Origin: Abditibacterium sp.
Lineage (GTDB): Bacteria; Armatimonadota; Abditibacteriia; Abditibacteriales; Abditibacteriaceae
Assembly: GCA_965246885.1 (NCBI GenBank)
Contig: OZ251992.1
Span: 448,001 to 512,000, forward strand
Reading direction: 5' to 3'
DNA length: 64,000 bases
Shown here in pieces: positions 1-64,000 of the stretch (its first letter is position 1; each line of letters begins with the position of its first letter). The notes beneath the pieces were generated by a model that saw only the letters and a list, made by a program, of their open reading frames with translations, was not told the DNA's origin and ran no database searches. A program made the translations under genes and the position numbers.

Positions 1-53
1 CACTTGGCATCCTCGTTTTGTTAGTGACCGAGCTACCGCGATAACCCCGCCTC

Positions 54-701
54 ATGGATAAAATCGAATTGCTTTCCGCCCTCGCCGACGAGATTCGCGT
101 CTGCCCATTGTGCCGTTTGGCCGAAACGCGTACACTCGCCGTTCCCGGCGAGGGCAACGGGACGGCGGAGATTATGTTCGTGGGCGAGGGGCCGGGCGAG
201 CAGGAAGACCAATCGGGGCGCCCGTTCGTCGGGCGGAGCGGGCAACTGCTGACGCAAGAACTGCTGAAAATCGGTATCCGACGCGAGCAGATTTTCATCA
301 CCAACATCGTCAAGTGCCGCCCGCCGGGAAACCGCGACCCGCTCCCCGATGAAATCGCCGCGTGCAACGACTGGCTCAGCGCCCAAATCGCGCTCATCGA
401 GCCGAAATTCATCGTCCCCGTCGGCGGGCCATCGCTCAAAACCCTCGTATCGCCCAAGCTCGGCATCACCAAAGCGCGCTCCAAGGTCTATCGGCGCGAC
501 GGCATCCTGTTCATCCCGATACTCCACCCCGCCGCCGCACTGCGAAGCCCCGCCACGATGGAGCAGTTTCTGGAGGACTTGGCGAATCTCAAAAACTTCC
601 TGTCGCGCGACATCACCGACGAGGAAATCACCCCGGTCGAAGACCCCAAACCCGCCGCCCCGTCGGTGGACGGGGACGGCGGGACACTGAGTTTGTTTTG
701 A
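54..701 (+). CDS. Uracil-DNA glycosylase, family 4
   Basis: CPLCRL Fe-S cysteines, GEGPG, GRPFVGRSG, KCRPPGNR and HPAA motifs. Confidence 0.93.
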   Translation: MDKIELLSALADEIRVCPLCRLAETRTLAVPGEGNGTAEIMFVGEGPGEQEDQSGRPFVGRSGQLLTQELLKIGIRREQIFITNIVKCRPPGNRDPLPDEIAACNDWLSAQIALIEPKFIVPVGGPSLKTLVSPKLGITKARSKVYRRDGILFIPILHPAAALRSPATMEQFLEDLANLKNFLSRDITDEEITPVEDPKPAAPSVDGDGGTLSLF

Positions 702-707
702 ACGATT

Positions 708-1550
708 ATGAAACGCTTTCTACCACTACTTGCGCTGGGGATTATACTGGGCCGCGAAGCGGCCTACGCGCAGGCCAAACCCCAAGAATCAACGCGCCGC
801 AAAGACCAAGTCCTCGACTTGCTCGCCCCATATCTGCAAGCCGACACGTTTCAGGGGACGCTCGACCTGACGGCTACGAGCGTTGAAGCGGGGCGCGAGG
901 TGCTGATCTTTCACGTCCAAACCCAAACGGCGTATCGCTCCGATGACGACGGAAACACGCAGCGCGAAGCGACGCGGGCAGTTGTGAACTACAAAATCGG
1001 TTCTCGCCCTGTCACCTACACCTACAAGGTGGTGGATACCGGGAAATCCCGAACTGCCGCAGTGATAGAGAAGAAGCTGTATGCGCCAGCCGCGCGCGAA
1101 CCGCGCTCGCCTGCCCTCGCGCTGCTGCTGCCCGCGATCATCAATGTGTCTCGCCTCGTTGAACAGGACGCGAAAGCGAGTTTCTCGGTTTCCGATGGAG
1201 TGCAAGATGGGCACGCCGTCAGCATCCTGCTGAGCCAAGGACAGACCGCCGACTTCAAACTGCGCGCCGTATCGGACGCCCACAGCCACGCGCTGGAATC
1301 GCTCCGCATTCAGAACAACGCGCACGTGGTCACGGTGCGGATTTCCAACCAAAAGTTCGATGAGCCACTGGCCGAGTCGCTGTTCGGATGGAAGCCGCCA
1401 AGCGACTACCGCCGCACAACGCAGCGCGAGTTGGAAAGGTGGCTGCTTCCGCCCGCTCTCTCCGCGCCCAGAGTGCCTACGGCTCCGAAAGTGGTGCCTG
1501 CAGCGAGTTTTCGCACGGGAGAGAGCGGTGCGGCGCTCTCCCTCTTTTAG
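708..1550 (+). CDS. Secreted protein, possibly LolA/DUF2092-like fold
   Basis: Signal peptide (AAYA|Q); C-terminal 'NQKFDEPLAESLFGWKPP' resembles the LolA-like F.F.PP ending. Confidence 0.5.
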   Translation: MKRFLPLLALGIILGREAAYAQAKPQESTRRKDQVLDLLAPYLQADTFQGTLDLTATSVEAGREVLIFHVQTQTAYRSDDDGNTQREATRAVVNYKIGSRPVTYTYKVVDTGKSRTAAVIEKKLYAPAAREPRSPALALLLPAIINVSRLVEQDAKASFSVSDGVQDGHAVSILLSQGQTADFKLRAVSDAHSHALESLRIQNNAHVVTVRISNQKFDEPLAESLFGWKPPSDYRRTTQRELERWLLPPALSAPRVPTAPKVVPAASFRTGESGAALSLF

Positions 1551-1558
1551 CTGCCTAC

Positions 1559-1638
1559 TGGCCCGCAGATGAACACGGACAACCCCAGATAAACATCTGC
1601 GTTCCATCCGCGCCCTCTCTGTGTCCATGTGTGGGCCA
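1559..1638. repeat. Imperfect hairpin built of CRCAGATGAA-like decamers
   Basis: tggcccgcagatgaacacgga (1559-1579) pairs with 1618-1638 at 17/21 positions. Confidence 0.5.
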
Positions 1639-1762
1639 AAAAGAAAGCGGAAACAGTTGGCGGCTCAGGCGTCTTAGACCGCACAAAACCAGTTTTTTCG
1701 CCGCGCGACGACCACTCGCCGTGCGGCTCTTTTTTGTCAACTTCAAGGACAACACACCAACA

Positions 1763-3424
1763 ATGAAAGACCGAATCAAAATTATCCCGCTTGGCGGGGC
1801 CGCCGAAATCGGCAAGAACATGATGCTCTATGAATACGACGACAAAATCCTCATCGTGGATTGCGGCGTCATGTTCCCCGACGAGGAACACCCCGGCGTC
1901 GACCTCATCATCCCCGACTTTTCGTATCTCAAAGAGAACCGTAAGAAAATCGTCGGGCTGTGCCTGACGCACGGGCACGAAGACCACGTCGGGGCGATGG
2001 GCTACTTCCTCGCCGAGTTCCCCGAAGTCAAAATCTACGGCTCGCCCTTGACGCTGGGCATCATGGGCATCCGCCTCCGTGAGGCGCCCGTTGACCCGAA
2101 GGACATCAAGACGCAAATCGTGCAACCGGGCGAAGCCGTGCAAGTCGGGCCGTTCAACGTCGAATGGATTCGCGTGTCGCACTCCATTCCCGATTCGTGC
2201 GGCTTTGCCATCTCGACCGAGATTGGTACCGTCGTCCAGTCGGGCGATTTCAAGTGGGATCAAAACCCAATTGACGGCAAAGCGCCGATGATCTCGCGCT
2301 TCGCCCACTACGGCGAGCAGGGCGTCTTGGCGCTCTTGTCCGACACCACCAACGCCACGCGCTCCGGCTCGTGCGAGAGTGAAAGCACCGTGCGCCCCGC
2401 GTTGGAGCGCATCTTCGCTGACGCTCCGGGTCGCGTGTTCGTCGCGTCGTTCGGCTCGAACGTCCACCGCGTTCAGCAAGTCCTCGACATAGCGCACCTT
2501 TACGGGCGCCGCGTCGCGTATACGGGCCGCTCGATGCTGCAAATCTGCGCCGTCGCCACCGAGTTGGGCTACCTCAAGCCGCCCACGCCGGTCATTGACA
2601 TCGAAGAGATAGACGACTACGCCGACGACAAGCTGTGCATCGTGATGACGGGTTCGCAAGGCGAACCGATGGCGGCTCTAAGCAAAATCGCGCGCGGCAA
2701 CAACCGCTTCGTGACGCTGCGCGAAAACGACACGGTCGTTCTCAGTTCCAGCCCGATTCCCGGCAACGAGGGCGCCATTTACAAGGTCATCAACAACTTG
2801 TGCATGGCGGGCGCGCATGTTTTCCGCGCGCCGCACGACCACGTCCACGTTTCGGGACACGGCAACCGCGAGGATTTGAAGCTGATGCTTAACCTCACCA
2901 AGCCCAAATACGCCATTCCCTATCACGGCGAACCGCGCCACGCCCTCGCCTACGCCGACCTGTGCGAGGAGATGGGTTACTCGCGCGAGCAAATCCCGTT
3001 CATGCAAATCGGCGACGTCGTCGAAGTCAGTCCGCAAGGCATCTCGATGACCGACCAAGTCACGGCGGGCGAAGTGTTGGTGGACGGCCTCACCATCGGC
3101 GATGTCGGCTATTCCGTCCTACGCGACCGCAAGCACTTGAGCGACGATGGCGTCGTCGTCGCCAGCGTGATTATCGCCAAAAAGACCGGCGCCATCCTGA
3201 GCGGCCCCGACCTGACGCAGCGCGGCTTCTTGCACCAGCCCAACAACGAGGAGTTCCTCAAGGGCGCGGGCCAAAAAGTCGTGGACAAAATGCGCGGCAT
3301 CAAAGGCGGCGCGGGCGGCGACCTCAACGGCCTGTCCCGCCTCATCCGCGAAACCCTGAGCGACCACTTCTGGGTGCAACTCAAGCGCCGCCCCATGATC
3401 CTGCCCGTCGTGATGGAGGTTTGA
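1763..3424 (+). CDS. rnj: Ribonuclease J
   Basis: PLGGAAEIGKNM, THGHEDH, GSQGEP and HVSGH motifs; ATG at 1763 follows AAGGA. Confidence 0.96.
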   Translation: MKDRIKIIPLGGAAEIGKNMMLYEYDDKILIVDCGVMFPDEEHPGVDLIIPDFSYLKENRKKIVGLCLTHGHEDHVGAMGYFLAEFPEVKIYGSPLTLGIMGIRLREAPVDPKDIKTQIVQPGEAVQVGPFNVEWIRVSHSIPDSCGFAISTEIGTVVQSGDFKWDQNPIDGKAPMISRFAHYGEQGVLALLSDTTNATRSGSCESESTVRPALERIFADAPGRVFVASFGSNVHRVQQVLDIAHLYGRRVAYTGRSMLQICAVATELGYLKPPTPVIDIEEIDDYADDKLCIVMTGSQGEPMAALSKIARGNNRFVTLRENDTVVLSSSPIPGNEGAIYKVINNLCMAGAHVFRAPHDHVHVSGHGNREDLKLMLNLTKPKYAIPYHGEPRHALAYADLCEEMGYSREQIPFMQIGDVVEVSPQGISMTDQVTAGEVLVDGLTIGDVGYSVLRDRKHLSDDGVVVASVIIAKKTGAILSGPDLTQRGFLHQPNNEEFLKGAGQKVVDKMRGIKGGAGGDLNGLSRLIRETLSDHFWVQLKRRPMILPVVMEV

Positions 3425-3429
3425 GCCAG

Positions 3430-3460
3430 AAAAGCCCGCCCCGAAAGGGGCGGGCTTTTT
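3430..3460 (+). terminator. Intrinsic terminator after rnj
   Basis: aaaagcccgcccc-gaaa-ggggcgggcttttt. Confidence 0.9.
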
Positions 3461-3499
3461 GCGCATCAAGGCGTCAAGGGGTATGATTATCTCGGTGCC

Positions 3500-4465
3500 A
3501 TGAAACGCAAACTCTTCTTCGCGGGCGTGCTGCTTGTGCCGGTGGTGGGGATGTTCCTCGCCGCGCGTGCGGCGGCGAGTTGGCGCCCTGTTCGCGCTGC
3601 CGTCGCGCCGGGCGCCTACACCCTGCGCGCTCTGCCGCACGATTGGTTGGAGACGCGGTCGGATTGGGGTGTCCGATTGATGCGCGGCGACCAAACCTTC
3701 GTTGCGAAGACTTATCATGGCTATGCCGCCGTCTCGCCTGACGATACGCTCGTGGCCCTTTTTGATTCGGGGCAACATGATTGGGGAAGCTCAATTACCT
3801 TCAGCCAGCCCTCGCTGCGTGTGGCGAATATCGCTGATGGGCAAACGCGGCGCGTCTGGCGTAGTTTGCCTTTTCGTCAGGGCGAGGAAATAGAAGATGG
3901 ACGGTTCGAGCAAAGCGGGCGTGTGCTGGCCGTTGCCACGTTCTTTCGCGTCTTGCGCTTGGATGTCTCGACGGGGAAGATGCTCTCCAACGTCCCGATG
4001 CGCTTCCAAAACACGCCCGCCGAAGGGTGTGGCATGATGAGCGGCGTCTCGTTCTTAAAGAACGGCGACCTTTACTACCTCAACGGCGATGCGGGGCTGG
4101 TCGTGGACGGGCGAACGGGAGTGCCCAAGCGCAAAGCGGACATGGGCACCGTTTCGCCCGATGAGTCGTTGGTGTTCTTTACATACGATCCCCAAGCGCT
4201 TGGGATGTGGGTCGGCGACTTCCACACCGGCAAACAACTCTGGAAGGAAGACACGGCAACCGAGGGCGACGCCAGCATCTCGCCCGACAGCCGCACTTTT
4301 TTAGTCGTCCGCCAAGGCAAGACCTTTTTGGTTGACGCCCGCACCGGGAAGGTGCAACGCGAACTCAAACTCCCCGTCGCCAAAAGCTACGCCTTCGCGC
4401 CCGACGGCAACGCCATCTACGCCCTGCGCGAAGACGGGAGCATCTTCCGGTGCCGGTTGAAGTGA
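3500..4465 (+). CDS. Exported WD40/PQQ-like beta-propeller protein
   Basis: N-terminal hydrophobic segment; repeated SPD/APDG and DxxTGK blade motifs. Confidence 0.7.
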   Translation: MKRKLFFAGVLLVPVVGMFLAARAAASWRPVRAAVAPGAYTLRALPHDWLETRSDWGVRLMRGDQTFVAKTYHGYAAVSPDDTLVALFDSGQHDWGSSITFSQPSLRVANIADGQTRRVWRSLPFRQGEEIEDGRFEQSGRVLAVATFFRVLRLDVSTGKMLSNVPMRFQNTPAEGCGMMSGVSFLKNGDLYYLNGDAGLVVDGRTGVPKRKADMGTVSPDESLVFFTYDPQALGMWVGDFHTGKQLWKEDTATEGDASISPDSRTFLVVRQGKTFLVDARTGKVQRELKLPVAKSYAFAPDGNAIYALREDGSIFRCRLK

Positions 4466-4468
4466 ACC

Positions 4469-5356
4469 TCACCCGTTCGCCGGGTTGAAGGGCGAATAGG
4501 CGCCGAACCCCCAGCGCATCGGGGTGAAGTGGGGCGACCAAAGGGCGCGGCGAAGGGTGAATCGAACTGTGCGGTCGGTGCCATGCCAGACGGTGCGGGC
4601 TTCGCCGCTCAGTTGGAGCAGGGCGCCGGACGCGAAATCGAGAAAGGCGAGGCCCGCGCGCGGGTCGAGTTCAAGGTTGCCCAGCGTTTGGAACATGGCG
4701 TTGCCGGGGAAGTCGCGCCACACGAGCGTGCGGTCGTCCCCGGCGCGGACAAAGCCGGGGTTGCCGCCCCGGTGGGAGCAGTCGGCGCCGTTTCCGGGGG
4801 AGGCGGTGGCGATGAAAAAGGTGTCGGCGCGCGCGACAAAGAGTGCCGCCGCCTCGTCCAAGACGTCGCTTTCGATGGGCGCGACGGCGACGACGGGAGC
4901 GGCGACGGGCAAAACGTGGCGCTCTTGGATGTATTTCGGGCAGTTGGAATACACCTGCTCGCCCACGATTTCTACGATGTCGCCGCTCCGATGGCCCATT
5001 CCGTTGGCGCGCAAGCGGCGGCGCGTGGAAAGGTCAAGGGCAATCAGGCCAACGGGCGCGGCGCCGTTTCCAAGTGCGCGCCAGAGCGGATCGGCGTCCA
5101 AAGGCGCCGCGAGACGGACGGCATCAAGACGCAAACTGTTCCCGACGACGCTCATAAACCCCTCGCCCGCGAGGGGCGTCGTCCACAACGCGCCGGTTTC
5201 GTCGGCGCCGCCCAAAAAAGCGAGCGACTGCTGGCGTACAAAGTCGCGCGCCGCGTCGGGCCATAGGTCGCGGATACCCTGTCCGACGCGCGCGGCCATG
5301 TCGCGCATGCCCGCGCGCTCTTGAACGGCGAGTTCGCCGGGGTGGAAAGGGTTCAT
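4469..5356 (-). CDS. Pyridoxamine 5'-phosphate oxidase-like FMN-binding protein
   Basis: FHPGELAVQERAG, NCPKYIQER, DCSHRGGNPGF and GNAMFQTLGNL motifs. Confidence 0.88.
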   Translation of the reverse strand: MNPFHPGELAVQERAGMRDMAARVGQGIRDLWPDAARDFVRQQSLAFLGGADETGALWTTPLAGEGFMSVVGNSLRLDAVRLAAPLDADPLWRALGNGAAPVGLIALDLSTRRRLRANGMGHRSGDIVEIVGEQVYSNCPKYIQERHVLPVAAPVVAVAPIESDVLDEAAALFVARADTFFIATASPGNGADCSHRGGNPGFVRAGDDRTLVWRDFPGNAMFQTLGNLELDPRAGLAFLDFASGALLQLSGEARTVWHGTDRTVRFTLRRALWSPHFTPMRWGFGAYSPFNPANG

Positions 5357-5362
5357 AATTCC

Positions 5363-5800
5363 CTAAAAGAAGCCGCACGACGGCGCGGCGCCACTGGGCG
5401 CGTCCGCTTCGTCCGCGCCGGAGGGGGCGTAGATTTCCAAGCGGATGCCGTCGGGGTCGCGGAAAAAGATGCCGCCGCTTTGCATCCCTTCGGCGTGCGG
5501 AACGACGCCTTGATACAAGAACTCCGCGCCCAGTTCGCGCACGCGGGTCTCGGCAGTGCGCACGTCTTCGATGCTTCCCACCTCAAACGAGAGGTGGTGC
5601 AGGCCGGGAGTCGCGCCATCGAAGCGCCCCTTACCCTGTTGCCAGAGCGTCACATAAAGGGTGCCGCCCTCGCCCAGAAAAGCGAACTGCTTGCCCGCTT
5701 CAGCCGATTCGCCCATCACGCTCAGGCCGAAGGCCTGAGTGTAGAACTCTTTGGAGCGCGCGATGTCGCTCACGTTGATGCCGATGTGTCCTGTTTTCAT
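5363..5800 (-). CDS. VOC/glyoxalase family protein
   Basis: GHIGINVSD, GLHHLSF and FFRDPDGIRLE motifs. Confidence 0.9.
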   Translation of the reverse strand: MKTGHIGINVSDIARSKEFYTQAFGLSVMGESAEAGKQFAFLGEGGTLYVTLWQQGKGRFDGATPGLHHLSFEVGSIEDVRTAETRVRELGAEFLYQGVVPHAEGMQSGGIFFRDPDGIRLEIYAPSGADEADAPSGAAPSCGFF

Positions 5801-5812
5801 AGTGTATTTTCC

Positions 5813-6295
5813 TTAGCGCGACGGGCGAGGGCTATCCCACCAGTCGGCGTCGTTCCACTCGCGCGGCGCGGCGTCATCGCGCAGCAGCCGCTCCGCTTCG
5901 TCAATGGGAAGGTCGTTGATGCTGGCTTCGCGGCGGCGCATCAGGCCCGACGAATCGAACTCCCACAGTTCGTTGCCATGCGAGCGGTGCCACCCGCCTG
6001 CCGCGCCCTGCCACTCATAAAAGAAGCGCACCGCCATGCGGTTTTCGCGGAACCCCCACAGTTGCTTGACCAAGCGGTAATCGAGTTCGCACCTCCACTT
6101 GCGCGTCAGGAAGGCAAGGATGGCGGCGCGGCCCGCGAAGAACTCGTCGCGGTTGCGCCACTGGCTGTCGAGCGTGTAGGCCGAAGCCACTCGCTCCGGG
6201 TCGCGCGTGTTCCAAGCGTCCTGCGCCAATCGCACTTTCTGGCGCGCGGTTTCTATGGTGAATGGTGGCAACGGCGGGCGGGTTTCGGGCGTCAT
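5813..6295 (-). CDS. DUF1348 / NTF2-like (SnoaL-like) protein
   Basis: RPPLPPFT...[13 protein letters not shown] and [11 protein letters not shown] motifs. Confidence 0.92.
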
Positions 6296-6321
6296 GTCTG
6301 ACCTCCTATCGGGCGGTTAAG

Positions 6322-6350
6322 AGGTTAGCGACTTCTTTCTAACCCGTCAA
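6322..6350 (-). promoter_or_regulatory. Sigma70-type promoter of the DUF1348 operon with an overlapping inverted repeat
   Basis: Minus strand TTGACG-N17-TAACCT; GGTTAG-N10-CTAACC at 6323-6344. Confidence 0.55.
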
Positions 6351-6361
6351 GAGGCGCCTCG

Positions 6362-6949
6362 GTGGTTATGAAGGATTTTCTTTGGATGGGCGCGCGGCTC
6401 TGGCTCGACGCGGTGAATACCGAGTGGGTCGAGGGCGACGAGCGCGTCGAAGGCTGGCCCGACGCGGTGGGTTTGGGCGCGTGGTTGCGACAAGCGGGCG
6501 ATCTGTATGAGGAAGCGGGAGCGCTGCGCGACTTCGCCCTCGCGGACGAGGCGCTCCTGCGCGATATGAAGCGGTTGCGCACGACACTACGCGCGGTTTG
6601 TGAGGCGGCGCACGCGACGGGCGCACTTGCGCCCCCAATGTTGGAAGAGATCAACGCGGCCTTGCGGCATCGCGGGGTCGTTACTCGCCTCGAAGCGGGC
6701 GCGAACGGCTGGCGCGAGCGGGAGTTGCCAAGCGGCGAAATGACGGACGCGCCTTATCTGCTCGCGCGCTCAGCCGCGCGGTCGCTGAGCCGGGGGGAGT
6801 TGGCGCGGCTGCGACCGTGTGCCAACCCCAACTGTATCCTGTGGTTCATGGACACGAGCAAGAACGGCACGCGGCGCTGGTGTTCAATGGAAGGGTGCGG
6901 CAACCGCGCCAAGGTCGCGGCGCACTTCGCGCGCAAGCGAGCGAAGTAA
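6362..6949 (+). CDS. CGNR zinc finger / ABATE domain regulator
   Basis: LDAVNT and CANPNC...DTSKNGTRRWCSMEGCGNRAKV. Confidence 0.93.
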   Translation: MVMKDFLWMGARLWLDAVNTEWVEGDERVEGWPDAVGLGAWLRQAGDLYEEAGALRDFALADEALLRDMKRLRTTLRAVCEAAHATGALAPPMLEEINAALRHRGVVTRLEAGANGWRERELPSGEMTDAPYLLARSAARSLSRGELARLRPCANPNCILWFMDTSKNGTRRWCSMEGCGNRAKVAAHFARKRAK

Positions 6950-7050
6950 GGCGCGGCCAAATTGGTTCACGTCCCAACTTACACTGTGCGCGTCTCGTTA
7001 TGTCTTCGCCGCGCCGATTGCCGGGCCGTCTACGCAGCGCGCTCCTTTTT

Positions 7051-8412
7051 ATGAAACGCCACCCGCTTCTGGCTTTGGTTCTGCTCGCCGCTTCGGTGGG
7101 CGCGGCTTTGTCGCTCCACGCTCAAAACCGCGACCCGCTCGCCGGCGACCGGCCCACCGGCCCCGTCAAACCCGCGCCGCTCGAACCCGACAAGGGCGTC
7201 TACCTTGGCGCCGCGCTCGATTCGTCGCAACTCAAGGGCGAAGCCTACGCCGCTTTGGTCGCGCAGATGACCGACTTTGGACACCTCGCTGGCCGCAAGC
7301 AGGCGCTGTACGTCCACTTTCTCCAGTTTCCCAACGACGCGGGCACCTTTGGAACGTGGGATCGGGACGCTAACGGTTGGATTTCCGCCGCGACCTTTTC
7401 AAGTGCCTGCGACCGTGTCGGCGCAACGCCCCTCCTCACCTTGGAACCCATGCGCCCGCGCACCCTGCTCGACTGGCGCGCAGGCTCGCCCGCTTTTGAG
7501 GCCGCTAAAGCCTTCGCCCAAGGCGCCGGAAAGTGGAACAAGCCGCTCTTTATCCGCTTTGGCCACGAGATGAACGGCAGTTGGTACCCTTGGGGCGAGT
7601 GGATAGACAAGAACGAGAACCAAGTGTTCGACCCCGACGAAGCGACCAACTTTTCCGGCGCCAACTACATCCAAGCGTATCGCAACGTCGCTTCCATGTT
7701 CCGGCGCTACGCGCCCAAAGCCGTGCTCGTATGGTGCCCCAACTCCGGCTTGGTCGGCGGCGGGCGACGCGACCCCTTCCGGCGCTGGTATCCCGGCGAC
7801 GACGTCGTGGACTGGGTGGGCCTCGATGTCTACGAGCGCGGCTTCTTCTTGCCCGCCGCCAACGGGCACTTGTGGGGCGGCCAGTTCGCTTATAACCTCA
7901 CCCACGACGCCGCCGACGACCCCCAAACCCCCGAAAACGAAAGCGTCGGCTTTTACAACATCTACGCGAACATCAAGCGCAAGCCCATCCTTATCTGCGA
8001 AACCGCCGCCACCCAGTCCTTCCGCACCGACCTTTCCCTTCAAGAGCGCCAAAAGATGACGCGCGACTGGAAGATCGGCTACTGGAACGCCAACGAATAC
8101 GGCTGGATGCAGAACGTTTATGGCACCAGCACCTCCCCCGGCCAAAAGTTCCTGCACCCCATAGACGCGGAGTTCCCCATGATTAAGGGCGTCGTGTGGT
8201 TTCAAATCGCCAAGCGCGAAGACGTTTCGGGCCGTGTCCCCGGCCAACCCACCACCAAGTTCAAGGACGCATGGCTCGATTACCGCGTCGGCGGTGGCGT
8301 CTCGCCCGACGACCGGGGTTTAAGCGGTCAACAAGAGATAGACGTGTTCCGCTCCCTGACCGGCAACTCCTACTTCCTGAGCGATGTGCAACCCAACCAC
8401 CTGCCGCGCTAA
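7051..8412 (+). CDS. Secreted glycoside hydrolase family 26
   Basis: Signal peptide; RFGHEMNGSWYPW, WYPGDDVVDWVGLDVY and ICETA motifs. Confidence 0.85.
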   Translation: MKRHPLLALVLLAASVGAALSLHAQNRDPLAGDRPTGPVKPAPLEPDKGVYLGAALDSSQLKGEAYAALVAQMTDFGHLAGRKQALYVHFLQFPNDAGTFGTWDRDANGWISAATFSSACDRVGATPLLTLEPMRPRTLLDWRAGSPAFEAAKAFAQGAGKWNKPLFIRFGHEMNGSWYPWGEWIDKNENQVFDPDEATNFSGANYIQAYRNVASMFRRYAPKAVLVWCPNSGLVGGGRRDPFRRWYPGDDVVDWVGLDVYERGFFLPAANGHLWGGQFAYNLTHDAADDPQTPENESVGFYNIYANIKRKPILICETAATQSFRTDLSLQERQKMTRDWKIGYWNANEYGWMQNVYGTSTSPGQKFLHPIDAEFPMIKGVVWFQIAKREDVSGRVPGQPTTKFKDAWLDYRVGGGVSPDDRGLSGQQEIDVFRSLTGNSYFLSDVQPNHLPR

Positions 8413-8439
8413 AGCCCATACTTTCCCGCGCACTTTCTC

Positions 8440-9855
8440 ATGGACTTCCAATCGCTTTCCTCTTCCTTCGAGGCCGCCGGACAAGGGCAGGTTTTCGCGT
8501 TCTTCGACCAGCTTTCCGCCCAAGAGCAGCAAGAGTTGCTCGCCCAAGCCGCCGAAATAGATTTGGGGGAAGTCGAGACGCTATGCGCGACGCTGCTCGG
8601 CGACCACAAAACGGCGGCGCGCTTTGACGACCTCGAACCTGCGCCCTTCGTGCCGCTCCCGCAACACGGCGGCGACGCCGAAAAGTGGCGGGAAGCACGC
8701 GAAACCGGCGAAGCGGCACTTCGCGCGGGGCGCGTGGCGGCCTTCACCGTCGCGGGCGGGCAAGGCACGCGCTTGGGTTACGATGGGCCAAAGGGCACTT
8801 TCCCGGTCACGCCCGTGCGCGGTTTGTCGCTGTTCGCCGTCTTCGCCGCCAAGATAGAAGCCGCCGGAAAGTTGTATGGCCGCCCGATTCACTGGTTCGT
8901 CATGACCTCGAACCAAAACCACGACGCGACCGAAAGCTTCTTCGCGGAGCACGATCACTTCGGTTTGGCGCCGGAAACCGTCCACTTCTTCAAGCAGGGT
9001 CGCATGCCTGCCGTTGACTTCAATGGCAAAATACTGCTCGAAGACAAAGGCCACATCGCGCTGTCCCCCGATGGTCACGGCGGCTCCTTGCGCGCCCTTG
9101 AACGCTCCGGCTCGCTCGACATCATGCGCCGCGAAGGAATAGACACCATCTCCTATTTTCAGGTGGATAATCCGCTTGTTCGCGCCATTGACGCCGATTT
9201 CGTCGGCTGGCACCTCGTTTCCGAATCGGGAATGTCCAGCAAGATGATCCCCAAAGCCTACGCAGGCGAGAAAGTCGGCCATTTCTGCTCCCGCAGTGGC
9301 CGTCTGGAGGTCGTCGAATACTCCGATTTGCCCGTTTCCATGCAAGAGCAGACCGACGAGCGCGGCGAACTGCGCTTTCGCGCCGGAAGCATCGCCATCC
9401 ATATCCTTGACCGCGAGTTCGTCGCGCGCATGGGGAAGCAGTCCTCCTTGCCCTTCCACCGCGCCGACAAAAAGATACCTACCGTTGATGCGCAGGGCAA
9501 CGCCGTCAAACCGGACAAGCCCAACGGAGTCAAGTTCGAGACCTTCGTCTTCGACGCCCTGCCCCTTGCCCGCCACCCCGTCGTGATTGAAACCCTGCGC
9601 GAGGACGACTTCTCCCCCGTCAAGAACGCCGAGGGTGTGGACTCGCCCCAGACCTGCCGCGACGACCAACTGCGGCAGTGGGCGCGCTGGCTGGCGTCTG
9701 TGGGCGTGGAAGTTCCGCTTGACGAACGCGGCGTGCCGACGGTCAACTTCGAGGTGTCCCCACGCTTTGGCTTCGATGCCGCGACCTTTTCTTCGTCGTG
9801 GAGCGCGCTTGTACTCCACCCGTCCATCGAAGATGGACGGGTATTGGACGTATGA
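8440..9855 (+). CDS. UDP-N-acetylglucosamine/UDP-sugar pyrophosphorylase (UAP/UDPGP type)
   Basis: AGGQGTRLG, PKG, PDGHGG, VDNPL, EYSD, KFETFVFD and FSPVKN motifs. Confidence 0.9.
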   Translation: MDFQSLSSSFEAAGQGQVFAFFDQLSAQEQQELLAQAAEIDLGEVETLCATLLGDHKTAARFDDLEPAPFVPLPQHGGDAEKWREARETGEAALRAGRVAAFTVAGGQGTRLGYDGPKGTFPVTPVRGLSLFAVFAAKIEAAGKLYGRPIHWFVMTSNQNHDATESFFAEHDHFGLAPETVHFFKQGRMPAVDFNGKILLEDKGHIALSPDGHGGSLRALERSGSLDIMRREGIDTISYFQVDNPLVRAIDADFVGWHLVSESGMSSKMIPKAYAGEKVGHFCSRSGRLEVVEYSDLPVSMQEQTDERGELRFRAGSIAIHILDREFVARMGKQSSLPFHRADKKIPTVDAQGNAVKPDKPNGVKFETFVFDALPLARHPVVIETLREDDFSPVKNAEGVDSPQTCRDDQLRQWARWLASVGVEVPLDERGVPTVNFEVSPRFGFDAATFSSSWSALVLHPSIEDGRVLDV

Positions 9856-9872
9856 CGATCGCGCTCCGCGCC

Positions 9873-11162
9873 CTAACGCTGCAATTGCGGCAGTATCCGA
9901 TTGGTGCGCGGGTTGATGACGATGGGGCTGGCGTTCTTCGCTTGGGCGTCAACGATGGGGTCAAACGGGCGAATGTTCGGCTTGACTTGGAAGTAAAGCG
10001 GCGGCAGTTTGTAAGCCTTGTTTTTAGCGTCTATCCACGCGGCGGCGTAGCCGAGGTTGTTCGTGTCGTAGTCCACCCACGCGTAGCCGCGCTCCGTCCC
10101 GACGCCGCATGGGTCGCCCCAACCCGTGCCCCACGAGTTTTTAATCAGCCAAGCGTTCTTCTTGTCGCTCCAACCGATGATGAGGATGACGTGATTGACC
10201 GCGTGGTAGCGCGTTTTGCCATCGCCGCCAAGCGGCGTTAGGGTGTTGACCGGCACGTTCTCTTTGAACGCATCGGCGCCGCCCGCGTAGGCTTGGAACA
10301 ATGGCGTGGCGAGCAAAGTAGCGGCGACGGGGCCGTGATCGCAGAGCGCTTCCTTCATCTCATCGCGCGTGGGCAAGCGCAAACCGTTATACCCCGCTTC
10401 GCCTTGGTCGGTGACGTACGCCCAAGCCGACGCGCGGTAGGGCGTGGATAAACCCTCTTTGCACGCCTTTTCGCCGCCGCCATAGGGCAAATCGGCTTCG
10501 CTCGCGGTGCCGTGACTGACGAGGTATTCCATGACCGGCGTGTGCCAGCCACCAGGCGGAAAAGCGCACTTACCCGCGTCGGCGCCGTTATCACCGACGG
10601 CGCAGTCGAGGATTTGCTGCTCGGACAGGTCGAGCTTGTCGCCGTTGCGGATGAGATTCGAGGCTTCGAGCGCGGCAATGGGCGCGAAATCCCAGCACGT
10701 TCCGCACGGGTTCTGATTGCGCACCGCCGTCACGTCGCCTTGGGAGCGCCAGTCGTAACTTTTGAGCTTGGGCGAGGGCTTATATTTGATTTCGCGCAGG
10801 TTATAGCGGCCCACAAAGCTGTCGCGCGCTTGCAAATCGAAGGCACGGAGTTGGTTGCCGATGCGGTTTTGCACCACGCTGCGCTCTTTGATGTCGGGCG
10901 GCACGGTGGCTCCGGCGAGGCTGCTGAGCGGGAAGTCAAGCGCGGGGGTATAGGCCAAATCGAAATTGCGCCCGCTCGCGGCCACGCTCGCGCGCAACCC
11001 GGTTAGCTGGTTTCGGATGGCGAGGGGCGCCGTCAATTCGCGCGCCCGCAAGTCCAAGGTAGCTTTCCCTCTGGGAACAATGCGAATCTGCGCCCAAACG
11101 CCGCCCGCCACCACCACAGAAAACGAGAGAACTCCCGCCCAGATCAGCCGTTTTGTGTTCAT
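9873..11162 (-). CDS. Secreted papain-family (C1A) cysteine peptidase
   Basis: YDWR, VRNQNPCGTCWDF, LSEQQILDC, NHVILIIGW and KNSWGTGWG; signal peptide from MNTKRL. Confidence 0.9.
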   Translation of the reverse strand: MNTKRLIWAGVLSFSVVVAGGVWAQIRIVPRGKATLDLRARELTAPLAIRNQLTGLRASVAASGRNFDLAYTPALDFPLSSLAGATVPPDIKERSVVQNRIGNQLRAFDLQARDSFVGRYNLREIKYKPSPKLKSYDWRSQGDVTAVRNQNPCGTCWDFAPIAALEASNLIRNGDKLDLSEQQILDCAVGDNGADAGKCAFPPGGWHTPVMEYLVSHGTASEADLPYGGGEKACKEGLSTPYRASAWAYVTDQGEAGYNGLRLPTRDEMKEALCDHGPVAATLLATPLFQAYAGGADAFKENVPVNTLTPLGGDGKTRYHAVNHVILIIGWSDKKNAWLIKNSWGTGWGDPCGVGTERGYAWVDYDTNNLGYAAAWIDAKNKAYKLPPLYFQVKPNIRPFDPIVDAQAKNASPIVINPRTNRILPQLQR

Positions 11163-11300
11163 TATGGATGCCAGAAACCAAGAGCGCGAAACGGGGCGGA
11201 GCAGCACTTCTCTACTCCGCCCGTTTCGACGCCGGGTATCTTAACCGATGAACACCCGAATTTCAAGACAGAAAACCCTTAAAATTCCGTCCCTGTTACC

Positions 11301-11981
11301 TCACGGAGCGCGCACGCCCAACTCCTCAAGCGGCCCGCGCCGCGTTTGTCCGAAGTCATCGGCTTGAAAAACTTCATCCGACCCGACTTCGAGCGCCGTC
11401 AACCATCCGCCACCGTGCGCGTAGGTGTCAATACAGACGGCGAAACCCCGGTCAAGTGGGCGCCCGCTTTTTTGACTCGTGTGGCCGACGACGACGCGCT
11501 TGCCGCTTGGGTGCGGCTCGATGTCGTGGATGCCGCGCCATAGTAACCACCATTCGGGCGTGTCTTCGAGCGGCTCTTGACCGCTCGCGCCGTGCACGAA
11601 AATGTGGTCGTTCGACTCCCAAAACAAGCGCGTGCGCGCGAGAAATGCCCAATGCGTCGCGGGAATGTCGTCTAAGCTCAGGGCATCGTAGGATTCGACC
11701 GTCTCCTGTCCGCCAACCTCCCACCAAGAATGAAGCCAACCCCGGTCAACGCGGGCTTTGAGCATCCACGCTTCGTGGTTGCCGCGCAAAAAGATGTGTC
11801 GCCCTTCCCGCTCCAGTTCAATCAATCGTTCGATGACGCCGCGCGAATCCGGCCCCCGGTCAACGTAGTCGCCCAAGAAGACGATCCGGTCGTCGCCGTC
11901 CAAGGGGAGCGAGGCAAGTAGAGAGTCAAGCGCGATAAAGCAGCCGTGAATGTCGCCAACGGCGAAAATGCGAGAAGGCAC
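11301..11981 (-). CDS. Metallophosphoesterase (PphA-like Ser/Thr phosphatase)
   Basis: GDIHG, GDYVDRG, RGNHE and GHT motifs; GTG start inferred because the longer ORF runs through a repeat tract. Confidence 0.88.
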   Translation of the reverse strand: MPSRIFAVGDIHGCFIALDSLLASLPLDGDDRIVFLGDYVDRGPDSRGVIERLIELEREGRHIFLRGNHEAWMLKARVDRGWLHSWWEVGGQETVESYDALSLDDIPATHWAFLARTRLFWESNDHIFVHGASGQEPLEDTPEWWLLWRGIHDIEPHPSGKRVVVGHTSQKSGRPLDRGFAVCIDTYAHGGGWLTALEVGSDEVFQADDFGQTRRGPLEELGVRAP

Positions 11982-12030
11982 GCCGTAGTTTTCCGCATTT
12001 AGAACGCCTGTCGAGCAATGACAGACCTCC

Positions 12031-12098
12031 GCCACTGCTCGGCGCATGTCTGCCACTGCTCGGCGCATGTCTGCCACTGCTCGGCGCATGTCTGCCAC
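12031..12098. repeat. 21-bp tandem repeat x3.2 within a longer degenerate 21-nt periodic tract
   Basis: gccactgctcggcgcatgtct at 12031, 12052 and 12073. Confidence 0.9.
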
Positions 12099-12248
12099 CG
12101 AAAGACGGACGGAGGTGGCGCCTCGCCAGACATCGCTCAATAGTTCGCACAACTCTGTTTTTCTATCACTAAGAATATCCAAAGGTTTTCTTAATGGCAA
12201 CCCTCATGCATTTGGGTTGGCGCCTCGTTGTGTGCGGGGCGAACTGAA

Positions 12249-12782
12249 ATGCAAACCAAACACCTCTTTTTGCGCGATGCGCGCGTATTGGCTTTGACTG
12301 TCATCTGTGTGGCAACGGGCGGGGCGCTGGCTTTGGCCGTGCCCGCAATGGCCCAACCCGCCGCTTCCGCGCCGCGCGCCGAAGTGAAGGCCGAACTCAA
12401 AGCGTTCAAGGTCGCAGGCGACAAGCTCGTGGCCGCCGACAGCGCCAATCCCGGCGACGTCATCGAATATCAAGCCCGCTACACCAATGTGGGCGGCGCC
12501 CCGGCACAACGCTTTTCGCCGCAACTGCCTGTGCCCACTGCCTTAGTCTACGCGGGCAACTCGGCACTTCCGTCCGGCTTCTTGGCCACCACCGACGGCA
12601 AGAACTTCGCCCCGGCTCCGCTTATGCGCGCTGTGCGCAAGGCTGATGGCACCACTCAACTGGTCGCCGTCCCGCTCCGCGCGTACCGCGCCCTGCGCTG
12701 GCAACTGGGCACCCTTGCACCCGGCCAATCGGTCACCGTCCGCGCCCGCGCTCGCGTTAAATCCTTCGCCGACGGCAAGTAA
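12249..12782 (+). CDS. Secreted single, incomplete DUF11-like domain protein
   Basis: Signal peptide (PAMA|Q); PGDVIEYQARYTNVG and WQLGTLAPGQSVTV motifs. Confidence 0.75.
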   Translation: MQTKHLFLRDARVLALTVICVATGGALALAVPAMAQPAASAPRAEVKAELKAFKVAGDKLVAADSANPGDVIEYQARYTNVGGAPAQRFSPQLPVPTALVYAGNSALPSGFLATTDGKNFAPAPLMRAVRKADGTTQLVAVPLRAYRALRWQLGTLAPGQSVTVRARARVKSFADGK

Positions 12783-12971
12783 GCAAAACGGCTTCCTGAA
12801 AGCCCCGCTCAGGCAAAGGCAACAACGCGCCAATACGTGACTTCGACAGTCACCAGCGTCGCGTTGCCCCCGCGAACGGGCTTCTAAAGCCACCCTGACT
12901 ACGTTTTGATCGCTTCGCCATTGGTTTGCCGCACTGCCACTGCGAGCGTCTTCAAATTTTTCAAAAATCCC

Positions 12972-15608
12972 ATGCAGACTCAAACACGCCGCCCCATTTT
13001 ACGCGGCTTCTTGATCCCGCTTGCGCTGTGCGCGAGTGGGTTGCTGGCGCCGTCGGCTCACGCTCAGTCGACCGCGCCAGTTGCTGGCACTACCATTGGC
13101 AACAAAGCGTCGGCCACCTATACCGACAACGCCAATGTGTCGCGCTCCACGCTGTCGAACACCGTTTCGACAACTGTCACCCAAGTGCCCGCCGTTAACC
13201 TGACCGCTCCCCGCAACATTCGCGGCTATCCCAGCGCTCCGGTCAACTTCTCGCACACCGTCACCAACACCGGCAACGGCCCCGACTCCTTCAACCTCAC
13301 GGCAGTGTATGGCACCGGCACCAACGTGTCGCCGCTTTCCATCTACGCGGACGCTAACGGCGACGGCATCGCCGACAACAACACGCCCATCACGGTTTCC
13401 CCGACGTTGCAACCGGGCCAGTCCTACTCCTTCGTCGTCACGGGCACCATCCCCGGCAGCGCCACTGCTGGCTCGACGGGCACCATCACCGTTGGCACCT
13501 CGTCCGTCACCAACTCCGGCGTTACCGGCTCCAACACCGACACGGTGACGGTCTCGACCAACGCCAACATCGTCTTGCGCAAGTCGGTTTCGCTTTCTTC
13601 CGGCGCGCCCAGCGATACCACGCAATACACCTACACCCTGTCGTATGTGAACAACTCGCAAAAGACGGCTGGCTCGACGGTCATCACCGACACCATCCCG
13701 ACGGGCCTCAAGTACGTTCCCGGTTCGGGCGTTTGGCAGGGCAACGCCTTGACGGACATCTCGACCGATACCGACGCCACCATCACCAACTCGGACGCCA
13801 CCACGTCCACGATCAAGTTCTCCGAAACCGGACAAAACGTGAGCGCCACCATCAGCAGCGTTCCGCCGGGTCAGGGCGTCATCACGTTCAAGTTTACGGC
13901 CCCCGCCGTCACCGCTCCGGGCGTGTACAACAACACGGCGAACATCTCGTATGACGACGGCAGCGGCTCGCCCACAGCCGTTACGGATGTCTCGAACACC
14001 GTTCCCTTTACCGTCTCTTCGAGCGTGGCCTTCACCTTCACCGGGCCGCCCGCCATCCCCAGCGCGCCCCAAGGCAGCACCGTCTCGTTCAACAACACGT
14101 TGACCAACAACGGCACCGGCACGGACACCTTCAACATCACCCTCGTTCCGCCCGGCACCGGCGCGTTCCCCGCAGGCACCACGTTCCAACTGTATAAGTC
14201 CGACGGCGTCACGCCCTTGCTCGACACCAACGGCGACGGCATCCCCGACACCGGCCCCGTTGCCAGCAAAGGCACCTACGTCGTCGTGTTGAAGGCGCTC
14301 TTGCCTTCGGGCGCTACGGGCGGCCCCTTCGAGATGGACAAAGTCGCCACTTCGATCACCGACAAGTCCACGCAAACCGCGCAGGACAAACTGACGGTCA
14401 TCAAAGCCTCTTCGGTGGACTTGACCAACTTGGACAACACCAGCGCCGTCATCCCGGCCACCAGTGGGCCTTTCGTCGCTGGCAGTGGCGCGACCATCAG
14501 CTTGTCCGGCAACCCCGGCTCCACGCAAATCTACCCGTTGCGCGTCATCAACAATGGCCCTGCGGGAACCACCGACTCCTTCGCGCTGAGCGTTTCCACG
14601 CTCGCCCCCGGCGCCACCGGCTTCCCCGGCGCCTTGCCCGCAGGCTACACCGTCGTTTACCGCGACAAGACCACCGGCCAAGTCCTCTCCTCCGTTGACA
14701 ACTTGGCGGGCGGCGGCGGCACCCGCGACGTTCTCGCTTATGTGACCATCCCCACCACTGCGGTTGGCGGCACTTCGGTTGACCTCTACTTCAAGTCGGC
14801 CTCGCCCACGAGCGGCACCAACGACACCGTCTTCGACCGCGCCACCGTTAATGTTATCCGCAGCATCTCGGTCAAAGACAACAACTCCGGCCAAGTCGCT
14901 CCCGGCGGCTCCGTCACCTACTTGCACACCATCACCAACACCGGCGATGTTCCCGAAACCATCATCAGCGTGACCAAAGCGGGCGACGCCAACGGCTTCT
15001 CGTCGGCCCTCTATCCCGACACCAACGGCAACGGCGTCCTCGACCCGGCAGAGCAAGCCACCCCGCTCACCACAGTTGGCCCGCTCGCTCCCGGTCAATC
15101 GGTCGGCGTGTTCGTGAAAGTCTTCGGCCCCGTTTCGGCCACGCAGGTCGGCGGCGTCAACACCACCACGCTCACCGGCACGCTGTCGGCCAACTCGACC
15201 GACACCACCTACACGGCAGGCACCATCAACGGTAGCTCGACCGACTCCACCACGCTCGTCTTTGGCGACGTGAAACTGGACAAGCAGCAATCGCTCACCG
15301 GCGTCGCTGGCTCGTTCGTTCGCTCGAACCTCGCTGTTGGCCCCGGCGGAACGATCTACTACCAGATCACCGTCACCAACACCGGCACCGCGCCCGTGAC
15401 CAGCGTTGTCGTCAACGACGCCACCCCCGCTTACACGACGGCTTTGGCCGCGCCCGCCCCGTCCTACACCGACAAAACCGGCGCAGCAGTCACCACCGGC
15501 ATCACCGCGCCCGCCGCTAACGCCGCCGGTTCCTACACCTTTCCGGTCGGCACCCTCGCGCCAGGCGCGTCCTCGACCATCGTCTTCGCCGTGAAAGTCC
15601 AAGGCTAA
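12972..15608 (+). CDS. Secreted DUF11/Ig-repeat protein, putative fibre subunit or adhesin (878 aa)
   Basis: Signal peptide (SAHA|Q); Thr/Ser/Gly-rich; repeated TNTG and LAPG motifs; three DxNG[DN]G Ca-loop-like motifs; no C-terminal anchor. Confidence 0.85.
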   Translation: MQTQTRRPILRGFLIPLALCASGLLAPSAHAQSTAPVAGTTIGNKASATYTDNANVSRSTLSNTVSTTVTQVPAVNLTAPRNIRGYPSAPVNFSHTVTNTGNGPDSFNLTAVYGTGTNVSPLSIYADANGDGIADNNTPITVSPTLQPGQSYSFVVTGTIPGSATAGSTGTITVGTSSVTNSGVTGSNTDTVTVSTNANIVLRKSVSLSSGAPSDTTQYTYTLSYVNNSQKTAGSTVITDTIPTGLKYVPGSGVWQGNALTDISTDTDATITNSDATTSTIKFSETGQNVSATISSVPPGQGVITFKFTAPAVTAPGVYNNTANISYDDGSGSPTAVTDVSNTVPFTVSSSVAFTFTGPPAIPSAPQGSTVSFNNTLTNNGTGTDTFNITLVPPGTGAFPAGTTFQLYKSDGVTPLLDTNGDGIPDTGPVASKGTYVVVLKALLPSGATGGPFEMDKVATSITDKSTQTAQDKLTVIKASSVDLTNLDNTSAVIPATSGPFVAGSGATISLSGNPGSTQIYPLRVINNGPAGTTDSFALSVSTLAPGATGFPGALPAGYTVVYRDKTTGQVLSSVDNLAGGGGTRDVLAYVTIPTTAVGGTSVDLYFKSASPTSGTNDTVFDRATVNVIRSISVKDNNSGQVAPGGSVTYLHTITNTGDVPETIISVTKAGDANGFSSALYPDTNGNGVLDPAEQATPLTTVGPLAPGQSVGVFVKVFGPVSATQVGGVNTTTLTGTLSANSTDTTYTAGTINGSSTDSTTLVFGDVKLDKQQSLTGVAGSFVRSNLAVGPGGTIYYQITVTNTGTAPVTSVVVNDATPAYTTALAAPAPSYTDKTGAAVTTGITAPAANAAGSYTFPVGTLAPGASSTIVFAVKVQG

Positions 15609-15638
15609 GACCAACCGGGCGCCCAGCGCGCTCAAACC

Positions 15639-15670
15639 AAAACCCCCGGCTCGAAAGAGCCGGGGGTTTT
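15639..15670. terminator. Bidirectional intrinsic terminator
   Basis: aaaacccccggctc-gaaa-gagccgggggtttt between convergent genes. Confidence 0.9.
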
Positions 15671-15688
15671 GTTCGTTTTGGGCAGCCT

Positions 15689-17272
15689 TTAAAACTGCTC
15701 GCGCGCTTCCACGCCCAGCACGCGCAATGCCGCCGTCGCGACGTTGCCCGCCGCGCGCAGCAATTCGAGCCGCCGCGTTGTGGGCGCGAGCGAGGGCGCG
15801 TTGTGGCGCGACAATTCGCGCGCCGCCCGCGCCAATTGGCCCACGAAGTCGGCGACTTTGTGCGGCGCGCGCTCCGATGCGGCGCTCTCCAGACAGTCTG
15901 GCCACAGCGCGACCAAGCGCGCCAGTTCCCGCTCGCCCGTGCTCCACTCGCCGCTTTCTGACGCGGCGGGCGCGCGGCCTTCGAGGGCGCGGCGCATCGT
16001 CGCCAAGCGCGACGGGAGCAATTGTGCGGCGTAAGCGGGGTTCGATTCGTCGTCGCGGGCGGCGATTTCCAAGTCCACAACGGCAGTCTTGCTCGCGGGC
16101 TTGGCGCAAAAGAACCAGCGCAGCGTGTCGGCGCCGACCTCTTCGATTTCCTCGTCCAACACGAGCGGTCCGCCGCCCAAGCCCAGCCGAATCGGGGCGC
16201 CGTCGCGCTCCAAAGCGGCGTCTTCGACGGTGACGAACTCGACCTTGCCCTCGTCCAACCCCGCCGCGCGCAATGCCGCTTTGGTGCGGGCGATGTAGGG
16301 CTTGTGGCCCGCGCTCCACACGTTGAGGATGGCGTCAAAGCCGCGCTCGAACTTCCAAGCGTGATAGGCGACATCGCCCGCGAAGTAGGTGGCGCGGCCC
16401 GTCGCGCGCCGGAGCACGCGGTCGGCGTCGTCGCCAAACTCGGTCGTGCGGAGCCACAACGCCCCGTCGCGCTCGTAGGTGGTGCCGCGCGCGGCGAGCA
16501 TTTCCAAGGCGCGGTCAAGGTGCCCGTCGCGCGCGAGATCGGACTCGCGCACCCACGAATCGAAGCGCGTCCCGAAGCGTTCTAAGGAGGACTTTTGCAG
16601 TTCAACGGCGCGCTCCAAGGCGAACTGCGTGGCGGCTTCCAGCCGTTCTTCGACGGGAACAGCGAGCCACTTCGCGCCGTCGCGCCGCGCCCATTCGCCG
16701 CCGAGGGTGCGCGCAAAAGCGCCCGGAGCGGGCGCGTTTTGGCCAAAAGCGTTCTGATAGGCGCCCCAAACTTCCTCGCCTAAGGCGCGCAGTTTGGGGC
16801 TACTGGTTTGGTCGTTGAGGTAGAACTCGCGCGAAACGCGCGCCCCGGCGCCTTCGAGCAAGCGGCACAAAGATTCGCCCCACGCCGCGTGCCGTCCGGC
16901 GCCCAAAGGAAGCGGGCCGGTCGGGTCGCTGGACACGTATTCGACCAAAATGCGTTGCCCCGCGAGCGCGTTCGAGGCGCCGTAGTGCGCGCCCTCGCGC
17001 GTGGCGCGTTCGAGTTCGGAGAGAAAGTGTTCGTCGCTCATGTGAAATTGCAGCCTGCCAGCCTCGAAAACAACGCGGCCCGCCCAATGGGGGCCGAGCC
17101 GTTGGATGGCAGTTTGCCCGATTTCGTCAGAGGAACGCCCGGTCGTTTGAGCGCTATGGAGAGGGAAATTGGAAGAGAACTCCCCCCACCGTGCGTCGGG
17201 GGCGACGGAAACAACGGCATCGGGCGCGTCCAAGACGCGGGCGAACAGGGCGCGCAGGCGGGAGCGGGTCAT
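15689..17272 (-). CDS. Arginine--tRNA ligase-like protein with degenerate HIGH and KMSKS motifs
   Basis: ArgRS architecture (VEYVS.DPTGPL, FGDDADRVL, TYFAGDVAYH, DALR-like C-terminus) but HIGH is PLGA and KMSKR is RLGLG. Confidence 0.8.
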   Translation of the reverse strand: MTRSRLRALFARVLDAPDAVVSVAPDARWGEFSSNFPLHSAQTTGRSSDEIGQTAIQRLGPHWAGRVVFEAGRLQFHMSDEHFLSELERATREGAHYGASNALAGQRILVEYVSSDPTGPLPLGAGRHAAWGESLCRLLEGAGARVSREFYLNDQTSSPKLRALGEEVWGAYQNAFGQNAPAPGAFARTLGGEWARRDGAKWLAVPVEERLEAATQFALERAVELQKSSLERFGTRFDSWVRESDLARDGHLDRALEMLAARGTTYERDGALWLRTTEFGDDADRVLRRATGRATYFAGDVAYHAWKFERGFDAILNVWSAGHKPYIARTKAALRAAGLDEGKVEFVTVEDAALERDGAPIRLGLGGGPLVLDEEIEEVGADTLRWFFCAKPASKTAVVDLEIAARDDESNPAYAAQLLPSRLATMRRALEGRAPAASESGEWSTGERELARLVALWPDCLESAASERAPHKVADFVGQLARAARELSRHNAPSLAPTTRRLELLRAAGNVATAALRVLGVEAREQF

Positions 17273-17279
17273 GAGAGAC

Positions 17280-17384
17280 AGCGAATAAATTCGCAGCCAG
17301 CGAGGTCGTCGGCCTTCGCCGACGGCGTTTCAGTTACTACGTCGGCGAAGGCCGACGACCTCGCTGGCTGCGAATTTATTCGCT
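17280..17384. repeat. REPIN-like palindrome (perfect 45-bp arms, 15-nt loop)
   Basis: Arms 17280-17324 and 17340-17384; contain gcgaataaattcgc and gtcggccttcgccgac sub-hairpins. Confidence 0.88.
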
Positions 17385-17390
17385 CGCCAT

Positions 17391-18668
17391 TCACCGGCCC
17401 CAAACCGTCGCAGCAAATTGAAACAGCGCCGTGAACGCCGCGCCGCCCGCAAGCGAACCCGCGAACGACCACATCATGCCCGCGTTCAGCAGTCGCAGCG
17501 GCGAGCGCGAGGTCATAAACGGCGTGTTCTGATAGTGCGCCATCAGTTGCTGCGCCGCGCGGATGCCCGATTCCAACTGCTTCTTCGAGGCGGGGCGCGT
17601 TGTGAACAGCACTTGCAGCACGTCGCCAAACGAGCGCCACACGAAGAAGGTGAAGATGAGTAGCCCCAGAATCCAGTCGGGCGTGAGCGCCGAAAGGTGC
17701 GTGATGCCCACGTAAATGAGGCCCGCAATGGCCATCAGGTTCGTGCCGCAACGCGGGTGGGCGCGCGGCATCTTGGCCACGTTTTCCGGCGTGAGCGGCA
17801 GGCCGCGTTCCAAAGCGTGGACGGTCTGATGCTCCGCCGCATGCACGCCCGCCAAGGGCGTGAGGCGAAACATCAGCAGAAAGAACAGGGCATGCAACCC
17901 CGCGAAGAAGGTGTTGAGCAGGTTGGCCGAATCGTTTTGCAAACCCAAGCGCCCCGACAGCACGAGCATGCCGAACTCCGGGTTAATGGCGCGCGCCACG
18001 AAATAAACCGCCAACTGCGCGATATAAAAGAACGCGGCGATGGTGAGACCCGACAGAAACAGCCCGAAAGCGGATACCCCACCCGTCAAAACGCCGTCGG
18101 TCAGCCACACGCCGAGGGGCGTCGCCATGCCACCGACGACGGGCGGGCGGACATAGCCGGTCAGCGCCGACAAAACGTCGGCCCGCGACAGCATGCCGAG
18201 GTATCTGTTCGCCTCGTCTAAGACGGGCAGCGACCCCAATCCGGCGCGGTCGAACGTCAAGAGGGCGTTGGGCAGGGAAAACTGCGCGGGCACGAACGGC
18301 ACTTCGACGCGCATCACGTCGCGCGCTTTGAGTTCGCGCAGCGTATCGAGGGGCGACGGCGGCGCGCTGGCGAGCGCCTCGCCGTCTTGCTCGACCAAAG
18401 CGTTAGCGCCGTGCCCATTGAGCGAGGCCACCTCGCGCGTCGGAGCGAAGACGCGCGCCGAAGCCGTCGCTAAGTCGTCTTGCGTGATGATTCCCACCAA
18501 CCGCGCGCTTCGCTCGGAAAACTGCGACCTATCGGGCGTGACCCGATCTAACACCGCGACGACCCCGCCATTCGATTCACGTAAATTCTCCGCGACTAAT
18601 CCCAAAGCGGTATCCGCTTGCACCACCGGCGCGCGCCGCGCCAACTGGACGGCCAAAGTAAAAGGCAT
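17391..18668 (-). CDS. CBS-domain + DUF1385 membrane protein
   Basis: ARDVM...LPVLDE...LGMLSRADV (CBS); HAAEHQTVHALE and HPRCGTN (DUF1385); several TM segments. Confidence 0.8.
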   Translation of the reverse strand: MPFTLAVQLARRAPVVQADTALGLVAENLRESNGGVVAVLDRVTPDRSQFSERSARLVGIITQDDLATASARVFAPTREVASLNGHGANALVEQDGEALASAPPSPLDTLRELKARDVMRVEVPFVPAQFSLPNALLTFDRAGLGSLPVLDEANRYLGMLSRADVLSALTGYVRPPVVGGMATPLGVWLTDGVLTGGVSAFGLFLSGLTIAAFFYIAQLAVYFVARAINPEFGMLVLSGRLGLQNDSANLLNTFFAGLHALFFLLMFRLTPLAGVHAAEHQTVHALERGLPLTPENVAKMPRAHPRCGTNLMAIAGLIYVGITHLSALTPDWILGLLIFTFFVWRSFGDVLQVLFTTRPASKKQLESGIRAAQQLMAHYQNTPFMTSRSPLRLLNAGMMWSFAGSLAGGAAFTALFQFAATVWGR

Positions 18669-18731
18669 CCAATGTCCAACGAACCGAGCGCGCGGAAGTC
18701 GCACCCGAAACGATAAAAATGCCCGTGCCTC

Positions 18732-20024
18732 TTAACCGATGCGTTCGACCCCGCCCAGATACGGCCTGAGCGCGTCGGGAATCGAAACGCTCCCGTCCGC
18801 GTTCTGGTAGTTCTCCAGAATTGCCGCGAAAGTGCGGCCAACGGCCAAGCCGCTCCCGTTGAGCGTGTGCACGAACTCCGGCTTGCCCGGCTTGCCGTTC
18901 TCGTCGAGCGGGCGGAAGCGGATGTTGGAGCGGCGGGCTTGGAAGGACTCGAAGTTGGAGCAGGAACTAATCTCGCGGTAGGTGTTCTGCGACGGGAACC
19001 ACACTTCCGGGTCGTAGGACTTGGTCGCTTTGAAGCCCAAGTCGCCCGTCGCGTGTTCCATCGTGCGGAAAGGAAGACCGAGCTTTTCGAGGATGGACTC
19101 GGCGTGCGCGCGCAGTTGTTCGAGGGCTTCGTAGGAGTTGTCGGGCGCCACGAACCAGACCAACTCCACTTTGTCGAACTGGTGGACGCGAATCATGCCG
19201 CGCGTGTCGCGTCCGGCGCTGCCCGCTTCGGAGCGGAAGCAAGGCGAATAAGCGGCGTAGCGGACGGGCAATTGCGCGGCGTCGAACACTTCATCGCGGT
19301 GGAAGTCGGTGACGGGCACTTCGGCGGTCGGGATGAGCCACAAGTCTTCCCCGTTGATTTTGTAAGCGTCCTCGGCGAACTTGGGCAAAATCCCGGCGCC
19401 CTCCATCGCGCTCGAACGCACCAACACCGGCGGCAACAACTCCTCGTAGCCGTTCTCGCCGGTCTGCACATCGAGCATGAACGAAATTAGCGCCCTTTCC
19501 AAGCGGGCGCCCATGCCGCGCAGCACGTAAAAGCGCGCGCCGGAGGTTTTCGTGGCGCGCTCGAAGTCCACGATGCCGAGTTTTTCTCCCAGTTCGTAGT
19601 GCGGCAACGGCTCGAAATCGAACGCGCGCGGCGTTCCAAAACGGCGCACTTCGACGTTCTGTTCCTCGCCCTCGCCGACCGGGGCGGAGGGGTGATGGAT
19701 GTTGGGAATCCCCAGTAGCGCGGTTTGCAACTGCTCATCTAACTCGCGGGAGTTGCCCTCCAAGGCGCCGATTTGCTCGCCGACTTCGCGGCCCTCCTTA
19801 ACTAAGTCGTCGGCAGGCTCACCTGCTTTCTTGGCGCGCCCAACTTGGGCAGCGATCTCGTTGCGCCGCCGCTTGAGTTCCTCAATTTCGGCAGTCGCCC
19901 GCCTACGCGACTCATCGAGAGACATAAATCCGTCCACCAGCGCATCCGCGCCCTTGATGTTTTTATTGCGCAAGTGCGCCTTGACCAAATCCGGGTTGGC
20001 GCGCAGAAATCGAAGTTCCAGCAT
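18732..20024 (-). CDS. serS: Serine--tRNA ligase
   Basis: [41 protein letters not shown] and [11 protein letters not shown] motifs. Confidence 0.97.
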
Positions 20025-20057
20025 GATTGATGGGCGCCAGTGTAGGAAAATAGGGAG

Positions 20058-20990
20058 GTGCTTCCCTTCGACCCCCGAAAACCGCTCTTTGGATTCAAAG
20101 CCCGCGCGCCCCACGCTCGGCGGCGGATTCATTTGTTCGCCGACAAAACGGGCGTGTTCTTTCGCCCGCGAACGGCGCCCGCCGACTGGTGGGGTGGCTT
20201 TGCCGACGAGCGAATAACTCGACGGGCGATAAGACGTAAATGGTGGGCACGGGTGGTTGCGGGCCTATCGCAACCCATCGCCAAGAGTCATTTTTACCGC
20301 GTTTTTGATGTGTCCGCCCCCGATGCGTCGGGGCGGACATGGCGCATTTGGTGGCGCCCCGATGAATCGTGGTTGGAGCCGCTCGACCAAAAACACGGAC
20401 AACTGGGCGCGTTCCTCAGGCCGCGCCCGTCGCAGTTTCATTTGTGGAGGACGCCAACAGCCACGCTCAAGGAGCATTTTCTGAAGGAGTGGGCCGACGC
20501 CGGGAGCGACGCGCGCGACGCGATGGGCTGGTGCGATTTGAACATGGAAGAGCGGCAATCCCGCGCGCTACGCTGGGCCGAGGGCGACTTAGCGACGCTG
20601 CGGCAACTGCTGGAAGCGGCCATGAAAGCGGCGGTGTGGGATGAGCCACCCAAATCCACGCGGTCGCTTTCGGCGGTTTGGCTCCACAAACGCGCGATGC
20701 AACTCGACATCACATGGCAATCTTCGCCCGCGTTTCAGACTCTCCTCCCGCCGCTCGTTCCCGTTATCGAAGCGCGCTTTCGCAGCTTCTATGACCTCCC
20801 GGACAAAGCGCGCTTGAATTGGGGTTTTCCTTGGTTCCAAGAGGACGTTCACTGCAATTTCGATGTGTGTCTCCAAGTTGCGGAACCAACGGCCCACGAG
20901 CGCCTCGAAGCCGCGCTTTTCCTGCGCGAGTGGTTGCGCCAAAACGCGCCGGATTTGTTGCCCGACTGGTTTCCGGGTGACGTTGGATAA
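20058..20990 (+). CDS. Hypothetical Trp-rich protein
   Basis: GGGAG directly before a GTG start; 310-aa ORF filling the intergenic space; no recognised domain. Confidence 0.6.
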
Positions 20991-20993
20991 GAG

Positions 20994-21596
20994 CTACTCG
21001 GTGCCTTCGGGTAGGTCGTCGAAGCGGCGGTAGCAGTCGCCCACGCGGAACTGGATGCCGAGAGCCGCGAGTTGCACGCGGGCGTCGCGCGTCAGATGGC
21101 GGGTGAGGCGGGGTTCTTCGTTGGAGTGTTGCGGGCGGCTCCAGTGGTCGAGGCGGATTTTGTCCTGCCATAAGACGAGGTAATCGCACAGCGAAGGGAG
21201 CAAGAAATAGTTCGTCCGCTTGGTCGAGAGGTCAATGTTCTTCGTGGAAGGCGACAGCACTTCCACTAAAACGAGCGGCTCCAACAGGGTGCGCTCGTAT
21301 TCGCGGTCGAAGTCGGCGTCCTCGCAATAGACCACGACATCGGGGTAAGCGTCCATGTCGGCGTCCTCGACCCGCACCAGTTGGTCGCTGATTACAGCAA
21401 AGCAGGAAGTGTCTACTAATGCAGTATCCAGAACTCGCCCAACAGCCATGATAATTCTTGCATGACTGGGACTGCCCCCGGCCATTGCGACGATGTATCC
21501 GTTGAAGAACTCGTGGCGAACCGGTGAGTCGCGTTCGAGCCGATAAAAGTCGGCGCGCGTGTGGACGGGGAACTCGATCTGGCGGGCGGCGCTCAT
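20994..21596 (-). CDS. Uma2 family endonuclease-like protein
   Basis: HEFFNGYIVAMAGGSPSH, YPDVVV and VEVLSPST motifs. Confidence 0.9.
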   Translation of the reverse strand: MSAARQIEFPVHTRADFYRLERDSPVRHEFFNGYIVAMAGGSPSHARIIMAVGRVLDTALVDTSCFAVISDQLVRVEDADMDAYPDVVVYCEDADFDREYERTLLEPLVLVEVLSPSTKNIDLSTKRTNYFLLPSLCDYLVLWQDKIRLDHWSRPQHSNEEPRLTRHLTRDARVQLAALGIQFRVGDCYRRFDDLPEGTE

Positions 21597-21653
21597 AAGC
21601 AACAGTTTAAGCCGCGCCCGCGCATGGCAAAGCGCACCTAAACTCGCGCGTCG

Positions 21654-22202
21654 ATGAGCGAATCGAACCCTTGGACAACGAAAAGCACGCGCCACATTTA
21701 CGAGAATCCTTGGATTTCCGTGCGCGAGGATGCCGTCATCACGCCCGGTGGAAGCGACGGGATTTATGGCGTGGTTTCGATGAAGGGCCGCGCGGTCGGC
21801 GTCGTGCCGCTCCATGACGACGGGACGGTCACGCTCGTCGGCCAATGGCGCTACACGCTGGGCCAATACAGTTGGGAAATCCCCGAAGGCGGCTGCCCGC
21901 CCGACGAAGCGCCCATCGAAGCCGCGCGCCGCGAACTGCGGGAAGAGACCGGCCTGCTCGCGGCAATGCTCCACCCGCTTGGCGGAGAGGTTCACCTGTC
22001 CAATTCCGTCACCGACGAACGCGGGTATCTCTTCGTCGCAACCGGGTTATTGCAAGCCAAGGCCGCGCCCGAAGACACCGAACAAATCGCAACGCGCCGC
22101 CTGCCCCTGTCGGAGGCCGTCGAGATGGTCGTGCGCGGGGAGATTGGGGATAGTTTGAGCGTCATGGCGCTGCTGCTGTTGGAGCGGCGAACCAACGCCT
22201 AA
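21654..22202 (+). CDS. NUDIX hydrolase (ADP-ribose pyrophosphatase-like)
   Basis: WEIPEGG...AARRELREETG Nudix box. Confidence 0.92.
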   Translation: MSESNPWTTKSTRHIYENPWISVREDAVITPGGSDGIYGVVSMKGRAVGVVPLHDDGTVTLVGQWRYTLGQYSWEIPEGGCPPDEAPIEAARRELREETGLLAAMLHPLGGEVHLSNSVTDERGYLFVATGLLQAKAAPEDTEQIATRRLPLSEAVEMVVRGEIGDSLSVMALLLLERRTNA

Positions 22203-22300
22203 AGACGCCGCAAAACAAACGAAGCCGACCTTCGTCGGCTGACGCCGTTGGTTGTAGCCCGCAAAGGCGGGCTTGGTTTGGGTTGCGGCGTCTTTAGGCG
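22196..22300. repeat. REPIN-like palindrome
   Basis: Arms cgcctaaagacgccgcaa / ttgcggcgtctttaggcg with inner hairpins agccgaccttcgtcggct and agcccgcaaaggcgggct. Confidence 0.75.
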
Positions 22301-22306
22301 CTGGCT

Positions 22307-22627
22307 TTATCTGCCCCGAACAAACGTCGGGATGGCCAACACCAGCACAATGGCGGACGGGTCGAGCAGCCAAACCCACAGCGCGTGAATGCGAAGCGGC
22401 GCGAAAACGAGGCAACCGAGCAGGAGCGGCACGCCAAACGAAGCGCCCATAGAACTCCATTTGCCCGAACCCTTGCGGGCTTCAAGGGAATTAAAGCGAA
22501 GAATAAGCCAATTCATCGTCGCCAAGAACGCGCCAAAAAGCCACAACGGACACGCGACAATGAATCCTGCCGCCTCGCGCGTCGTGCAACCCAGCAGGTG
22601 GGCGAGGGCGTGCGTGAGGGCGGTCAC
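22307..22627 (-). CDS. Small hypothetical membrane protein
   Basis: GTG start overlaps the upstream stop; three hydrophobic segments. Confidence 0.5.
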   Translation of the reverse strand: MTALTHALAHLLGCTTREAAGFIVACPLWLFGAFLATMNWLILRFNSLEARKGSGKWSSMGASFGVPLLLGCLVFAPLRIHALWVWLLDPSAIVLVLAIPTFVRGR

Positions 22628-23136
22628 TCCGCTTTCTCCGCTTTTTCTTCCTGCGCGCGCAACACCGACGCGATGAGGCGTTCCATCGTGGCGCGCATTT
22701 CGGGGTCTTCGATTTGTCCGGCGAGTTCGCGGCCCCGGCGCGCGGCGGCGTCGTTGGTGGGGACGTGCAGAGCGACTTCGCGCTTGTTCGGCTGAGCGGG
22801 AAAAGTGGGGTCTTCCCAGTTGTCCTCGACGCTGGCTTTGCGCTTGCCGGGGGGGAGCGTGACGCGCACGCGTAGCTTCTGCACGATGGGCTTGCGCAAG
22901 CGCCCGTTGAGGCGCGCGATGATGCGGCCTTCGAGAAAGTGAACCTCGTGCGACCACTGCGGACTGCGCGCGCGGATGTAGAGAATTCCGCCCGTGAAGC
23001 GTTCGGCGAGCGTGTTGGCGGCCACCAAAGGCCCCGCGACTTCCTTCCACAATTCCACCGCCATTTGTTCCAATACCTTGCCGCGCCAGCCGCGCTCGTC
23101 CAAGACGCTGTTGACAATATTGCTCACGTTGTCCAT
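22624..23136 (-). CDS. DUF721 / DciA family protein
   Basis: W..VAG...A.NT...GILYI...SPQWSHE pattern; located downstream of recF. Confidence 0.85.
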   Translation of the reverse strand: MDNVSNIVNSVLDERGWRGKVLEQMAVELWKEVAGPLVAANTLAERFTGGILYIRARSPQWSHEVHFLEGRIIARLNGRLRKPIVQKLRVRVTLPPGKRKASVEDNWEDPTFPAQPNKREVALHVPTNDAAARRGRELAGQIEDPEMRATMERLIASVLRAQEEKAEKAE

Positions 23137-23160
23137 TGAATCACCTCGGTTTCACTCGAT

Positions 23161-23169
23161 TTATCCACA
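23161..23169 (+). promoter_or_regulatory. Consensus DnaA box
   Basis: TTATCCACA between recF and the DUF721 gene. Confidence 0.65.
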
Positions 23170-23194
23170 GGTGGGCATAAAGCTATGGAAAACT

Positions 23195-24337
23195 CTACTC
23201 CACCTTCCCGCCCTCCACTCGAAAGTGCGCGGCGACTTCCGCTAAGAATGTCGCATCGGTCGCGGTTACGATGCTCTGCGAAAACGACTTCGCTTCGCCT
23301 AACAATAACCCTCTGCGCGTCGCGTCCAACTCCGATAACGCATCATCTAACAGCAGTATCGGATCATCTCCTAAGGTATCCCGCACCCAATGCGCAAGCG
23401 CGATTTTAAGCGACAAAACCGCCAACCGCCCCTGCCCTTGCGAGCCGTAGCGCCGTAAATCCACGCCGCCCAGTTTGAAGGAGAACTCGTCGCGGTGCGG
23501 CCCGCTTTGTGTGGAAGCGCGGCGAAAGTCGTCGCGGTGGTCGTCCTCCAGAGAACTCAAAAATAAGCGCGAGAACTCTTCCTCGCTCCCGCGCCGCCAA
23601 GCCGACAGTCCCGGCGCATATTCGATTTCAAACGGCCCGTCCAACCCTGATAAGCGCGCGTGCGTTTCGGCGAGGAGAGGGGCGACTTCGACAAAGAACT
23701 GGTTGCGCGCCGCCAACACCCGCGCGCCGTAGCTCACCAAAGCGCGGTTGAGTTCGCCCAACGAGCCGTATTTCTCCTCGGTTTCGCGGCTTTTGGGGTT
23801 GTCGAGCGACGCCTTGATGTAGGCGTTGCGCTGCTGCAAAGCGCGCCGATAGCGGGCGATGTCCGAGAAGTAGGCGGGCCAGATTTTGCCCAGTTCGAGG
23901 TTCAAAAAGCGCCGCCGCTCTTCGGGTTCGCCCGACACGAGCGCCAAGTCGTGCGGGAAAAACGACACCACCTGCAACTGCCCCAGCCACCCCGCCACCG
24001 CCGACTGCGGCACGCCGCCCACCTTCATTTCGCGCTCGACCTTTTGCCCCTCGACGCGCCAACTGTATTCCAAGCGCCGCACATCCGCCGCCCGGTTCGG
24101 CGGCGGCGGCAACTCCACTTCCGCGCCCAACCGCGCCGCGCGCTCGTTCCACCGGATCAATTCCCGGTCGCGCTCCACGAGCGGCGATTTCGTCGTCGCC
24201 AACACGCACACCGCCTCCAACAAGTTCGTCTTCCCCTGCCCGTTATCCCCCGTAAACGCCACCAACCCGGCGGGCAACTGTAGCTCCTGCGCGGCGTAGT
24301 TGCGGAAATTGGCGAGGCGGAGGGAGCGGACGACCAT
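23195..24337 (-). CDS. recF: DNA replication/repair protein RecF
   Basis: NFRNY, GDNGQGKTNLLEA, GPHRDE, GSQGQ and LLLDDALSELD motifs. Confidence 0.95.
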   Translation of the reverse strand: MVVRSLRLANFRNYAAQELQLPAGLVAFTGDNGQGKTNLLEAVCVLATTKSPLVERDRELIRWNERAARLGAEVELPPPPNRAADVRRLEYSWRVEGQKVEREMKVGGVPQSAVAGWLGQLQVVSFFPHDLALVSGEPEERRRFLNLELGKIWPAYFSDIARYRRALQQRNAYIKASLDNPKSRETEEKYGSLGELNRALVSYGARVLAARNQFFVEVAPLLAETHARLSGLDGPFEIEYAPGLSAWRRGSEEEFSRLFLSSLEDDHRDDFRRASTQSGPHRDEFSFKLGGVDLRRYGSQGQGRLAVLSLKIALAHWVRDTLGDDPILLLDDALSELDATRRGLLLGEAKSFSQSIVTATDATFLAEVAAHFRVEGGKVE

Positions 24338-24377
24338 GTGAGGGAACGCGGAAAAAGAACGAACAGCGAAGTGGTGC

Positions 24378-24740
24378 TTAACGATGCGTCTTCGCTTTGT
24401 TGATGGACGCAACAACGATGGCGACCAACTCGTTGGCTTCGGCGCGCAGGTCAAAAGCAGTTTCAGGCTGAATCAGACCGCGCTTTTCGAGAAGGTCAAG
24501 CCAGAACTCCGACTCGTCCGCCTCTTCCACCGTGCCCATTTTGGAAATAAAATCGGCGTTCGATTTAGCGCGTTTCGCGGCTCGCGTATTGGCACCAACA
24601 GACGTGGCACAACGAAGCAACTGTTTCCCCAACACATCCGCCGTCCGGGTGCGTGGCAACTGCTCGACAACCTCAATGATATCCAACGCAAACAATTTAG
24701 TGCGGTCTCGCAAGTCAAAGGGCTTCTCTTCGCGGTTCAT
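24378..24740 (-). CDS. Four-helix bundle protein (23S rRNA IVS-protein family)
   Basis: DLRDRTK.FA, KQLLRCATSVGAN, ADFISK and EEADES.FWL motifs. Confidence 0.9.
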   Translation of the reverse strand: MNREEKPFDLRDRTKLFALDIIEVVEQLPRTRTADVLGKQLLRCATSVGANTRAAKRAKSNADFISKMGTVEEADESEFWLDLLEKRGLIQPETAFDLRAEANELVAIVVASINKAKTHR

Positions 24741-24782
24741 AATTTCCTTTTCCGCGTTCCGGTTTCTGACTTCCGCGTTGGG

Positions 24783-25877
24783 CTACGCTTGCATCGGCAT
24801 GACGATGTAAATGAACCCCTCGCCCGCTCGCAGGATGCCGGGGTTGAGGGCGCCGTTGAGTTCGAGGGTCAGTTGGTCGTCGGGGATGAGGCCCAACACT
24901 TCCATGAGGTATTTGGCGTTGAAGGCGATTTGCAATTCGGAGCCGTCCATCGCAATCGGGATTTCCTCGTAGGTTTGGCCCGCTTCGTTCGATTCGGCGT
25001 TCATCGAAAGCGTGGCGTTGTTGAACTTGCACACCATTTTCTGGTTGGCCGAGCGCGACACGATGTCCACGCGGCGAACGGCTCCCAGCCATTCTTCACG
25101 CTCGAAGGAGACTTTGCGCTCGGTCGCTTTGGGGATGACTTTCTCGTAATTGGGGAATTGGCCGTCCAACACGCGCGAAACGAGCGTCGCCGACTCCGAC
25201 GAGAACTGCACCTGACTCGAACCGAAGCGGATCGTGACCATGTCCTCGGCGCCGCGCCCCAACACGCGCTCCAATTCGATGAGCGGCTTGGCCGGAACGA
25301 TGGCCGAAACGGGAGTCGCAACAGCTTCGCTGAGAAGTGTTTGCTTCCACGCCAAGCGGTGCGTATCGGTCGCCACAAGCGTCAAGGTGTCGCCGCGCGC
25401 CTCGAACAGGACGCCCATCAGAATCGAGCGCGACTCTTCTTTGCTGGCCGCGAACGCGGTCATGCGAATCATTTCCTTGAGCGTCGCGGCGGACAGCGTT
25501 ATCTCGGTGCCCTGCGTCACTTCCGGCACGACCGGGAAATCTTCGGCGGGCGCGCTCATAATCGTGAACCGCGAATGACCAGAGCGCACCACGACCTTCC
25601 CATCGCCGCCTTCAAGCGTCACGGGGGCATCGGGCAGCTTGGAAACGTAGTCGCTCAGGACGGAAGCGGGCAGCGCGACCTCGCCGTTCTCGGACACCGT
25701 CGCGGGAAGGGCGCACCGGACGAAAGTATCGAGGTCGGTGGCCGACAGCTTGATGCGGTCGTCGGCGGTCTGGAGCAAGACGTGCGTCAAAATCGGCAGG
25801 GTATTGCGCGACGACACGGCGCGACCGGCGACGCCGAGGGCTTGGGCGAGATACGAGCGTTCACAGGTAACTTTCAT
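24783..25877 (-). CDS. dnaN: DNA polymerase III beta sliding clamp
   Basis: TLPIL, ATDL, ATDTHRLA, SRVLDGQFPNY and IVMPMQ motifs. Confidence 0.97.
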   Translation of the reverse strand: MKVTCERSYLAQALGVAGRAVSSRNTLPILTHVLLQTADDRIKLSATDLDTFVRCALPATVSENGEVALPASVLSDYVSKLPDAPVTLEGGDGKVVVRSGHSRFTIMSAPAEDFPVVPEVTQGTEITLSAATLKEMIRMTAFAASKEESRSILMGVLFEARGDTLTLVATDTHRLAWKQTLLSEAVATPVSAIVPAKPLIELERVLGRGAEDMVTIRFGSSQVQFSSESATLVSRVLDGQFPNYEKVIPKATERKVSFEREEWLGAVRRVDIVSRSANQKMVCKFNNATLSMNAESNEAGQTYEEIPIAMDGSELQIAFNAKYLMEVLGLIPDDQLTLELNGALNPGILRAGEGFIYIVMPMQA

Positions 25878-25916
25878 GGCGACGATATGGGTAGATTTTA
25901 CCCCGATGGAAAAGTC

Positions 25917-26010
25917 GGGGGATAACTCAGGTATAACTCGGCCCAATTGGGTAAAACCGGGTCAAATTAGGGATAACTCTGGGGATAAGCGGTAATTGTA
26001 GGGATAAGTC
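25917..26010 (-). promoter_or_regulatory. Array of DnaA-box-like 9-mers upstream of dnaN
   Basis: Minus strand TTATCCCCC, TTATACCTG, TTATCCCTA, TTATCCCCA and TTATCCCTA. Confidence 0.65.
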
Positions 26011-26030
26011 GCTGCTTTTTCCCCCTCCCA

Positions 26031-26477
26031 CTATTTCACTTCGAGCAATTCGACGGTAAAAATCAGCGTCGCGCCCGGCGGAATGACGCCACCCGCGCCT
26101 TGGTCGCCGTAGCCCAACGCCGGGGGAATGACGAGTTTGCGCTTGCCGCCAACTTTCATGCCCGCGACGCCTTCGTCCCAGCCAGCGATGACTCGGTGAG
26201 CGCCCAGTGGGAAATCGAACGGCTTTTTCCCATAGCTTTGGTCGAACAGTTGGCCGTTGGTGAGGGTGCCCCGATAGTTCACCGTCACAATTTTCCCGGC
26301 CACCGCTTTGGCGCCCATCCCAATTTTCAGGTCGGTGATCTTCAACCCCGAAGCCGTCGTGCGCGTTTTGGGGCCGGGTTTATGCGTCGGTTTCTTGGCG
26401 GGCTTGGAAAAAGCGGCGACGGGAGATAACGCCAGCAACCCGGCGAGCAGAGGTAAAGAACGAAAAGCGGATTTCAT
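26031..26477 (-). CDS. Exported FKBP-type peptidyl-prolyl isomerase
   Basis: VNYRGTL, VIAGWDEGV, IPPALGYG and IPPGATLIFTVELL; signal peptide. Confidence 0.93.
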   Translation of the reverse strand: MKSAFRSLPLLAGLLALSPVAAFSKPAKKPTHKPGPKTRTTASGLKITDLKIGMGAKAVAGKIVTVNYRGTLTNGQLFDQSYGKKPFDFPLGAHRVIAGWDEGVAGMKVGGKRKLVIPPALGYGDQGAGGVIPPGATLIFTVELLEVK

Positions 26478-26629
26478 GGGGGCGCAGTTTAAACCGCAAG
26501 CCGACATGGGGCCACCCCTATTTTTGTGGGCCGCTCCCATTGCGCCTTTCTCGCTTTGCGATAAAGCTGTCCCAAAGCGAAGCGCTGTCTTGGAGAGAGA
26601 ATTCATACCAAGTCGAGTTTTCCCTATGT

Positions 26630-26885
26630 TTTGAAATTTTTCGTCGTGGCTTTAGTACTTTAAATTTATTTAAAATACCTGGTTATTATTATTAGGGGCA
26701 GGGAAAAAGGGATAACTTCTAATGTCAATGCACGCGGCGGCCATATAAAGCCAACATACGCTGATTTTTCCGCCGAAAGTTATCCACATGGCATGGGGAT
26801 AAATCGGGCACTTATCCCCGTTATCCATAGGGGTCGAAAGTTAGCAAGAGTTGTTCCTTCCCTGTCCATAGGTTTATCCCCATGC
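26630..26885. other. Chromosomal replication origin (oriC)
   Basis: Most AT-rich stretch seen (26650-26695); TTATCCACA 26780-26788, TTATCCCCA 26794-26802 (minus) and 26874-26882, TTATCCCCG 26812, TTATCCATA 26821; minus-strand box-box-CCCC-TAA x4. Confidence 0.8.
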
Positions 26886-27020
26886 GAGGAGGAAAACTAT
26901 TCTTCTAATCCTATTGGTAATTCGCCGCCTTGGGCGAGCAATTTATCGGATGTAAATTGCTCGCCCAAGTCCATTTAACCCTCATCACCGCACAGCCGGA
27001 GCGCGGGAGTCAGAGGAGTC

Positions 27021-27146
27021 GGTAATTCTTCGGAAGACCGATGTAGCTCCTTGGAAGAACGGACTACTTCCTCCAAAGAAGTAAGGAATTCAAGCGGAGA
27101 ACTACCTACTTTGTCGGGTGGGAGCAGTAGTTCTTGCTCTAAGTAG
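27021..27146. repeat. Degenerate 21-nt periodic tract (6 units)
   Basis: Units start ggtaattc, tgtagctc, actacttc, aggaattc, cctacttt and agtagttc at 21-nt spacing. Confidence 0.6.
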
Positions 27147-27322
27147 GTAATTCTGCGCTCGCTTTGCGTCCGTGAATCGAAGACAGGAGAAATTTTCGCT
27201 CCGCCCTTGGTCGCCAACTCTTCGGCGCGCAGAATTCTTCGCCACATTTTGCTTCGAGGTACGCATCTTGAGTCAAACTGGCCCCTCGAATCCCGCTTTT
27301 CAAAGCGGGAATTAATACCACC

Positions 27323-28303
27323 ATGACACACACGACAACTCTTCCCACACGCCCCTTGGGGCGCTCTGGCTTCGATGTTCCCGTCCTCACCTTCGGTTGC
27401 TGGCAGGCGGGCGGCTCCGAATGGAGCGACACCAATGACGATGACTCACTCGCCGCCATGCGCGCCGCGTTTGAGGCTGGCATTACTTTCTTCGACACCG
27501 CTGAGGTTTATGGCAGCGGCCATTCCGAGGAATTATTGGGCCGTTTCATCGGAGAAGTGGGCCGCGATTCCATCCGCGTCACTACCAAAGTCGGCGCGGG
27601 CAATCTCGCGGGCGATTTGGTCAAAACCGCCTGTCACGACTCGCTCCGACGCATGGGACTGGAGCGTGTGGATTTATATCAAATTCACTGGCCCGCCGGA
27701 ACGTGGGGTTCGCCCGTTATTCCCATAGAGGAAACCATGACGGCGCTCCTTGAACTCAAAAACGAGGGAAAAATTGGCGCTATCGGTGTTTCCAACTTCA
27801 CTAAAGAGCAGATCGCCGAAGCTGCTCAGTTTGGACGCATCGACTCATTGCAACCGCCCTACTCGCTCTTTTTTCAACCCTTCGTGCAAAACGGCACAGT
27901 CCAGTATTGCCAGCAGAACGATATCGCCGTCATCCCCTACTCGCCCCTCGCGCAGGGCCTCGTGAGCGGCAAATTTACCCTTTCCAACCGCCCGACGGAC
28001 AACCGTGCCGGAAATCACCTCTTCAAAGACCCGACATACGGCTTCGCGCTTGATGCTGTCGAGGAACTCAAGTCCATTGCCGGGAAGTATGGCGCCACCA
28101 CGCTGCAATTGGCCCTCGCGTGGCTCATCGCGCAACCCGGTGTCACCAGCCCCATAGTCGGAGCGCGCACGCCGGGACAAATCCAAGGCGCCGCCAAAGC
28201 CGCCGAACTTCGTTTGGAAGACGCCGACATCGCGGCCATCTCGGCCATAGCCAAACCCGTATTGGACTCGTTGCCCGACGCCAAGACGAACCCTTGGATG
28301 TAG
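27323..28303 (+). CDS. Aldo/keto reductase
   Basis: FFDTAEVYGSGHSEE, DLYQIHWP, IGVSNF and YSPLAQG motifs. Confidence 0.94.
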   Translation: MTHTTTLPTRPLGRSGFDVPVLTFGCWQAGGSEWSDTNDDDSLAAMRAAFEAGITFFDTAEVYGSGHSEELLGRFIGEVGRDSIRVTTKVGAGNLAGDLVKTACHDSLRRMGLERVDLYQIHWPAGTWGSPVIPIEETMTALLELKNEGKIGAIGVSNFTKEQIAEAAQFGRIDSLQPPYSLFFQPFVQNGTVQYCQQNDIAVIPYSPLAQGLVSGKFTLSNRPTDNRAGNHLFKDPTYGFALDAVEELKSIAGKYGATTLQLALAWLIAQPGVTSPIVGARTPGQIQGAAKAAELRLEDADIAAISAIAKPVLDSLPDAKTNPWM

Positions 28304-28317
28304 TTCTTTCATCGAAC

Positions 28318-28349
28318 AAACCGCGCGGCACCTTGCGCCGCGCGGTTTT
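28318..28349 (+). terminator. Hairpin, probable terminator
   Basis: aaaccgcgcggc...gccgcgcggtttt. Confidence 0.55.
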
Positions 28350-28390
28350 GCACAAGAGGCACGGCGGCAATGTTGGTAAATTAAGCGGTG

Positions 28391-29446
28391 ATGAACGAAA
28401 TTTCTTGTGCCGTTATCGGCTACGGCGGCGCTTTTAACATGGGTCGTGCGCACGCCTCCTACATACAAGCCACGCCGGGTTTGCGCCTCCACTCCGTCTG
28501 CGACTTGTCCCCCGACCGCACGGAGGCCGCGCGCGCCGACTTCGCGGGCATCCAGACTTTCAATGCAATAGATGAACTAATCTCAGCAACAGACCTCGAT
28601 TTGTGCGTCATCGTTCTGCCTCACAATCTGCACGCGCCCATTGCCATCCAATGCGCGCGCGCCGGAAAGCACGTCGTGACCGAAAAGCCGATGTGCGTGA
28701 CAGTGGACGAAGCGACCCGCATGATTGAGGCCTCGCGCGCGGCGGGCAAGATGTTATCGGTGTTCCACAACCGCCGTCAGGACGCCGATTATCAAACGCT
28801 ACGGCGCCTGTTGGTCGAAGAAAGGCTGATCGGCGACATCTTCGCCATTGAGGTATTTTCGGGCGGTTTCGGCGCGCAAGACCCGAAATGGTGGCGCTCC
28901 AGCAAGCAGATTTCCGGCGGGTATTTCTACGATTGGGGCGCGCATTTTCTCGATTGGGCGTTGGGATTGTTGCCCGGTAAAATCGTGGACGTGAGCGGCT
29001 ATTTCCACAAACGCGTCTGGCATGATGTCACCAACGAAGACCAAGTGCAAGCCTTGGTGCGCTTCGAGTCGGGCGCCGTGTTGGACATCACGATGAGCAG
29101 CATTGCGCACGCCCAAAAGCCGCGCTGGTGGGTTTTAGGCGACAAGGGCGCTCTCGTTGATCGCCAAAAAACATGGGGCCAAGGCCACTTCGAGGTTACT
29201 GGCGACTTCCAAGCGAGCGGCCACAGCGCTGTTTTAAACGTGCCGTACACAGGCGACAGTCATTGGGAAGCCTACTACGCAAACATCGCCGCGCACCTGT
29301 TAAGGGGTGAAGAATTGGCCGTTAAGCCCGAACAAGCGCGCCGCCTCATCGCCATTATGGAAGGCGCCGAAAAATCCAGCGCGCTGGGCCACTCGGTCGT
29401 TCTACCCACAGAAGACGAAGACGCGCAGTTCGTGCGCAACCACTGA
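28391..29446 (+). CDS. Gfo/Idh/MocA family oxidoreductase
   Basis: IGYG, AGKHVVTEKP, FHNRR and GGYFYDWGAHFLD motifs. Confidence 0.93.
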   Translation: MNEISCAVIGYGGAFNMGRAHASYIQATPGLRLHSVCDLSPDRTEAARADFAGIQTFNAIDELISATDLDLCVIVLPHNLHAPIAIQCARAGKHVVTEKPMCVTVDEATRMIEASRAAGKMLSVFHNRRQDADYQTLRRLLVEERLIGDIFAIEVFSGGFGAQDPKWWRSSKQISGGYFYDWGAHFLDWALGLLPGKIVDVSGYFHKRVWHDVTNEDQVQALVRFESGAVLDITMSSIAHAQKPRWWVLGDKGALVDRQKTWGQGHFEVTGDFQASGHSAVLNVPYTGDSHWEAYYANIAAHLLRGEELAVKPEQARRLIAIMEGAEKSSALGHSVVLPTEDEDAQFVRNH

Positions 29447-29468
29447 GTGGCGCGTCAAACTACCCGAT

Positions 29469-29484
29469 TGTTTCACATGAAACA
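29469..29484. promoter_or_regulatory. parS site
   Basis: TGTTTCACATGAAACA. Confidence 0.85.
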
Positions 29485-29524
29485 TTGGGGAACGATGGCG
29501 TCTTGATTCGCAACCAAGCCGCGT

Positions 29525-29540
29525 TGTTTCACGTGAAACA
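29525..29540. promoter_or_regulatory. parS site
   Basis: TGTTTCACGTGAAACA perfect palindrome. Confidence 0.93.
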
Positions 29541-29547
29541 ACGCGGC

Positions 29548-30474
29548 TTACATTTGGATAGAGCCGACAAGCTGAGCGACTGCACCGATGTCGTGTTGCT
29601 TCAGGTAGGCCGCGATACCGTCAATAATTTGCAGCGCCGCGCCCGGCTGGACGAAGGTGGCGGTGCCAACTTGGACGGCGCTGGCTCCTGCAATTAAAAA
29701 TTCGAGCGCATCGTTGGCCGTTGCGATGCCGCCGATGCCGATGATGGGGACGGTGATGTGTGGGTCGCTGGCGCATCTCCACACGGCGCGTAGCGCGAGG
29801 GGGCGAATGGCGGGGCCGCTCAAACCGCCCGTCCCGTTGCTTAAACGGGGGCGCCGCGTGCGCGTATCAATGGCGAAGCCAACGAAGGTGTTGGCGACAC
29901 AAAGCGCATCAGCGCCGCCGTTTTGCGCCGCGCGCCCGATTAGAGCGATGTCCGTCACGTTGGGCGACAGCTTGACGAACAAGGGCAAACCAGTCGCGGC
30001 GCGACACGCACGCACAACAGCTTCGGTTTGCGCCGGGTCGGTCGAAAAGTCGAGGCCGTGCGCGACGTTGGGACACGAAATATTCAGTTCGAGAGCGTCA
30101 ACTCCCTCCTCTGCATCCAAGTGGGCACATAATTCTGCAAAATCTGCGACGGAGTCTCCCGCGATGTTCACCACGAGGCGCGTCCCACATCCGCGCAAGA
30201 ACGGCAGTTTGTCGCGCCGAAAAGTCTCTAATCCAACGTTCTGCAGGCCAATAGCGTTCATCACCCCGGCGGGCGTCTCACAAGTGCGTGGTGGGGCGTT
30301 GCCCGCACGCGGCAGGCGCGTCACGGTTTTGCACACCAACGCGCCCAAACGCGACACGTCCACCAAGTCGGCGATCTCCTCGCCATATCCGAAAGTGCCC
30401 GATGCGGTTAAAACCGGGTTTGCCAGTTCGAGTGCTCCCAAACGGATGCGCAAATCGGGAAATGTTGGGTTCAT
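29548..30474 (-). CDS. pyrD: Dihydroorotate dehydrogenase family 1B, catalytic subunit
   Basis: ASGTFGYG, NAIGLQN, ELNISCPNV, KLSPN and GGLSGPAIRP motifs. Confidence 0.95.
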   Translation of the reverse strand: MNPTFPDLRIRLGALELANPVLTASGTFGYGEEIADLVDVSRLGALVCKTVTRLPRAGNAPPRTCETPAGVMNAIGLQNVGLETFRRDKLPFLRGCGTRLVVNIAGDSVADFAELCAHLDAEEGVDALELNISCPNVAHGLDFSTDPAQTEAVVRACRAATGLPLFVKLSPNVTDIALIGRAAQNGGADALCVANTFVGFAIDTRTRRPRLSNGTGGLSGPAIRPLALRAVWRCASDPHITVPIIGIGGIATANDALEFLIAGASAVQVGTATFVQPGAALQIIDGIAAYLKQHDIGAVAQLVGSIQM

Positions 30475-31325
30475 GTCCAATTTATCTCCTGCCCATCGCA
30501 CGCTGGCCCATCCACGCAAATGCGCCGAAAGCGTCCGTACTCGCCGCCATGTGGTTCGCGCATCGGCACGACGCAACCATTGCACACCCCGATGCCACAC
30601 GGCATATTCTCTTCGAGCGACACCTCGCACGCCACGCTTTTGGCCGCGCACAACCCCGCGACGGCGCGCAGCATCGGATACGGCCCGCACGCGAAAACCA
30701 TATCCGGCGGCTCGCTTTGTAGGCAAAGTTCCAGCAAATCGCCCACGCGCCCACAGTGCCCGCGCGAGCCGTCGTCCGTAGCGATTTCCAAGTTTGAGAA
30801 ATGCTCTTCACAAAGCACATCGCCCGCCGACCGTGCGCCCAACAACATTAAAATGTCCACGCCCCGCTCTTTGAGAGTGCGCGCAGTCAATACCATCGGC
30901 GGCACGCCGACACCACCGCCCACCAAAACGGCGCTTTGCCTTGCTTTGTGAAGCGAGAAACCATTGCCAAGCGGCCCAATCAAGTCGAGCCAGTCGCCCT
31001 CATTTGCCCTTGCAAGGAGCGCCGTGCCGCGCCCTTCAACGCGAAACAGAACGTCGAACTCATCGCCGCGCACGTCCATAACCGAAAACGCGCGCCGCAG
31101 GAGCGGGTCGAAAGACCAACTCCCATCACTTTCGCCGGTGCGCGCGCAGGGCAAGATATGCACGAACTGGCCGGGCCGGGCCGTCTGCGCCACGTGCGCA
31201 CACTCGATGGCAAAGGCGAAGTGGTGCCGCGCGACCTCGCGCTTGGAACGAATACGCGCCCGCAGTTGGCGCCGCTCGATGGGGGGCGCTGCGATGGGGG
31301 GCGCTGCGATGGATGTCGGGGTCAT
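30471..31325 (-). CDS. pyrK: Dihydroorotate dehydrogenase electron-transfer subunit
   Basis: PGQF, GPLGNGF, GGGVGVPP and EENMPCGIGVCNGC motifs. Confidence 0.93.
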   Translation of the reverse strand: MTPTSIAAPPIAAPPIERRQLRARIRSKREVARHHFAFAIECAHVAQTARPGQFVHILPCARTGESDGSWSFDPLLRRAFSVMDVRGDEFDVLFRVEGRGTALLARANEGDWLDLIGPLGNGFSLHKARQSAVLVGGGVGVPPMVLTARTLKERGVDILMLLGARSAGDVLCEEHFSNLEIATDDGSRGHCGRVGDLLELCLQSEPPDMVFACGPYPMLRAVAGLCAAKSVACEVSLEENMPCGIGVCNGCVVPMREPHGGEYGRFRRICVDGPACDGQEINWT

Positions 31326-31364
31326 GCAAGAGAGTTTGACACGCTCGGTGAGCGCCCTTACGCG

Positions 31365-31835
31365 TCACTCTTCGGTTTTACGCCCGCGTCCGCGCATTCG
31401 GTCGAGGAGTTGGGCGAAAAGCGCCACATCGTCGAACTGTTGATACACGGACGCGAAGCGGACATACGCGACCTGATCGAGCGCGAGGAGCGTTTCCATC
31501 ACCAACTCCCCGACCCGTCCGGCGGCAACCTCCGCCCCGCCTTCGGAGCGCAGTGCCGCTTCAATTTCCTCGACAGCCCGCTCGATGTCCTGCGTTGCGA
31601 CGGGCCGCTTGGAGCACGCCTTGGACAAACCAGAACGCAACTTGTCGGGCGAAAACTCTTCGCGCCGTCCGTCACGCTTGACCACAATAAGCGGTGGCTG
31701 CGCAATTCGCTCGAACGTCGTGAAGCGCTCATTGCACGAATCGCACGAGCGCCGCCGCCGTAGCGCCGCGCCGTCCTCGACGGGGCGCGAGTCCACGACG
31801 CGCGTGTCGTTGTGATGGCAGCGAGGGCATCTCAT
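31365..31835 (-). CDS. nrdR: Transcriptional repressor NrdR
   Basis: MRCPRC...RRRRSC..C.ERFTTFE, ATP cone and VAYVRFASVY. Confidence 0.96.
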   Translation of the reverse strand: MRCPRCHHNDTRVVDSRPVEDGAALRRRRSCDSCNERFTTFERIAQPPLIVVKRDGRREEFSPDKLRSGLSKACSKRPVATQDIERAVEEIEAALRSEGGAEVAAGRVGELVMETLLALDQVAYVRFASVYQQFDDVALFAQLLDRMRGRGRKTEE

Positions 31836-31841
31836 AGCGAG

Positions 31842-31857
31842 CGTTTCACGTGAAACA
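31842..31857. promoter_or_regulatory. parS site
   Basis: CGTTTCACGTGAAACA. Confidence 0.88.
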
Positions 31858-31874
31858 AAGTGGGCCGCGCGGCT

Positions 31875-32879
31875 TTAACTCTTGGCCGTGAGCTTCTGAG
31901 TTAGGCGCGCGAGTTCTTCGGGCGAACTATAGTGAACTACCAAAGCGCCGCCGCGCGCGCGCGCGCGAATCTGGACGCGGCTCCCTAATGCGCGCGCAAG
32001 GGTGGATTCAAGGCGCGCGATGTCGCTTTGCCGATGGGCCAAACGCGCCGCTTTTGGGCCGTCTTCAGTTCCCGTTGGCGACTCTTGTGACTCGTTTGCT
32101 TCGCGCGCGAGGCGCTCCACGTCGCGCACCGTCAGTCCATCGCGCACTGTGCGGCGCAGCAGCGCGCGCCGTGATTCCTCCCCGCTCGCCATGAGAATCG
32201 CGCGGCCATGTCCCTCGGAAATTTGGCCCCCCTTCAACGCTTCCAACGCTTCGGGCGGCAAGTCGAGTAGGCGCAGCGTGTTGGCAATGGCGACGCGGCT
32301 TTTCCCGACCCGTGCGGCGATTTTCTCCTGCGACAAGCCGAACTCGCTCGCCAACCGCTTATAAGCGTGCGCCGATTCGAGCGATGAAATGTCGTGGCGT
32401 TGCACGTTCTCGATGATGGCCAACTCCAGCGCCGCTTGGTCGTCCACGTCGCGCACGATGGCCGGAATGTGCACTAAGCCCGCTCGCGTCGCGGCCCGCC
32501 AGCGCCGCTCGCCCGCGATCATTTGGAAGCGGTGCTTCCCAGTTGGCCGCACCAACACGGGCTGCAACACGCCGTGCTGCTTCAGCGAAACCGCGAGGTT
32601 CTCCAATTCTTCCTCTGAAAACACTTGGCGCGGTTGGAACGGGTTCGGCTCAATGGCACTAATCGCCAAATATCGCACCTCGCCTTGAAGCGCGCCCGCG
32701 CCGTTCTTGGGTGCCTCGGACGCTTTCCCGCCGCCTTTGGCGTCCTTCGCGGTGGGGATGGATGGCAGGGCGGGTAGGGCATCGCCTCGCGCGAAGCCAG
32801 AAAGCAGATCAAAATCGGATTCGGGAATCAGGGCGGATAATCCGCGTCCCAGCCCGCGCTGAATGGTTTTGGTGGACAT
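31875..32879 (-). CDS. parB: Chromosome partition protein ParB
   Basis: GLGRGLSALI, NPFQPR, AGERRWRA, ENVQR and HTH motifs. Confidence 0.96.
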   Translation of the reverse strand: MSTKTIQRGLGRGLSALIPESDFDLLSGFARGDALPALPSIPTAKDAKGGGKASEAPKNGAGALQGEVRYLAISAIEPNPFQPRQVFSEEELENLAVSLKQHGVLQPVLVRPTGKHRFQMIAGERRWRAATRAGLVHIPAIVRDVDDQAALELAIIENVQRHDISSLESAHAYKRLASEFGLSQEKIAARVGKSRVAIANTLRLLDLPPEALEALKGGQISEGHGRAILMASGEESRRALLRRTVRDGLTVRDVERLAREANESQESPTGTEDGPKAARLAHRQSDIARLESTLARALGSRVQIRARARGGALVVHYSSPEELARLTQKLTAKS

Positions 32880-32915
32880 GATAATGGTGCGATTGTGGTG
32901 CGAAGCGAGCGCAGT

Positions 32916-33731
32916 TTAAGGTTTTGCCGGGGCCAGCCCGGCGCGACTCATCACCTCAACGGCGAGGCGGCGATACGCATCCGCTCCGGGCGAGCGCTTA
33001 TCGTGCAAGGCGATGGGCTTGCCGAACGAGGGCGCCTCGGCCAAGCGGACGTTGCGCGGAATGGCGGTTTTGAACAGCAGTTGCGGAAAGTGCTTTTCCA
33101 ACTCCTGCGACACCTGCCCCGACAGCGCGACGCGCGAATCGAACATGGTGCGCAGCAAGCCCATCACCGATAGGTCGGGGTTGAGAAAGCGGCGAATCTT
33201 TTCGAGCGTGCGCAGCAGTTGGCCCAGCCCCTCCAAAGCGAAGTATTCGCACTGAACGGGGATAACTAACCTATCGGCTGCCACCAGCGAGTTCACGGTG
33301 AGAATGGACAACGACGGCGGCGTGTCTATCACCACAAACTGGAAGTCGTCTTTTAGGGCACCGATGATTTGTTTCAGCCCGTCGCGGCGCGGGTTGGCGG
33401 CGAGTTCGATTTCCGACCCCGCCAGTTCGGGTGCTGCGCCAACGACCGACAAAAGTGGCATAGGGCCTTTGGCAATGCCGGGACGAAGCACACTGGCGGG
33501 CGCCGCGTCGGGATGATCGGCGCGCGCGCTTTCAATTGCGACCAGCGCCTCATACAAGGACGGCCCGCCGTAGTCGGACGCCGACACTCCGCAACCGGAG
33601 GTCGCGTTGCCTTGCGGGTCAAGGTCAAGGAGGAGAGTCGGGTGCCCCCACTGCGCGAGAGCGGCGGCTAAGTTCACGGCGGTTGTCGTCTTCCCGACGC
33701 CGCCTTTTTGGTTAATCACGCTAAGAATCAT
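32916..33731 (-). CDS. parA: Chromosome partition ATPase ParA/Soj
   Basis: NQKGGVGKTTT, DLDPQGNAT, PVQCEYFALEG and IPRNVRLAEAPS motifs. Confidence 0.96.
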   Translation of the reverse strand: MILSVINQKGGVGKTTTAVNLAAALAQWGHPTLLLDLDPQGNATSGCGVSASDYGGPSLYEALVAIESARADHPDAAPASVLRPGIAKGPMPLLSVVGAAPELAGSEIELAANPRRDGLKQIIGALKDDFQFVVIDTPPSLSILTVNSLVAADRLVIPVQCEYFALEGLGQLLRTLEKIRRFLNPDLSVMGLLRTMFDSRVALSGQVSQELEKHFPQLLFKTAIPRNVRLAEAPSFGKPIALHDKRSPGADAYRRLAVEVMSRAGLAPAKP

Positions 33732-33745
33732 AGTCGCGCCCTCAA

Positions 33746-33761
33746 TGTTTCACGTGAAACG
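33746..33761. promoter_or_regulatory. parS site
   Basis: TGTTTCACGTGAAACG. Confidence 0.88.
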
Positions 33762-33778
33762 GGCGGAAGGTATTTTAG

Positions 33779-33794
33779 CGTTTCACGTGAAACA
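33779..33794. promoter_or_regulatory. parS site
   Basis: CGTTTCACGTGAAACA. Confidence 0.88.
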
Positions 33795-33827
33795 AGGCGC
33801 ACGGCCCACGCGAGCGGGCGCTCTTGG

Positions 33828-35192
33828 TTACTTGAGCGCGAAATTCTTGGGCACCACAACTATCCCTTCGGGCGAGACGGTAAAGCGGGCGCGGTCGGCC
33901 TCCTCATCGTAGCCTATCTCCGTGTGTGGCGGGACTTTGACGTGCTTGTCTATGATGGCGCGACGGATTTTGCAATGGCGCCCAATCTCCACGTCGTCGA
34001 ACAAAATAGAGTCCTCGACGCTTGCCCACGAGTGGATGAACGAGCGCGGGCCGATGATGGAGCGCTCTACGCGCGCCCCCGACACCACAGAACCCGTGCA
34101 CAAGAGGGAATCTACAATCACAGGTGTGCGCCCCCGGTCGTGCGCAATCACACGAGCCGGTGGGCCAGGTTGCGCGCGGCGATGCACGGGCCACTCGTCG
34201 TCGTACAGGTTGAACTGCGGTGCCACGCTGACCAAGTCCATGTTCGCCTCGTAATACGACTGCACCGTGCCGATGTCCCGCCAATACACCTCGTCCGGCG
34301 GAAGGGCCGCCGACTTGTTCTCGTCCACAAACGGGTAAGCAAAAACGCGGTCGCCATCCTTCACCATGCGCGGGATGATGTTCTTGCCGAAGTCGTGGTC
34401 GGTATCGGTTTTCACGTCCTCTATTACACGCCGCACCAACTTCTCGGTCGAAAAGATATACACGCCCATCGAAGAGTAGGAAAACTCCTCGTCGCCGGGG
34501 ATGGGCGGCGGGTCGGTGGGCTTCTCCATGAAACCCTCGATGCGGCCCGTCGCATCGGCTTGCGCGATACCAAAACGGGACGCTTCCGCTCGCGGCACGC
34601 GCGTGCAAGAGATGGTTAAGTCGGCGCCGTGCTCCATATGAAAGTTGAGCATCTTCGCGTAGTCCATCTTGTAGATGTGGTCGCCCGACAGAATCACCAC
34701 ATACGCCGGTTTTTCCTGCTCCAGCATGTAGATGTTCTGATAAATGGCGTCGGCGGTGCCCCCATACCAGCGCGACACATTGCGCTGTTGGGGCGGAATC
34801 ACGTTGATGTACTCGCCCATCACAGGGTTGAACAGTTCCCACGCCGTTTGGATGTGGCGCTGCAAGGAGAACGACTTGTACTGCGTCATCACCAAGATGC
34901 GGCGCATACCGGAGTTGATGCAGTTGGACAGCGCAAAGTCAATGATGCGGTAAGTGCCGCCAAAAGGAACCCCCGGCTTGGCGCGGTCGCGCGTGAGGGG
35001 CGAGAGCCGCTCCCCCTGACCGCCCGCCAGAATCATCACGACGGTGTTTTGCAACGGGTTCTGACCTGCGCGCCCCTGCACTCCGCGCGAGATGGTCGGG
35101 GCAAAGCGCACCTCACCGGGATGGACATACTGGTCAACGGGCGAGGGCGCGGACTCAGCCGGGGATGATTCGGTTGGCGTGTGGAGTTCCAT
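33828..35192 (-). CDS. glgC: Glucose-1-phosphate adenylyltransferase
   Basis: LAGGQGERL.PLT..RAKPGVPFGG, GTADAIYQN, SGDHIYKMDY and DFGKNIIP motifs. Confidence 0.96.
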   Translation of the reverse strand: MELHTPTESSPAESAPSPVDQYVHPGEVRFAPTISRGVQGRAGQNPLQNTVVMILAGGQGERLSPLTRDRAKPGVPFGGTYRIIDFALSNCINSGMRRILVMTQYKSFSLQRHIQTAWELFNPVMGEYINVIPPQQRNVSRWYGGTADAIYQNIYMLEQEKPAYVVILSGDHIYKMDYAKMLNFHMEHGADLTISCTRVPRAEASRFGIAQADATGRIEGFMEKPTDPPPIPGDEEFSYSSMGVYIFSTEKLVRRVIEDVKTDTDHDFGKNIIPRMVKDGDRVFAYPFVDENKSAALPPDEVYWRDIGTVQSYYEANMDLVSVAPQFNLYDDEWPVHRRAQPGPPARVIAHDRGRTPVIVDSLLCTGSVVSGARVERSIIGPRSFIHSWASVEDSILFDDVEIGRHCKIRRAIIDKHVKVPPHTEIGYDEEADRARFTVSPEGIVVVPKNFALK

Positions 35193-35219
35193 GATGATCT
35201 TAAAAAACAGGTGCAGTGT

Positions 35220-35624
35220 CTACGCGGCGCGCGTTTGGAGTAGCTCGGCGACTTTGGCTTTCAAACCGGACAGGTCGCTTTGCTTCACAATGTAAGCGTC
35301 GGCTGACCACGACGCGAAGGAGTCCTTATAACTCGCGTAGGCAGTGTGAATGATGACCGGGACGTGCCGGTCGGCTTCGATGAGGCGCGACATGGTATCG
35401 AGGCCGTCCATCACCGGCATGTTGACGTCTATAATGACGAGGTCGGGGTGCGACTCGGCAGCCATGCGTAACGCCTGCTTGCCGTCGGGCGCGGTAATGA
35501 CTTCGTAGCCCTCATCGCGCATCTCTTCCTCATACAAAGCGCGTTGGTTGGGATCGTCTTCGACGATCAGTATAAGCGGCTGGCGCGGTGCGGTTTGGGT
35601 CGGTGTGCTGGTGTCGGTATTCAT
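35220..35624 (-). CDS. Single-domain response regulator
   Basis: LIVEDD, DVNMPVMDG, TAY and K motifs of a receiver domain. Confidence 0.93.
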   Translation of the reverse strand: MNTDTSTPTQTAPRQPLILIVEDDPNQRALYEEEMRDEGYEVITAPDGKQALRMAAESHPDLVIIDVNMPVMDGLDTMSRLIEADRHVPVIIHTAYASYKDSFASWSADAYIVKQSDLSGLKAKVAELLQTRAA

Positions 35625-35672
35625 GGCGATGATAAGTGAACCTTGTAAGAGCGATACGCGCGCCAGAAGTAA

Positions 35673-38042
35673 TTAAATTTCCTTCTGGACTTCCTCAGTT
35701 GTCCTCAGGGGAAAGGTGAACGTAAACGTGGTGCCGACGCCCTCCTCTGACTCGACGTCTATGTGCCCGCCGTGATCGGCGATGATGCGCTTGGTGACGG
35801 GTAGTCCCAAGCCCGACCCGGAAACTTTGGTCGAAAAGAACGGGTCGAACACCTGCTTAAGGGCTTTCCCCGAAATTCCAACGCCCGCGTCTTTGATGCT
35901 GATGGCGACGGTATCCGGGGACGGCTGGCAAGTCGTCACGCACATGGCGCCGCCGTCCGGCATGGCCTGCGCGCCGTTGCGGATAGTGTTGAGTAGCGCT
36001 TGCAAGATGCGCGAGCGGTCGAGGGGCACAAGCGGCAACTCTGGGGTAAAATCGCGCTCTACCGTTACCCCTGCCGCGCGCAGGTCGGCTTCGGCGAGGA
36101 GCAACGAATGCTCGGCGACCTCGTTGAGCGATTCTAATTGTAGTTCCAACGGGCGCGGGCGGGCCATATCGAGCAGGTCGCCCAAAAGCTCTTCCAGCCG
36201 TTTGACCTCGTCCACAATGACGCCCGTTTTGCGCTTGACGCCTTCCACCTCGTCGGGCTTTTTGAGCACGGAGCGCGCGAAGCCGCCGATGGTCGCCAAG
36301 GGGTTGCGAATCTCGTGCGACACGCGCGCCGCCATCTCTCCCACCGCCACCAAGCGCTCGGACAAAACCAGTTCGCGCTGCGCTTCTTGCAAGTCGCCAA
36401 AAGTCTGGGCGTTGTCTATGGCCAAGCACGCTTGACCCGCCAAGGTGTCGAGCATTTGCACGTCGTCGTCCTCGACGGGCGCCCCGGAATAAAGGTTGTC
36501 GGCGAAGATGACGCCGATGACCTCGTCTTTGGTGACAAGGGGCGCAATGGCCATTTCGCGCGCGCACAAGAGGGCGGCGAAACGACCCGTTTCGTCTTTC
36601 CATTCCGGCGGAGCATCGTCGGGGCAGGAAAAGAGGTCGTCGTGCGTCACGCGGCGCGCGCGTTTGTCGGCCAAGACGGTGGCGAGCAGGGGAAAGCAGG
36701 GGTTGTCCGGGTGCCCGACTAACTCCCGCGTTTGCTGTTGCAGAGGCGTGTCGAGGTTTACCCCGTCGTGCGCCAGCATTTCTTCGAGCGATAGCTCGCG
36801 CTGCGAGATGTCCCCCCAAATCTGGCCCGCCTCGTCCGCCGACGACGGCCCAAGCGCCATGCGCCCGTTGAAGACGCCCCGCGCGCCATCGAACAGAAAC
36901 ACAAACGCCCGGTTGAACCCCAGAGCCGACCCCGCCGTGATGCACGTGAGCACCGTAGACAGCACCCGGTTGACATCGAGCGAAACGGCTTCTTGAAACA
37001 AGCGCCCGATTTCGTGCATCAGTTGCAGCTGGTACGTCTTGCGCCACCTCTGCGTCAGGTTAATCATCAACAGCGCTGTCTCGGCCTGCCCCCGAAAGTA
37101 AACGCGGAACAAGCGCACGTCGAAGATTTGGTTGCCTTCACGCGACCAGACATGCACTTCCGGCACCTCGCGCGCCTCGCCGGTTTCGAGCACCGTCTCG
37201 ATGGCGGCGCGCAGGTCGTGGTGGCGGGCGGGACTTTCCCCAAAGACGCGCTCGAAGGGCTGTTTGTGGAAGTCCTCCCGCGCGGCGCCAAAGGTGTCCA
37301 ATAACCGTTGGTTGACGAACTGAATGGTGCCGCCCTTATCCACCACCAGAAGCGAGTGCATCATCGAGGTAAGCAAGGACTGGTTAAAGTCGTTGATCTC
37401 GCTCATCGAGCGAGTGATGCGCGAGTTCTGCAAATAGGCGGCGACAATCGCGGCGCTGGTGTGCAATGCCGCTTCGTCGCGCGCTTCGAGGGCGCCCTCA
37501 TCGCGGGTCTGAATCACCAGCCAGCCCGACCCCTCGCCGTCGGCGGGCACCGTCACGCTCAGGACGGAGCGCGCTTCGGGGTGGGCGTCGCCGCTTCGCA
37601 GTTCGTGAGCGCGACGGCGCGACAAGGGCAGTGGCGCCAGACCATGCTCGCCCGCACCCGCCACTAAGATGAGGTCGTCCGCTTCGCCGTCCCAAAAGCG
37701 CACGAGGGAGTCTTCGTCGCCAAACAAGCCCGACAGCGCGCGACCCGACAGATACAGCGAGACATCGCAATCGGCGAAGTGCGAGCCGATGGCGCGCGTC
37801 ACCTGCGACAGAAACACCTCGTTATCGTGGGTGGCGAGCGCGCACTTTTGCACTTCGTTAACCAGAGAGAGGTGCCGAGCGCGCTTCTGCTCTTGTAAAA
37901 ACAGGGCGGAATGACGCGCGTCGGAGATTTCCAATTCTCGCACTTGGTGACTCAACTCTTCAATGCGCGCGTCGGCATCGAATTCCTCGGACGGCGGCGG
38001 GAACGTCGAACGCAAGGGGGGCGGCGGGGCGGCTTCGAGCAT
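35673..38042 (-). CDS. Cytoplasmic GAF-PAS-GAF sensor histidine kinase
   Basis: HEIRNPL, N box, DAGVG, FDPFFSTK and GSGLGL; start uncertain. Confidence 0.92.
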   Translation of the reverse strand: MLEAAPPPPLRSTFPPPSEEFDADARIEELSHQVRELEISDARHSALFLQEQKRARHLSLVNEVQKCALATHDNEVFLSQVTRAIGSHFADCDVSLYLSGRALSGLFGDEDSLVRFWDGEADDLILVAGAGEHGLAPLPLSRRRAHELRSGDAHPEARSVLSVTVPADGEGSGWLVIQTRDEGALEARDEAALHTSAAIVAAYLQNSRITRSMSEINDFNQSLLTSMMHSLLVVDKGGTIQFVNQRLLDTFGAAREDFHKQPFERVFGESPARHHDLRAAIETVLETGEAREVPEVHVWSREGNQIFDVRLFRVYFRGQAETALLMINLTQRWRKTYQLQLMHEIGRLFQEAVSLDVNRVLSTVLTCITAGSALGFNRAFVFLFDGARGVFNGRMALGPSSADEAGQIWGDISQRELSLEEMLAHDGVNLDTPLQQQTRELVGHPDNPCFPLLATVLADKRARRVTHDDLFSCPDDAPPEWKDETGRFAALLCAREMAIAPLVTKDEVIGVIFADNLYSGAPVEDDDVQMLDTLAGQACLAIDNAQTFGDLQEAQRELVLSERLVAVGEMAARVSHEIRNPLATIGGFARSVLKKPDEVEGVKRKTGVIVDEVKRLEELLGDLLDMARPRPLELQLESLNEVAEHSLLLAEADLRAAGVTVERDFTPELPLVPLDRSRILQALLNTIRNGAQAMPDGGAMCVTTCQPSPDTVAISIKDAGVGISGKALKQVFDPFFSTKVSGSGLGLPVTKRIIADHGGHIDVESEEGVGTTFTFTFPLRTTEEVQKEI

Positions 38043-38092
38043 GGCGCGGGGGTTCTCCAAAAAGCACCCGCAGTTTGCCCGAATGGACTCCG

Positions 38093-38246
38093 CCGCGCGC
38101 GGCCACTCCACCGCGCGCGGCCACTGCACTGCCTTTGTCTGTTACTCGCCGCCACGCGCGCGCCACTGACCCACAGGTACGCGTCGTTCGCCCACAGGTA
38201 CGCGTCGTTCGCCGCCACACGTCTGTCAACGCGTGGCGCAGGGCGG
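38093..38246. repeat. Tandem 18-bp x2 and 21-bp x2 repeats with a degenerate 21-nt continuation
   Basis: ccgcgcgcggccact(c/g)ca x2; cccacaggtacgcgtcgttcg at 38170 and 38191. Confidence 0.75.
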
Positions 38247-38449
38247 TGGCGGAGCCGCCTGCTCGTGTCCAACGGGCAGACACGGAAGCACGGCGGCGCG
38301 CGATTGACATGCGAATCGCACCTCCGAGGAAAAAATCGCCCAAGGCATCGGCAGATTTGGCACACTTGCGCTCCAAAGAACGTCCGCGCATTTTCTGGTT
38401 CGTGGGCGCCCATCTCTTATTTTCCGCCCTTCGCCCGGCTGTCTTCTTT

Positions 38450-40582
38450 ATGAAATCTCTCGATTCGCGCTCTTTGGCCTTGCTTGCGCCGCTTTTGTTG
38501 GGCACCCTCCCCGCATCGGCGCGCGGGCGCCATGTCGTCCTGCGCCCCTCCCTCGTGCCGCCCGTGTCGCGCCCCGTCCCGTTTGGCACAGCCATCAAAC
38601 GCATCGCCAACGCGCAGCTTTTGCCCGAAACCACCGCGCGCGCGGTGGAGTTACAAGGCGATGCGCTGTCCATCAGCTTGGGCGATGTCGTGCTGTTGCC
38701 GTTTACGAGCGTGACGCGCATTATTACCGAGGACGACGAAATTGCGCGCGCCTACTTCCAAAACGGCTCGCCCGTTCTGCAAGGCGTGGCAACGGGCGTC
38801 ACCAACGTGGAGATTTACCAAGCGAGCAGTTCGCCGCGCGTATTGACCATCACCGTCGGTTCCGCAACGGGGAAGCCCAAAGCTACGCCCGAACCGGTTC
38901 CCACCGTCGCTCCCTTTCCCATCGCCACGCCCATTGCGACCCGCACGCCCGCGCCACTTCCCACCGTCACGCCCGAACCGGAGCCAACCGAAGCGCCGCT
39001 TCCCCTTCCTACAACTGCGCCCGAACCCTTCGCCACGCCGCTTCCCACTGCGGCGCCCACGCCTTCGGGCGGAGACAGCATGACGCCGCCCGTTTCGGGT
39101 GGGGATACGACTCCGGCGCCCGACAACGCGCCGGTGACACCCATCGCGCCCGCGCGCTCGTCGCTGTCGATTGCCCTGCGCGCCACCCCGACGACGGGCA
39201 ATCCGGGGCAGACCACGTTTTTCGTGGACTATCGCAACCCCGGCCCGACATCCGCGCGCGGCGTGGTAGTGCGCTTCGCACTGGATGAGAGGGTTTCGTA
39301 TGTGACCGATTCGGCGTCTAACGGCGGGCAGTACGATCCGGCGCGGCGCGAGGTCAAATGGAACATTGGCAACTTGCCCGCCGGATTCGCGCGCGGGCAA
39401 TTATCGCTACGCGTCGAACCCATCGAACGCGGCGCTTTTACGTTCACCTCGCAAGCCACCATCGAGGACGCGACGGGAGACGCTCCCATCCCGTCGGCGC
39501 AACTCTCGTATTCGACGACGACCACGCCGCTTCTGACGGTCTTCGCGCTTCCCGACCGCTTTCTGGCGGCGCAAAACAAGCCGCGCCTGAACGACGTGAG
39601 CGGAACGGAAACCGAGGCCGCCGTGACCCGCTTGCAATACATGGGCGTGGTGACGGGCCGCGCGCCGGGGTTATATGAACCCGCGCAACCCGCCGAGCGC
39701 GCCGAGTATGCGGTGATGACGCTCAACGGCCTCAATCTGCGCGACCTGCGCGACGTGACGCAAATCAAGTTCGTGCTGTCGCGTCATTCGACAGTGTCGT
39801 TGGGCATCGAAAACGCGGCGGGGGTGCGGGTCGCGGATTTGATCCGCCAGACCGCGTTCGAGGCGGGCGAGCACACGGTGGTATGGAACGGCAAAACGGC
39901 GCGAGGCTTTGTCGCGCCGGGGCGTTACACGTACATCTGCACCGCGCGCGACGCGCGCGGGCAAAGCACCACGCTTCGCGGAACGCTACAGATCGTGTCC
40001 AACGAGCCGCTCCCGCTTGAAGGGATGCCTACGTTCTTGGATGTGAAGCCGTCCGACTGGTTTGCGCGCTATCTCGCGGTCGGTGAAAAGCAGGGGCTGG
40101 TCTTCGGCTTTCCCGACAAGACCTTCCGCCCCCGTCAGCCCATCTCTCGCGTGGAAGCGACGGCCATCGTGGTGCGCGCGCTTGGCCTGTCGGATGTCGC
40201 CCGCCGTTGGAGCGACAAGGACGTCGGCTTTTTGGATTACGCCGAAATTCCCAAGTGGGCGCGCGGCGATGTCAACGTGGCGACGACCCTCGCCAAAACT
40301 GCCGCCGGGCGCCCGATGCTACGCGGCACCACACAAAACACCTTCGAGCCAAACGCGCAGCTACGCCGCGATCAAGCCGCGCTGATTGTGCAGCGCCTCA
40401 TTGACCGCGAAACCACGCGCCGCGTGAGGGTTTCCGGCTCGATTGTTCCCGGCGCCGTCGTTTCCATCAACTCGCGCCCCATCTCGGCGGACGGCAACGG
40501 CACGTTCTCCTTCGACATAGACCAAACCAACTCGGCGCCCACGACGCTTTCCGTTGTGGACACGCGCGGCAACGCCTTCTAA
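38450..40582 (+). CDS. Secreted multidomain SLH protein (pilus-formation N-like, Pro/Thr linker, DUF11-like, SLH, FlgD-Ig, 2x SLH)
   Basis: FLDVKPSDWF...GFPDKTFRP..ISRVEA (SLH); AGEHTVVWNGK...PGRYTY (FlgD-Ig). Confidence 0.8.
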   Translation: MKSLDSRSLALLAPLLLGTLPASARGRHVVLRPSLVPPVSRPVPFGTAIKRIANAQLLPETTARAVELQGDALSISLGDVVLLPFTSVTRIITEDDEIARAYFQNGSPVLQGVATGVTNVEIYQASSSPRVLTITVGSATGKPKATPEPVPTVAPFPIATPIATRTPAPLPTVTPEPEPTEAPLPLPTTAPEPFATPLPTAAPTPSGGDSMTPPVSGGDTTPAPDNAPVTPIAPARSSLSIALRATPTTGNPGQTTFFVDYRNPGPTSARGVVVRFALDERVSYVTDSASNGGQYDPARREVKWNIGNLPAGFARGQLSLRVEPIERGAFTFTSQATIEDATGDAPIPSAQLSYSTTTTPLLTVFALPDRFLAAQNKPRLNDVSGTETEAAVTRLQYMGVVTGRAPGLYEPAQPAERAEYAVMTLNGLNLRDLRDVTQIKFVLSRHSTVSLGIENAAGVRVADLIRQTAFEAGEHTVVWNGKTARGFVAPGRYTYICTARDARGQSTTLRGTLQIVSNEPLPLEGMPTFLDVKPSDWFARYLAVGEKQGLVFGFPDKTFRPRQPISRVEATAIVVRALGLSDVARRWSDKDVGFLDYAEIPKWARGDVNVATTLAKTAAGRPMLRGTTQNTFEPNAQLRRDQAALIVQRLIDRETTRRVRVSGSIVPGAVVSINSRPISADGNGTFSFDIDQTNSAPTTLSVVDTRGNAF

Positions 40583-40600
40583 GACGCGGCAGGCGCCTTT

Positions 40601-41248
40601 ATGCTTCCCAAATACGACACCCTCTCCCGCCTCACCTCCGTTGGGCTGGTGGCGGTCGTGCGCGCCGAAAGCGCGGACGCGGCGCTCCGGGTAGCCGAAG
40701 CGCTTCTCGAAGGCGGTTGCCCCGCGCTCGAAATCACCTTTACCGTTCCGGGCGCGCCGAAGGTGCTTGAAGCCTTGGCCGCGCGCTACTCGCCGAGCGA
40801 ACTCATCTTGGGCGCGGGCACTGTCCTCGACCCCGAAACGGCGCGCATCGCGCTCCTCTCAGGTGCGACCTATATCGTGTCGCCCGCGCTCAACGTCGAA
40901 ACGGTGCGCTTGTGCAATCGCTACCAAGCCCCCGTTATGCCGGGCGCCATGACGCCGCGCGAGGTGATCGAGGGCTTGGAAGCGGGCGCCGACATCATCA
41001 AACTCTTCCCCGGCGAAGCGTTCGGGCCGAGTTTCCTGCGCGCTTTGAAAGGCCCGCTCCCGCAAGCGCCGCTTATGCCAACGGGCGGGGTGGATTTGGG
41101 CAACGTCGGCGAATGGATACGCGCGGGCGCCGTTGCGGTAGGCGCCGGTTCGAGCCTAAGCGGAGCCGCGCGCAATGGCGACTACGCTGGTGTGTCCACG
41201 ACAGCGCGCCAGTTCATCGAGGCCATCCGCGCCGCGCGCAGCGGTTGA
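40601..41248 (+). CDS. eda: KDPG/KHG aldolase
   Basis: EITF, GAGTVLD, IKLFP and LMPTGGV motifs. Confidence 0.93.
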   Translation: MLPKYDTLSRLTSVGLVAVVRAESADAALRVAEALLEGGCPALEITFTVPGAPKVLEALAARYSPSELILGAGTVLDPETARIALLSGATYIVSPALNVETVRLCNRYQAPVMPGAMTPREVIEGLEAGADIIKLFPGEAFGPSFLRALKGPLPQAPLMPTGGVDLGNVGEWIRAGAVAVGAGSSLSGAARNGDYAGVSTTARQFIEAIRAARSG

Positions 41249-41320
41249 GTGGGCGGCTGAGCATCTTCTGCCAGACCCGCGCGTGTGGTTTCCGTTTATA
41301 ATGAAGTGGAAGCACACACT

Positions 41321-42115
41321 ATGAACACCAAACACTTATCTGCAACGGTTACACTTGCGAGCGCGTTCGCGCTCGCCGGGGTCTTTCGTCCCGCCCTTGC
41401 CGCACCCGCGACGCCGCTCAAAGTCGGGCAGGGCGGCACGACGACACTGGAGAAGAACGCGAGCGTGGATTATACGGTCTCGCTTCCTAAAGGTTTATAC
41501 CGCATCGTGTGGGACGCGGAGCGCGTGGACGGGCGGGAGTCGAACATACAAGGCGAACTGGAATTACTCAAGCCCAACGGCGTGGTGCTGAACTCTTCGC
41601 TCGCCAGTTTCAACGCCATTGCCGTCGCCAGTCGCGTCGGGACGACCTACCGCGCGCCCAAGCCGTTCGTGGCGCGCTTTCGACTTCGTAACGAGGATGC
41701 GCCGCTCCATGTCTGGTTTCGCGTGGTGTCCGCGCAAGCCGCGCGGGTGCCGTTTGGCTGGGGCGCGAAGGTCACGCCCGCGCGCATTTCAAGTGACAAC
41801 GGTGTCGGCGGGAGTCTCGAACCGAATCAGAGCGCTTTCCACGCCATCACTCTGCCGCCCGGCAAGTGGAGCATCTCGCTCGGTTTGCAACTGCCCGACG
41901 GCCAGAACTCCAATCTTCAAGGTTCTATCGACCGCTTGGACGCGCAGGGGTTTATGGTGAAAAAGGACTTCGTCAGTCTGAATAAGATAGACACTCAGGC
42001 CCGCGACGAGGGCATCCTGACGATCACCAAGCCGACGCCGATCCTCCTGCGCGTCAACAACGATTCGGGCGGCAAGAGCTACAAATACGACGTCACTATC
42101 GAGAAGGCGAGCTAA
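41321..42115 (+). CDS. Secreted protein with two tandem homologous beta domains
   Basis: Signal peptide (ALA|A); duplicated LExN...LPxG...DGxxSNxQG. Confidence 0.7.
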   Translation: MNTKHLSATVTLASAFALAGVFRPALAAPATPLKVGQGGTTTLEKNASVDYTVSLPKGLYRIVWDAERVDGRESNIQGELELLKPNGVVLNSSLASFNAIAVASRVGTTYRAPKPFVARFRLRNEDAPLHVWFRVVSAQAARVPFGWGAKVTPARISSDNGVGGSLEPNQSAFHAITLPPGKWSISLGLQLPDGQNSNLQGSIDRLDAQGFMVKKDFVSLNKIDTQARDEGILTITKPTPILLRVNNDSGGKSYKYDVTIEKAS

Positions 42116-42238
42116 GACCCGCAAGCGACTGAAGTCGCAGCCATCGGGAATGTCGGCCTTCGCCGACGGCCACCGCGTCAACGAAGGTTGACGATTTCAC
42201 TGGCTGCGACTTCAGTCGCTTGCGGGTCTTAGCTCGCC
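42106..42238. repeat. REPIN-like palindrome (38-bp arms)
   Basis: Arms 42106-42143 and 42201-42238 contain gcgactgaagtcgc; inner gtcggccttcgccgac is identical to the 17280 element. Confidence 0.85.
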
Positions 42239-43531
42239 CATCGCCGCTTCGATGTCGTCGGCTTCCAAGGGGACGCCGTCCATCAAGTCCTCATTCTCGG
42301 TTTCGCTGATGACGACGAGGTTTTCCAAGCGGATGCCGAGCGCCTCGTCGGGGATGTAGAGGCCCGGTTCGACGGTGACGACCATCCCCGGCGCGAGGGG
42401 CACCCAAGGAAAGGAAACGTCGTGCGTTTCGAGGCCGATGTGGTGACTGACGCCGTGCGGAAAGAACTTTTTGAAGGCGGGCTTGGCGTCGGGGTCGTCG
42501 AAGTAGCCCTCCGGCGCGCGCGCTTCGGGCTGGACGAGGCCCAGTTCGATGAGTTCTCCCTCCATGAAGCGCTCGACGTTTTGCTGCACGTCGCGGAGCA
42601 ACACGCCGGGGCGGAGCAACGTCTTGGTGTGTTTGAGGGCGCGCAGAACGGCGTCATACACAGCGCGTTGGCGGGGAGTAAAGCGGCCATTAACGGGGAT
42701 GGTGCGCGTCATGTCGGAGTGGTAGTTCGCGTATTGCGCGGCGCAGTCGAGGAGGAGCAGGTCGCCGTCCGCGCAGGTGGCGTTGTTCTCGATGTAGTGC
42801 AAAACGGTCGCGTTCTTGCCGGAGGCCACGATGGGCGCAAAGGAGAAGCTGCGCGAGCGGCGCGTGTATTCGTGGGCCAGTTCCGCTTCGACCTCGTACT
42901 CTTTGACGCCGGGACGGACAAAGCGGAGCAACCGCTCAAACCCGGCGACGGTCGCGCGCGTCGCTTCGCGGATGGCCTCCAACTCTTCGGCGCTCTTGGT
43001 CATGCGGAGCGGGGTGAGCAAGGGCGCGAGGCGGTGCAGGTCGTGGAGCGGGTAATCGCGGCGGATTTCTTCGACGACGCGGCGCTCGCGGGTGGGAACC
43101 TCGGAGGAGTTGCGCGTGTGTTCGTTGAAACCTAAGTAGACGGACTGCGCCTCGAACAGGGCTTCCTTGAAAGGGCGCCCGCTTTCGCCGTGCCAGTAAA
43201 CCGTCTCGATGCCGGTCGCTTCGCGCGCCTGCTCTTTGGACAGACGCGCGCCTTCCCAGACGGCGATCTGCTCGCTGGTTTCGCGCAGGAAGAGCATTTC
43301 GCGCCGTTTGGGATTGTGGCACGAGGGGAACAGGACGAGCGTGGTTTCCTCTTGGTCTACGCCGCACGCCCACAGGAGGTCGGAGTTCTGGGCGAAGCCC
43401 ATCACGCCGTCAGCGTTGGTGGGCATGGGGTCGTTGGAACTGAGGATGGCGAGAGCGCCGGGGGGGAGTAGGGCAGTGAGGCGCGCGCGGTTGGACTGAT
43501 AGAAGGAGGGGGATAAGCGGGTGTAGCGCAT
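42212..43531 (-). CDS. pepP: Xaa-Pro aminopeptidase
   Basis: QNSDL, IVASG.NATVLHY, SDMTRT, HGVSHHIGLETHD, TVEPGLY and GIRLEN motifs. Confidence 0.92.
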   Translation of the reverse strand: MRYTRLSPSFYQSNRARLTALLPPGALAILSSNDPMPTNADGVMGFAQNSDLLWACGVDQEETTLVLFPSCHNPKRREMLFLRETSEQIAVWEGARLSKEQAREATGIETVYWHGESGRPFKEALFEAQSVYLGFNEHTRNSSEVPTRERRVVEEIRRDYPLHDLHRLAPLLTPLRMTKSAEELEAIREATRATVAGFERLLRFVRPGVKEYEVEAELAHEYTRRSRSFSFAPIVASGKNATVLHYIENNATCADGDLLLLDCAAQYANYHSDMTRTIPVNGRFTPRQRAVYDAVLRALKHTKTLLRPGVLLRDVQQNVERFMEGELIELGLVQPEARAPEGYFDDPDAKPAFKKFFPHGVSHHIGLETHDVSFPWVPLAPGMVVTVEPGLYIPDEALGIRLENLVVISETENEDLMDGVPLEADDIEAAMGELRPASD

Positions 43532-43552
43532 TAGGGGAGCAGTTTGAGCGAT

Positions 43553-44434
43553 TCAGGAAGCGCCCAGCATCCGCGCCAAGAACAACTCTTTGGCCGCTTC
43601 GACTTGCACGGAAACGGACACCCGCGCGTTGGGATGGCCCTCGACGCGGCGTGTGACGGCGCGGGCGTCGCCGGATAAGACGGTCTCCAAGCGCATCGGC
43701 TCGAACGCCACGACATCCGCGAAAAGCGTCAAGACGGTGAGGGGGTCGTGCAAGAAGACGCGGTGCTCCCACAAGCGGATGAGGTCGCCCAAGAAGCGGG
43801 CGCCCGCGTCACCGGATTTGGAGAAGCGCGCGCTTTGCTCGTCGCTCAAGACGACTTGTTCGGTGACGTCGAAGGAAACGAGGGTGACGTCGGCGCCGCT
43901 TCCCAGCACGACGGCGGCGGCTTCGGGGTCGCAGCGAATGTTCCACTCGGCCTCGTCGCGGCCCCACAAGGCGCCCATCGCGCGGATGCGGAGGTGCGGG
44001 ATGATGTCGGGCGCGAGGCGAAGCGCAAGCGCGGCGTTGGAAAGGGCGCCGATGCAAACGAGGGTGAGTTTCTCACTCCGCGCGCCGAACTCGCGGGCAG
44101 TTTGGATAAGATAGTCAACGGCGTGACGCGGCTCCGTCCACCTTTCCGCCGGGTCGAGCGCCTCGAACTGGCGGCCCAACTGCCGCCCATCGGGGAAGGC
44201 GTCCCAGTCGGGCAAAATCGGCTCGGAGCATCCGGCGTAAACGGGCACGTCCGCCGCACCGAAGGTATCCAGCACTTCGCGGGCGAGTAGGGCACGGCGC
44301 GGGGCGTCGCGGAAAACGGTGGTGACGCCGACCAGCCGCAGTTCGGGGCAACGCAGCGCCAAGCCGAGGGCGAGGGCGTCGTCTATATCGTCGCCGACAT
44401 CGGTGTCTATAATCAAGGAAAGCGGCTGGCGCAT
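43553..44434 (-). CDS. Nucleoside hydrolase family protein
   Basis: DTDVGDDIDDALA, AEWNIRCDPEAA and LHDPL motifs. Confidence 0.9.
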   Translation of the reverse strand: MRQPLSLIIDTDVGDDIDDALALGLALRCPELRLVGVTTVFRDAPRRALLAREVLDTFGAADVPVYAGCSEPILPDWDAFPDGRQLGRQFEALDPAERWTEPRHAVDYLIQTAREFGARSEKLTLVCIGALSNAALALRLAPDIIPHLRIRAMGALWGRDEAEWNIRCDPEAAAVVLGSGADVTLVSFDVTEQVVLSDEQSARFSKSGDAGARFLGDLIRLWEHRVFLHDPLTVLTLFADVVAFEPMRLETVLSGDARAVTRRVEGHPNARVSVSVQVEAAKELFLARMLGAS

Positions 44435-44440
44435 GGTGGC

Positions 44441-44475
44441 AAAAGAAAGGGCGCGCATCCCGGATGCGCGCCCTT
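44441..44475 (-). terminator. Hairpin/terminator after the TolB-like gene
   Basis: aagggcgcgcatcc-c-ggatgcgcgccctt followed by a T-rich tract on the minus strand. Confidence 0.65.
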
Positions 44476-44496
44476 GCAGTATGTGCTTCCGGCGCC

Positions 44497-45603
44497 TTAG
44501 CCGGAACCCGGCAAAAAGGCGGGAGAGAAGTTGTCGCTGGTATCGCCTACCGGGATTTTGGTGGGCGCTGAATACGGCGTCTTAGCCGAAAAGACTTGGC
44601 GGCGCGAGTTCGCGCTGGCGGAGTCGAAGAACAGGGTCTGCGAGTCGCGGCCCCAGTTGCCCACGCGGTTACTGGTTCCGGGCGCGGGCGAGCCGCCGTC
44701 GCGCGCGCTGGTGCCCACGTTAAAGACCAGAGCCTGCGCTGAGGCCATCGCCGAGCCGTTGGCCACCATGCCCAGTGTGTAAGCGACGCGACTCCCATCG
44801 GGCGAAAGGGCGAGGCCAAAGACGCCCTGCCCGGTGCTCAGGCCCGAACCGATGCGCTTGGTGACGGTTTGCGTTGCGATGTTGTAGATGGCGACGGGCT
44901 GCGTCGTGTTGGTGGTGGCGACGTAGGCGAGGTTGCCGTTGCGGTCGAGCGAGGGATAAGCGGAGGGTTCGCGGATGGCTTGGACTTGGTTGGCGCCGCT
45001 TACGTCCATGCGCCAGATGTGGGGAACTCTATCGGTGGCCTGCCCGTTCGCGTCCAAGGCGCCACGTGTCGAAGTCCAGTAGATGTAGCGGCCATCGGAC
45101 GAGTAAACGGGGTTGTAATCGTCGGGGTTGTTGGCGACGGCGGTGTCTTTGGTCAGTTGGACAAAGCCCGACCCATCCACGTTGATGGAGCCGATTTCGA
45201 TGTTGTTGGTGCCCCCAGCGCTGTTCGAGTCGCCGAATTGAAAAGCGACGCGCGTGCCATCGAAGGAAACGGACGGCTTATCCACGCCCGCCGAGATGGT
45301 AGCGGGGAACTTCGTCAATCGCGTGACGCTGGTGCCGTCGGGGTTCGATTTGTACAAGTCGGTGCCGCCCGAAGTGGAGTTGCGGTTGGACACGAACACG
45401 ACTTGGTTGCCCACAACGGTCGTGCCGCCACTTCCGGGAACGGGCGTCGAAGTCGGGACGGGAGTGTTGGTGGGAGTGGCGTTGGGGTTGGGCGTGGCGG
45501 TGGGCGTCGAGATGCCGGTTCCGCCGCCGCCGCACCCGGCCAAGAGCAGGGCGAGAGCGCCCAACAGGGAAGACGCGAAGCCGCGTCGCAGGGTAGTTGT
45601 CAT
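44497..45603 (-). CDS. TolB-like (PD40) beta-propeller lipoprotein
   Basis: Lipobox LLAGC; Pro/Thr linker; FVSNR, PSVSFDG, PVYSSDG and SPDG repeats. Confidence 0.82.
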   Translation of the reverse strand: MTTTLRRGFASSLLGALALLLAGCGGGGTGISTPTATPNPNATPTNTPVPTSTPVPGSGGTTVVGNQVVFVSNRNSTSGGTDLYKSNPDGTSVTRLTKFPATISAGVDKPSVSFDGTRVAFQFGDSNSAGGTNNIEIGSINVDGSGFVQLTKDTAVANNPDDYNPVYSSDGRYIYWTSTRGALDANGQATDRVPHIWRMDVSGANQVQAIREPSAYPSLDRNGNLAYVATTNTTQPVAIYNIATQTVTKRIGSGLSTGQGVFGLALSPDGSRVAYTLGMVANGSAMASAQALVFNVGTSARDGGSPAPGTSNRVGNWGRDSQTLFFDSASANSRRQVFSAKTPYSAPTKIPVGDTSDNFSPAFLPGSG

Positions 45604-45638
45604 AGCGGTGGGCATTTTAACACGAAAGCGGGCGCAAG

Positions 45639-46355
45639 TCACGGCTTCGGCGGCGATTTCTCCCCGGTGAGCACGAAAATCACCAGCCCCCAAAAGCACT
45701 GCACCGCCGCTTGAAAGGGAAACTGGAGCGCAAGCGGAAGCGCATACAGCACCAGCACGGCGGGCGTCCACACGAGCAGCGCCGATGCATACATCGGCGC
45801 CAGACGCTCCCGCACCCACCCGCGCCCCAGAAACTGCCGCGTCTGGTCGGGTGAATAGCCGCAATCCTTGAACGCGAACGCCCACACGATGAGCGGCATC
45901 ACCAAAAGCGGCGTGAACGCCCCCAAATCACACGCGGATTTCAGCGCAACAGTGCGCCAGTCCGCCCCTGCGCCCCATACATGCGCTTGAAGCGCGTAGA
46001 AAGTATCGGTCACTCCCCCTTGAAGCGCCCAAAACGCGAGCAGAAACGGCAGATCGCGCGTCCGCGCCTGCGTCCGCCCACTCCGTTGCAAGCGCGACAA
46101 CCCGAACGGCAGCAACCCGGCGGCGAAGGCTTGCGCGGGCATCGAAAACTCCAACCCCAGCCGCGCCTTGAACGCCGCCAATTCTCCCAGCGCCGCTTGC
46201 GTCGCGGGATTGACGCGCCACGCCCAGAAAATGAGCAGCGACGCCGCCCACAACCCCAGCGCGGGCCAAATGTTGGCGGCGAACGCCCGACGAATTGAAT
46301 CCAAAGCCCCCCAGTTTGCCCCCGTTGCCCGCGCCCGCGCTGGATCAGCCCACAA
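45639..46355 (-). CDS. Membrane protein, Mpv17/PMP22-like
   Basis: Multi-TM; 'VWTPAVLVLYALPLALQFPF...CFW' pattern. Confidence 0.55.
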   Translation of the reverse strand: MWADPARARATGANWGALDSIRRAFAANIWPALGLWAASLLIFWAWRVNPATQAALGELAAFKARLGLEFSMPAQAFAAGLLPFGLSRLQRSGRTQARTRDLPFLLAFWALQGGVTDTFYALQAHVWGAGADWRTVALKSACDLGAFTPLLVMPLIVWAFAFKDCGYSPDQTRQFLGRGWVRERLAPMYASALLVWTPAVLVLYALPLALQFPFQAAVQCFWGLVIFVLTGEKSPPKP

Positions 46356-47685
46356 AAGCGCGGTAGATGGCGTTCATGGCGCGCTCGTAGTCGGCCTCGT
46401 CCACGCCGACGATGATGTTAATCTCGCTCGCGCCCTGACTAATCATGCGCACGTTGACGCGGGCTTCGCGCAGGGCGTCGAACAGGGTACCCGCGACGCC
46501 CACGCGATACGCCATGCCTTCGCCAACGGTGGCAAGGAGCGCCATTTTGGGCAGCAGTTCGATGCGGTCGGGCTGAAGCGTCCGCTCCATTTCGCGCACG
46601 ATGGCATTTTCCCGGCCCGCCCATTGGTCGTCGGACACCACGACGGACATAGAATCAATGGCGGAAGGCATATGCTCGAAGGAGACGCCGTTGGTTTCGA
46701 GAATCTCCAAGGCGCGCCGTCCAAAGCCGCGCGACTGGTTCATCAGCGCCTTCTCGATGTAAACGGTGGAGAACCCCTTGCGCCCCGCGATGCCGACGAT
46801 TTGCCCCTCGCGCGAGTCGCGCGCGGCGACGATGCAGGTTCCTGTGTCGTCGGGGGCGTTGGTGTTCTTGATGTGAATCGGGATGCCCGCTTCGCTCGCG
46901 GGGAAGATGGTTTCTTCGTGCAACACCTGCGCGCCCATATACGCTAACTCGCGCAGTTCGCGGTAGGTGACTTCAGCGATGGGGCGGGGGTTTTCGACGA
47001 CGCGCGGGTCGGCCATCAGGAGGCCGGAGACGTCCGTCCAGTTCTGGTAAACGCTTGCGCCGACGGCGCGGGCGACGACGGCGCCGGTGATGTCGCTGCC
47101 GCCGCGCGGGAAGGTTTTGATCTTGCCCTGCCGGTCGCGCCCATAAAAGCCGGGGACAACGTAGCGCGCCCCGTCGTCGCTCATCTGCGCCGCGAGGTTA
47201 GCGTAGGAAGCGGGGTCGAGCATCCCTTCGTCGTCGAAGCGGATGCTTTCGCCAACGGGCACGAACTGCGCGCCCAAATAGTCGGCGACCAGAAGCGCGA
47301 GGCAAAACTCGCCGCGCGCCGCCATCCAGTCGCGGGTGGCGAGCGAATCGGCGCCCTTTGCCAAGCGCCTAAGCTCCGCGTCCGCTTCGTCCAACGGCCC
47401 GCCCAAACGCGCCACGCCCAAGCCGTCGGCAATAGCGTCGTAGCGCTCGCGGATAAGACCGAGGGGTTGCGCGTAGTCCAGCTTTTGTGCGGCCAAATGC
47501 CAGCAAGTGAGGAGCAAGTCGGTGATCTTCGCGTCGTCCTTGCTGCGCTTTCCCGGCGCCGACACCACGACAAAGCGCCGCCGCGCATCGGCTTCGACGA
47601 TGGCTTTGACTTTGGCGATTTGCCCCGCGTCGGCAAGGCTGGTGCCGCCAAACTTGACGACGATGTGTTCTGTGGACTGGGACAT
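46345..47685 (-). CDS. lysC: Aspartate kinase
   Basis: VVKFGGTSLA, VVSAPG, RGGSDITG, WTDVSG..MADPR and two ACT domains. Confidence 0.93.
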   Translation of the reverse strand: MSQSTEHIVVKFGGTSLADAGQIAKVKAIVEADARRRFVVVSAPGKRSKDDAKITDLLLTCWHLAAQKLDYAQPLGLIRERYDAIADGLGVARLGGPLDEADAELRRLAKGADSLATRDWMAARGEFCLALLVADYLGAQFVPVGESIRFDDEGMLDPASYANLAAQMSDDGARYVVPGFYGRDRQGKIKTFPRGGSDITGAVVARAVGASVYQNWTDVSGLLMADPRVVENPRPIAEVTYRELRELAYMGAQVLHEETIFPASEAGIPIHIKNTNAPDDTGTCIVAARDSREGQIVGIAGRKGFSTVYIEKALMNQSRGFGRRALEILETNGVSFEHMPSAIDSMSVVVSDDQWAGRENAIVREMERTLQPDRIELLPKMALLATVGEGMAYRVGVAGTLFDALREARVNVRMISQGASEINIIVGVDEADYERAMNAIYRAFVG

Positions 47686-47724
47686 GGTTGGGAGGGGGGA
47701 GTGTAAGGGGGACGCCGCAACTTC

Positions 47725-47867
47725 GTTCCCGGCGCTAAAGCACCGGGCTATACCGACGCTGCGCGCCGCACTGCCCGCCTTCGCGGGCAAAACGCAGTTC
47801 GTGATGGCCACGAAGGTGGCCTGTGGCGCCGCAGGCGCGTGTAGCCCGGTCATTCATGGCCGGGAAC
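47725..47867. repeat. REPIN-like element with a GTAG-type REP
   Basis: gtagcccggtcattcatggccggg at 47841 with an inverted partner at 47728-47751; inner gcccgccttcgcgggc / ggccacgaaggtggcc. Confidence 0.75.
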
Positions 47868-47883
47868 CGTATGGTTGGCCGCC

Positions 47884-50505
47884 TCACCCCGCCACCCGCT
47901 TCATCATGGCGATGACATCATGGATGTCGAACGAGATGCGGCGCGTCGTGCCTTCGAGGGTGATGGGGAGTTCCGTCGGCTCGATGCCAAAGCCGAGCGG
48001 GTTGATGAGGTTGCGCACCGTCACGACGAGGATGGGCAGGCGGGCTTGGTATTGGATGTCCACGCCGGTCACTTCGGCGAGGGCGCGCGGCTTGTTGCGG
48101 CCTGCGCCCTCGAACCAAAAGCGCGCGGTGGACAGGGCGAAGCGGCCCACGCCGTCTTGATCCCAGAAAGTGGCGCCGCCGCGCGAGCGGTATTTGTAGG
48201 AAATGGCGCGCGACAGCCACACGATCTCCTCGCCCGCTTTGGCTTCGCGCGAGGAGAACGAGAGCGGCACGAACCCCTCGACGGCGGCGCGCTTAAAGAG
48301 GCCGTCCAATTGGAGTTGCGCGTCGCGCTTGCGGTTGGCGGTGAACTGGTCTTGGCGGGCGCGTTCGGCGTCGCGGGCGGCAGTTAATTTCGCGGCTTCG
48401 TCGCGCAAGGCGCGCTCCTCGGCGGCGAGGGGCAGGCGCGCGGCGACGCGGTGCCAGTCGGCCCAAGGCAAAACGAGCGTTGAGCGAGCGCTCAACAGGG
48501 GGTTATTGGTGGCAACAAGGGCGAACGCATCGGCGCCGCGCGCGTCGAACTCCGTTCGACAGTTCGTGCAAATGCGCCCCGGTTCGCCCGACGTTTTCCC
48601 GGCGACTTTGGCCAGCCAGCGCTTGACGGGGTAGGCTTGCCCCAACGCGAAGCCCCAGCCCGCCGCGCGCCCCTGCTCGGAGGTGTTAGCGCGCAAAAGG
48701 GCGAGGCTTTGGGCGCCCATATCCAATTTCCAGCGCGCATGGCACGACGGGCAGCGATGGGTGGACGGGTCATTGCCGCCGCCCGCCGCCAATTTCGCCC
48801 ACGCTTCTGGCGGGAGCGACTGTCCGCCCGCGCTCGCGGCGACGCCAAAAGGATCGCTTTGCCACGCGGTCAGCAGTAGGCTACCGTCCTTTTGTTCGAG
48901 GAAGCGCGCCTGACAGTTGGGGCAGTCGGCTATTTGGCCCGTCGCGTTCGCGGCGTCGTTCCACTGCGCGAACGTGCAGGTTTGACCCAGTAGGGGCGTG
49001 GGCGCAAACTGCGCTTCCACTTGCTTCAGGCGCGCGGCGTTGCTGCTGACGGGGGCGTAGTGGGCGTGACAGGCGGGGCACTCGAACTCGGACTGCGACG
49101 CGAAACCGAGCAAGACAGTGCGCTCGACGCGCCGGACGGGGGCGCGGCGGCACACGGCGCACAGGAACTCCGTCGGGGCGAGCATGTGGAACTGGAGCGT
49201 TCCCGTCCGGCACACAGCGCATTTGCCGATGGGCCACTCGATGCGCGAAAGCGGCGAGCCGTCGAACGGGCACGCGCCGGAGTAACCCCCCGACACGACC
49301 CTAACGGTAGGCTGGTGGCACGACGGGCAACTGCTGGCGGCGGGCAGGGCGAACGACGCGGCGCCCGCAAGCTCGCGCTCAATGGCGTCCAAGCGCCCTT
49401 GGTCGGGGAAGTTCGGCGGCGCGGGCGCAGCTTGCAGACTTTGGACAAGGGCGCGAATCTGGGACAGATAGGGGTTGCCCCCGCTTTGGGGCGGCGACGT
49501 TGGGGCGGTTCTGGGCGCCGACGGCGCTGGTGGGAACGGTGCGGGCGACTGCTTGGTCGAACGCAACGCGCGGGCGAAATCGCGCATCGAGTCGAAGCGG
49601 TCGGCGACCTTAACCGCCATCGCGCGCTCGACGGCATCCGACACGGCAACCGATACAAGCGGGTTCTTCTCGCGCACAGACGGCAACTCCACCCCCGCCG
49701 CGCGCTCGATAGCCGACACGGGCACCTCGCCCGTCAACAGGTGATACAGCGTGGCGCCCAAAGCGTAGATGTCCAAACGGTGGTCGAAGCGGGCCTGACT
49801 GGAATACTGTTCGAGCGGCGCGTAGCCCGGCGTGAGCATCGGGTTAATCTTCTGCGTTTTGTCGCGCACGAACTGCTTGGCGGCGCCAAAATCTATCACG
49901 ATGGTGCGCCCGTCCTTGGTCAGCACGATGTTGTCGGGCTTGAGATCGCGGTGGATAAAGCCCGAAGCGTGCATCGCTTCCATCGCGTCGGCGACGCGCT
50001 CGATGATGGAAACGGCCTCGTTCTCGCTCAGCTTGCCCTTGTTCACCAAGTCGCCCCCGCTCTGGCCGTCGAGGAACTCCATCGCCAGATACGCCGTGCC
50101 GTTCTCTTCCCACACGAAGTAGACGTTAACGATGCCGGGATGCGCGAAGCGGGCGACGGTGCGCGCTTCCTCGATGAACTCGCGCCGCGTGATGTCCCAC
50201 TCGGCGGCGGAAACAGTCGAGGGCGGCAGAACGGTCTTGCCATTGCGCCGCGAGCCATCGGGGAAAAGCTCCTTGATGGCCACCAAACGCGCGAGGTTGA
50301 CGTCGTTGCCCTTGTAGGTGATGCCAAAGCCGCCCTGTCCCAACACGCGGCCCGTCGAAAAGGCGCCGCCATTGAGCCGCGTTCCGGCGGGAAGCGCGAG
50401 GGGAAAGCGGTTGGTGGGCGTGGCGCCGCCAAGGGGCGAGCCGCAGGTGCCACACGCGAGGGCGCCGTCCGGGTTGGGCGAGGAGCAAGTCGGGCAAACG
50501 ATCAT
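47884..50505 (-). CDS. Ser/Thr protein kinase with multiple zinc-ribbon repeats and a C-terminal PH-like domain
   Basis: GQGGFG, AIKE, HRDLKPDN, DFG and YAPLEQ; nine CxxC motifs plus a CxxD; no TM segment; alternative TTG start at 50526. Confidence 0.88.
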   Translation of the reverse strand: MIVCPTCSSPNPDGALACGTCGSPLGGATPTNRFPLALPAGTRLNGGAFSTGRVLGQGGFGITYKGNDVNLARLVAIKELFPDGSRRNGKTVLPPSTVSAAEWDITRREFIEEARTVARFAHPGIVNVYFVWEENGTAYLAMEFLDGQSGGDLVNKGKLSENEAVSIIERVADAMEAMHASGFIHRDLKPDNIVLTKDGRTIVIDFGAAKQFVRDKTQKINPMLTPGYAPLEQYSSQARFDHRLDIYALGATLYHLLTGEVPVSAIERAAGVELPSVREKNPLVSVAVSDAVERAMAVKVADRFDSMRDFARALRSTKQSPAPFPPAPSAPRTAPTSPPQSGGNPYLSQIRALVQSLQAAPAPPNFPDQGRLDAIERELAGAASFALPAASSCPSCHQPTVRVVSGGYSGACPFDGSPLSRIEWPIGKCAVCRTGTLQFHMLAPTEFLCAVCRRAPVRRVERTVLLGFASQSEFECPACHAHYAPVSSNAARLKQVEAQFAPTPLLGQTCTFAQWNDAANATGQIADCPNCQARFLEQKDGSLLLTAWQSDPFGVAASAGGQSLPPEAWAKLAAGGGNDPSTHRCPSCHARWKLDMGAQSLALLRANTSEQGRAAGWGFALGQAYPVKRWLAKVAGKTSGEPGRICTNCRTEFDARGADAFALVATNNPLLSARSTLVLPWADWHRVAARLPLAAEERALRDEAAKLTAARDAERARQDQFTANRKRDAQLQLDGLFKRAAVEGFVPLSFSSREAKAGEEIVWLSRAISYKYRSRGGATFWDQDGVGRFALSTARFWFEGAGRNKPRALAEVTGVDIQYQARLPILVVTVRNLINPLGFGIEPTELPITLEGTTRRISFDIHDVIAMMKRVAG

Positions 50506-50590
50506 CGGCGCATGGCTGGACGCCAAAGCGAGCGCGCCGCCTCAACAAAAGAGACGGCGCGCGGCAACGGACGGGAATGGCGGGGTGAAC

Positions 50591-53197
50591 TCAGCCCGCC
50601 ATTGCGACGACCAAGTGGCCCGTTTCGGGGTTCCAGTCCACGTGCGCGTCCAAGCCTTCCTCAAAAAAGCGGGTGGGCACCATCGTGCGGCCCTCGAAAA
50701 GGAACGCGGCCAGTTGCATCATCACCTGCTTGTTGTTGACCGACGCGAACTTGGAGCCGACCGTAACCCGCACTGTCGAGGCGCCTTTGCGCGCGACGAC
50801 TTCCTGCTTCGCGGCGTCCCATGTGATGGTGCCGCCGGTGTGCTCGAACAAAAAGCGCATCGCGGTGAAGGACGTGTCGCCCGCAAGAAGCGTAGCGACA
50901 TCGCCGCGCACGCGCTGGCCGTTGAAGGACAACTGCACTTGGCGCGGCAGTTGAACCCGCATGCCGGGGATGACGCGCATGTCAGTCGTCCAGTTGTTCG
51001 CCGCCGCGACCAACTCCACCGGCAAGCCGTAGTGCTGTGCGACGGCGCGCAGCGTGGTGTGATGGCGCACCTGATGGAAGCTGGGCAGGGACGAGTTAAA
51101 CGCCACGCGCACCGGCGACACGGTAATGGACGGCTGAATCGGTGGCGCGCTTTGCGGCGCGACTTCGACGGCGTGGGCGTCGGGCAACCCGACTTGCGGC
51201 GCGCGGGCCACGCGCGGCAGAGTCTTGGAAAGCGGCGCCACGCCCGCGCGCACCCCGTCGCGCCCCGTCGCACGCTCGCTCAAAACGGGCGCCGGAAGGG
51301 GAGCCACGTCGGTTGACTTGGCCGATAAGGTGGGCGCTTTGATTTGCGTCGGCGGAAGCGGTGGCAGAGCGTCCTTTGGGGCGACTTTGGCCTGCGTCAC
51401 GGTTTTGGCGGCGACCTTGGCGACTGCATGGCGCGTGCGCTCGTGACGTGGGCGTTCCTGTACTGCCGCGCGGCGCGGGGTGGCGCGCAGGGCGGTGTCG
51501 GGCGCCGATACGAGGAGCGCGACGGGCGCGGGTTCGGCGGGCGCCGCGACGGGGATGAAGGTGTGCGCGGTGGCGATGGCGCCCGCGAGCGAGGTGTTTT
51601 GCGAACTGAGCACCGGCTCGACTTCAAGCGAGCGCGCCGGTTGTTCGGGCGGCGTGAGGCGCGCCACTTCAATGCGCGGCGTCGCGGCGTCGGGCGTTTC
51701 GAGGGTGGGCGCGTGCGCCGGGGAGATGGCGCTCGCCGCGTTTTTGGCGGGTGAGAGCGTAGCGTCGGCGGTCGTGAGCGTGGGCACGGTTTCCGTTTCG
51801 CTGGGCGCGGCGGACGCTTCTGGCGCGACGGCGGGACGCGGCGACTCGGTCGGGGGCGTCAGTCGCGCGACGGCAGACGTCTGTCGGCCAATCGCAGACG
51901 TCTGGGAATCCCCGACAGGCATGTGGGAATCAGTGACAGACGCGCGGGAATCGCCGCCAGAGGTGTGGGAATCAATCCCGGACGTCTGCGACGCGATGAC
52001 AGACGTCTCTGTCGGCGCGCTTAACTCCGGCATCGCGGGAGAGACGGACTTTTCCGCGCGCGCAACCTTAGTTGTGGGCTTACCGGCGCCTGTGGATGCC
52101 GGGGCGGGGCGCGGCGCGAGCGAGGGAAGGGCGATTTTGCCGACCGGGGCGGCGGTGCTCGTCGCGGCGACTGGCGAAGTGCTCGGCAGGGGTAGCTTGG
52201 GCAGCAACTTGTAACCGACCGGTACTTTGGGAAGGGTGGCGGTCTTGGGGGTGGACAAGATGCCGCCGATGGAAGCATCTGCGAGGGGTTTGGGCGTGGG
52301 CGGGTTTACGGCGACTGCAACGGGCTTGGGGGCGTGCGCGGCTTGCGTGACTTTGGTTGCAGTTGCGGCTTTGGAGCGCAGGTTGTCGAGCGACTCACTC
52401 AAGGTCGTGGCGTTGGTGGGGTTATTGACGACGCCAATGGTAAGCGGGGGCGAGTGGCCTTCTTGCTCCATCGAGTCCCACGCGCGGGCGGAGAGAGCGT
52501 AGAGGCCGTCGGCGACTTTGGTGGTGTCGAGGTCAAAAGCATACGGCGGGCGCGACAGGAGCCACGAACGCTGCGCGGGCTGCTTGTCGGCTTTCTCTAT
52601 GGGATTGAGCGAAACGATGATCCACTTCACGCCGAAGTTGTCTTTGGCGCCCAGTTCGATGCGCGCCGTCCCCGACAATTGCTGGAAGGCTTGGACGTTG
52701 TTCCAACGCAGGTCGGGCGGCGTGGTGTCGCGCGTTCCGGCGTTGTTGATGTAGACGCTGACTTCCGTCCAACCGCGAAAGCCTTGTGTGTCGGTCACGC
52801 GCACCGACAAGCGGTGCGAGCCATCGGGCGTCGCGCGTGTGTCCCAATCGAACGAGGACGACGCGAGCGACGAGAGCGGCAACACGTTCGAGGCGGGCTT
52901 GTCGTCCAAGAACAGTTGGATGGTGGCCGGGTTGAACTGCGTGGCGCGCACGCCCACGAGGATGCGGGCGCGGCCCTTGAGCACGTCTTGATAAGCGGGC
53001 GCGATGATTTGCACTTTTGGGCCGTTTTCATCGCCGCCCACAACTGGAGATGCCAAGGCGAGCGGCGCGTTGGGGAACACGAGCAGCGCACCTGCCGCGA
53101 CGGTCATCCCCCAGAAAAGCGGCGACAAACGGGCGCCGCGCGAGCGCGACGACAGGGCGAAAGGGCCAAACGAGTGGCGCAAAAACCGAGAACGCAT
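50591..53197 (-). CDS. Exported Ig-like + Pro/Ala/Thr linker + LysM + Cu-amine-oxidase-N domain protein
   Basis: WDTRATPDGSH and DTTKVADGLY (Ig-like); TLRAVAQHYGL...AAAN (LysM); GRTMVPTRFFEEGL...VDW. Confidence 0.78.
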   Translation of the reverse strand: MRSRFLRHSFGPFALSSRSRGARLSPLFWGMTVAAGALLVFPNAPLALASPVVGGDENGPKVQIIAPAYQDVLKGRARILVGVRATQFNPATIQLFLDDKPASNVLPLSSLASSSFDWDTRATPDGSHRLSVRVTDTQGFRGWTEVSVYINNAGTRDTTPPDLRWNNVQAFQQLSGTARIELGAKDNFGVKWIIVSLNPIEKADKQPAQRSWLLSRPPYAFDLDTTKVADGLYALSARAWDSMEQEGHSPPLTIGVVNNPTNATTLSESLDNLRSKAATATKVTQAAHAPKPVAVAVNPPTPKPLADASIGGILSTPKTATLPKVPVGYKLLPKLPLPSTSPVAATSTAAPVGKIALPSLAPRPAPASTGAGKPTTKVARAEKSVSPAMPELSAPTETSVIASQTSGIDSHTSGGDSRASVTDSHMPVGDSQTSAIGRQTSAVARLTPPTESPRPAVAPEASAAPSETETVPTLTTADATLSPAKNAASAISPAHAPTLETPDAATPRIEVARLTPPEQPARSLEVEPVLSSQNTSLAGAIATAHTFIPVAAPAEPAPVALLVSAPDTALRATPRRAAVQERPRHERTRHAVAKVAAKTVTQAKVAPKDALPPLPPTQIKAPTLSAKSTDVAPLPAPVLSERATGRDGVRAGVAPLSKTLPRVARAPQVGLPDAHAVEVAPQSAPPIQPSITVSPVRVAFNSSLPSFHQVRHHTTLRAVAQHYGLPVELVAAANNWTTDMRVIPGMRVQLPRQVQLSFNGQRVRGDVATLLAGDTSFTAMRFLFEHTGGTITWDAAKQEVVARKGASTVRVTVGSKFASVNNKQVMMQLAAFLFEGRTMVPTRFFEEGLDAHVDWNPETGHLVVAMAG
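51874..52009. repeat. In-frame degenerate 21-nt repeat (about 6.5 units)
   Basis: Units start cagacgtctg, cagacgtctg, caggcatgtg, cagacgcgcg, cagaggtgtg, cggacgtctg and cagacgtctc. Confidence 0.8.
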
Positions 53198-53445
53198 AAA
53201 GGTTGTCAGAAGGCGGCACCCCACCTTTGGAGCACGCGCAAAGCAGCCGAAATAAAGTGGTCGCCGCGCGCACCGGACGCAAACTCCGGTGCTGACGCGA
53301 CGCAAAAACGCGCGGGTAATCCGCCAAAGGTTATCAGCCTCAGGCAGGAAAGTCAAAGAACCCGCGCGCAGTCATAACAATCCGGGGCGCCATTCCAAGC
53401 CGCCGTGTAGACTTTGGGAAGGTTTCTCCCCACAACCGCCCCACT

Positions 53446-53865
53446 ATGCGCCTTGGCAACACGACGAAATACGCTTTTGAAGCGTTAGCCTACCTCATCC
53501 GTTCTTTCGCGCGCGACGAGTGGGCGCAAATCAGCGAAATCGCCCGCGTGTGCGACATCCCGCGCAAATACCTCGAACAAGTTTTGCTCGACCTGAAGAC
53601 CGCCGGGCTGCTCGAATCCAAAAAGGGGCAGGGCGGCGGCTACCGTTTGGCGCGCTCGCCCGACCAAATCTCGGTCGCGCAGGTGCTGGGCGCCATCGGC
53701 GGCGAACTGGTGCCGCTTCCCGATTGGCTCAGCGACCGCAGCGCACACTTTTCGACAGAGTCGGGCCTGCGCGACGTCGTCGCCCGCGCCCGCGACACCG
53801 TCGAGGCGCTCTTTCAGGACACTTCCATCGAAGTGCTGGTTTGTCGCCCCAGCGCATGGGTGTAG
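53446..53865 (+). CDS. Rrf2 family transcriptional regulator (lacks the Fe-S cysteine triad)
   Basis: IPRKYLEQVL..LK.AGL..SKKGQGGGY.LAR. Confidence 0.92.
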   Translation: MRLGNTTKYAFEALAYLIRSFARDEWAQISEIARVCDIPRKYLEQVLLDLKTAGLLESKKGQGGGYRLARSPDQISVAQVLGAIGGELVPLPDWLSDRSAHFSTESGLRDVVARARDTVEALFQDTSIEVLVCRPSAWV

Positions 53866-53874
53866 CGCGGCCCC

Positions 53875-54135
53875 TCAGCGCGCCGTCATTGTGGGCTTCG
53901 CTTTGACGGCGACCCGCTTTCCCCGCGCGGGCGTAATCTTCGCGACGGCGCGCGTGGCGGGCGCTTCGTTGACGGGGTAGCCTTGGAGGATGCCCGCCGC
54001 CGCCAAGCGTTGCACGGCGGCAAAAGCCCAGTGGGTGCGCGGCACGTCGCGGAAAAGCGGCGCGGTGGGTGCGGTTTGCGCCATAGCGCCCGTTGCCAAG
54101 GCACCTGTCAAGAGGAGAAGAAGGGTGATTTTCAC
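53875..54135 (-). CDS. Small secreted single-SLH protein
   Basis: Signal peptide (AMA|Q); FRDVPRTHWAFAAVQRLAAAGILQGYP. Confidence 0.8.
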   Translation of the reverse strand: MKITLLLLLTGALATGAMAQTAPTAPLFRDVPRTHWAFAAVQRLAAAGILQGYPVNEAPATRAVAKITPARGKRVAVKAKPTMTAR

Positions 54136-54237
54136 CCTTGTTTAGACGCGCAACGAGTGGTGCCCGCATCACATCGGAAGGGCGGAGTTCACCGTCCTTG
54201 TCACACCATTTCGCAAACTCAACGCGGGATACATGCG

Positions 54238-54909
54238 ATGACGCTCGAACTGCAACCTTATCTGGAACAACAGCTTTGCTGGCCCGCGTCGGGACGGCAC
54301 ATTCTGGCGCAGTTCGACGCCGATTCGGTCGTGGTCTATCAAGCGTACAGCGCGCGTATCGGGGAGTATGCAACCCGTTATGGGCGTTTTGGCGGCGAGT
54401 TTTCCTTTGGGCGCATGAGTTGGATCAAGCCCAATTTCTTGTGGATGATGTATCGCTCCGGCTGGGGCGAAAAAGATGGCCAAACCCACGTGCTGGCGAT
54501 TCGCGTCCGGCGCACCCTGTGGGATGAGATTCTGGCGGGGTCAGTGCCTTCGTCGTTCAGCGCGGCGCTTTACGAGTCGCCCGAAGCATGGAAAGCCGAT
54601 ATCGCGCGCTCCGAGGTGCGTTTGCAGTGGGATCCCGACCATGCGCCACGCGGTCAGGCCTTGGAGCGGCGCGCGGTGCAATTGGGCTTGCGCGGTGAAA
54701 CGCTGCGCCGCTTTGCGACGGAAGCCCTCGCCATCGAAGACGTTTCCGAGTTTGTCCGCGCGCAAAAACGGGTGGTTGATGGCGCACCTTGGAGCCTGCT
54801 TCAAACGCCCCGCGAACGGGTTTATCCAGTCAACAACCCCGACGCGGCGCGGCGCTTGGGCTTGGCGAAACTTGAGACAGAACAAGCGGGGAGCGGGGAC
54901 GACCTTTAG
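54238..54909 (+). CDS. DUF4291 family protein
   Basis: VYQAY, RMSWIKPNFLWMMYRSGWG and VRLQWDPDH motifs. Confidence 0.9.
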   Translation: MTLELQPYLEQQLCWPASGRHILAQFDADSVVVYQAYSARIGEYATRYGRFGGEFSFGRMSWIKPNFLWMMYRSGWGEKDGQTHVLAIRVRRTLWDEILAGSVPSSFSAALYESPEAWKADIARSEVRLQWDPDHAPRGQALERRAVQLGLRGETLRRFATEALAIEDVSEFVRAQKRVVDGAPWSLLQTPRERVYPVNNPDAARRLGLAKLETEQAGSGDDL

Positions 54910-54919
54910 ACTGGGCGCT

Positions 54920-56068
54920 ATGTCCGTCCCCTTGAAAGTGTTTTTGGTTGTCGGCACGCGGCCCGAAGGTGTGAAGATGGCGCCGCTCGTCAACCTGCTT
55001 CGCGCCCGCCCCGCCGAGTTTCAGGTGGTGCTGTGCACCACCGGGCAGCACTCCACTATGCTCGATGCCGTGATGAACTCCTTTGGCATCGCGGGCTACA
55101 ACTACGACCTGCATATTATGTCGCAGGGGCAGACGCTCACGCAGATAACGACGCGCGCCTTGGAGGGGTTGGAGCCGATTTTGGTCGCCGAAAAGCCGGA
55201 CATCGTCCTCGCGCAGGGCGACACCACGAGTGTTTTGGCGTCGTCGCTCGCGGCGGCTTATCAGAAAGTAGCCTTTGGCCACGTCGAAGCGGGCTTGCGC
55301 ACGGACAACAAGTTCGATCCGTTCCCCGAAGAACTGAACCGGCGCCTCACCACGCAAATATCCGACCTCCACTTCGCCCCGACGGAGCAATCGCGCGCCA
55401 ATCTCTTGCGCGAAGGCGTGCGGGCTGAAGCCATTTACCTCACGGGGAACACCGTCATTGACGCTCTCTTTCAAGTGACCTCGCGGCGCAAAGGCATCGC
55501 GCCCGACGCGAGCCGGGGACGCACCATTTTGGCGACCACGCACCGCCGCGAGAACTGGGGGGCGCCGTTGGAGCAAATCGCCCTCGCGTTTGCCGACATT
55601 CTCGACCGCTTTCCCGACGCGCGCTTGGTGCTTCCCATGCACAAGAACCCCGTTGTGCGCGAGCCGCTGCAACGGATTCTGGGCGCCAACCCGCGCGTGT
55701 CGCTCATCGAGCCGCCCGATTACTTGGAGTTCGTGCGCCTGATGGAAACGGCGCACCTGATTCTGACCGATTCGGGCGGCGTGCAAGAGGAAGCGCCCTC
55801 GCTGGGCATCCCCGTCCTCGTTTTGCGCCGCACGACGGAGCGGCCCGAAGGGGTGGATGCCGGAACTTCGACGCTCATCGGCACCGAGCGCGCCGACATC
55901 GTGCGCGCCGCGTCCGCGCTGTTGGGCGACGAGGCGGCGTATGCCCAGATGAGTCACGCCGCCAACCCGTATGGCGACGGGCGCGCCGGGGAGCGCATTG
56001 CCGAGGCGCTGCTTCACTGGGCCGGACGCGGGCCACGCCCCGCCGACTTCGATTACCAAGGGCGGTAG
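54920..56068 (+). CDS. wecB: UDP-N-acetylglucosamine 2-epimerase (non-hydrolysing)
   Basis: GTRPE, TGQH, QGDTT, HVEAGLR, PFPEE, TDSGGVQEEAPS and NPYGDG motifs. Confidence 0.95.
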   Translation: MSVPLKVFLVVGTRPEGVKMAPLVNLLRARPAEFQVVLCTTGQHSTMLDAVMNSFGIAGYNYDLHIMSQGQTLTQITTRALEGLEPILVAEKPDIVLAQGDTTSVLASSLAAAYQKVAFGHVEAGLRTDNKFDPFPEELNRRLTTQISDLHFAPTEQSRANLLREGVRAEAIYLTGNTVIDALFQVTSRRKGIAPDASRGRTILATTHRRENWGAPLEQIALAFADILDRFPDARLVLPMHKNPVVREPLQRILGANPRVSLIEPPDYLEFVRLMETAHLILTDSGGVQEEAPSLGIPVLVLRRTTERPEGVDAGTSTLIGTERADIVRAASALLGDEAAYAQMSHAANPYGDGRAGERIAEALLHWAGRGPRPADFDYQGR

Positions 56069-56091
56069 GCCGGGGCCTCCCGAACGGACAT

Positions 56092-57288
56092 ATGTTCTCC
56101 AAATTCAAACCCTTCAACCAGTGGGACGAGCGGCGCTGGCTCACCTTCATCGCCCTCGCCACGCTTGTGGTGTCGCTCGTGTGGCGCTTGCCCGAAGAGT
56201 TGCGTTACTTCGCGGCGCGCGGCGGGGAGTTGCTGGTGGCGCTTACGCTCGCGCTGTCGCTGTATTATGTGTTGCGGCCCGTCGTGCGCTTTTTGGAAAG
56301 CCGCTCTAAAGGGCGGGCCGGAGGGCGCACGATGGCGACGCTCCTCGCGTTCGTGCTGTTGTTCGGCGTCGGGTACCTGTTTTTCCTCGTGGGCTTCAAG
56401 CCGTTGCAAAGCGACGTGAGGGAGCTACTGAAGGGATTTTTGGCGCGCACCCCGGCAGAGCGGGCCGCACTCATGGAGCAGTGGAAGGGCGCGCTCCAAA
56501 CCGCGCTCGCGCCGTATCGCGGCTTCGTGCCCGACACCATCGCGGACGATCCCGTCGCGTTTCTGACGGCCCAAGCCACTCCGTTGTGGCACCGCGTCGG
56601 GACGTGGTTGGGGCACCAAACGGGGCATCTGGGCTTCATCGTGGAACTGCTGCTCATCCCGGTGCTGGCGTTCTACTTCCTGTCGGACGGGCAAGCAATC
56701 CGCCACGAAGCGCGCGTCTTGTTTCCGCTCACTTGGCGCCCGCGACTGGCACGGATGGGCGCGCAGTTCGACCACATTCTCGATGGCTATGTGCGCGGGC
56801 AGGTGTGGATGTGTCTGATCGCGCAGGTGCTGGTGACGCTCGCCTTGCTGGTCTTGCACGTTCCGCATGCCCTGACGTTGGGGCTAATCGCGGGGCTAAC
56901 GCGCGCCATCCCGGTCGTTGGGCCACTGCTGGGAGGGATTCCGCTCCTTGGCGCGTGCCTGTTCTACACGCACTCCCTCCCCACGACGGGCCTCCTGCTG
57001 GGCGCGTTCACGCTTATGCACTTTCTGGAGTCGAAGGTGCTCCTGCCTAAAATCGTGGGACATCACGTGGACTTGCACCCGGTGACTGTGATTATGGCGC
57101 TGCTGGTGGGGTTGGAGTTCTTCGGGGCTATGGGCGTCATATTAGCGGTGCCTATCGCGGCGATGATTAAGGTGCTGCTGACGGAATACCACGACGCGCA
57201 GGAGAAACGGCTCGCCCTCGAAGCGCCCAACGGGGTCGCGCGCTTGGAGGGTGAACCGCAAGCCACACGCGCCGAGCGGGTCTCGTGA
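56092..57288 (+). CDS. AI-2E family transporter
   Basis: GYVRGQ, IPVVGP and PKIVG..VDLHP motifs; multi-TM. Confidence 0.9.
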   Translation: MFSKFKPFNQWDERRWLTFIALATLVVSLVWRLPEELRYFAARGGELLVALTLALSLYYVLRPVVRFLESRSKGRAGGRTMATLLAFVLLFGVGYLFFLVGFKPLQSDVRELLKGFLARTPAERAALMEQWKGALQTALAPYRGFVPDTIADDPVAFLTAQATPLWHRVGTWLGHQTGHLGFIVELLLIPVLAFYFLSDGQAIRHEARVLFPLTWRPRLARMGAQFDHILDGYVRGQVWMCLIAQVLVTLALLVLHVPHALTLGLIAGLTRAIPVVGPLLGGIPLLGACLFYTHSLPTTGLLLGAFTLMHFLESKVLLPKIVGHHVDLHPVTVIMALLVGLEFFGAMGVILAVPIAAMIKVLLTEYHDAQEKRLALEAPNGVARLEGEPQATRAERVS

Positions 57289-58097
57289 TGCCTGACTCTT
57301 CTGGCGTCTCGTGGCAGCAGGCTCTCCTGTTGGGCGCGGTGCAAGGGCTGACCGAGTTCATCCCCGTCTCCTCGTCGGCGCACCTCAACATCACGCACGC
57401 CCTGATGGGGCAAGGGCGCAACTTGCCCTTCGATGTGTTTTCCGGTGTGGGAACAACGGCGGCGCTCGGATGGACTTATCGCCACGAGTGGAAAGCCCTG
57501 CTTTGCGATCCCAAGCAGCGCCCGTTGCTCGGCATGGTGCTACTGGCGTGTGTGCCTGCGGTGTTGGTGGCGGCTTTGTCGCCGATTCGCAAGTGGGAGG
57601 ACACCTCGAAACTTTTCACCTCGCCGTTTTACAATGGTTTGTGGATGCTGCTGGGCGGCGCGCTCCTGCTCGCGGCGGACAGTGCGGGCGCGAAGACGCG
57701 CGGGGTCGCGGATATACAAACGAGCGACGCGCTACTAATTGGCGCCTCGCAAGCCTTGGCGCTTGTGCCCGGCTTTTCGCGGTCGGGAACGACGATGGCG
57801 GCGGGGCTAATGTTGGGGTTGAAGCGCGAGGACGCGGCGCGCTTCTCGTTTTTGCTGTCGCTGCCGATTTCGTTGGGAGCGGTGGCGTTCGAGGGGCGCG
57901 GCGTTGCCAAAGACCGGGCGCAATTGGGCGCGGGGGCGGGGGAAGTGGGCGTGTGCATCGCGGCGGCGACGGTGTCAGGTTTGGGAGCGATCTGGTTCCT
58001 GCTTAACTATCTGCGCACGCGCGGCATGGCGCCCTTTGGGGTGTGGCGCGCGGTCGTTGGACTTGGGGCGATGCTTTGTTTTTCCAAAAAGCGGTAG
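57288..58097 (+). CDS. uppP: Undecaprenyl-diphosphate phosphatase
   Basis: QGLTEFIPVSSSAHL, PGFSRSGTT and AARFSFLLS motifs. Confidence 0.94.
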   Translation: MPDSSGVSWQQALLLGAVQGLTEFIPVSSSAHLNITHALMGQGRNLPFDVFSGVGTTAALGWTYRHEWKALLCDPKQRPLLGMVLLACVPAVLVAALSPIRKWEDTSKLFTSPFYNGLWMLLGGALLLAADSAGAKTRGVADIQTSDALLIGASQALALVPGFSRSGTTMAAGLMLGLKREDAARFSFLLSLPISLGAVAFEGRGVAKDRAQLGAGAGEVGVCIAAATVSGLGAIWFLLNYLRTRGMAPFGVWRAVVGLGAMLCFSKKR

Positions 58098-58228
58098 CCT
58101 CGCCCACTGGCCTCGCCCACTGGCCTCCCTCTTTTTGACGCGAAAGGGGGCGCGCGCGGGTAAAATGTTCGTCAGTTGCTGCAAGCGCAGGCTGACCCCG
58201 GCTTTTCAAGGAGAACCCACTGGCACAA

Positions 58229-60559
58229 TTGATTTGTGGTCGTTGCGGCAAGCCCACTGCCGAGAATTCAACTTTCTGCCCGCAAGATAGCTGGGCCATC
58301 TTCGTAGACCGCCCCGTCACTTCCGACGCGGGCGCGCTGTTTGGCTTTGAATTGCCCGCCGGTTCTGGCCGCTTGGCGCGGCGCCGACAGGAAGGCATCT
58401 GCGCGCAACTGGCGCACTCCTACGAGGACAACTTGCAACGGCGCAACGACGCGCTCGAAAAGCGCCTCGAAGCCGAGCCGGATTCCTACGAGGTTTTGCG
58501 CGCCCTCGCGCTTATTGCCTACCTTGAAGGGCAACTGGCGCGCGCCGCCACCCTCTTCGAGCGCGCCCACAAAGCCAATCCCGACGACCTTGAATCCGCC
58601 GTCAACTTCGCCATCGTTTTGGCGCGGCGCGGGCAATTGCAGCCCTCGCTCAACCTCTTGAACGAACTGCGCAAAGCGCACCCCGATTCGCCCTTTGTTT
58701 GGCTCAACCTCGCCCTCGTCGCCCTCCAAGCGCACCGCGCGCCGCTCGTTCACGAAGCTGTTGGCGCGCTCGAACAACTGTGGCTCGGCAACGAGCAAAT
58801 CGCCCTTGCCTTTCACGACGACGGCGTCACGGCGCGCGGCCTCGCCTTTTTGCTCGAAGGCAAAGCGCGCGAAGCGTGGGATCAACTCAACGCTTCCGCG
58901 CGCCACGCCATCAACCTCAAAGTCGAAGCGCGCAAAGACGCCGAGCGCGAAGGGTTAACCTTCGACAACGCGGACACTTTCGGCGACGACGAGGCCGGTG
59001 CGGAGGTCGTTATGGAAGGGATGGGCGCCGAAGCGAGCGCGCTCAATAACCTCGCTATCGCCGAAGCCGAAATGGGTGAACTGACGCGCGCCCAAGCGCG
59101 CTTGCGCGCCGCGCTACGCTTGGAGCCGGGCAACAGCGCCATCTTGAACAACATCGGCGTCCTCGCGTATCGCGGCGGCAATCTCTCCGCCGCGCACCGC
59201 GCCTTGGAAACCGCGCAGGGCGTCGAAGAGTTTATCGGCAGGCCCGACCCCATCACCAACAACCACTTGGGCGTTGTCTTAGGGTCAATGGGGCGCATGG
59301 ACGAAAGCCTGAACTTCTTCCAACGCGCCGGGTCGGTAGACCACGCCGAGTTCGAGGTCTTTTATAACCTTGGTCGCGCCTTCATCGAACACGGGCGCTC
59401 GGACGTGGGCGTGCCGCATCTGCGCCAAGCCTTTGCCATCGAACCCAACAACGCCGATGTGCACACCGTCTTGGGTGCGGCCTACTTGTTTTCCGGGCGC
59501 CTCAACTTGTATGCCGAAGCGCTCAAGCACCTCAAGCGCGCCGTGCAACTCGACTCGCACTCGCGCACCGGCGCCGCCAACCTCGTGCTGGCGCTCTTGG
59601 AAATCGGCAACCGCGACGCGGCGCGCGGGATATTGAACCAAGCGCTCAAGGTGTTCCCCGGCGCGGCGGAGCCGAACTATCTCGCCGCGCTTATTCTGTT
59701 GTATTCGTTGGAAGGCTCCGACAACCCGGAAACCTTTTGGGCGAGCGCTTCGCAACACTTTGAACTGGCGCGCGCAGCGCGGCCTGATACGGCGGCGGCG
59801 CTTTACAACTCGGCACTGTGCCAATTCATGATGGGCTTCCGCGATACCAGCGCCAAACTGCTCGAAGCCGCCACGCAACGCGACCCCTCGCTTGGCCCCG
59901 CGTATTACCTGATTGGCGTCGGGCACGCAGTCGCCAAGCGCGACAAAGAAGCGCTGGCGGCGTGGAGCATCGCGGCCCAGTTGGAGCCGCTCAACGCCGA
60001 CGTCCACATCAACACGGGCGCGCTCTTGTATCGCATGGGCGACTTCAAGGGCGCGTGCGACGCTTACTTTCGCGCGCACCGCTTGTTGCCCGAAGACCCC
60101 ATCATCCTCGCGTCGCTGGGCATCGCTTTCGCGCGCCGCAAGATGTTCGCGCAGGCCATCACTTCGCTCGAACAAAGCCTGCGCATTGACCCGCGCTCGG
60201 CCATTGCCCACTCCAATATCGGCCTCGCGCATTATCTGTTCAACGCCATCGAGCGCGCGATGGAGCACTGGCGCTTGGTGTCGCAACTCGACAAGTCCTA
60301 CGCCGCTTCGCGCGAGGAAGAGCAGCAACGCTCGTTCGACGATTCCATCATCCAAGTGCGTCCGCTTGAATGGAAGAATCGCATCATTGGCATCGCGCCT
60401 GTGTTGCCGCGCCCGCGCACGCGCTTGACGCCCGCCCAAGGCGTTGACCCGTTCCGTATGATCTTGACCGACCCCGCGTTGGCCACCATCGCCGAACAAA
60501 AGCGCCAACTCGAAGCCCAGCGCCGCGTCTTGGGATGGATGAGTTTGAAGACGCACTAA
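58229..60559 (+). CDS. TPR-repeat protein with an N-terminal zinc ribbon
   Basis: CGRCG...FCPQD; many TPR units; AGGAG upstream of a TTG start. Confidence 0.85.
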   Translation: MICGRCGKPTAENSTFCPQDSWAIFVDRPVTSDAGALFGFELPAGSGRLARRRQEGICAQLAHSYEDNLQRRNDALEKRLEAEPDSYEVLRALALIAYLEGQLARAATLFERAHKANPDDLESAVNFAIVLARRGQLQPSLNLLNELRKAHPDSPFVWLNLALVALQAHRAPLVHEAVGALEQLWLGNEQIALAFHDDGVTARGLAFLLEGKAREAWDQLNASARHAINLKVEARKDAEREGLTFDNADTFGDDEAGAEVVMEGMGAEASALNNLAIAEAEMGELTRAQARLRAALRLEPGNSAILNNIGVLAYRGGNLSAAHRALETAQGVEEFIGRPDPITNNHLGVVLGSMGRMDESLNFFQRAGSVDHAEFEVFYNLGRAFIEHGRSDVGVPHLRQAFAIEPNNADVHTVLGAAYLFSGRLNLYAEALKHLKRAVQLDSHSRTGAANLVLALLEIGNRDAARGILNQALKVFPGAAEPNYLAALILLYSLEGSDNPETFWASASQHFELARAARPDTAAALYNSALCQFMMGFRDTSAKLLEAATQRDPSLGPAYYLIGVGHAVAKRDKEALAAWSIAAQLEPLNADVHINTGALLYRMGDFKGACDAYFRAHRLLPEDPIILASLGIAFARRKMFAQAITSLEQSLRIDPRSAIAHSNIGLAHYLFNAIERAMEHWRLVSQLDKSYAASREEEQQRSFDDSIIQVRPLEWKNRIIGIAPVLPRPRTRLTPAQGVDPFRMILTDPALATIAEQKRQLEAQRRVLGWMSLKTH

Positions 60560-60655
60560 CCGCCCGCACCCTGCTGGCCAGTCACTTCTTTATCTTCCGA
60601 GCAGGCCGCCTTTTGGATGGTAACTTAAACTGGACTTGTTCGTTCATCTTGTCTT

Positions 60656-61429
60656 ATGGAACCCTGGAAATTAGCCATTATCGGTGTGCTGGGCGCGGGG
60701 ATGTTGGGCTACGGCATGTATGCCAACTCGACACCCAAAGTCAACTTGGCGCCGCCCATGCCGGGCGCCGCTCCGGTGCCCGTGCAATATGTGGGCAAAG
60801 CGCTCCCGGCGTGGCCCAGTGTCACGCAGTGGATGAACACGTCCGCTCCGCCGTCGCTGAACGGGTTGAAGGGCAAGACGGTGCTCCTCGAAGTGTTTCG
60901 CACCGAGTGCTCGCATTGCCAAGCGGCGGCGCCGTTTCTGGCGAAACTTTATCCGCGCTACGCGCCGCGCGGCATTGAGTTCGTGGGCATCCAGTCGCCC
61001 TCGAAGTCGCCCGAACCCGACAATCCTGAAGAGGACTGGACGAAAGTGCAAGCGTGGGCCAAAGCAAAAGGCTACACATGGCCGGTCGGCTTCGATGACA
61101 AAAGCCAGTGGTTCCAAGGCAAGTTCGGCCAAGGCGTCTCGTATCCGTCGCTGTTTCTCCTCGGCCCCGATGGGAAGGTGGGGTTCTTCCAGTCGGGTCA
61201 CACCCCGGAGAAGGCGTTGGATTTGGCCGTTGAATTGGAAAAAGTCGCGCCCGGACAGGGCGATAACGCCGCGCGCGCGCGCGATTTGACGCGCTTTCTG
61301 GCGAGCGATTTGGGAGTGCAAAGCGATCAGAAAGCGCAGCAGTCGCTCGCCGCCGACATCCAAACCCGCCTTTCTGCCAAACCCCAAACCAAAACCGCCG
61401 CCGCGCCCGCACCCGCCAAAGCGGGTTAG
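60656..61429 (+). CDS. Membrane-anchored TlpA/redoxin family protein
   Basis: N-terminal TM segment; LKGKTVLLEVF..ECSHC and YPS motifs. Confidence 0.85.
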   Translation: MEPWKLAIIGVLGAGMLGYGMYANSTPKVNLAPPMPGAAPVPVQYVGKALPAWPSVTQWMNTSAPPSLNGLKGKTVLLEVFRTECSHCQAAAPFLAKLYPRYAPRGIEFVGIQSPSKSPEPDNPEEDWTKVQAWAKAKGYTWPVGFDDKSQWFQGKFGQGVSYPSLFLLGPDGKVGFFQSGHTPEKALDLAVELEKVAPGQGDNAARARDLTRFLASDLGVQSDQKAQQSLAADIQTRLSAKPQTKTAAAPAPAKAG

Positions 61430-63093
61430 GCCCGGCACAGCGCGCACAGCCAGCCGCCCGCGTGGGGAATCCAGTCCTCGTCGGTGAACGAGTGCGGCCC
61501 GTCGTTGGCGATCATTGGCGCGACGTCGAAGGTGAACTGGTCGCCCGTCGAGAAGCCGTTGCAGATGGAGCCGCGCACGGCGAGCCAAGTGCCCGCCGTG
61601 CGTGCGCCGATGCCGCATATCATGCTGACCGGGAGCGCCACGCCGGGGGGCACGTCGGCGCTCCACATGTGGGAGGCGAAGAGGGAGTCGCTTGAAAGGC
61701 CAGCGTTCAGCCCTGCTATCCATTGGAGGTTGCCGACGGCAATGTCGCCAAAGCGGGCGTCGCCAAACAGTGCCTCGAACTCGAAACCCAGCGCCGCCGC
61801 CCATCCGTAAACCCCGTTCATGCCGTGCCACAATCCGGCGAACCAAAGCAGCCCTTGGCCGGCGAAAATACCGAGCGGAAGCAGCAAAAACGGGTTCGCT
61901 TGGCAGGCGGGCAGGAAGTAACCGTAAGCGAAGTCGCGCACCGTGTCCTGCCATAACCCGGCGTCGGGGTGCGCGGGATGGGCGCGAAGCATTTCGATGA
62001 GCGGCACGAGGTAGTGCGGAAACGTCGCCGTGACATCCGAGCCGATTCCGCTCTTGCCGAGGGAATGGAGCCACGCTTTTTCGGGCAAATCGGCGCTTGC
62101 ATACGTGCGGAAGTATCCGTAGAAGCCGAACTGCCCCTCACCTTCACTCACTTGGCGCTCGCAAAGTTCCCGCGCTAACTCCGCCGCGCGCCGCGCGAAG
62201 TCCGGCACGTCTTCACTTCCGAAATCGAGGCGCGACAGTTCCCACGCGGCCCACAGAGCGGTCGTGAGATCATGGCTGAGATGCTCGCGCGGCGGTTGCC
62301 AGTCGTCGGCAACGCCGTGCGCTGTCGGGTTAAAACCCTGCGCTCCGCACGGCTCGCACCGCTCGAACCACGCGAAAGCGAGCGCGGCGCGCCGGGTGTA
62401 ATCGGCTTTGCGCGCGGCGTAGTCGTCGCCTAAAAGCCGCGCGGCGCGTGCCCACACGACGGCGGCTTGCAGGGCGTCACCGGGCAAATGGGTGTCGGGG
62501 AAAGTTGGCAGTTCGTGGATGAGCGCGCCATTGGCGTCGCCGCGACCATCAGTTTGGTCTTGCAAGAGCGCCAAGTAGTCGGCGCCGTTGACGATTTGCT
62601 CCCCCAAACGCGCCCGTTCCTCGGTATTCCACTGGCCCGCGCGGTGTTCCAACACGTCAAGCAAGCCGAGGGCGAACGCGGCGTGCGAGTTCGCTTCTTG
62701 CCAATGGGCGCCGCAATCCTGCCACCCGACGCCGTTCTTGGCCAGCCGCGCGCGCCGCTCGGCTTGGTCAACCGACGCCAGCCAGCCCGACTTCTGCCAC
62801 AATAGCCCCGCGCCGACTTCAATCTCGCCCCCGAAACGGGCGTCGCCGTTCACTATCTCTATCGTGAACCGTCCGCCCTCGCTCAGGCCGGAAAAATCGG
62901 CGATCCACCAGTGGCTGCCCCACTTTTCGCCCCACAGGGTGACGGCGCCTTCGAGCCAAACCGCCGCGCCGCGCAGGACGCGAAAGCGCGCGGCGGGCGA
63001 GAGTTCGCCTGCGCCGCCACGAACGATGGCGCGCAGGGGGCGGCCCAAGTCGTAGCCGATTTGTGAATAAAGGAAGCCAACGGGGGAGTTCAT
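61426..63093 (-). CDS. GH9-like (alpha/alpha)6 glycoside hydrolase-related protein
   Basis: N-terminal YSQIGY...ADFS (CelD_N-like), GWQDCG, NLQWIAGLN and C-terminal TDEDWI. Confidence 0.6.
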   Translation of the reverse strand: MNSPVGFLYSQIGYDLGRPLRAIVRGGAGELSPAARFRVLRGAAVWLEGAVTLWGEKWGSHWWIADFSGLSEGGRFTIEIVNGDARFGGEIEVGAGLLWQKSGWLASVDQAERRARLAKNGVGWQDCGAHWQEANSHAAFALGLLDVLEHRAGQWNTEERARLGEQIVNGADYLALLQDQTDGRGDANGALIHELPTFPDTHLPGDALQAAVVWARAARLLGDDYAARKADYTRRAALAFAWFERCEPCGAQGFNPTAHGVADDWQPPREHLSHDLTTALWAAWELSRLDFGSEDVPDFARRAAELARELCERQVSEGEGQFGFYGYFRTYASADLPEKAWLHSLGKSGIGSDVTATFPHYLVPLIEMLRAHPAHPDAGLWQDTVRDFAYGYFLPACQANPFLLLPLGIFAGQGLLWFAGLWHGMNGVYGWAAALGFEFEALFGDARFGDIAVGNLQWIAGLNAGLSSDSLFASHMWSADVPPGVALPVSMICGIGARTAGTWLAVRGSICNGFSTGDQFTFDVAPMIANDGPHSFTDEDWIPHAGGWLCALCRA

Positions 63094-63995
63094 CGGGTCG
63101 CCTCCACTTCCGCCCGCGTCGGGATGGACGGCTGGGCGCCCGCGCGCGTGACGCTTAGGGCGGACGCGGCGACGGCGAACTCGACCGAGGGCGAAACCGC
63201 GCCGCTTTGCGCCCACGCGACGGCGAAAGCGCCGCAAAACGTGTCGCCCGCCGCCGTCGAATCGAGGGCGCGAACTTGGGGAGCCGGGACATGGGCTTCG
63301 CCTTCCCCGGACAAAACGAACGCGCCCCCGGCGCCGAGCGTAACGATCACGATTTGCGGCCCGCGACCACGCAGCCAATGCGCGGCGACGATCGCTTCGG
63401 CAAGGGAACCGACGGCTTGCCCGCACAAGGCGGCGGCTTCGGTTTCGTTGACGATGAGGGCGGTCAGGGCGTCGCTGAGGGCGATGGCGCCGCGCGCCGG
63501 GGCGTAGTTGAAAACAACGGGGACTTTGTTTTGCTTGGCCAACTCCAAGGCGCGGCGGTTGACCGCGTCGGGAATTTCCATTTGCAGCACGACGACATCG
63601 GCTTGGGCGAAGAGTTCGGCGCGTAGGTGTCCGGGCAAAAGCGCGTAGTTGGCGCCGGGAGCAACCGCGAGATAATTGTCGCCCGCGCGGTCGAACATGA
63701 CCAAAGCCGACCCACTTGGAGCATCGGGCGCTTGGTGGATGTGGCCGGTTTCGATGCCCTCGCGCCGGAAGTTCTCGATCATCTGCGCGCCGAACGGGTC
63801 GCGCCCGACGCCGCACACCAACGTCACCGCGCCTCCGGCACGCGCGGCGGCGACGGCTTGATTGGCGCCTTTGCCGCCGAAAGTTTGGAGAAATTGCCCA
63901 TCGGTCACGGTTTCGCCGACGCGCGGAAGCGCCGCCAAGCCCATAATGAAGTCGGTATTCGACGAGCCGACAACGAGAACGCGGGGAACGCTCAT
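63090..63995 (-). CDS. rbsK: Ribokinase
   Basis: GSSNTD, GGKGANQAVAAARAG, NETEA and DSTAAGDTFCG motifs. Confidence 0.93.
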   Translation of the reverse strand: MSVPRVLVVGSSNTDFIMGLAALPRVGETVTDGQFLQTFGGKGANQAVAAARAGGAVTLVCGVGRDPFGAQMIENFRREGIETGHIHQAPDAPSGSALVMFDRAGDNYLAVAPGANYALLPGHLRAELFAQADVVVLQMEIPDAVNRRALELAKQNKVPVVFNYAPARGAIALSDALTALIVNETEAAALCGQAVGSLAEAIVAAHWLRGRGPQIVIVTLGAGGAFVLSGEGEAHVPAPQVRALDSTAAGDTFCGAFAVAWAQSGAVSPSVEFAVAASALSVTRAGAQPSIPTRAEVEATR

Positions 63996-64000
63996 TTAGT

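Follow-up and report, generated by a model that had tools for sequence, protein, structure and literature searches.

A native-type arginyl-tRNA synthetase of Abditibacteriaceae, under selection and probably no longer charging tRNA

The native-type arginyl-tRNA synthetase (ArgRS) gene of an Abditibacterium genome, found in a 64,000-nucleotide stretch of DNA (hereafter the window, meaning the whole of that stretch), encodes an ArgRS-derived protein that is found family-wide, is under selection and most likely has ceased to charge tRNA. Two types of argS recur throughout: the native type, to which the window gene belongs (hereafter A), and the E. coli type (hereafter B). Sequence comparison makes it very probable that A is both non-charging and under selection in Abditibacteriaceae. 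The fuller mechanism, in which the window protein would be a non-charging, arginyl-binding regulator, is given a probability of about 0.5.

The window gene and its locus

The ORF at 15689-17272 (minus strand) has no internal stop over 527 aa and its product has a complete fold, as the first-pass annotation of this DNA had claimed in describing an intact frame with full ArgRS layout. The readings made there of PLGA, RLGLG, WSAGH, YAAQLLPSR and a terminal Phe are also each in place. The features of the gene are:

15689..17272, minus strand: degenerate native-type (C. jejuni-like) ArgRS, 527 aa, with all five ArgRS domains
16973..17272, minus strand: N-terminal Add1 domain (aa 1-100), from alignment
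16925..16942, minus strand: E111-x-V-S114-x-D116 segment, with the equivalents of E. coli D118 and N123 at 111 and 116
16898..16909, minus strand: PLGA at the HIGH position, from sequence
16544..16546, minus strand: E243, equivalent of yeast Glu294, from profile alignment
16352..16408, minus strand: R289, then Y296, D300 and K307, the remaining residues of the guanidinium pocket (E. coli Y313, D317, R324)
16295..16318, minus strand: W-S-A-G-H323-x-x-Y326, with WSAGH itself at 16304-16318
16175..16189, minus strand: RLGLG at the KMSKS-loop position, from sequence
16007..16033, minus strand: YAAQLLPSR in place of YYVQYAHAR, from sequence
15692-15694, minus strand: terminal Phe, from sequence

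Pfam assigns tRNA-synt_1d and DALR_1 to the window protein, and the AlphaFold2 model (72 homologues; pLDDT 94.3, pTM 0.92) has the ArgRS fold and five-domain layout. The first 16 fold matches listed for the model are ArgRS throughout, matches in the ESM Atlas are to ArgRS clusters only, and the closest PDB sequence is that of C. jejuni ArgRS (3FNR). Against TIGR00456 the protein scores 231.5 bits, which is below the family cut-off of 261.65, and three of its orthologues score 209-234. Databases label such orthologues, among them WP_157947755.1 of the cultured A. utsteinense, as arginine--tRNA ligase, and this label is probably wrong. A sequencing artefact as the cause of the motif losses was ruled out, since two public runs, which come from a single study and possibly from the source sample, gave contigs that agree with the window letter for letter over 15300-20300, with no indels.

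The surrounding elements of the window are:

17391..18668, minus strand: CBS-DUF1385 membrane protein gene, upstream of the argS-like gene
18732..20024, minus strand: serS, by homology
18732-25946, minus strand: dnaN-recF-dciA-serS-CBS/DUF1385-argS-like run, conserved in most family loci
17280..17384, no strand assigned: palindromic repeat, about 105 bp long, its perfect arms 45 nt each, between the CBS-DUF1385 and argS-like genes
42121-42223, no strand assigned: second copy of the palindromic element
15638..15671, no strand assigned: 15-bp hairpin flanked on either side by T-rich sequence, a predicted terminator

That serS and CBS-DUF1385 form a run with the argS-like gene, another point of the first-pass annotation, is borne out: both are on the same strand and the argS-like gene follows them, with a NUDIX gene and other ORFs interrupting the dnaN-to-argS-like run at this locus. 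CBS-DUF1385 lies directly upstream of A in 28 of the 39 loci examined (16/19 family loci and 7/13 sole-copy loci), and its stop codon overlaps the argS-like start in G010 and G012. Because sole-copy A shares this neighbour, the window gene is, on the evidence of gene order, the native Armatimonadota argS at its ancestral site. It had been called a paralogue, which is right in so far as a second argS exists, and wrong in that the window copy is the ancestral gene and not the duplicate.

Could A then act as a scaffold or as a cofactor that binds tRNA, its partner being for instance SerRS or the co-transcribed CBS-DUF1385 protein, with a pocket kept for structure only? Apart from the adjacency and the two stop/start overlaps, serS is near A in 15/19 family loci, the C-terminal domain of family A carries new fixed residues, and an archaeal ArgRS-SerRS complex is known (PMC10817482, in part). 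Such a role is nonetheless unlikely, given that the anticodon residues are changed, that Add1 is the least conserved domain of the family copies, that the CBS-DUF1385 link is broken in 3/19 family loci, and that CBS-DUF1385 is kept where A was not found (14/16 f24 and 4/4 f32 genomes). The last observation also weakens the idea of an obligate partnership between the two proteins. The CBS-DUF1385 protein is widespread in Armatimonadota and has invariant H-A-x-E-H-Q and MPRxHPRCGxN motifs, whose sequence suggests a metal site; its single-chain model matches solved folds in the CBS part only. A shorter DUF1385 gene that lacks the CBS part directly precedes an E. coli-type argS at L132 (G055:C39) and in G126 and G206, an arrangement that suggests replacement of argS in place.

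The palindromic element has 55 related loci in the genome and is absent from this site in G010 and G012. The hairpin is a probable terminator shared with the convergent gene, although terminator-like structures overall (12, against 8.8 +/- 3.2 in shuffles) are not above chance; no sigma-70-like promoter was found in 15400-20400. For expression, no RNA dataset was listed as containing the sequence. The gene converging on the argS-like gene at the hairpin (12906-15608, plus strand) encodes a 900-aa secreted-looking protein with DUF11/DUF7507/DUF7619 repeats. Between serS and dciA lies a 310-aa ORF (20058-20990, plus strand) with no Pfam match, a homologue of which is at the same place in G010 only.

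The second argS, its distribution and selection on the native copy

The source genome, 92.7% complete in 2 contigs, encodes a further ArgRS of 588 aa (contig C1, about 814438-816204). A search for a second, canonical argS had been proposed as a check on the window gene, and this is such a gene, so that the first-pass annotation's refuting case of a sole argS does not apply: it has intact motifs (HVGH, YATTD, KTRDG), a terminal Ile and a TIGR00456 score of 489.9 bits, and is nearest to E. coli ArgRS. The four tRNA-Arg genes of the genome are ordinary-looking and have A20, an identity element of tRNA-Arg (PMC9976931, in part), and genes for LysRS and AspRS are present. ARAGORN also calls one tRNA-SeC and two tRNA-Stop(tta) at G000:C1:351206-351281, 1435707-1435791 and 3354297-3354378, possibly falsely.

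Among 61 genomes searched, 27 belong to the family Abditibacteriaceae (by homologue names) and 34 lie outside it. Both A and B are present in 27/27 family genomes. A is one full open frame in 25 of these; the exceptions are G018, where it meets a contig end, and G023, an indel-rich assembly in which A is frameshifted together with serS and CBS-DUF1385. In G007, G018 and G024 B is divided between contigs, and its frameshift in G025 is attributed to assembly errors since neighbouring genes are frameshifted too. The 34 other genomes comprise 23 with A alone, 8 with A and B, and 3 with only another argS type, one of which (G046) has a contig that stops just past the upstream gene. The patchy spread of B and its two separate clades in the tree lead us to infer that it was acquired by horizontal transfer. 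In the B proteins of G001 and G007 (L040, L046) the HIGH motif continues as HVGHIP where HVGHIR is usual.

Selection across relatives had likewise been named as a check, with neutral decay as a refuting outcome, and neutral decay is not what was found. By pooled Nei-Gojobori estimates over non-overlapping pairs, dN/dS is 0.18 for family A (8 pairs) and 0.15 for sole-copy A (6 pairs), values that are rough because synonymous sites are GC-biased and partly saturated. By domain, family A ranges from 0.11 to 0.29 with the maximum in Add1, and the C-terminal domain stands at 0.17. Between genera, family copies share about 46% identity. Over the family genomes, tree distances for A correlate with those for B (r 0.90 from 300 non-independent pairs), the divergence of A being 1.58 times that of B. 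To judge from these substitution patterns, degenerate A is under purifying selection in Abditibacteriaceae. A redundant gene in slow neutral decay would fit the long stem branch, the divergence of about 1.6 times that of B, the relaxed copies of other lineages (dN/dS of degenerate A there 0.50, 2 pairs) and the lineages that have no A. For the family this explanation is extremely improbable, being contradicted by the dN/dS of 0.18, the full frame in 25/27 genomes and 33 columns invariant among 95 sequences; it may hold for some of the other lineages.

How often A degenerated is answered differently by the trees, whose backbone is weak. The whole-protein IQ-TREE groups the family with G029 (support 100), apart from the f5/f8/f15 copies, and FastTree places most degenerate copies together. 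Outside the family, 25 two-argS genomes were compared, of which 8 belonged to the first set and 17 were chosen out of a survey of 251 genomes for having two argS matches or belonging to families f8/f15; the choice was not random, and G231 was excluded because its gene is split. Their A copies range from intact (G185, G220, G225, G237) to strongly eroded, the erosion affecting Add1, the KMSKS loop and the anticodon domain, and E111, Y296, D300 and K307 are kept wherever covered. Position 116 is Asp in 9/25 and still Asn in 16/25. As far as these alignments go, erosion in other two-argS Armatimonadota often strikes this same copy and follows the same lines. In the 16 f24 and 4 f32 genomes searched, A was not found.

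Changed and retained residues

The 27 family copies were compared with 23 sole-copy A orthologues of Armatimonadota, with the best 120 of 457 database matches, and with 150 representatives (123 anticodon-intact, 22 anticodon-lost, 5 partial). The first-pass annotation took the loss of both class I motifs as a sign of inactivity. For the KMSKS loop the loss does separate the two groups, an (S/G)KR or STR pair being found in 23/23 sole copies and 0/27 family copies, and for HIGH it does not. The HIGH position varies across family copies and sole-copy orthologues alike: HxGH occurs in only 4/23 sole copies, the others having TVGS, SVVN, LVVQ and similar, and of the 123 anticodon-intact representatives only 76-81 have any one of the two His and the Gly. 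The idea that a missing HIGH proves inactivity was rejected, as 19/23 sole-copy orthologues are likewise without HxGH. Sole-copy, presumably working ArgRS at L029, L073, L075, L080 and L086-L089 read TVGS, NVVN, LVVQ, SVVN or TIGS. Many ArgRS are without KMSK as well (PMC3956977, in part), and with HIGH variable in working orthologues, motif loss alone does not prove a protein inactive. Loss of the terminal Met, also offered as a sign, cannot stand alone: the intact second ArgRS of the genome ends in Ile, and one degenerate copy (G020) has the Met. Loss of Gly320 was discarded on the same grounds, the second ArgRS having Asp or Gly at that position.

The most invariant change is one that the first-pass annotation had missed, Asn116 to Asp in the SANP motif. 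Asn occupies this position in 23/23 sole copies and 122/123 anticodon-intact representatives, and Asp or Glu in 27/27 family copies; the best 120 of 457 homologues have Asp in 106, Glu in 12 and a gap in 2 (118/118 Asp/Glu). In the anticodon domain Y415A, Y418L and H420P are fixed in 26/26 family copies covering the region, whereas Y415, Y418, H420 and the terminal Met are found in 23/23 sole copies. In the yeast enzyme, Tyr491 and Met607 have anticodon roles. The changes cluster in three modules and were never seen in the 23 sole copies. Taken from these alignments, Asn116 to Asp/Glu, loss of the basic pair of the KMSKS loop and the anticodon-domain changes are diagnostic of degenerate A.

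The arginine side-chain site is a different matter. In E. coli ArgRS it consists of D118, Y313, D317 and R324, and D118A and D317A abolish arginine binding (PMC3956977, in part). By profile alignment these residues correspond to E111, Y296, D300 and K307 of the window protein, and this guanidinium pocket is kept in all family copies. Wherever covered in the best 120 of 457 homologues, E111, Y296, D300, K/R307, H323, E243 and R289 are kept in 118-120/120, E243 in 120/120. H323, at the yeast Gln375 position, and Y326 are invariant, and the Gly and Asp before H323 are relaxed. Ins2 and Arg127 are kept. In the alignment, E243 and R289 fall opposite yeast Glu294 and Lys340, which hold the tRNA 3' end. 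The arginine main-chain ligands of the E. coli enzyme are A121, N123, H132 and Q341 (PMC3956977, in part); of the equivalent positions in the window protein, S114 and H323 are kept and D116 and A125 are changed, the match of H323 to Gln341 being made via yeast Gln375, as direct alignment to E. coli is off by one residue. With the N123 and H132 equivalents changed, binding of free arginine may be weaker.

Recognition of A20 is by the Tyr/Phe-Asn/Gln motif of Add1 (PMC3956977, in part). The corresponding pocket of the window protein reads GRLQF, Asn75 is retained in 22/27 family copies, and Add1 has the lowest conservation of the domains. Net charge by region of A shows no clear shift. The retained non-aminoacylating role that had been proposed fits the selection observed, and its tRNA-binding option is less favoured: with anticodon residues changed and the arginine side-chain pocket kept, the sequences favour arginyl binding over plain tRNA binding.

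It might still be argued that A charges tRNA, perhaps at a low level, in stress conditions, or using a different amino acid or tRNA. The fold is complete, sole copies can do without HIGH, the pocket is retained together with Arg127, dN/dS comes near that of working copies, and the database name is arginine--tRNA ligase. Residual charging is nevertheless quite unlikely, because the changes occur together in three modules and never in the 23 sole copies, every family genome has an intact-type B (the G025 frameshift pointing to assembly errors), the four tRNA-Arg are ordinary with A20, and LysRS and AspRS genes are present. The kept pocket also allows A to be an enzyme that uses Arg-tRNA-Arg in the manner of cyclodipeptide synthases (CDPS), such as an arginyl transferase or deacylase with Asp116 as a new general base next to the ester. 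AlbC offers a parallel, as this enzyme retains a class I amino acid pocket, has neither HIGH nor KMSKS, and takes charged tRNA as its substrate (PMC3105412, in part); Asp/Glu116 is invariant, Ins2, E243 and R289 are kept, and no ATE/Bpt-type transferase was found in the source genome. This reading is rather unlikely in view of the 39 loci, which have no acceptor, biosynthetic cluster or lipid-modifying neighbour, the occurrence of both Asp and Glu at 116 (and of Asn in 16/25 other two-copy genomes), and the C-terminal domain, which A keeps and CDPS are without.

A putative arginine-responsive role and known systems

If A does not charge tRNA, what would it be kept for? In the preferred reading, that of an arginyl-binding regulator, B would have taken over charging of tRNA-Arg from native A, and A would then have lost arginine activation and anticodon reading; the substitutions are observed, and inactivity is what they suggest. 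A would be retained because it still binds an arginyl group in its invariant side-chain pocket. Asp/Glu116 at the former carboxylate site should suit a carboxyl-blocked arginine at least as well as free arginine, the candidate ligand being the Arg-tRNA 3' end. As HisZ does for histidine, A would report arginine or tRNA-Arg charging status to a putative partner, by way of a C-terminal domain that is both remodelled and conserved. A sensor or regulator is favoured by the housekeeping context, by the genome making arginine and by the absence of detectable ArgR (PF01316) from 61 of 61 Armatimonadota genomes (control 9/14). Some observations count against it. The pocket residues may be kept for folding, and profile searches favour proteins with a conserved catalytic core; the f24 and f32 lineages manage without detected A, and no arginine genes adjoin A in the 39 loci examined. 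At 116, Asn to Asp takes a single transition and may be no more than the change that is tolerated.

Arginine biosynthesis genes of the source genome include ArgJ, ArgG and an AA-kinase and aminotransferase pair, read as argB-argD. Hexameric NAGK is arginine-sensing, and the putative ArgB, which has an N-terminal extension, may itself sense arginine. Loss of ArgR as a family-specific cause is unsupported: ArgR was found in none of the 61 genomes, sole-copy genomes included, and its absence does not single out Abditibacteriaceae. In a phylum without detected ArgR (0/61), A would be a candidate for arginine sensing. More tentatively, and with some doubt, native ArgRS of Armatimonadota might have a long-standing second job at the pocket that is exposed whenever a foreign argS takes over charging; the enzyme would then lose its ATP and anticodon sites and time and again exchange the same Asn for Asp, and in Abditibacteriaceae A would have turned into a full-length protein dedicated to reading or using Arg-tRNA. 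As an arginine sensor or arginyl transferase descended from a synthetase, it would be of a type that the searches made did not find.

Some features of A are those of well-studied systems. It resembles ArgRS of the C. jejuni/Bacillota type (3FNR; TIGR00456) in fold (TM 0.76/0.89), domain order and guanidinium pocket, and sole-copy ArgRS of the same type sits at the same locus in other Armatimonadota. Unlike these enzymes, family A falls below the cut-off, has exchanged Asn for Asp, has lost the KMSKS pair and has YYVQYAH replaced, and it is always accompanied by a second argS. AlbC and other CDPS share with A the class I Rossmann fold, the kept amino acid pocket and the absence of HIGH and KMSKS, whereas they are demonstrated enzymes without the C-terminal domain and A has all ArgRS domains in a housekeeping context (PMC3105412, in part). 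The window protein has no Pfam match to the CDPS family and does match DALR_1. CDPS genes lie in biosynthetic clusters. NrtL (NF045898) is another ArgS-related anticodon-binding protein with its own family name, but its match to A is weak and in the C-terminal part (a 327-position model against 527 aa; 52 bits against a cut-off of 340), and A, unlike NrtL, keeps a full catalytic domain together with an altered anticodon site.

Tiarin clusters also bring two ArgRS types into one genome, one of them E. coli-like, although in the producers both ArgRS charge and the second copy is inhibitor-resistant (bioRxiv 10.64898/2025.12.02.691738, in part). In the family studied here it is the native copy that has become degenerate, and A was seen with no such cluster next to it. 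A further candidate role for A is that of a decoy that soaks up arginine-mimic inhibitors, with B gained as the resistant enzyme: the trifolitoxin warhead begins with a carboxyl-blocked arginine, the compound inhibits Rhizobium ArgRS and spares E. coli ArgRS, and excess target titrates it about fourfold (bioRxiv 10.64898/2025.12.02.691738, in part). Inhibitors of this sort could account for the repeated gain of E. coli-type argS. A decoy is very unlikely all the same, as it would add little value once a resistant enzyme is present and leaves selection on the C-terminal domain (dN/dS 0.17) unexplained; the reading supposes, besides, that the trifolitoxin-sensitive Rhizobium ArgRS is of the same type as native A. 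Full-text searches, in which subscription papers are thinly covered, found no literature on degenerate ArgRS in Abditibacteriaceae or Armatimonadota.

The stages of this change can be traced across genomes, from a sole intact copy through an intact copy beside a newcomer and an eroding copy to a fixed new form, and the series offers a natural experiment in which a bacterial synthetase's moonlighting function is taken apart step by step. A is testable experimentally through the orthologue of cultured A. utsteinense. The closest functional model is HisZ, a HisRS paralogue without aminoacylation (PMC5388404, in part). Like HisZ, A is synthetase-derived, appears no longer to charge tRNA and coexists with an intact synthetase in the same genome; HisZ has the class II fold, acts on histidine with HisG as its partner and is ancient, whereas A is class I, full length and derived from the native housekeeping gene. 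The fold of the window protein is class I and not that of class II HisRS, so HisZ is an analogy only. In HisZ the amino acid site lives on as a regulatory site. A itself belongs to none of HisZ, the CDPS, NrtL and the tiarin-producer ArgRS, and our best guess is that it works in a way similar to HisZ. Synthetase-derived proteins with new jobs are already known, and A would add to them one that stems from a displaced housekeeping gene and has kept its full length.
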